Shown: positions 1 through 34,569, counted from the stretch's first letter. The stretch: DNA of 34,569 nt from Acutalibacteraceae bacterium (GCA_045119575.1 JBGVDX010000188.1:1-34569), one strand, 5' to 3'. Notes: generated from the sequence alone by a model not told the origin. Made by a program: numbers and translations.

Positions 1-8718: not shown

Positions 8719-10857
8719 ATGCGAGAAATAAAATATACCGTTTCGCTTGATGGTGTTTCGCCGTCAAACGTGCAATTCGGCGGTATGCAAGGGGAACACA
8801 ACGCTACGCGGTTGAACGTAACGATAGACACCGAACTGTTCGCGAAGCTTGAGGGCGCCGCTTATCGGTTTGAGGCGGAGGACGGCGCAGGATGCCGACA
8901 GACGATTGCTATGGGCGAAATCGAGAGCGAAAACGTTGTCTGCTCGGTGCCTCAATCCGTAACCTGCAACGGCGGAAACGTGACAATTCGACTGATTTTT
9001 TCAAAGGTAGCCGAAACCGAGATTGAATATATATTATATTCGTTTCCGATAAGATTAAGATTTGATTTGACATCGAACGGCGAACTTACCGAGAGTAAAG
9101 ACGCTTCGGATATTTCGGCGGCGGTTGCGTTAGCGAAAGGTTATACCGAAAAAGCGGAGCAGGCGGCAAACATGGCCGAAAATGCCGCAAAAACGGCTGT
9201 TAATGTCCGTAACGGCATAGAGCAAGAAATTGCCGAGTCGTTGACAAACGCAAAGGAAAGCGGCGAGTTTGACGGCAAGGACGGCGTTTCTGTGACGCAT
9301 GAATGGAACGGAACGGAGCTGACCGTCACTTCGGCAAGCGGCACATCATCAGTTGACCTAAAGGGCGAAAAGGGCGACAAGGGCAACGACGGAGCTGACG
9401 GTAAGGATGGTGCTGACGGAATGGATGGCAAGGACGGCGCCGACGGAACACCTGCCACGCACTCGTGGAACGGTACGGTGTTAACTGTCACCTCAGCGAG
9501 CGGCACGTCATCAGCCGACCTAAAGGGCGAAAAGGGTGACAAAGGCGACCAAGGTCAGCAAGGTATCCAAGGCGAGAAGGGCGACAAAGGCGACGACGGA
9601 AGTGATGGCAAAGATGGCGTTAATGGCAAGGACGGAATTTCTGCTACGCATTCGTGGAATGGTACCGTGCTGACGGTTACTTCCGCAAGCGGAACATCGT
9701 CATCCGACCTCAAAGGCGAAAAGGGCGACACGGGTGCGACAGGAAGCACCGGACCTCGTGGCGAAAAGGGAGACAAAGGCGACAAGGGTGATAAAGGTGA
9801 CCAAGGTCAGCAAGGTATCCAAGGCGAGAAGGGCGACACGGGTGATAGTTACATTCTCACCGATGATGATAAGAGAGAAATCGCAACCAAAGCAAACGCC
9901 GTTTCTTATTCCGTCACACAAAACCTCACCGACGAACAAAAAGAAGTTGCTCGAAACAATATAGATGCGGTAGATGCCAATTTAGTGGTTTCTTCGATTT
10001 TAGATTCTTCCGCACATCCAAGGGCTTTAAAAATACCAAACGTTACTGCTCTAGAAGAATTCATTGACGAGTACACAATGCAACAGTGTGTCAGAAATGA
10101 TATACAGCAGCGTCTACATCAGAATCGGCAAGAGCTTGCCCGTAGTAACATAGGTGCTGTTTCACAAGCAGAGTTTGCCGACGGGCTTAACGAAAAAGTA
10201 GACGCTTCGCTTGTTGTTAGTAATATTATATCGGACACTGGTTCGCTTTTAAGTAACAATATTCCTAACGGTAGCGCACTAACTGCTTTTGTGCGTGAGC
10301 ATGGTGTGGCAGCTTCCCAAGTGCAAAGTTTATCTAAACCTAAAAAAGCAAGAGCGCGACAAAATATTGATGTCGACGGCGGTAAGTGGGAGTTGCTTTA
10401 TACCATAGAGGGCGACGGCGAAACCTCCCTATGGGAGTATACACAGTTCGCGGACGGCTCGCCGCTTAAATTAACTGCGGTGTCGGCGGTAATTATTCAA
10501 AACGTTGCCGAAGCCGAAAAGAGCTATGGACACCTGTACGCTTATTGCGATGCAAAATCGACACAGTTCCCGGCAGCAATATATAGCTATTTCACAAAAA
10601 ATTCAGCACCTACAAAACCGGGAACGCAAAGAGCATACGGAGTTGTTGAGCAATATAGAGGCCAATATAGAGCATATTCTGTTGGCATGGCTGAAAAAGG
10701 TAATGAAGTAATGAGATACACACCGTATATGCAAGGGAAGAGCACAACCTCCGACCATCCATATATTGACCGAATTAAAGTACAAAAACAAACCGGCGTA
10801 TTTTCCGCCGGCAACAAAATTGAAGTTTACGGGGTGAGATGTTATGACGGAGTATAA
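8719..10857 (+). CDS. Tail fibre / receptor-binding protein with collagen-like G-X-Y repeats
   Basis: GGAG RBS. The N-terminal ~115 aa resemble a BppU-type N domain (memory-level call). Three tandem THxWNGTxLTVTSASGTSSxDLKGEKGDKG modules are each followed by G-X-Y triplets. Three ARxNI(D/G)(A)V fibre-type motifs follow. The gene sits immediately upstream of the lysis cassette. Confidence 0.85.
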   Translation: MREIKYTVSLDGVSPSNVQFGGMQGEHNATRLNVTIDTELFAKLEGAAYRFEAEDGAGCRQTIAMGEIESENVVCSVPQSVTCNGGNVTIRLIFSKVAETEIEYILYSFPIRLRFDLTSNGELTESKDASDISAAVALAKGYTEKAEQAANMAENAAKTAVNVRNGIEQEIAESLTNAKESGEFDGKDGVSVTHEWNGTELTVTSASGTSSVDLKGEKGDKGNDGADGKDGADGMDGKDGADGTPATHSWNGTVLTVTSASGTSSADLKGEKGDKGDQGQQGIQGEKGDKGDDGSDGKDGVNGKDGISATHSWNGTVLTVTSASGTSSSDLKGEKGDTGATGSTGPRGEKGDKGDKGDKGDQGQQGIQGEKGDTGDSYILTDDDKREIATKANAVSYSVTQNLTDEQKEVARNNIDAVDANLVVSSILDSSAHPRALKIPNVTALEEFIDEYTMQQCVRNDIQQRLHQNRQELARSNIGAVSQAEFADGLNEKVDASLVVSNIISDTGSLLSNNIPNGSALTAFVREHGVAASQVQSLSKPKKARARQNIDVDGGKWELLYTIEGDGETSLWEYTQFADGSPLKLTAVSAVIIQNVAEAEKSYGHLYAYCDAKSTQFPAAIYSYFTKNSAPTKPGTQRAYGVVEQYRGQYRAYSVGMAEKGNEVMRYTPYMQGKSTTSDHPYIDRIKVQKQTGVFSAGNKIEVYGVRCYDGV
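9295..9846 (+). repeat. Three tandem coding modules (beta module plus collagen triplets) inside the fibre gene
   Basis: Modules begin at nt 9295, 9457 and 9646 (aa 193, 247, 310). An identical 40-nt stretch, GACCAAGGTCAGCAAGGTATCCAAGGCGAGAAGGGCGACA, occurs at 9547-9586 and 9799-9838. Confidence 0.85.
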
Positions 10858-11083
10858 ATGCATTAACGGCGTTAAAACGCCGCTGACCGAAGAAGAAATT
10901 GCCGAAATGAAAAACGAGCTGCTTAAAATTCCCTATGAGCAACGCGTAGTAGACCGCATAAGGCTTAAATATTCGGTAGACGACGAGCTGGCTATCCTAC
11001 GCCAACGAGACACAAAGCCCGACGAGTTTATCGCTTACAACGACTTTGTGGAGAAAATTAAAGCGGAAGAAAGGCAGGGATAA
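10844..11083 (+). CDS. Hypothetical small protein downstream of the fibre
   Basis: 79-aa ORF overlapping the fibre stop by 14 nt, which suggests translational coupling. Charged and helical. No family assigned. Confidence 0.55.
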   Translation: MTEYKCINGVKTPLTEEEIAEMKNELLKIPYEQRVVDRIRLKYSVDDELAILRQRDTKPDEFIAYNDFVEKIKAEERQG

Positions 11084-11086
11084 CCG

Positions 11087-11371
11087 ATGTCAAATATAGC
11101 GGCCATTGCGACACTTGTGGGGGAGATTGCAGTGCTTGTCGGGGTAATTACTCCAGTTATAATCAGCATCAGCAAAATCTCAAACGGCACAAAGTGTCAG
11201 CTTCGTAGCGAGATGCTCCGCATTTATTATCATAATAAGGAGAAAAGGAATATACGTCAGTATGAGTATGAGAACTTTGTTTTTCTCTACGAGGCGTACA
11301 AGGCACTTAAAGGTAACTCGTTTATAGATAAAATCTATATAGAGGTCAAAAAGTGGGAAATCATTTCTTAA
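11087..11371 (+). CDS. N-terminally membrane-anchored hypothetical protein (lysis-cassette associated)
   Basis: 94-aa ORF with one N-terminal hydrophobic helix (IAAIATLVGEIAVLVGVITPVIISI) and a basic C-terminal part. It starts 3 nt after the previous stop. Confidence 0.55.
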   Translation: MSNIAAIATLVGEIAVLVGVITPVIISISKISNGTKCQLRSEMLRIYYHNKEKRNIRQYEYENFVFLYEAYKALKGNSFIDKIYIEVKKWEIIS

Positions 11372-11385
11372 AAGGAGGAAATGTT

Positions 11386-11646
11386 ATGGAATTTTTAAAT
11401 GATTACATCGTATTGGTGGTTATGGGGATATGTCTTTGTATCGGATATGTTCTCAAGAATCTTGTTCCTACCGATAAAATCAATCAGTTTATTCCGCTTA
11501 TCATGGCGGTACTTGGTGTAGTGCTTAATATGTGGCTGAATGGTTTTATACTAACACCTAAAATCCTTTTAGGAGGGCTAACATCAGGCCTTGCATCTAC
11601 TGGTATGCATCAGGTGTTTAAGCAGTTTATCAATAAGGAGGAGTGA
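11386..11646 (+). CDS. Holin-like small membrane protein
   Basis: AAAGGAGG lies 7 nt before ATG 11386. The track ORF from 11353 has no RBS. 86 aa with 2-3 hydrophobic helices and a charged C-terminus (KQFINKEE). It sits directly upstream of the endolysin. Confidence 0.6.
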   Translation: MEFLNDYIVLVVMGICLCIGYVLKNLVPTDKINQFIPLIMAVLGVVLNMWLNGFILTPKILLGGLTSGLASTGMHQVFKQFINKEE

Positions 11647-11649
11647 TTT

Positions 11650-12372
11650 ATGACAACAGCAAATGATATTATTAAAATCGCGAAAGCTGAAATCGGCGTT
11701 ACCGAGTCGCCGAAAAATTCCAACAAGCAAAAATACGGCAAGGAATATGGCGTAAACGGGACGGCTTGGTGCTGTCAATTCGTTTGGTGGGTCTTTAAGC
11801 ACGCGGGCGCGTCGCCTCTCTTTTACGGCGGGGGCAAAACGGCGTGGGTTCCGTCGGTAAGAAAGCATTATACCCAAAAAGGCAAGTGGATAAGACGGGG
11901 CGACGACACGCCGAAGCCCGGCGACCTTATCATTTTCGGTAATCGAGACGATTCGGGCAGCGGAAAGCATATCGGAATTATCACAAAGGTTACCTCGTCA
12001 ACGGTTTATACCGTAGAGGGGAACACGACAAAAACGGGATACAGCGCAAACGGCGGAATGGTAGCGGCGAAATCATATTCTCGCACAAATTCCAACATTG
12101 CGGGCTACTGTACCGTTGATTATGACAAGGAAAGCGAGGCAAAAACGGTTATGATTGAACTTAACCAATTAGAAAAAGGCAGCAAGGGCGATAATGTAAA
12201 GGCGCTTCAAACCCTGCTTATCGGCTACGGCTACGATTGCGGAAGGCATGGCGCTGACGGTGACTTTGGCTCGGCTACCAACGAAGCAGTCCGCAACTAT
12301 CAAAAAGCAAAAGGCTTGACAGTTGACGGCATTGTCGGCAAAAACACTTGGAACAAACTTTTAGGAGGTTAA
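11650..12372 (+). CDS. Endolysin: N-terminal CHAP/NlpC-P60-type amidase/peptidase plus C-terminal PG_binding_1 domain
   Basis: Catalytic-Cys context NGTAWCCQFVWWVF and His context GKHIGIITKV...VEGNT. The C-terminus GDNVKALQTLLIGYGYDCGRHGADGDFGSATNEAVRNYQKAKGLTVDGIVGKNTW is the classic peptidoglycan-binding repeat. GGAG RBS. Confidence 0.9.
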   Translation: MTTANDIIKIAKAEIGVTESPKNSNKQKYGKEYGVNGTAWCCQFVWWVFKHAGASPLFYGGGKTAWVPSVRKHYTQKGKWIRRGDDTPKPGDLIIFGNRDDSGSGKHIGIITKVTSSTVYTVEGNTTKTGYSANGGMVAAKSYSRTNSNIAGYCTVDYDKESEAKTVMIELNQLEKGSKGDNVKALQTLLIGYGYDCGRHGADGDFGSATNEAVRNYQKAKGLTVDGIVGKNTWNKLLGG

Positions 12373-12375
12373 TTT

Positions 12376-12576
12376 ATGAATATTAAGACTCGTTTAAAAT
12401 CATGGGCTGTATGGGTATCAGTCCTCGGCGCGGTTGGAGTTATCATGAATGCGTTCGGACTGTTTGACAAATTGGGGATTACCTCTGATGGGTGGCAGAA
12501 TATAATTACCGCCGTCGGCTCTATTCTTGTTGGCTTCGGCATCCTCAATAACCCGACCGATAAAGAAAAATTCTGA
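12376..12576 (+). CDS. Holin, phage phi-LC3-like family (two TM helices)
   Basis: 66 aa. KTRLKSWAVWVSVLGAVGVIM ... ILVGFGILNNPTDKE matches my memory of the LC3-type holin pattern (KxRLKNKxxW..., GIxxDPTxKG). It immediately follows the endolysin. Confidence 0.7.
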   Translation: MNIKTRLKSWAVWVSVLGAVGVIMNAFGLFDKLGITSDGWQNIITAVGSILVGFGILNNPTDKEKF

Positions 12577-12591
12577 TTAAATAAAAAAGTG

Positions 12592-12628
12592 ACCGCTCTA
12601 CCGATTGAGGTAGGGCGGTTTTCTTGTT
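12592..12628 (+). terminator. Rho-independent terminator ending the late/lysis operon
   Basis: ACCGCTCTACC-gattga-GGTAGGGCGGT forms an 11-bp stem with one G.T pair, followed by TTTCTTGTT. Confidence 0.75.
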
Positions 12629-12635
12629 GGTTTGG

Positions 12636-12657
12636 TTCACACGAAAAGTCACACAAG
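12636..12657 (+). repeat. Tandem pair of TCACAC-core sites (candidate integrase arm-type sites, P arm)
   Basis: TTCACACGAAAAG and TCACACAAG in direct orientation, 12 nt apart. Confidence 0.4.
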
Positions 12658-12700
12658 TATCAAGAAGTATTGATTTAATCATGGTTATGACAATTTTGCC

Positions 12701-12728
12701 GCAGGTTCAAGTCCTGTCACCTCGACCA
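12701..12728 (+). other. tRNA 3'-end fragment (T-arm, acceptor 3' strand, discriminator, CCA): candidate attP core
   Basis: GCAGG-TTCAAGT-CCTGT is a T stem-loop with the canonical GTTCAAGTC loop. It is followed by CACCTCG, A and CCA. No complementary 5' acceptor strand (CGAGGTG) occurs upstream, so this is a fragment and not a gene. Confidence 0.6.
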
Positions 12729-12737
12729 TTGAGGAAA

Positions 12738-12766
12738 GTCGCAGAAATGCGGCTTTTTCTTTATTT
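12738..12766 (+). terminator. Hairpin plus T-tract directly after the tRNA fragment
   Basis: GTCGCA-gaaa-TGCGGC followed by TTTTTCTTTATTT. This looks like the terminator of the tRNA gene, carried along with the attP copy. Confidence 0.55.
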
Positions 12767-12833
12767 ATCAATAGTAATCGAATTATTGCGATTGCTTTTT
12801 ATGGTGTTAAATTGTTGTTAAAAACATAAAAAA

Positions 12834-12877
12834 TTCACATAAAACGCAAGAAAGTTCACACGAAATGTCACACGAAA
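12834..12877 (+). repeat. Three TCACA(C/T)-core sites (candidate integrase arm-type sites, P' arm)
   Basis: TTCACAT at 12834. TTCACACGAAAT and GTCACACGAAAT form a 12-nt tandem at 12855-12878, abutting the integrase stop codon. Confidence 0.4.
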
Positions 12878-12881
12878 TAAG

Positions 12882-13904
12882 CTATTGTTTGGGTGTGTTA
12901 TACATTTCGGTAAAATGCTCGGATATTTTATTGTTAAATTCGCTTTGAATGTCTTTTAAAGCATGATTATAGACATTGTTCATGGTGTGGTTTGTTTGCC
13001 AGCCGCCGCGAGCCATAATATATTTATCGGGGATATTCATGGCATGGAGTATAGATACAGCGTAGTGACGCAAATCGTGAAAGCGAAAATGAGGGATGTC
13101 GGCTTCTTTTAATATTCTGTTGAATCTGTGAGTAATTGCTGTTGGAGTTTTATTTGTAATTTTACCCGAAATGCCGCTTAAACGCTCAATAACGAAATCA
13201 GGGTATTCTATCTGTCTATAGCTCGAAAATGTCTTTGGCGGCTTAATTACCCATTCTTTTCGGTCATTCATAACCAATGCTTTATTTACATTAACGATAT
13301 TGCCTTTAATGTCATCAGATGTTAAGGCACATATTTCCCCTCTACGCATTGGGCCGAAGGCGGCGAGCAAGACGGGTATTTCCATGTCGGTACCTTTTAT
13401 ATAGTTAATCAGTTTCGTAATATCCTTATCATCGGGGATATATAGATTAACTGGTTTCTTTTGGGGTAGTGCGGTACAAACCACAAATTCAGGACGGAAC
13501 ATTTTCAGGACAGCAACAAGAAGGCCATGAATGTTTCGAACTGTTTTCGGTGAACGGCCGACGGATTCTAAAGTGATAGCGGTTTGGATTTTTTCTTGCG
13601 TTAACAGATTTATTTTTAAATCCATTATGCTTTGTAAATCTCGTTCGGCTGAACGCTTATATTCCCTTACGGTGCCGGGAGACAATACTTTCTCTTTTGC
13701 TGTAATATATCGGCTGTATGCTTCTCTTAAAGTAAGGTCTGATGATTTAGTTTCTTCTCTTGTCAGCTCTTGCCATTGTAACGCCAACGCTTCCGCCTTT
13801 CGTGCAGTTTCGGCTGTAAATGAACGAGTTATCTTTTTACCGTCAATCGATAGTGATGCTTGTACTCGCCAGCTTCCCGATGGGAGTTGTTTCGCTTTTG
13901 CCAT
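12882..13904 (-). CDS. int: Tyrosine recombinase / phage integrase
   Basis: 340 aa. N-terminal SAM-like core-binding region. Catalytic-domain motifs: ...GPMRRGEICAL..., HDLRHYAVSILH, GGWQTNHTMNNVYNHA (R..H-x-x-R..Y). AAGGAGG RBS. Confidence 0.95.
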   Translation of the reverse strand: MAKAKQLPSGSWRVQASLSIDGKKITRSFTAETARKAEALALQWQELTREETKSSDLTLREAYSRYITAKEKVLSPGTVREYKRSAERDLQSIMDLKINLLTQEKIQTAITLESVGRSPKTVRNIHGLLVAVLKMFRPEFVVCTALPQKKPVNLYIPDDKDITKLINYIKGTDMEIPVLLAAFGPMRRGEICALTSDDIKGNIVNVNKALVMNDRKEWVIKPPKTFSSYRQIEYPDFVIERLSGISGKITNKTPTAITHRFNRILKEADIPHFRFHDLRHYAVSILHAMNIPDKYIMARGGWQTNHTMNNVYNHALKDIQSEFNNKISEHFTEMYNTPKQ

Positions 13905-13918
13905 TTATAAAAACCTCC

Positions 13919-13947
13919 TTGATTTATATGGAAGCTCGTGGTACAAT
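13919..13947 (+). promoter_or_regulatory. Candidate sigma-A promoter divergent from int
   Basis: TTGATT, 17-nt spacer, TACAAT, with TGn immediately upstream of the -10 (extended -10). Confidence 0.35.
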
Positions 13948-13986
13948 AATATTGCATTTTGTGCACCGGGAGCTTTCTCGGTTATA

Positions 13987-14023
13987 CGCTCTATCCTGTT
14001 CCAGCAGGGTAGGGCGTTTTTTT
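13987..14023 (+). terminator. Strong plus-strand rho-independent terminator with no plus-strand gene upstream
   Basis: CGCTCTATCCTG-ttccag-CAGGGTAGGGCG forms a 12-bp stem with two G.T pairs, followed by TTTTTTT. On the minus strand the hairpin is followed by TATAACC, so it is oriented for the plus strand. Confidence 0.7.
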
Positions 14024-14046
14024 ATTGTTATTATTTATTCTTAATC

Positions 14047-14433
14047 TCAATCCTTTTCCCACATTGCTATTTCAGCTTTTGGTATTTGGCAACGTAAATC
14101 AGATTTAGGTTTTAGTTCTTTTTTTATAAACCGACAATATTTAGGTAACTTCTGCACCATAACATTTCCATACTTCCCATATTTATAAAAAGGATGATAA
14201 TAAAACCATTTACAATGTTTGCAATCGAGACACCGCAGACGAAGTTTTAAGCCGTGTTCTTTAATATATTTCTTGTTATTTTTTTGGCATTTAATACTCT
14301 CTATTATGCTTAAAAACATATCATAAAAAGCAAGAATAGTGCTACCGCCAGCTAACGTTGAAATTGCAATTCCGAAAACTTTTTCTAACAAAGAATAATT
14401 TGGCAGGAAAACTGAAAACAATACGCAGTTCAC
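14047..14433 (-). CDS. Hypothetical membrane plus Cys-rich basic protein (moron between int and the immunity genes)
   Basis: 128-codon ORF in a visibly AT-rich stretch, where long ORFs are unlikely by chance. Hydrophobic N-terminal part. The C-terminal part carries CLDCKHC plus further Cys and many Lys/Tyr. No convincing SD at the GTG start, so start and expression are uncertain. Confidence 0.45.
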   Translation of the reverse strand: MNCVLFSVFLPNYSLLEKVFGIAISTLAGGSTILAFYDMFLSIIESIKCQKNNKKYIKEHGLKLRLRCLDCKHCKWFYYHPFYKYGKYGNVMVQKLPKYCRFIKKELKPKSDLRCQIPKAEIAMWEKD

Positions 14434-14582
14434 TATAAACGAAAAACAAAAAACTTATCGTAGTGGAATTAAAAATAGTTTTGTTGATATTCTTCATTCC
14501 TCTGCTCCTTTTTATTTGGAAAAACTTACATAAAGACAAACAATATATCAACACCTTACAATTAAATGTGGAGGTGGTAATA

Positions 14583-15137
14583 TTGATATACAATAAATAT
14601 CAAGTATCAAGGAACTTATCGTGGCAGGTCATTATTAACGAAAGAATAAGCGAACTGCCGATAAATGTAGTAAAATTATGTCATTCAATGGGTATTACAG
14701 TTAAACTTTACAAACCGAAAGATGATAATTCGGGTATGACAGTAATGTTTAACGGTGCCCCGGTAATATTGGTGGCTGCTAATGAACCGCGTGAGAGACA
14801 ACGGTTTACAATAGCTCATGAGCTGGGGCATATACTACTCGGTCACGTTGGCCAATATAAACTTGTTAATAGGGAACCATCAAAAAATGATAATCCTATT
14901 GAACAAGAAGCAAATGTATTCGCTTCTCGATTGCTCGCTCCTGCCTGCGTTTTGTGGGGCTGTAATGCAAAAACAGCGGAAGATATTATGAAATTATGCG
15001 ATATTAGCCGAACAGCAGCCGAATACAGACAACAACGTATGGATAAGCTGTTGGCGAGAAATAAGTTTTTGTTACATCCATTAGAAAGACAAGTCTATTC
15101 ACAATTCACAAATTACATATCAAATAATAAATTATAA
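14583..15137 (+). CDS. ImmA/IrrE-family zinc metalloprotease (anti-repressor protease)
   Basis: HELGHILLGH motif with downstream EQEANVFASRLLAP (HExxH...E). GGAGGTGG lies 5 nt before an in-frame TTG at 14583. The track ORF from 14463 adds an RBS-less hydrophobic extension. Confidence 0.85.
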   Translation: MIYNKYQVSRNLSWQVIINERISELPINVVKLCHSMGITVKLYKPKDDNSGMTVMFNGAPVILVAANEPRERQRFTIAHELGHILLGHVGQYKLVNREPSKNDNPIEQEANVFASRLLAPACVLWGCNAKTAEDIMKLCDISRTAAEYRQQRMDKLLARNKFLLHPLERQVYSQFTNYISNNKL

Positions 15138-15497
15138 ATCATCGGGAACGTCCGGTAATTGATTTATAAGAATTTCAAGCGCTTTGACCTGTTCATCGGT
15201 CAGGCGCTTTTCTATTTGTCTGCCGTCTCTGCCTGCGATTCTGAGGATGTTTTCTTTTGGATGACTGTCATTGTTAAACTGAATGTCATTTATAAGAGTT
15301 TTATTATCGTTCTCGCCGATTAAATATGAAACAGAAACGCCGAAATAGTTGGCTATTTTCTGCATCTTATCGGCTTTCGGTCGGTAGTTGCCGTGTTTCC
15401 ACTCGCTTAACGTTGATTGAGAAATTCCGGTTTCCTTAGCAACTTGTGCGGCGGTTACATTGTGTTTTTTTAACAATTCGACAAAAATTTCATACAT
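15132..15497 (-). CDS. XRE-family HTH repressor (CI/ImmR-like), no S24 peptidase domain
   Basis: MYEIFVELLKKHNVTAAQVAKETGISQSTLSEWKHG... is a canonical XRE HTH. AGGGGTG lies 8 nt before ATG 15497. The longer track ORF (to 15581) would run through a consensus promoter. The C-terminal 55 aa lack the Ser-Lys peptidase motifs. Confidence 0.85.
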   Translation of the reverse strand: MYEIFVELLKKHNVTAAQVAKETGISQSTLSEWKHGNYRPKADKMQKIANYFGVSVSYLIGENDNKTLINDIQFNNDSHPKENILRIAGRDGRQIEKRLTDEQVKALEILINQLPDVPDDL

Positions 15498-15521
15498 ATT
15501 TTGTACACCCCTAACAAAATT

Positions 15522-15601
15522 AAGAAATCTGAATAAAGCGTGTTGACAAATTAAGAAAACCGAATTATAATAAAAATACAACTTCGGAAAACTGAATAAT
15601 T
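15522..15601 (+). promoter_or_regulatory. Three direct copies of a 17-mer operator-like repeat (a fourth copy is inverted at 15857-15873)
   Basis: AAGAAATCTGAATAAAG (15522), AAGAAAACCGAATTATA (15553), CGGAAAACTGAATAATT (15585), spaced 31 and 32 nt apart. The inverted copy CGGAAAACCGATATATA is the reverse complement of 15857-15873. Confidence 0.4.
15541..15571 (+). promoter_or_regulatory. Consensus sigma-A promoter pointing rightward
   Basis: TTGACA (15543-15548), exactly 17 nt, TATAAT (15566-15571). Confidence 0.6.
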
Positions 15602-15679
15602 CGCCGCGCTTAATTGACCGTTTTTTTGCAGAGTTCTTAACTTCCTATTCTTTTCTCTGCAACAGCTCAACCCCGCCAA

Positions 15680-15748
15680 TCATCGCCGGTATGGTGGACC
15701 GGAGCAGTGCGGGAAGAGCATCATGAGAAAGCTAATAAGCTTTTCCAT
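15680..15748 (-). CDS. Candidate 22-aa hydrophobic peptide (MEKLISFLMMLFPHCSGPPYRR) in the repressor leader
   Basis: GGGAGGTG lies 6 nt before the ATG on the minus strand. The ORF was hand-translated and is too short for the ORF track. Coding status is unproven. Confidence 0.3.
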   Translation of the reverse strand: MEKLISFLMMLFPHCSGPPYRR

Positions 15749-15818
15749 GAAAATCACCTCCCGTTTTTTTATTTGCAAAAACTACCGAAAAGGAAAAACT
15801 TAACGGCAATTATTGCAT

Positions 15819-15862
15819 AAGCAGTTAAAAAGGTGGCAGCCCTTAACTGCTTTTAGTATATA
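15819..15862 (+). terminator. Plus-strand hairpin plus U-rich tail about 50 nt upstream of the cro-like gene
   Basis: AAGCAGTTAA-14 nt-TTAACTGCTT forms a perfect 10-bp stem, followed by TTAGTATATAT. Confidence 0.45.
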
Positions 15863-15885
15863 TCGGTTTTCCGAAGTTGTCAACA
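15855..15885 (-). promoter_or_regulatory. Near-consensus sigma-A promoter pointing leftward (toward the repressor)
   Basis: Minus strand: TTGACA (15883-15878), 17 nt, TATACT (15860-15855). 25 of 31 positions are identical to the plus-strand promoter at 15541-15571 by hand alignment. Confidence 0.5.
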
Positions 15886-15911
15886 TTAAAAAAAGGAAGT
15901 GATAAAAATCA

Positions 15912-16103
15912 ATGTATGAAGTATTTGAGAAAAAAGCCAAAGAAAAGGGTGTAAACGCCTTTCAAGTGGCGAAAGCAACAGGAATTGCCAATTCGACTTT
16001 GTGTGAATGGAAGGCAGGGAGATACACACCCAAAATCGACAAGCTAATCAAACTTGCCGAATATTTCGGTTGTGATGTAATGGACTTTTACAAGAAAGGG
16101 TGA
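15912..16103 (+). CDS. Cro-like XRE-family HTH protein
   Basis: 63 aa. MYEVFEKKAKEKGVNAFQVAKATGIANSTLCEWKAGRYTPK is clearly paralogous to the repressor N-terminus. AGGAAGTGA RBS. Confidence 0.85.
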   Translation: MYEVFEKKAKEKGVNAFQVAKATGIANSTLCEWKAGRYTPKIDKLIKLAEYFGCDVMDFYKKG

Positions 16104-16112
16104 GTAAGAGAA

Positions 16113-16316
16113 ATGCAACTGATTAACGCGAATGAACCGCACAGGCTTGTGCTTCGTCGGAGAAAAATCAGACGTCAAGATGGGAGACCGGTTATCAGGG
16201 TATCGCCTGCGGTGTATCAGATACTTGCAGATTTGAGCGATGATACCGGGCATACGATTTCGGATATAGCAAGTGCGATGATTGAATTTGCATTAGAACG
16301 AACTGAAATTGAATAG
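16113..16316 (+). CDS. Small basic protein, possibly ribbon-helix-helix
   Basis: 67 aa with a basic N-terminus. RPVIRVSPAVYQILADLSDDTGHTISDIASAMIEFAL looks like strand-helix-helix. The fold call is tentative. Confidence 0.5.
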   Translation: MQLINANEPHRLVLRRRKIRRQDGRPVIRVSPAVYQILADLSDDTGHTISDIASAMIEFALERTEIE

Positions 16317-16327
16317 GAGTGATTATA

Positions 16328-16567
16328 ATGCCGGCACTTAGAAAGAATAAGGACCAAATAAGAGAAACTGAAATTAAAAAGTTATTTACAGCGGCTTTGC
16401 TTGATAAGGGCTGGACTCAAAAGCATTTGGCAAAGCTTCTGGGTATGGATTCAGGCAACCTCAGCCGAACAATCAATCATCCGTTGAAGCGTGAATTTCA
16501 TACTTTATTACGTATAGCGGACAAGCTCGGAGTTAATCTCGGCGAAGCATTATTAAAAAGTAATTGA
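16328..16567 (+). CDS. HTH DNA-binding protein
   Basis: AGGAG lies 8 nt before ATG 16328. WTQKHLAKLLGMDSGNLSRTINHP is an HTH. Confidence 0.65.
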   Translation: MPALRKNKDQIRETEIKKLFTAALLDKGWTQKHLAKLLGMDSGNLSRTINHPLKREFHTLLRIADKLGVNLGEALLKSN

Positions 16568-16583
16568 AAATCAAGGAGAGTGG

Positions 16584-16868
16584 GTGATTAAAATGCTGAC
16601 TATCGAACAGTACATAGCAATATGGTGTGGAGTGGTGCTTTTGATTAGTTTAATTTCAATGCGTGCAGAACGAAAACGGCATGTTAACGAAATTAAACGA
16701 TTAAAAGAACGACTCGATTTAGCAGAGGCCAATCGGGACCTATACGAGTCCGATGCGCGACACTATTATGAAGCATGGAAAAAAGAAAAAGAGCTTGCCG
16801 CGGCAAAACGCGGACAAGCCCAAAAGAAAAAAGATTCTGTGATTATAATACCAGAAAAAATTATTTGA
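16584..16868 (+). CDS. Membrane-anchored coiled-coil protein
   Basis: AAGGAGAG RBS. One TM helix (IAIWCGVVLLISLISM) followed by a charged coiled coil. The start is either GTG 16584 or ATG 16593. Confidence 0.55.
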   Translation: MIKMLTIEQYIAIWCGVVLLISLISMRAERKRHVNEIKRLKERLDLAEANRDLYESDARHYYEAWKKEKELAAAKRGQAQKKKDSVIIIPEKII

Positions 16869-16890
16869 GTCAAGAAAAGGGGAAATATTT

Positions 16891-17121
16891 ATGTATAAAA
16901 AAAGCGATTTTGCAAGAGATGCGTTAATTATTGTATCAAATGGCGATAGTTTGCGTGAGGATTATGAATATTATAACAAGCTGATTGATTATCTTGCTGA
17001 TAAGTTAGTAAGCGAATTAAACTCCGAAAAATGGGAACAGCGTTCAGAAGAAGAAAAGGCAAAACTCATTGAAGAATTAAAAAAAGACGCGGAGGAATCA
17101 ATAAATGAGCACACTATATAA
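16891..17121 (+). CDS. Small acidic hypothetical protein
   Basis: 76 aa, GGGG RBS, E/K-rich. Overlaps the next gene by 17 nt. Confidence 0.55.
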   Translation: MYKKSDFARDALIIVSNGDSLREDYEYYNKLIDYLADKLVSELNSEKWEQRSEEEKAKLIEELKKDAEESINEHTI

Positions 17122-17593
17122 ATTGTCAGCCGAATATAACGAAGTTCTTGAAATGATGGACAATCCCGACATCGATATTCAATGTATTCTTGATACTCTC
17201 GAAGGGATATCGGGGGAAATTGAAATCAAAGCAGATAATTACGCCAAGATAATTAAAGAATCCGAAGGAAAAGTCACCATGCTTGACAGCGAAATTAATA
17301 GGCTGGCCGAACGGAAAAATGCTATTAAGGCACGAGTAGCCGGTATGAAGCGGTCGTTAACATTGGCAATGAAGGCAGTAAATAAAGAGAAATTTAAAAC
17401 CGACCTTTTTTCTTTTGGTATTCAAAAAAACCCTCCATCTGTAATTATTGATAATCCGGATAGAGTGCCTGATAAATACTTAACACTGCAAGAGCCAACG
17501 GTAGATAAAAAAGGAATATTGGCTGCAATAAAAAGCGGAGAAACTATTGATTTTGCACACATAGAACAATCGGAAGGAGTGAGAATTAGATAA
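17105..17593 (+). CDS. Siphovirus Gp157-like protein
   Basis: Length, N-terminal Y..L......L and the central coiled coil fit my memory of the Gp157 family. It holds the typical position upstream of a Sak4-like ATPase. Confidence 0.65.
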   Translation: MSTLYKLSAEYNEVLEMMDNPDIDIQCILDTLEGISGEIEIKADNYAKIIKESEGKVTMLDSEINRLAERKNAIKARVAGMKRSLTLAMKAVNKEKFKTDLFSFGIQKNPPSVIIDNPDRVPDKYLTLQEPTVDKKGILAAIKSGETIDFAHIEQSEGVRIR

Positions 17594-18216
17594 TGGGAAT
17601 ACCTGTAATGATTTTAGGCGAAAGTGGAAGCGGCAAAAGCACATCTATGAGAAATTTTAAAGCCGGTGAGATAGGAATAATCAACGTGGGAAAAAAACCG
17701 TTACCTTTTCGTTCTCAAATAAAGCCGTTTAATAGCGACGATTATTCAAAAATAGTAACCGTTATGCAAAAAGCGACAACTAAATCTATTGTAATTGACG
17801 ACTGTCAATATCTTATGGCAAACGAATTTATGAGAAACGCAAAGGTGACGGGATTTCAGAAGTTTACTGATATTGCGCTTAATTTTTGGTCCCTTGTTCA
17901 GATTGTTATTGACCAGTTGCCTGAAGACGTTATCGTTTATTTTCTCGGTCATATTGAGAGAGATGCCAACGGCAACGAGAAATTTAAGACAATCGGTAAA
18001 ATGCTCGATGAAAAAATTACGATTGAGGGGTTATTTACGATTGTTCTGAAAACGGTTGTAAGTGATGGCAAGTATCAGTTTTCCACACAGACCAACGGAA
18101 TGGACACAGTTAAATCACCGCTCGGAATGTTTGACGAGCCGCTTATTGAAAACGATTTAAAAATGGTAGATGAAACTATCAGAGATTATTACAACATTAA
18201 AGGAGATAAAAAATAA
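17593..18216 (+). CDS. AAA_24 / Sak4-like RecA-fold ATPase
   Basis: Walker A ILGESGSGKSTS. Walker B-like SIVIDDCQY. Start overlaps the previous stop (ATAATG). Confidence 0.8.
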   Translation: MGIPVMILGESGSGKSTSMRNFKAGEIGIINVGKKPLPFRSQIKPFNSDDYSKIVTVMQKATTKSIVIDDCQYLMANEFMRNAKVTGFQKFTDIALNFWSLVQIVIDQLPEDVIVYFLGHIERDANGNEKFKTIGKMLDEKITIEGLFTIVLKTVVSDGKYQFSTQTNGMDTVKSPLGMFDEPLIENDLKMVDETIRDYYNIKGDKK

Positions 18217-18806
18217 TGAAAGCATTTAATGGATATGAAGAAGTAAAGGCAGCTACCGAAAGAGTAACATTGCCAAAAGGTGGCTATGTAGTAAAGATTA
18301 AGGCAGCTCAGGTAAAGACTTATCAGGGACAAAACGGTGAATTTGAAAAGCTTGAAATCGCTTTTGATATTGCCGAAGGTGAATACAAGGGCTATTTCCA
18401 AAATGATTTTGATAATCAGAATACAGAGGACAAGCGTTGGAAGGGTGTCCTTCGCCAGTACATACCGATAGATGACGGAAGCGAAAAGGATGCGAGAACA
18501 AAATCGTATTTCAAGGCGATGATTGAAGCTATCGAGGATAGCAATTCCGGTTATCACTGGGACTGGGATGAAAAGAAATTAAAAGGCAAGATTGTCGGTT
18601 GTTTATTCCGTCTTGAAGAATGGGAATGGGACGGCAAAAGCGGATGGAAAACTGCTGCTCTCAAGTTCATTGAAGCACAGAAAATCAGAGATGGAAAATT
18701 CAAGGTGCCGAATGATAAACCTTTAAATACAAACAATCAGACGACATTTACTCAGCTTAATCCGCTTGATGTTAGCGCGGATGATGACGAGGACCTTCCG
18801 TTCTGA
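18216..18806 (+). CDS. DUF669-type single-strand DNA-binding-like protein
   Basis: N-terminal beta-rich LPKGGYVVKIKAA... pattern and the hallmark acidic SSB-type tail DDDEDLPF at the C-terminus. Confidence 0.75.
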   Translation: MKAFNGYEEVKAATERVTLPKGGYVVKIKAAQVKTYQGQNGEFEKLEIAFDIAEGEYKGYFQNDFDNQNTEDKRWKGVLRQYIPIDDGSEKDARTKSYFKAMIEAIEDSNSGYHWDWDEKKLKGKIVGCLFRLEEWEWDGKSGWKTAALKFIEAQKIRDGKFKVPNDKPLNTNNQTTFTQLNPLDVSADDDEDLPF

Positions 18807-19324
18807 TGGATATTTTTGAAATCAATGAAGCTCTTGATAACATAACATTATTAGTTGACACAAGAGAGCAAGAAACGGCTGCTTTAAAAAAAAGACTTGA
18901 ACAAACAGGATTGCCGTATAAACGAGAAAAACTCGACTTTGGCGATTATTCAGCGATGTGTGAGGCTGGCGGAAAAAAATATGATTTCCGCCAAGTTCTC
19001 GCCATTGAAAGAAAAATGAGTCTTGACGAAATATGCGGCTGTTTTTGTAAAGGTCGCGGACGCTTCACAAGAGAATTTGAACGAGCGGCTGATTCAGGAG
19101 CAAAAATATATTTATTAATTGAAAACGCAAGCTGGGAAGCGGCATATGCAGGTAAATATCGCAGTCAAATGAATTCTAAGGCGTTTACTGCGAGTTTGCT
19201 CGCATGGTTAGCGCGATATAATTGTCAACTAATATTTTGCAAAGCGGAAACAAGCGGTAAGCTGATAGCGGATATTCTATATAGAGAAATAAAAGAACGT
19301 TTGGAGGGGGCAGCGGATGAATAA
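18806..19324 (+). CDS. ERCC4 (XPF/Mus81-like) nuclease domain protein
   Basis: Motif series LLVDTREQE ... FGDYS ... [11 protein letters not shown] matches the ERCC4 signature (DxRE, GDY, ERKxxxD). Confidence 0.75.
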
Positions 19325-19808
19325 TATCGATATTACGGCTATTAAAACTCGATATACCATGAAGGATATTATTAATAGACTGGGAATTGAAATAGACCGA
19401 AAGGATTTTATCTGCTGTCCTTTTCATAACGAAAAAACGCCGTCATTTAAGGTGTATGATTACTCGTTTTATTGTTTCGGTTGCGGGGTAGGCGGCGACA
19501 TAATAGATTTCGTTAAGCGTTATCTTAATCTATCTTTTTCGGAAGCCGTTGAATATCTTGGCGGTGCGGCTCTTTCTTTTTCGGAACAGAGAAAGTTAAT
19601 GAATCGCAAACGAGATTATGACAAAGCAAAAGGCGAGGAACAAGAGCGTAAGCAGAAATACGACGCTTTAATGGACGAATGGACGCGGCTCGATAAGCAG
19701 CGTAAAGAATTTGCTCCGGTTAATCAATTTGAGCAACCTGACGAAAGATTTATCGAAGCTATAAAAGAGCTTCCGCGAATAGAGCATGAGCTCGACAACT
19801 TAAAATAA
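19317..19808 (+). CDS. Stand-alone DnaG-type CHC2 zinc-finger protein (no TOPRIM domain)
   Basis: [15 protein letters not shown]...[14 protein letters not shown] is the CHC2 primase zinc finger. The remaining 90 aa are a charged coiled coil. Confidence 0.8.
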
Positions 19809-19833
19809 CCCCTTTTGAAAAGAGGCGAAAAAA

Positions 19834-21717
19834 TTGGAACTCAATTTTGATATAAATATGCTTACGGCCGAGAGTATTTTGTCGGACGAGCTTTTAAGCG
19901 AGGTTTTTGACGAGGACGATGCCGTTTATCAGACAAGAGCGCTAATGGCGTTGGAGGATAGGGCGGCTCAGCTTGGAGTAAAAACCAAATTCACGAAGCT
20001 TGTCAGCGCGTATAAATCGGCAAAGCGCGAGTTTATTAAGGCGAATAAGAATAATCGCCATACACTTGAAAATTTTACGAATTTCGGTAGCGACAAATAC
20101 CCCGACGTTTATTGTGGGAACTGGGTAGCCGATGAAAGCGGAGTAAGGACCTACGATAACACGGGCGTTAAGCTCGCTTGTTATCACCCGATATTACCGG
20201 TTGAAGTCCTTACCAACGTCGAGACAAACATCCAAAAGGTAACACTTGCATTTTGCCGCAAGGGGAGATGGCGCAAGGTTACGGTACCGAAATCGATAGT
20301 TAGTAACAACAATAAAATAGTTGCATTGGCTGATTTAGGTATTTCGGTCACATCGGATAATGCAAAGCACCTTGTAAGATATCTTGCCGACGTTGAAAAC
20401 GAGGGGCTTATAAGAGGAACAATCCCCGAAAGATTATCGACCGCAAAAATGGGATGGATTGACGGAAAATTCATGCCGTATGATTGCGAATACGAATTTG
20501 ACGCAGAAAGCCAATTTCGCGACAATTTTAAAGCGATTGATAAAAAAGGCAAACGTGATAAATGGTTTAACTTTATGCTCGAAATGAGGCAAAAACGGAG
20601 ACCTGAGCTACGTTTTATGATGTCGGCGGCATTCGCTTCGGTGATTGTTAAACTATGTAATGCGCTACCATTTTGGGCGAGTTTATGGGGAGAAAGCGGC
20701 GGCGGTAAAACATTGTGCTTAATGTGTGCCGCCTCGATATTTGCGGACCCCTGTAACTATAAGTACATAGCAGATTGCCGTCAGACAGACGTATCAATGG
20801 AATTAAGGGCAAGTTTTTTAAACAATCTTCCTTTAATGCTTGACGATACGGCAACAGTTAAAGAAAAATACGGAGACGATTTTTCAAAGTTGATTTACTC
20901 GCTTGCATCGGGCAAGGGTAAAGGACGAGCTACACGTGATTTAGGACTACGAAACGAGGAAACCTGGTGTAATACGGTGCTGATTACCGGTGAACGAGCT
21001 TTATCGACAGAAAACCTGCAGGGCGGCGCAATTAACCGTGTTCTTGATTTTGAAATGCAGGAAGGGGCTATTTTCGAAGATGGTCCGGGTGTTGTTAACC
21101 TGCTCCGGAGTAATTACGGTTTCGCCGGCGAGGAATTTGTTGAAGCGGTTAATGAAATCGGGGTAGAGGGCATTAGAGAAATGCAAAAAGAAATACTCTC
21201 CGATATTCAAAACAGAGATACGGACAAGCTCGAAAAGCAGTCAATCAGCTTGTCAATTCTTATGGCGGCCGATAAAATTGCTACCGATTATCTGTTTAAA
21301 GACGGAATTTATCTTACTTATAACGAGGTTAAGCAGGTGCTCGTTGACCGTTCTGATATGTCAGAGAACGAACGTTGCTATGAATACGTACTCGGTGAAA
21401 TAGCAATCAATGCGGCTAAATTTACCACCAACAGCTTCGGAGACAGACCAATGGAGCAATATGGTGAATTTGAGAAAAATGAAGATGGCAGCCATTACGC
21501 TGTTATTTATGCAAACGTTTTTAATGCCATGTGTAAAAAAGGCGGATATTCGGCCAAAACCTTTTTATCCTGGGCGGCAAAAAATGGGCGCATAAGGTGT
21601 CAAGCTGACCGGCATACCAAGGTTAAAAAGGTGAACGGTGCAGCAGTCAGATGTGTGTATTTGCTCATTAAAGAAGCTGATGAAATAATACATTCAGACG
21701 AAGATTTACCGATGTAA
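19834..21717 (+). CDS. DUF927/VirE-like P-loop replicative helicase (primase-helicase family)
   Basis: TTG start with AGAGG RBS. Walker A LWGESGGGKTL. Walker B-like LPLMLDDT. The size and position after a CHC2 protein are typical. Confidence 0.7.
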   Translation: MELNFDINMLTAESILSDELLSEVFDEDDAVYQTRALMALEDRAAQLGVKTKFTKLVSAYKSAKREFIKANKNNRHTLENFTNFGSDKYPDVYCGNWVADESGVRTYDNTGVKLACYHPILPVEVLTNVETNIQKVTLAFCRKGRWRKVTVPKSIVSNNNKIVALADLGISVTSDNAKHLVRYLADVENEGLIRGTIPERLSTAKMGWIDGKFMPYDCEYEFDAESQFRDNFKAIDKKGKRDKWFNFMLEMRQKRRPELRFMMSAAFASVIVKLCNALPFWASLWGESGGGKTLCLMCAASIFADPCNYKYIADCRQTDVSMELRASFLNNLPLMLDDTATVKEKYGDDFSKLIYSLASGKGKGRATRDLGLRNEETWCNTVLITGERALSTENLQGGAINRVLDFEMQEGAIFEDGPGVVNLLRSNYGFAGEEFVEAVNEIGVEGIREMQKEILSDIQNRDTDKLEKQSISLSILMAADKIATDYLFKDGIYLTYNEVKQVLVDRSDMSENERCYEYVLGEIAINAAKFTTNSFGDRPMEQYGEFEKNEDGSHYAVIYANVFNAMCKKGGYSAKTFLSWAAKNGRIRCQADRHTKVKKVNGAAVRCVYLLIKEADEIIHSDEDLPM

Positions 21718-21729
21718 AACGAGACATAA

Positions 21730-21921
21730 GTTACCGAGGTTACCGGAGTTACCAAAAAATAAAGGTACTTATAGAAAAAATAAAAATTCTGAATTTTCTT
21801 AATTTTATTTTTTTTCTTATAGCACATTTTTAGAAATTTTGGTAACCAAGTGCCGCAAACCGTTTAATCTCAATGGTTTTGACGGTTACCAAACGTCGGT
21901 AACCTTTGGTAACTGGGTAAC
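21730..21921. repeat. Candidate replication origin: eight GGTAAC/GTTACC hexamers flanking an ~85-bp AT-rich core
   Basis: GTTACC at 21730, 21739, 21748 (9-nt phasing) and 21885. GGTAAC at 21841, 21898, 21908 and 21916. Positions 21754-21840 are almost entirely A/T. No credible coding potential. Confidence 0.5.
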
Positions 21922-21940
21922 GATTAAGAGGTAAAAAACG

Positions 21941-22141
21941 ATGCAAGTTAGTGAAATTAAGGCGAATATACTTAAACCGGTAATGTATCGAGATATTCGG
22001 TGGATTCTCGTTGAATACATATACTGGGTTGACGAAAAAGAACGTAAGTCAAGACACTCTGTTAGACTTCGCGAGGAGAGTAACAACAAAGTCTTTTGTC
22101 GAGCTCCGATAGATGAAGTGGAGGTTATCGAAAATGGATAA
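21941..22141 (+). CDS. Hypothetical protein
   Basis: 66 aa with AAGAGG RBS. First gene of a tightly packed same-strand array. Confidence 0.55.
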   Translation: MQVSEIKANILKPVMYRDIRWILVEYIYWVDEKERKSRHSVRLREESNNKVFCRAPIDEVEVIENG

Positions 22142-22313
22142 AAACGAATTATTAAATCTTCCGAAAGAGGATTTGATATGGATGATTGAAATGTTGAGGA
22201 TATCGAGAGACACTTTGGCGGCAGATAATATCAGGTTAAGAAATATAATCGCAAGTAAAGAAACGGTCGATTATATGAAAGACGTTGCAAGGAGAGCTGT
22301 GAAAAATGGTTAA
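22134..22313 (+). CDS. Hypothetical helical protein
   Basis: GGAGG lies 9 nt before ATG 22134, which overlaps the previous stop. Helical/coiled sequence. Confidence 0.5.
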   Translation: MDKNELLNLPKEDLIWMIEMLRISRDTLAADNIRLRNIIASKETVDYMKDVARRAVKNG

Positions 22314-22506
22314 ACGTGAAAGCGGTTGTGTAAGTTGCGGTTTGCCGTGCTTGGGTAGAGCTTGTCCGCACTATGAGGAAATAACGCTTGTTTGCGATGA
22401 ATGCGGTCACAGCGTTGATGATTTGTATGAATACGACGGCGAGCAATTATGCGAAGAATGCTTGATTAATAATTTTACGAAGGTGGATGTTGAGAATGAA
22501 GTTTAA
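22306..22506 (+). CDS. Small zinc-ribbon protein
   Basis: CVSCGLPC...C and CDECGH...CEEC Cys pairs. Start overlaps the previous stop. Confidence 0.6.
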   Translation: MVKRESGCVSCGLPCLGRACPHYEEITLVCDECGHSVDDLYEYDGEQLCEECLINNFTKVDVENEV

Positions 22507-22843
22507 AAATCAAAATCAAAGAAAAGAATTTGTAGAAAATTATAAAAAGTGGGGATTATGGTTTGAGGTCCCCGAATTAGAAATGAAATATTACAGATTT
22601 ATATTGCCGGATAGTACACAGATTATCGTTTCGGAATACAAAAACAAGTATTACGATTATTTCTCTAAAACTAATAAAGAACGGAATCTTGTTCATTATC
22701 ATTTGGTAGTTTCTGATGACGTTAAGTGGCCGGCTGCTTCTTATACCGCAGGCAACGAATTTAAACGTTTCAGCCCTAACGGATGCGGCATCTCGACCAT
22801 TATTAAATATTTGACCGATACCAAACCGGAAATAGAATTATAA
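22496..22843 (+). CDS. Hypothetical protein
   Basis: 115-118 aa. AAGGTGG precedes ATG 22496 by 9 nt. ATG 22487 is also possible. Confidence 0.55.
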   Translation: MKFKNQNQRKEFVENYKKWGLWFEVPELEMKYYRFILPDSTQIIVSEYKNKYYDYFSKTNKERNLVHYHLVVSDDVKWPAASYTAGNEFKRFSPNGCGISTIIKYLTDTKPEIEL

Positions 22844-22858
22844 AAAAGGAGATTTAAT

Positions 22859-23188
22859 ATGGGACAGATTATAAAGATTAAACCGAATGGAATGGTTGAA
22901 CAGATTGATTGCGAGGATATCACGCTTGATTATTTGCAATCAGAGGTTGACGGATATATCGAAACGGTACGAATTAAAGATGCGCCGGGCAGATGCCTGA
23001 TAATGATAATCGACGAGGAAGGAAAGCTGAAAAACAAGCCGGTTAATGAATTAGCAGGTGATATTGCTTATATCAGGTTTGATGATTATATTGTCGGAGA
23101 TGCGATTATTGTTAAAGAGCAAGACGATGATTTTGTGCCTTTAACGGATGATGAAGCTAATAAGTTTATGGATTGGTTGGGTGAATGA
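22859..23188 (+). CDS. DUF3846-like protein
   Basis: The pattern ...DYLQSEVDGYIETV...LIMIIDEEGKLKNKPVN...IVGDAIIV...F.PLTDDE matches my memory of DUF3846. GGAG RBS. Confidence 0.6.
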   Translation: MGQIIKIKPNGMVEQIDCEDITLDYLQSEVDGYIETVRIKDAPGRCLIMIIDEEGKLKNKPVNELAGDIAYIRFDDYIVGDAIIVKEQDDDFVPLTDDEANKFMDWLGE

Positions 23189-23189
23189 A

Positions 23190-23399
23190 ATGACAAATTT
23201 TGAAAAGATAAAAGCGATGGGTGTTGAGGAATTGGCGGAATACATAGATAAGCATGATGACGCGTTGTGCGATAAGATTTGTAACGCTGTTTGGAAACAA
23301 CATCATAGATGCCCCGATGGTATCGATGATGAATCTGTCGAACGCGATTGTTGTGTCAGGTGTATAAAAAAATGGCTTGAAAGTGAGGTAGACACTTAA
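23190..23399 (+). CDS. Small Cys-rich protein
   Basis: ATG 23190 lies just after the previous stop. MTNFEKIKAMGVEELAEYI... with C..C and CC..C clusters. Confidence 0.55.
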   Translation: MTNFEKIKAMGVEELAEYIDKHDDALCDKICNAVWKQHHRCPDGIDDESVERDCCVRCIKKWLESEVDT

Positions 23400-23728
23400 T
23401 GAATAACAAACTATCAAAACAATTAACAACAGCTTGGCACAAAGGATTTGAGGAGGGTTTATGGTCGGGCGAAATGCTGATGATAGATATATATTCAGTA
23501 GCATTATATAATTGTGACGGTTATGGCAAGACCAATCATGGAAAGTGGGACAGGCTCGGCGCCGAAATTCAACGTATCAATGACGAGCTTATGAGTAGTG
23601 ATAAGGACGAAGTAGAAATTGGCTTTGAGCATTTAATCAATGCACTTGCAAAGATATTCGGCGAGGACAGACGGAAAGAGTTTGAACATAAGTATAGAAA
23701 GTTGATTTATCAGAGGAGTGAGAAATAA
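23399..23728 (+). CDS. Hypothetical protein
   Basis: 109 aa with a TAATG stop-start overlap. Confidence 0.55.
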   Translation: MNNKLSKQLTTAWHKGFEEGLWSGEMLMIDIYSVALYNCDGYGKTNHGKWDRLGAEIQRINDELMSSDKDEVEIGFEHLINALAKIFGEDRRKEFEHKYRKLIYQRSEK

Positions 23729-24057
23729 TGAATGGCAGAGATAAGTTAATAGAACTAATAGAACAAGCAGAGGGATTAAAAAACAATGATTTTCCGTCTG
23801 TTGAGGAAATAGCCAATTATCTTTTAGCAAACGGTGTTATCGTAACGAAATATAAAGTTGGTGACAGGGTTTGGTATATCACGGGAATACACGGAACGAT
23901 TGTCAAACCGGCTATTGTGGACGAGATAATTATTAACTGCAATGGCGTTAGTGATTTGTTTGTTACAAGCGATACGGCAAGTTTTGAAAATTCTGTTGAT
24001 ATATTCTATCCAACCAAAGAGGAAGCAGAACGGGCACTTGCGGAAAGGAAAAAATAA
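23728..24057 (+). CDS. Hypothetical protein
   Basis: 109 aa with a TAATG overlap. Helical N-terminal part followed by a beta-rich region (KVGDRVWYI...). Confidence 0.55.
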   Translation: MNGRDKLIELIEQAEGLKNNDFPSVEEIANYLLANGVIVTKYKVGDRVWYITGIHGTIVKPAIVDEIIINCNGVSDLFVTSDTASFENSVDIFYPTKEEAERALAERKK

Positions 24058-24058
24058 A

Positions 24059-24292
24059 ATGAAAGCATATCCCAGTATGGTAAATAGAAAATGCAAATAT
24101 TTCAACAATCCCGAAGCCTGCCAAATGATACAAAAAGAATGTAATTGTTATCAATGCCCGATTGTTGAGTGGGAGCTAAACAAAAAAGATTTATCTCTAT
24201 TGCAAAACAAAATTTCTAAATTAGAAAAAGAAAATCACGATTTAAAGATTTTGTTGGCAGAAAAGGTATTAAAGGAGCGTGAGGGGAAATGA
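24059..24292 (+). CDS. Small Cys-rich plus coiled-coil protein
   Basis: ATG 24059 is the internal Met40 of the track ORF and lies right after the previous stop. C..C, CNC..C, then a leucine-zipper-like tail. Confidence 0.5.
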   Translation: MKAYPSMVNRKCKYFNNPEACQMIQKECNCYQCPIVEWELNKKDLSLLQNKISKLEKENHDLKILLAEKVLKEREGK

Positions 24293-24489
24293 TAGATATT
24301 TATGTTGATGATGTAAAATGCGAAAGCATAAACACTATAAAAGAAGGATATGTAATTCACTTTAAAAAAGGTAAAGGCGAAGAGTTATCTGTTGTGTTGA
24401 CCGAGGAAAACTTTGTTGACTTATATTTTCGAATGAAACGAAGATGCGAAACACAAGAGCTTATACCGATTTATAACGAGAGGCAATAA
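24289..24489 (+). CDS. Hypothetical protein
   Basis: 66 aa with an ATGA overlap. Confidence 0.5.
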   Translation: MIDIYVDDVKCESINTIKEGYVIHFKKGKGEELSVVLTEENFVDLYFRMKRRCETQELIPIYNERQ

Positions 24490-24491
24490 AG

Positions 24492-24797
24492 ATGAAGATA
24501 TATCTATATGTTTTAACGCTAACAACAGTTATTTTGTTTATATCACAAAATGTGAAAATTTCAGTAGAAAAAAAGCAAGATTTAAAGTTAGGAAACCACT
24601 TCAAACCTAAACAACACTTCTTTTTTGAAAAATGCTCAAAGTGTGGTAAAAGACTAAAACACTACCATTGGTTTTGGGGTAAAGGCGATTTTATGGGGTG
24701 TGAAGTTGATTACACAGGCAACACGAAGTGGTTTTGTGAAGATTGCGAAAACGAACTAAATAAAAATGTTTTACATTGCATTCCAAGAAAGAGGTGA
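24492..24797 (+). CDS. Membrane-anchored zinc-ribbon protein
   Basis: N-terminal TM helix (IYLYVLTLTTVILFI). CSKCGK ... CEDC Cys pairs. Confidence 0.5.
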   Translation: MKIYLYVLTLTTVILFISQNVKISVEKKQDLKLGNHFKPKQHFFFEKCSKCGKRLKHYHWFWGKGDFMGCEVDYTGNTKWFCEDCENELNKNVLHCIPRKR

Positions 24798-24802
24798 CCA
24801 AA

Positions 24803-24985
24803 ATGCCCGATAAAAAACTAACCGATAAAGAATGCGCCAAAAGAATGAAAGAAATTATAAAAGGCGCAGGCGATGAGGAAGTGTGGCACTGTGCGGCAGA
24901 CGATTTGCTTTGCGAAATATTAGAAAGTTTTGGATTTGTCGAAACAGTAAAGGCTTATGACGAAATTCCAAAATGGTACGCATAG
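24803..24985 (+). CDS. Hypothetical small protein
   Basis: AGAGGTGA RBS before ATG 24803. The N-terminus MPDKKLTDKE is shared with the next gene. Confidence 0.5.
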   Translation: MPDKKLTDKECAKRMKEIIKGAGDEEVWHCAADDLLCEILESFGFVETVKAYDEIPKWYA

Positions 24986-24997
24986 GGGGTGTTTTTG

Positions 24998-25489
24998 ATG
25001 AGTGATAAAAAACTAACAGATAGCGAGATTGTAAAGGCGTTGGAGTGTTGTATAGGTGATACGGATGGCAAAGATTGCTTTGGCTGTCCGCTGTATGAAA
25101 TTGATGATTGCCAAGCACACTTAAACCTTGCCGCTCTTGACCTAATCAACCGCCTACAAGCAGAGAATGAGAGGTTAAAAGAGGAAAAATCAAAACTCGA
25201 AAACAAAATTGATGAGATATATCCACTTGTTATGCAATTACCAAATGCTATGCAACAAGCCAAAGCCGAATCATACAAAGAGTGTATTGATAAAGTGAAA
25301 AATATAATCTGCGAAAATACATATCCTGACTTTGACAAAAACGGCAAGGCGGTAAACATTTGGAAATCACGGGCATACAAGGACATTGATAACCTCTTAA
25401 AAGAATTGGTGGGTGAAAACAATGAAACACGCTGTGTATCAGTTGAGTTATATCGACAAAATTTTCGAGTTGATTGCTCCAAAATATGA
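24998..25489 (+). CDS. Cys-rich N-domain plus coiled-coil protein
   Basis: GGGGG lies 8 nt before ATG 24998. KALECC...DCFGCP...C is followed by LINRLQAENERLKEEKSKLE. Confidence 0.55.
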   Translation: MSDKKLTDSEIVKALECCIGDTDGKDCFGCPLYEIDDCQAHLNLAALDLINRLQAENERLKEEKSKLENKIDEIYPLVMQLPNAMQQAKAESYKECIDKVKNIICENTYPDFDKNGKAVNIWKSRAYKDIDNLLKELVGENNETRCVSVELYRQNFRVDCSKI

Positions 25490-25613
25490 CGAAAACGGTC
25501 AATACATAAGCACAAAAAAGCGAATTGACTTGATAAAAGCAAGACAAATTCAATTAAGGCTTGATAGGTGTGTTTCGATGTTAAAGAAAGTAGCTGTTAG
25601 CAAACGTAAATGA
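25422..25613 (+). CDS. Hypothetical small basic protein
   Basis: GGTGGGTGA RBS before ATG 25422. Overlaps the end of the previous gene in another frame. Confidence 0.45.
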   Translation: MKHAVYQLSYIDKIFELIAPKYDENGQYISTKKRIDLIKARQIQLRLDRCVSMLKKVAVSKRK

Positions 25614-25652
25614 TATTTCAAGTATTAAACATAAAAAAGCGGGTGAATATCG

Positions 25653-26051
25653 GTGAGAGATTATCAGAAAAAACATAACGGGCAAAGAATGCCTCATTCC
25701 TTGTACCGAAAGGTATTAGCGATTGTTCGTGATTATGATAGGCAACAAGAAATTATAAAAGAAATATATTACGGTACCGTTAAAAACGAAGGTGGACGTT
25801 ATGGCTCCTTTGGCAGTCCTACTGAATCAAAAGCTATAAAAATTATGACAATAAAAAAAGAAACCGATGCTGTCGATGCCGCATTAAAAGCAATACCACC
25901 CGAATACCGAATCCCGATATTCGATAACATACGTTACGGCTACAAGCGTGAAGAATGGGTTATGAAGCAAGATGCAGCTCATCGTAACACATGGAGCAGT
26001 TGGCGAATGGAATTCCTGTGGAGAGTGGCAGAAAATCTTAGCTTAATTTAA
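25653..26051 (+). CDS. Putative late-gene transcriptional activator (RinA/ArpU-like)
   Basis: 132 aa in the last position before terS. The layout ...VRDYDRQQEIIKEI...SPTESKAIK...IPPEYR...HRNTWSSWRMEFLWRVAENL parallels my memory of RinA (DYPNY..., S.TE, final HTH-like helix). Confidence 0.5.
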   Translation: MRDYQKKHNGQRMPHSLYRKVLAIVRDYDRQQEIIKEIYYGTVKNEGGRYGSFGSPTESKAIKIMTIKKETDAVDAALKAIPPEYRIPIFDNIRYGYKREEWVMKQDAAHRNTWSSWRMEFLWRVAENLSLI

Positions 26052-26139
26052 AAAGATTGTGCACGCGGGAAAAAAATATGTGTTATAGTGACATCATGTC
26101 AGAGTGTAATAATAAGATAAATCTCCTTAAAATATCGAG

Positions 26140-26179
26140 TAAGAACATCATTCTTTTTTGAGTGGTGTTCTTATTCTTT
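26140..26179 (+). terminator. Rho-independent terminator between the late regulator and terS
   Basis: 14-bp stem, 26140-26153 pairing with 26160-26173 (two G.T pairs), TTTTTT loop, followed by TTCTTTG. Confidence 0.6.
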
Positions 26180-26266
26180 GGTACGCCGCAATTGGAATAG
26201 GCGGTAGTGGCAGCGAAGCTGTCGGGAAAAGGGCGGGTATATTTTTTTAAAAGGCGGTGATTAAGA

Positions 26267-26635
26267 GTGGCAGGTATAGACAATTTGATTTCTATTGGCG
26301 AGCGAACAATAGAAAAACAACGGGAAATTACTTCCGCCGGTGGCAAAGCGTCCGGCGAAGCAAGACGACGTAAAAAAGCATTAAGAGAGTCGATGGAAGC
26401 GCTGCTCGGATTACCGATAAGCGACATGAACGATTATAACGAATTAGCGCAGTATGGCTTTGATATGGAACAGGCGGATAATTCGGTTTTAGTTGTTCTT
26501 GGGTTATTTAAAGCAGCCAAAGGCGGTGACGTGGCGGCTCAGAAGGAGCTCCGGTCCTTAATTGGCGAAGGCGGAAACGAGACAACCGGTGTAAACCAGG
26601 TGATTATTCTCGGCGGTGATAAGGTTGCCGAATAG
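26267..26635 (+). CDS. terS: Putative terminase small subunit
   Basis: 122 aa directly upstream of and overlapping terL. The basic GGKASGEARRRKKALRE helix is typical of small TerS-like proteins in Firmicutes phages (memory-level). GTG start with GGCGGTGA RBS. Confidence 0.55.
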   Translation: MAGIDNLISIGERTIEKQREITSAGGKASGEARRRKKALRESMEALLGLPISDMNDYNELAQYGFDMEQADNSVLVVLGLFKAAKGGDVAAQKELRSLIGEGGNETTGVNQVIILGGDKVAE

Positions 26636-27980
26636 CGTTTATTTGCCTGATATTGTCGGTAAAGGTTACGGACATTTTTGGCGTTCGGAAAAGAGATACA
26701 GAGTATTGAAGGGCGGTAAGGGTAGCAAAAAGTCTACCACTACTGCTCTTAATATTATCTATCGGATGATGAAATATCCGCAAGCGAATACACTCGTTGT
26801 ACGTCAGGTAATGGATACTCACCGAACGTCAACATTCGCACAACTTAAATGGGCTATGACTAAACTAAAAGTTAATCATTTATGGAAATGCACAGTATCG
26901 CCAATGGAAATGACATATCTTCCATCAGGACAGAAAATACTCTTTCGAGGTTTCGACGACGTTCTGAAACTGGCGTCCACCACCGTTGATAAGGGTTATC
27001 TTTGCTGGGTATGGATTGAGGAAGCTTATGAAATACCGAGCGAGGATGATTTTGACAAGCTGGATTTATCTGTTCCGCGTGGTAGCGTACCGGAACCGCT
27101 TTTTAAACAGACAACGATTACATTTAACCCGTGGAATGAGCATCATTGGTTGAAAGCTCGGTTTTTTGATAAAGAGAACGTTGATGTGGACCGATATACA
27201 ACCAACTACGAATGCAACGAGTTTCTTGACGATACCGACCGAGCAATATTCGAGCGAATGAAGCGTGATAATCCTCGCAAATTCGCTGTTGCAGGACTCG
27301 GTGAATGGGGCGTAAGCGAAGGACTTGTGTTCGAGAACTGGGAAATTAAGCAATTTGACGTTAATAATATCGGCATTTTTGAGGATAAAGATGGCAACAA
27401 AACAGACGAACAATGGAAATATAGACATATTTTTGGTCTCGATTATGGCTACACAAACGACCCAACGGCATTTATCGCAGCTGCGGTAAATCCCATTGAT
27501 AAGGTTGCCTATATATACGACGAGCATTATCAAAGACGAATGCTTAATTCCGATATAGCCGAAATGATACGTAGTAAAGGTTTTGCAAAAGAGCGCATCA
27601 GAGCGGATAGCGCAGAGCCGAAATCAAACGATGACCTGCACCGAATGGGTATATCCAGGATAATGCCTGCGACCAAAGGCAAGGACAGCATAACAAACGG
27701 CATAGCGCAGATTCAGGAGTATAAACTGATTGTTCATCCCGGTTGCAAAAACGCGATAGCCGAATTATCAAGCTACTGTTACACGAAGGACAAGCTCGGC
27801 AATTCGACAAACAAGCCGTCAGACAGCGACAATCACTTAATGGATGCGCTTCGATATGCTTTTGAGGACATAAAACTATTCAGACCGCTAACGCCTGATG
27901 AAGAAAAGAAACGGTACAGAGCCGAACATTCGTCAACGCGAATTATGATGGCTGAGGATATGCAAGGAGGATGGAGTTAA
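26616..27980 (+). CDS. terL: Terminase large subunit (Terminase_3/PBSX-like)
   Basis: Walker A VLKGGKGSKKS. Walker B-like LCWVWIEEAYE. C-terminal RNaseH-like nuclease motifs (GLDYGYTNDPTA..., DSDNHLMDALRY). The exact start is uncertain (GTG 26616 or a downstream TTG). Confidence 0.9.
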   Translation: MIRLPNSVYLPDIVGKGYGHFWRSEKRYRVLKGGKGSKKSTTTALNIIYRMMKYPQANTLVVRQVMDTHRTSTFAQLKWAMTKLKVNHLWKCTVSPMEMTYLPSGQKILFRGFDDVLKLASTTVDKGYLCWVWIEEAYEIPSEDDFDKLDLSVPRGSVPEPLFKQTTITFNPWNEHHWLKARFFDKENVDVDRYTTNYECNEFLDDTDRAIFERMKRDNPRKFAVAGLGEWGVSEGLVFENWEIKQFDVNNIGIFEDKDGNKTDEQWKYRHIFGLDYGYTNDPTAFIAAAVNPIDKVAYIYDEHYQRRMLNSDIAEMIRSKGFAKERIRADSAEPKSNDDLHRMGISRIMPATKGKDSITNGIAQIQEYKLIVHPGCKNAIAELSSYCYTKDKLGNSTNKPSDSDNHLMDALRYAFEDIKLFRPLTPDEEKKRYRAEHSSTRIMMAEDMQGGWS

Positions 27981-28180
27981 TGGTATATTTGATTTTAAGT
28001 GTAATGGTCGCATTTGCAGCGTTTTTTATAGGATTTTTTATCGGTAAAACAAGCAACCGACAGAAAAAACAACCGAACACAATGAGCGACCTTGAAAAAA
28101 GGCAGCTTTTAAGAGCTCAAAAGGAATATGAAAATTTCCTTAACTACAACGGCGACGAACAGCCGGACATCATGATATAA
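27971..28180 (+). CDS. Small single-pass membrane protein
   Basis: GGAGGATGGAG region. One TM helix (VYLILSVMVAFAAFFIGFFIG) with a charged tail. Confidence 0.5.
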   Translation: MELMVYLILSVMVAFAAFFIGFFIGKTSNRQKKQPNTMSDLEKRQLLRAQKEYENFLNYNGDEQPDIMI

Positions 28181-28233
28181 GGCGTAAAGCTTTATAAATA
28201 TAATCTTTTCTCACCATGAAAGGAAGGTAAATT

Positions 28234-29070
28234 ATGGACACTATTGATATGGCGGCGATTCTCGAAGAAACCACACCGACAGACGCCGACACAACCACAG
28301 CACCCGACGATACAACAGCAGGCGGCGAGGACACCACACCGAACACAGAAGCTGCTGAATCAGACAATGCACAGACAGTTGAATCCGATGATGTAATCGA
28401 TGAAGCAACCGATGACGGCTCGATAGATGCGGACACCGGTGGCGCCGATGAGCCGACGTTGCTTATCAGGTTCAATCATGAGGACAGATATCTTACTATG
28501 GCAGAGGCCGCGACGTTATCGCAAAAAGGTCTTGCTTATGAGGATACTGTTTCGGCTGTCAGACAGCTTGCGGCAAGCAGAGGGCAGACGGTAAAAGAAT
28601 TTTTGTCTAAACTCTCCGAAGCGCAAGAAGCCGCTGACCTCGACCGATTGAAGCGCGACTGCGGTGGCAACGAAGAAGCCGCACGCCGCCTTTTAAGCGC
28701 TGAAAAAGAAAAGGTCGCAGGCGCAGTACAAAAAATGCTTGACGACGAGAAAGCCGAATCGGAGGCTGATATTCAGGCGGAACGCGAAAGAATCGTTACA
28801 CAGTTTAACGAGCTTCAGGAAATGTTCCCTGATGAAATCAAAGCCGTTAAGGATATTCCGAAAAAGGTTATTCAAATCGCAGGCGAAAAGAAAATCAGTT
28901 TAACTGATGCTTATTTAAGATTTAAACATCAAAACGCCACACGTGCTGCGCAGAATGCCGCACAAGCAAAGAAGGCGGCGACCGCTTCCGCAGGGACAAT
29001 GAAAACCGATACGGATAACGGTGCTGATTCCTCAATTTCGGCTATGATGCGTGGTATATGGGGGCATTAA
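28234..29070 (+). CDS. Putative scaffolding protein
   Basis: Very acidic D/T-rich N-terminus, then a long helical/coiled region. Sits immediately upstream of the major capsid gene. Confidence 0.65.
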   Translation: MDTIDMAAILEETTPTDADTTTAPDDTTAGGEDTTPNTEAAESDNAQTVESDDVIDEATDDGSIDADTGGADEPTLLIRFNHEDRYLTMAEAATLSQKGLAYEDTVSAVRQLAASRGQTVKEFLSKLSEAQEAADLDRLKRDCGGNEEAARRLLSAEKEKVAGAVQKMLDDEKAESEADIQAERERIVTQFNELQEMFPDEIKAVKDIPKKVIQIAGEKKISLTDAYLRFKHQNATRAAQNAAQAKKAATASAGTMKTDTDNGADSSISAMMRGIWGH

Positions 29071-29090
29071 AAAAATTGGAGGAAATTTAA

Positions 29091-29993
29091 ATGTCAATCA
29101 ACAATATTGCTTTTGCAACTAAATTCGCAACTGAACTTGATACGCTTCTCGTTCAGAAATCACAGGCAGCTATCCTTGAAGATAAGGGTATGGCTGCTAA
29201 ATTCGTTGGAGCTCATGAGGTTAAGCTCCCTGTCATCGGATTTGCAGGTCTCGGTGACTATGACAAGGAGACTGGATTCGCAAAGGGTGCCGTATCAGTA
29301 ACACAGCAGGTATTCACTCTCACACAGGATAGAGCACGTTCATTCTCTATCGACCGTGAGGATATGGACGAAACAGGTATTGCTAACCTTGCAGGTAGCG
29401 TAATGAGCGAATTTGTTCGCACAAAGGTGGCTCCCGAAGTAGATGCTTATACCTTCTCGACCATCGCTACAAAGGCAAACGGCGCAGGTCAGACAGTTGC
29501 TCTCGGTGATGGTGAAACTCTCGTAAAGAACGTTTATGGCCTTATCGCTAACGCTATCGGAAAGGTAAACGATGCAACGGGCTTTACCGGTGAGGATATT
29601 GTCCTTTACGTTAACCCGACTGTATATGCTGCTCTTATGGCAACTCCCGAAATTCACAGACACCTTCGTGTTGATGAATTTAAGCACGGCGAAATTTCAA
29701 CAAAGGTACAGAAGATTGATAATGCTGCCATCATTCCTGTATCTGACAATCGTATGAAGACTGCTTATAATTTCGGTAACGACGGATTCGAAGTTGCCGG
29801 CGGCGCTGAAAGCGTTGGTATTATAGCTATGCCGAAGAATGCTGCTATGCTTGTTAAGAAGACTGAGAAGATTCGTACCTTCTCACCTGACGTTAACCAG
29901 ACAGCAGACGCTTACAAGTTCGATTATCGTCTCTACTACGATGTACTCGTTAAGGATTCGATGAAGGGTACCATTTATACCTATACATACTAA
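29091..29993 (+). CDS. Major capsid protein (HK97 fold, P22-coat/SU10-like group)
   Basis: GGAGG RBS. ...KFVGAHEVKLPVIGFAGLGDYDKETGFAKGAVSVTQQVFTLTQDRARSFSIDREDMDETG... matches my memory of this capsid family. Followed by a strong terminator. Confidence 0.85.
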   Translation: MSINNIAFATKFATELDTLLVQKSQAAILEDKGMAAKFVGAHEVKLPVIGFAGLGDYDKETGFAKGAVSVTQQVFTLTQDRARSFSIDREDMDETGIANLAGSVMSEFVRTKVAPEVDAYTFSTIATKANGAGQTVALGDGETLVKNVYGLIANAIGKVNDATGFTGEDIVLYVNPTVYAALMATPEIHRHLRVDEFKHGEISTKVQKIDNAAIIPVSDNRMKTAYNFGNDGFEVAGGAESVGIIAMPKNAAMLVKKTEKIRTFSPDVNQTADAYKFDYRLYYDVLVKDSMKGTIYTYTY

Positions 29994-30003
29994 GCATAAT
30001 TCA

Positions 30004-30040
30004 GGGGGACGGGAAACCGTCCCCTTTAAAGTGTTTTTTT
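30004..30040 (+). terminator. Rho-independent terminator after the capsid gene
   Basis: GGGGACGG-GAAA-CCGTCCCC forms a perfect 8-bp GC-rich stem with a GNRA loop, followed by TTTAAAGTGTTTTTTT. Confidence 0.8.
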
Positions 30041-30115
30041 CTTAAATATTGGTGCAAGGTGAGTGAGAGACATTGCAGGAATATTTAAGCAAAGTAAATC
30101 AGGAGGTTTTGAAAG

Positions 30116-31999
30116 ATGAAAATTACCCCGAAAGAGATTTATTCGGAATATCAAAAAGCAAGAGAATATAAATCGCAAATTGGTGACAGAGGTATATATG
30201 AGCAGAACAAACGAAATGAGCGTTTCTTTGTCGGCGACCAATGGCACGGCGCAAAATGCGGTTCGGAACGTCCGCTTGTAAGATACAACATTATCAAGCG
30301 TATCGGCGATTATAAAAAAGCTATGATTGGCGCTTCACCGATAGCCATTATGTATAGTGCCGACGGTGTACCGAATACGTTGGGTATCGCCGACAAAATC
30401 AGCGAGGTAAAGAAAAGTATCGCTAATGGCGAATTTGCCGAATTTGACATGAATACAGGCGAAATTCCTGATGTTAATGAAATCAATCTCGTTATGTCGG
30501 CTCTCGGCGATTATGAAAGGACAACTGCCGAAAGACTTAAATACAATCAGCTTCTCGCAAAGGTGCTCGATAACGCTTATATCAGCGGCGAAAGCATTTT
30601 ATATACGTATTGGAATCCTGATATTAAAACAGGGCTTTATGCTGATGATGAAAGAAAGGTCGCAATTACCGGTGACATTGATTGTGATGTCCTCGATATA
30701 GAAAACGTCTATTACGGTGACGCTCAATGCGAGGAAATTCAAAATCAGCCGTTTATCATTATTTCGCAGAGAAAGAGTGTAGCTGAACTGAAACGCGAAG
30801 CAAAGCGCAACAGAATCGGCAACATAGATGATATTAAACCCGACAAAGATAACGGATATGAAGCCGGTGACCGCTCGGAGCTTGAACCTGACGAGAGCAA
30901 AAAGGCAACCGTCTTAACAAAGATGTGGAAGGAATACGACGATAACGGCAATTATACCATCAAGGCTATAAAGGTAACCGAAAATGTTGTTATCCGTAAA
31001 GAATGGGATTTGAACGTAAGATTATATCCGCTCGCTTCTTTCCGTTGGGATATTAGACGCAATTCAGCTTATGGCGAAAGCGAAATTACATATCTTATTC
31101 CAAATCAAATAGCTATTAACCGAATGATTACATCCAACGTTTGGGCGGTTATGATAAAAGGTATGCCGATTATGCTCGTTGACGGCGACGTAATTACGGG
31201 ACCCGTTACAAACGACCCCGGTCAGATTATTAAGTGTTACGGAAACACCGCAGGCGCCATCTCATACGTTAATCCGCCTAACTTTTCTCCCGCATTTAAT
31301 GAAAATATAGCGAGCTTGGTATCACAGACAATGATGCAGGCAGGAGCAAACGACGCCGCTCTCGGTAATATGAACCCCGACAATACATCGGCTATTATCG
31401 CGCTTCGTGAGGCGGCAACTATGCCGTTACAGATGCTCCAAAACAGATATTATCAGTTCTGTGAGGATGTAGCGAGAATTTGGGCGGATTTTTGGGTATC
31501 AATGTATGGCAAACGTTCCCTTAAAATAAGCGATGAAAACGGCACTTGGTATATGCCGTTTGACAGCGAACGATATAAGACTTTGTTAATATCGGTTAAG
31601 GTTGACGTTGGCGCTTCTACACTTTGGAGCGAAAGTCAGTCGGTGAGAACGCTTGATAACTTACTTGAAAGACAGATTATCGACGTTATCCAGTATCTTG
31701 ACAGATTACCTAAGGGCACCATTCCAAAGGTCGACGCGCTTATAAAGGAATTAAAAATAAGCGCCGCAATGCAACAAGAAGGTATGCCCGTTCAGGCAGG
31801 CGGCGGAAATATTCCCACGGCTCTCGATGAACAGCTCAACGATATGAGCGTTAAGGGGATATTAGATTCTCTGCCCAATGATAAAAGGGAATTGTTCATC
31901 AATTTGCCGAAAGAAGCGCAAATCAAAATGTTACAGCAAGGCTACACCGATGCAGGCATGATTGGAGGAATGGCAAATGACGGCGGCGCAGGTATTTAA
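30116..31999 (+). CDS. Portal protein (podovirus/P22-like type)
   Basis: 627 aa with AGGAGG RBS. The N-terminal NERFFVGDQWHG motif is characteristic of this portal group (memory-level). Confidence 0.8.
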   Translation: MKITPKEIYSEYQKAREYKSQIGDRGIYEQNKRNERFFVGDQWHGAKCGSERPLVRYNIIKRIGDYKKAMIGASPIAIMYSADGVPNTLGIADKISEVKKSIANGEFAEFDMNTGEIPDVNEINLVMSALGDYERTTAERLKYNQLLAKVLDNAYISGESILYTYWNPDIKTGLYADDERKVAITGDIDCDVLDIENVYYGDAQCEEIQNQPFIIISQRKSVAELKREAKRNRIGNIDDIKPDKDNGYEAGDRSELEPDESKKATVLTKMWKEYDDNGNYTIKAIKVTENVVIRKEWDLNVRLYPLASFRWDIRRNSAYGESEITYLIPNQIAINRMITSNVWAVMIKGMPIMLVDGDVITGPVTNDPGQIIKCYGNTAGAISYVNPPNFSPAFNENIASLVSQTMMQAGANDAALGNMNPDNTSAIIALREAATMPLQMLQNRYYQFCEDVARIWADFWVSMYGKRSLKISDENGTWYMPFDSERYKTLLISVKVDVGASTLWSESQSVRTLDNLLERQIIDVIQYLDRLPKGTIPKVDALIKELKISAAMQQEGMPVQAGGGNIPTALDEQLNDMSVKGILDSLPNDKRELFINLPKEAQIKMLQQGYTDAGMIGGMANDGGAGI

Positions 32000-32345
32000 T
32001 ATCGCGATGAATTTAATCGGATATAACGATATTAACGGCGAAATCAGCGGCGAAGCTGAAATAAAGAAAAACGCTCTTGTGAAAATTCAAATGATATACC
32101 AAGAGCTTTTCAGAGCAGAAGGACGAACCGAAGCTTTACCGATATTATCGTCAATGAATGACGAGCTTAAACTTAATGACGATACAGTTCGTGACGTTAT
32201 GCCGTATGGAGTTGCCATGCTTACCGCGCAAAGCGAAGGTGACGGAGATAATCAGGCGTTGATGGCGGCTCTTTATAACCAAAAGAAAGCGAGACTTACT
32301 CGAATGGAAAACGGGATAACCGATATATTCGGGGGTGACGTTTAA
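31977..32345 (+). CDS. Putative head-tail adaptor / connector protein
   Basis: GGAGGAA lies 6 nt before ATG 31977. 122 aa between the portal and the nozzle-like protein. The function is assigned by position only. Confidence 0.4.
   Translation: MTAAQVFNIAMNLIGYNDINGEISGEAEIKKNALVKIQMIYQELFRAEGRTEALPILSSMNDELKLNDDTVRDVMPYGVAMLTAQSEGDGDNQALMAALYNQKKARLTRMENGITDIFGGDV

Positions 32346-34569: not shown

Follow-up and report, generated by a model that had tools for sequence, protein, structure and literature searches.

Genes of the control region

The DNA analyzed here (the window) comprises all 34,569 nt of GCA_045119575.1 JBGVDX010000188.1:1-34569, from an Acutalibacteraceae bacterium. The locus described below is the lysis/lysogeny control (immunity) region of a temperate siphovirus-like phage of gut Clostridia. 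A first-pass annotation had called it a lysogeny switch, and Pfam assignments bear this out: an XRE repressor, an ImmA-type protease, and an integrase lie on one side, and a cro-like gene and early genes lie on the other.

The repressor gene (15132 to 15497, minus strand; 121 aa), taken from the ORF list, matches Pfam HTH_3 (E = 5.6e-14) and encodes an N-terminal XRE/HTH_3 domain followed by a short C-terminal domain. Translation starts at the ATG at 15497, which is preceded by the Shine-Dalgarno (SD) sequence AGGGGTG. An N-terminally extended repressor of 149 aa, starting from a TTG at 15581, was ruled out because the homologues all start with MYEIF behind an SD. Pfam detected neither an S24 domain nor a TPR or RRNPP domain in the 121-aa XRE repressor. 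Sister phages with a 92 to 95% identical HTH domain carry an S24 self-cleaving, lambda-like repressor, and all repressor homologues found were of the XRE type, ending in an S24 domain in some and in a short C-terminal domain in the others. The neighboring gene (from 14463 or 14583 to 15137, plus strand) encodes an ImmA/IrrE-type M78 metalloprotease (Pfam Peptidase_M78, E = 7.4e-16). It lies on the opposite strand from the repressor gene and is convergent with it, the 3' ends overlapping by 6 bp, and a 184-aa protease gene is called in the identical arrangement in the related loci L008 and L107 to L110. This protease is likely the inducer of the switch, putatively acting through repressor cleavage.

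Across an intergenic gap of 414 bp, the cro-like gene (15912 to 16103, plus strand; 63 aa, HTH_3 by Pfam, from the ORF list) follows the SD AGGAAGTGA and heads the rightward early operon; all of the lytic genes lie downstream of it on the plus strand. The HTH domains of the repressor and Cro were said to be paralogous, and they share 57% identity across 56 residues (E = 6e-22), both beginning with MYE(I/V)F. The integrase gene is 1.6 kb from the gap and has its own intergenic region, which rules out an attP site within the gap, and no LexA (Cheo) box was seen in the gap on reading the sequence.

Relatives of this region were reached solely via protein look-ups in Logan, ENA, and NCBI assemblies; SRR25030072 and ERR13612512 are among the source metagenome runs of the contigs. 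A blastn search of the window's switch region against phage records matched only a short stretch coding for the repressor HTH. Exact-pattern scans of genome, viral, and metagenome contig collections with the P_L arm, the P_R arm, and the cassette core (see below) gave no match, and neither did Rfam 15 at E <= 1, searched with positions 14000 to 17000 of the window and with five related loci (L001, L005, L008, L010, and L013).

Predicted facing promoters and their putative shared operators

Every sequence feature listed in the first-pass annotation was confirmed where it had been placed, including two strong promoters that face each other within the 414-bp gap. P_R, the predicted early (lytic) promoter (15543 to 15571, plus strand; TTGACA-17-TATAAT), matches the sigma-70 consensus at 12/12 positions, and P_L, predicted to fire toward the repressor gene (15883 to 15855, minus strand; TTGACA-17-TATACT), matches at 11/12. 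P_R (predicted start, ~15578) is 46 bp from the repressor ATG, with cro 340 nt downstream. P_L (predicted start, ~15848) is 29 bp from the cro ATG, with the repressor ATG 350 nt downstream. The two predicted starts are ~270 nt apart. Six matches of at least 11/12 occur in the 34.6-kb window, where Markov resamples predict 1.05; among the six, P_R alone reaches 12/12 and P_L alone is on the minus strand. P_L is invariant in relatives and P_R in all of them. No second plus-strand promoter of at least 9/12 was found between 15572 and 16036. A separate cro promoter downstream of the hairpin T2 (see below) was likewise not found; the best candidate, TTGTCA-18-GATAAA, would omit the cro ribosome-binding site.

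The two promoters resemble each other beyond their consensus hexamers. Direct reading upheld the claim that the P_R and P_L 31-mers are identical at 25 of 31 positions, and a repeat scan scores them as a 35-nt inverted repeat with 83% complementarity. The perfect inverted 15-mer described previously also stands and extends to 18 nt at 94% complementarity (15578 to 15595 versus 15863 to 15880). These comparisons support the view that P_R and P_L are paralogous copies with the same operator in their spacers.

The first-pass annotation had further described a family of 17-mer repeats. Three direct copies are indeed present, beginning at 15517, 15548, and 15580 (spacings of 31 and 32 nt), but the shared sequence is more aptly described by a 14-bp dyad, TTCGG-AAAA-CCGAA, present four times, with one copy in each promoter spacer. 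Allowing at most two mismatches, the dyad TTCGGAAAACCGAA occurs in the whole window only at 15551, 15583, and 15862. O1 (TTAAGAAATCTGAA; 15520 to 15533), the weakest copy, was recognized by direct reading as the first member of the direct-repeat family and lies between the repressor ribosome-binding site and the -35 element of P_R. The other three emerged from both the repeat and dyad scans: O2 (TTAAGAAAACCGAA; 15551 to 15564) fills the P_R spacer, O3 (TTCGGAAAACTGAA; 15583 to 15596) covers P_R positions +6 to +19, and O4 (TTCGGAAAACCGAT, read on the minus strand; 15862 to 15875) fills the P_L spacer. The centers of O1, O2, and O3 are spaced by 31 and 32 bp, or three helical turns. Because O4 is as close to the dyad as O3, each having a single mismatch, binding of the repressor there might turn off the repressor's own promoter, P_L.

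Much of this operator plan recurs in relatives. An equivalent of O3 at P_R +1 is present in L106, a compact sister phage, and in many family loci; L106 also has an equivalent of O4 in the P_L spacer. Operator-like sequence common to both spacers is widespread in the family (mean best 12-mer identity of 8.4, versus 7.3 when shuffled). The distance from O3 to O4 is 62, 279, 282, or ~424 to 428 bp depending on the variant, and the helical phasing of O4 relative to O1 to O3 is not conserved across variants. Since this spacing leaves no conserved phasing for a loop, the comparison lends no support to a phased loop between the two sites.

The layout had been described as unusual. This is correct for the overlap, which is longer than that of coliphage 186; the face-to-face arrangement itself is normal. 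We surveyed 51 non-redundant, related repressor/cro intergenic regions from Clostridia and Paenibacillus genomes and predicted face-to-face promoters in 47 of them, as opposed to 18% (maximum, 31%) in shuffles, with a median overlap of 64 nt and a median gap of 222 bp. An equivalent of P_R occupies the same position relative to the repressor gene in 47/51 loci, and the best repressor-directed promoter is the distal, cro-side one in 47/51. As a control, the same script placed the promoters of lambda (PR/PRM; overlap of -83) and TP901-1 (overlap of -102) back-to-back and scored lambda PRM at 8/12. The cultured Ruminococcus gnavus phage phiRgPS_6 has the face-to-face layout by promoter scan. For phage 186, the GenBank entry shows this geometry too, with pL "inhibited by convergent pR promoter," and the -10 elements marked there imply starts roughly 60 nt from each other. 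Judged by predicted promoters, then, the face-to-face layout is the rule in this repressor/cro family and no peculiarity of the window locus.

A variable cassette between the promoters

Alignments delimit a variable central cassette of ~200 bp (15598 to 15800) between O3 and the P_L start. The switch arms on either side are nearly invariant among relatives, and the cassette between them comes in at least three exchangeable forms: the short form of the window, a long form with 148 bp more, and the L107 type, in which the sequence is replaced. In near-identical phages, it is swapped for other sequences. The compact sister phage L106 lacks it altogether, having a 199-bp gap, and keeps the same cro, the same early genes, and the four-operator plan. 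Predicted overlaps accordingly range from ~55 nt in L106 through ~270 nt in the window to 415 to 419 nt in the long variants. Because the cassette is absent from L106 and replaced in near-identical phages, the long overlap, whatever it does, is an add-on rather than part of the switch core; by these alignments, the 270-nt overlap is the product of an inserted, non-conserved cassette.

No further copy of the cassette was found in the window or the fetched loci, and it had no match in Rfam, a phage collection, or viral or metagenome contigs; blastn of the long form against phage records likewise gave no match. Coding on the plus strand was ruled out, as neither the frame nor the start codon is conserved between variants. 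The variability of the cassette is equally compatible with tolerated filler DNA.

The forms differ in what they carry. The L107-type cassette contains a good leftward terminator ~125 nt downstream of the P_L start, whereas a terminator scan found none in the leftward direction in the window cassette. The repressor, ImmA, and integrase genes of the L107-type prophage are all intact. At the cassette position, L042 and L087 have a true moron, encoded on the same strand as the repressor gene and made up of a duplicated P_L, a zinc-ribbon gene, and a terminator.

The first-pass annotation had placed a 10-bp hairpin terminator on the rightward path, with a T7 tract as a possible second stop. A rightward terminator candidate is indeed predicted between P_R and cro, but the better one is at the T7 tract. 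This tract (15764 to 15770) is not bare: it follows a 56-nt hairpin (15709 to 15764) whose GC-rich base, GCGGGA/UCCCGU, runs directly into U7. We refer to this predicted intrinsic terminator as T1 (15709 to 15770, plus strand). It is present in the minimum-free-energy (MFE) fold of the P_R leader (z = -4.0), and the 77-nt segment containing it folds at -23.0 kcal/mol; the region folds better than shuffled sequence on both strands (z = -4.0 and -3.1). The hairpin and T tract are kept in 10/10 short and long variants, although L013 and L015 have a weaker stem (-17.5 and -10.8 kcal/mol for the segment) and an AA that separates it from the U tract. A simple terminator scan missed T1, which is a long hairpin with internal loops and of unusual length. 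No alternative antiterminator fold was found for the T1 leader.

The 10-bp hairpin, T2 (15819 to 15852), was recovered by an inverted-repeat scan. Its arms (15819 to 15828 and 15843 to 15852) pair perfectly around a 14-nt loop, and it abuts the -10 element of P_L. It is a less convincing terminator than T1: the tail of the hairpin is simply the P_L -10 element read on the other strand, and a C.A mismatch disrupts the stem in 6/10 distinct relatives. The segment containing T2 folds at -14.6 kcal/mol in the window and at -7.9 to -12.3 kcal/mol in relatives. L021 has one compensatory change (C-G to T-A), and L105 and L106 have weaker hairpins at this position. T2 might act as a weak terminator of rightward transcription, form a stem-loop at the 5' end of the P_L transcript, or do both. 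Fold predictions favor T1 over T2 as the terminator.

On the minus strand, the cassette contains a 22-codon ORF, MEKLISFLMMLFPHCSGPPYRR (15680 to 15748), that is complementary to T1 and stands behind an SD, GGGAGGTG (15762 to 15755), 6 nt from the ATG. Gene callers left it uncalled. It is intact in 10/10 short and long variants, among which four changes are non-synonymous and one is synonymous, and it is absent from the L107-type and L105 cassettes and from L106. Its hydrophobic stretch spans 9 residues. This ORF is probably not a functional gene.

A model of the switch and its relation to known systems

The analysis shows which sequence elements are present, how far they are conserved, that the geometry holds across the family, and that the cassette is an insertion. 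Together, these results lead us to a reading that we hold with a probability of roughly 0.6: the locus is an immunity switch built on the family-standard face-to-face plan, to which a cassette has added T1 upstream of cro, where T1 attenuates transcription. From these features, we infer the promoter activities, the pairing of proteins with operators, and the effect of T1. P_R, beside the repressor gene, would fire toward cro, and P_L, beside cro, would fire toward the repressor gene, so that the two transcription units collide. Repressor dimers would fill O1 to O3 and shut P_R, which would silence the lytic genes and remove oncoming polymerases from P_L. Cro, as a paralogue of the repressor HTH, would occupy O4, as might the repressor at high concentrations, and either would lower P_L activity. 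On induction, the neighboring ImmA-type protease would inactivate the repressor. The cassette would lengthen the overlap from ~55 to 65 nt to ~270 nt, and T1 would most likely attenuate leaky P_R transcription into cro and stop P_R polymerases before they reach P_L. The result would be a bias toward stable lysogeny, with lytic growth dependent on read-through when P_R fires often. The precedents of 186 and pCF10 make contributions from transcriptional interference, antisense RNA, and operator looping plausible. Self-repression through O4 leaves maintenance expression unexplained by this model.

The main competitor, which we regard as possible yet clearly less probable, concerns the cassette rather than the promoters. 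The cassette could be tolerated filler, for example, a decayed moron, in which T1, T2, and the small ORF are non-regulatory remnants and the long overlap is incidental, so that the switch works like its compact relatives. The absence of the cassette from L106 and the presence of three unrelated or mosaic forms between invariant arms fit this idea, as do the true moron in the same slot in L042 and L087, the resemblance of the L107-type cassette to an SD and terminator with the ORF deleted, and the 4:1 ratio of non-synonymous to synonymous changes in that ORF. Retention of T1 with its T tract in all 10 short and long variants speaks against filler, as does the better-than-shuffled folding of both strands. 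Moreover, a terminator between a promoter and the sole route to the lytic genes must alter expression, whatever its origin.

A second alternative, which appears unlikely, reassigns P_L. Here, P_L would be a PRE-like establishment promoter and a source of RNA antisense to the cro leader, and the repressor in lysogens would come from a weak promoter close to its gene, arranged back-to-back with P_R and overlapping it. The leftward terminator that separates P_L from the repressor gene in the L107 type is hard to square with P_L as the only repressor promoter, given that the repressor gene there is intact; the window cassette, however, has no such terminator. With O4 filling its spacer one mismatch from the dyad, P_L should be shut by the repressor. 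A back-to-back candidate does exist in the gap (TTTTCC-16-TATAAT, 15591 to 15564, minus strand), sharing the palindromic -10 element ATTATAAT with P_R; it is weak, at 9/12, although lambda PRM itself reaches only 8/12 in the same scan. Against it, its -35 element is poor and lies wholly under O3, so that repression rather than activation would be expected, and an AT-rich palindromic -10 element yields opposite-strand matches by chance. In addition, the placement of the best repressor-directed promoter on the distal, cro-side in 47/51 relatives favors P_L as the repressor promoter.

A broader idea, which we consider doubtful, is that the slot between P_R and P_L is a plug-in site where terminator cassettes of one or the other polarity are exchanged to tune the switch, such that a single insertion could convert 186-like interference into pCF10-like attenuation, given antisense pairing over at least 270 nt. 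A rightward T1 would halt P_R polymerases before cro and P_L, making interference one-way and biasing the switch toward lysogeny. The leftward terminator of the L107 type would do the opposite, freeing a discrete antisense RNA and shielding P_R.

For the window itself, a mechanism like that of prgQ/prgX on pCF10, in which pairing of P_L RNA with the growing P_R leader determines whether T1 (or T2) folds, adding attenuation on top of promoter repression, is quite unlikely. The predicted 270-nt overlap and a leader terminator preceding the first gene of the "on" operon are reminiscent of pCF10, where the convergent overlap is 223 nt and Anti-Q RNA boosts termination at IRS1 (PMC3181467). An L107-type locus would, moreover, free a discrete P_L RNA of ~125 to 135 nt ending at its own terminator. 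In the window cassette, however, a small antisense RNA would have no defined 3' end, T1 already forms in the unperturbed MFE structure with no antiterminator fold found, an RRNPP-type regulator is absent, and the compact relatives work without such features.

Very improbable is a small-peptide module (type I toxin-antitoxin or signaling) in which the 22-aa ORF is expressed from the P_L mRNA and the T1-ended P_R leader is its antisense regulator: the strong SD, its sequestration in a hairpin in the folded minus-strand RNA, the intact frame in 10 variants, and a predicted antisense transcript with its own terminator are set against an SD that is the mere complement of the T1 stem, a hydrophobic stretch of only 9 residues, mostly non-synonymous changes, the absence of the ORF from the L107-type, L105, and L106 loci, and the absence of a nearby peptide receptor gene. 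Type I toxin-antitoxin modules are recognized by a conserved, small hydrophobic toxin ORF under purifying selection that is overlapped by an antisense RNA, a profile that the 22-codon ORF does not show.

To our knowledge, convergent-promoter switches are textbook solely for P2/186-like coliphages and a few plasmid systems. Our survey suggests that a face-to-face design with an overlap of ~60 nt is the default in a large XRE repressor/Cro family of prophages from gut Clostridia and Paenibacillus; as the family proteins are unrelated to those of 186, this would represent convergent evolution of a circuit layout. The phage group containing the window locus provides a natural series, with 55, 270, and 415 nt between predicted starts, terminators of either polarity, and near-identical promoters, operators, and regulators. 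Such a series is well suited to testing how overlap length and internal termination affect interference and the stability of lysogeny. All of this is prediction; should the promoters prove inactive or the cassette inert, the locus would be an ordinary immunity region.

Like lambda and TP901-1, the window has divergent repressor and cro genes and multiple related operators with graded matches to a consensus. The promoters of those phages are back-to-back, whereas each window promoter is predicted to transcribe across the other. The ImmR/ImmA systems of ICEBs1 and phi105 share with the window an XRE repressor and an adjoining COG2856/M78 metalloprotease gene next to an integrase. In ICEBs1, one transcript carries immR and immA, and PimmR and Pxis point away from each other; in the window, the protease gene is instead convergent with the repressor gene (6-bp overlap), and the promoters are convergent.

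The closest match in geometry is to the 186/P2-like phages, in which, as predicted here, the lytic promoter lies beside the repressor gene, the lysogenic promoter lies beside the first lytic gene, and the two face each other. The repressor operators of 186 are likewise clustered on the lytic promoter, and its start spacing of ~60 nt is close to the median overlap of 64 nt in the compact family members. The window departs from 186 in that its overlap is ~270 nt and includes a predicted terminator, the short overlap being seen in the compact relatives. The proteins are also unrelated (XRE/HTH_3 repressor, ImmA-type or S24 induction, and Cro-type HTH here, versus CI and Apl in 186), P_L in the window is near-consensus with an operator in its own spacer, and no pE/CII-type establishment promoter was identified in the window.

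In Enterococcus faecalis pCF10, antisense RNAs, RNase III processing, and interference have been demonstrated experimentally (PMC3181467). The window resembles this Firmicutes system in its predicted convergent promoters with an overlap of >200 nt (223 nt in pCF10, versus ~270 nt predicted here), in a predicted factor-independent terminator in the leader of the "on" operon, and in putative repressor operators at the "on" promoter (PMC3181467). However, pCF10 is a plasmid conjugation switch governed by the peptide-sensing RRNPP regulator PrgX, with no homology to the window locus.

Convergent promoters have already been predicted in prophages phi5 and phi12 of Clostridium clostridioforme LM41, for which 186-like interference was suggested (PMC11318856). 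These prophages come from the same host group, Lachnospiraceae prophages, and have an ImmA-type protease, an HTH repressor, and a divergent HTH gene (PMC11318856). That report is a promoter-prediction remark on two prophages, without operator analysis, a family survey, or experiment, and it does not describe an expanded gap or an internal terminator (PMC11318856). What is particular to the window locus is not the convergent layout but the cassette that stretches the overlap, together with its predicted terminator.

Promoters, operators and gene order at the switch

The predicted switch occupies a 414-bp gap. To its left is a 121-aa XRE/HTH_3 repressor gene (15132-15497, minus strand) and, divergent from it on the right, a 63-aa HTH_3 cro-like gene (15912-16103, plus strand); the HTH domains of the two are paralogous (57% identical). 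The whole window contains six sigma-70 matches of at least 11/12, against about one expected. P_R, the predicted rightward promoter beside the repressor gene (TTGACA-17-TATAAT, 15543-15571, plus strand), is the only perfect 12/12 match, and P_L, the predicted leftward promoter beside the cro-like gene (TTGACA-17-TATACT, 15883-15855, 11/12), is the only minus-strand match at this threshold; both lie in the 414-bp gap. P_R and P_L form an inverted repeat of 35 nt with 83% complementarity, and an 18-nt repeat occurs in three copies at 31- and 32-nt spacings plus one inverted copy. Every feature proposed in the first-pass annotation is present. We interpret the repeats as a 14-bp dyad, TTCGG-AAAA-CCGAA, that occurs four times and provides the putative operators: O1 (15520-15533) upstream of P_R, O2 (15551-15564) in the P_R spacer, O3 (15583-15596) at P_R +6 to +19, and O4 (15862-15875) in the P_L spacer. 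No further dyad with two or fewer mismatches was found in the window.

Locus L112, a long-form variant, carries a different P_L-spacer dyad, TTACGGAACTCTGTAA, at the site equivalent to window positions 15860-15878, in which the CGG-N4-CYG half-sites are kept and the center and flanks differ; L113, with an identical Cro, has the standard O4. In addition, an extended -10-like element, TGcAATAAT (15809-15817, minus strand), lies 40 nt downstream of P_L in the invariant right arm and might mark another leftward start.

An ImmA/IrrE-type M78 metalloprotease gene (14463/14583-15137, plus strand) lies left of the repressor gene, as does a tyrosine integrase gene. On the right, cro is followed by early genes for another HTH protein, Gp157, and a DUF927 primase, and beyond these lie the terminase and portal genes. 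Tail genes, a collagen-like fiber gene, and a CHAP endolysin gene are found in the first 12 kb: a 2555-aa ORF (994-8661), presumably a tail or tape-measure-like protein, is followed by a 712-aa protein with collagen triple-helix repeats (8719-10857) and then by the CHAP and PG_binding endolysin gene (11650-12372). These late genes (994-12372) belong to the phage that carries the switch, and because of this gene content, from early genes through terminase and portal to tail and endolysin, the window looks like a whole, permuted temperate phage genome of ~34.6 kb. Every lytic gene lies downstream of cro, on the plus strand. Immediately behind cro (16113-16567) are two genes that are conserved in sister phages with the 63-aa cro: one of 67 aa that matches no Pfam family, and a second small HTH_26 gene that starts at 16319 or 16328 and ends at 16567.

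An exchangeable cassette between O3 and P_L

The predicted starts of P_R and P_L lie ~270 nt apart in the window. In the sister phage at L106, which shares the run of early genes and the four-operator plan and whose cro differs at 7 of 63 residues from the window's and at one or two from those of other group members, the gap is 199 bp, the promoters match at 12/12 and 11/12, and the predicted starts are ~55 nt apart. Between O3 and the P_L start, the window is longer than L106 by about 200 bases. The switch arms are nearly invariant among phages whose central cassettes (15598-15800 in the window) differ: a short form that includes the window (gap, 414 to 417 bp), a long form with 148 additional bp (gap, 559 to 563 bp), a replaced, L107-type form (gap, 408 bp), and, at L105, a shorter and partly related cassette. 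The overlap is long because an exchangeable cassette has been inserted. The original interpretation is partly supported: the face-to-face switch with shared predicted operators and an internal terminator candidate stands. Interference, antisense control, and looping, which it also suggested, may operate here.

No second copy of the cassette was found in the window, and it had no match in Rfam or in public phage, viral, and metagenome collections. Just past T1, a 28-nt stretch of the cassette (15764-15791) shows 71% complementarity to the -35/operator region of P_L (15867-15894). It is the promoter-operator unit in a decayed plus-strand copy, a hint that the cassette originated together with a duplication. 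In the distant loci L042 (2010-2501) and L087 (1720-2223), with gaps of 490 to 502 bp, a repressor-strand cassette occupies the same slot next to cro and consists of a duplicate P_L-like promoter, a gene for a ~58-aa zinc-ribbon protein with four CxxC-type cysteines, and a terminator.

The cassette folds better than shuffled sequence on both strands (z = -4.0 and -3.1). Its 56-nt hairpin T1 (15709-15764, plus strand) has a GC-rich base and runs straight into the T7 tract, which is real; a 77-nt segment that spans this hairpin has a folding energy of -23 kcal/mol, making T1 a credible predicted rightward terminator upstream of cro. All 10 distinct variants of the short and long forms retain T1, two of them in a weaker version. 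On the strand complementary to T1, a strong SD precedes an ORF of 22 codons. This ORF, which we do not consider a gene, shows four non-synonymous changes to one synonymous among variants and is absent from other cassette types. The 10-bp hairpin reported earlier is likewise real (T2, 15819-15852) and abuts the P_L -10 element. Its U-rich tail is simply the complement of that -10. The T2 stem has a C.A mismatch in 6 of 10 variants and a compensatory change in one (L021). With a predicted P_L start at ~15848, T2 could just as well form a stem-loop at the 5' end of the leftward transcript.

Proposed operation of the switch

We consider the layout and the operators of this core switch likely (probability of roughly 80%). 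Repressor would fill O1 to O3 and shut P_R, keeping the lytic operon silent and removing oncoming polymerases from P_L. Cro, and perhaps excess repressor, would bind O4 and turn P_L down, and upon induction the M78 protease would inactivate the repressor.

A role for the cassette is more doubtful: T1 might attenuate leaky P_R transcription into cro and stop P_R polymerases before P_L, favoring stable lysogeny. Lytic growth would then rely on read-through, for which the 67-aa or HTH_26 product could be an extra regulator, e.g., an antiterminator or antirepressor. One main alternative is that the cassette is inert filler. A second is that P_L, like PRE, serves for establishment or as an antisense promoter, and that maintenance comes from a weak proximal promoter, for which there is a candidate at 15591-15564. 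The L107-type cassette (L107, L108, and L010; equivalent to window ~15650-15770) bears on P_L: it has an SD-like GGGGGTGG without an ORF and, instead of T1, a good predicted minus-strand terminator, CAGCGTTTTACGCTG then T5, which separates P_L from the repressor gene and lies some 125 nt past the P_L start. These phages are nearly identical to the window phage (repressor, 96% identical), and the L107-type prophage has intact repressor, ImmA, and integrase genes despite this terminator. A third main alternative, by analogy, is antisense attenuation as in pCF10, where the convergent operons overlap by 223 nt and Anti-Q increases termination in the leader (PMC3181467).

The induction module varies among relatives. 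Sister prophages (among L013-L024, L106, and L111-L113) encode 204-aa repressors in which an HTH domain 92 to 95% identical to the window's is fused to a C-terminal Peptidase_S24 self-cleavage domain, whereas the window pairs its 121-aa repressor with the separate M78 protease. The phages have thus exchanged the module that senses induction and retained the DNA-binding domain, the operators, and the promoters. The last ~40 aa of the repressor (15132-15260), ENILRIAGRDGRQIEKRLTDEQVKALE..LPDVPDDL, are almost unchanged in repressors P0002, P0003, P0021, P0022, and P0028, whose HTH domains are quite different; this segment behaves as an independent module and is perhaps the dimerization or protease-recognition part. 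The protease and repressor genes converge and overlap by 6 bp at their 3' ends, with terminator-like hairpins of the protease transcript inside the repressor gene 3' end (15141-15156 and 15183-15204). Thus, unlike in ICEBs1, where the two are co-transcribed, they lie on opposite strands.

Face-to-face promoters across the family and in known systems

Close relatives, found by protein look-ups, came from gut metagenome assemblies and one Clostridia MAG. A wider genome scan with the repressor alignment gave 80 loci from Lachnospiraceae, Oscillospiraceae, Hungatella, Lacrimispora, Paenibacillus, and others. For each, the divergent HTH gene pair was located by tblastn, and the start-to-start distance was predicted from the best sigma-70 match on each gap strand. 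With the window's own group left out, 47 of 51 non-redundant gaps were face-to-face (median overlap, 64 nt; median gap, 222 bp), compared with 18% of shuffled gaps (maximum, 31%). The same script called lambda, whose PR/PRM are experimentally known, and TP901-1 back-to-back (overlaps of -83 and -102), and a separate promoter scan found cultured Ruminococcus gnavus phage phiRgPS_6 to be face-to-face. We found no experimental work on this repressor/cro family in the literature. The first-pass annotation had contrasted the arrangement with the back-to-back PRM/PR layout; its geometry is confirmed, and the layout is typical of the family and was already predicted in related prophages. In 2024, a study of Clostridium clostridioforme prophages predicted that two of the ImmR/ImmA type have convergent promoters and raised the possibility of 186-like interference (PMC11318856). 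Coliphage 186 itself has the same face-to-face geometry: its GenBank record places pR beside cI and pL beside apl and describes pL as "inhibited by convergent pR promoter."
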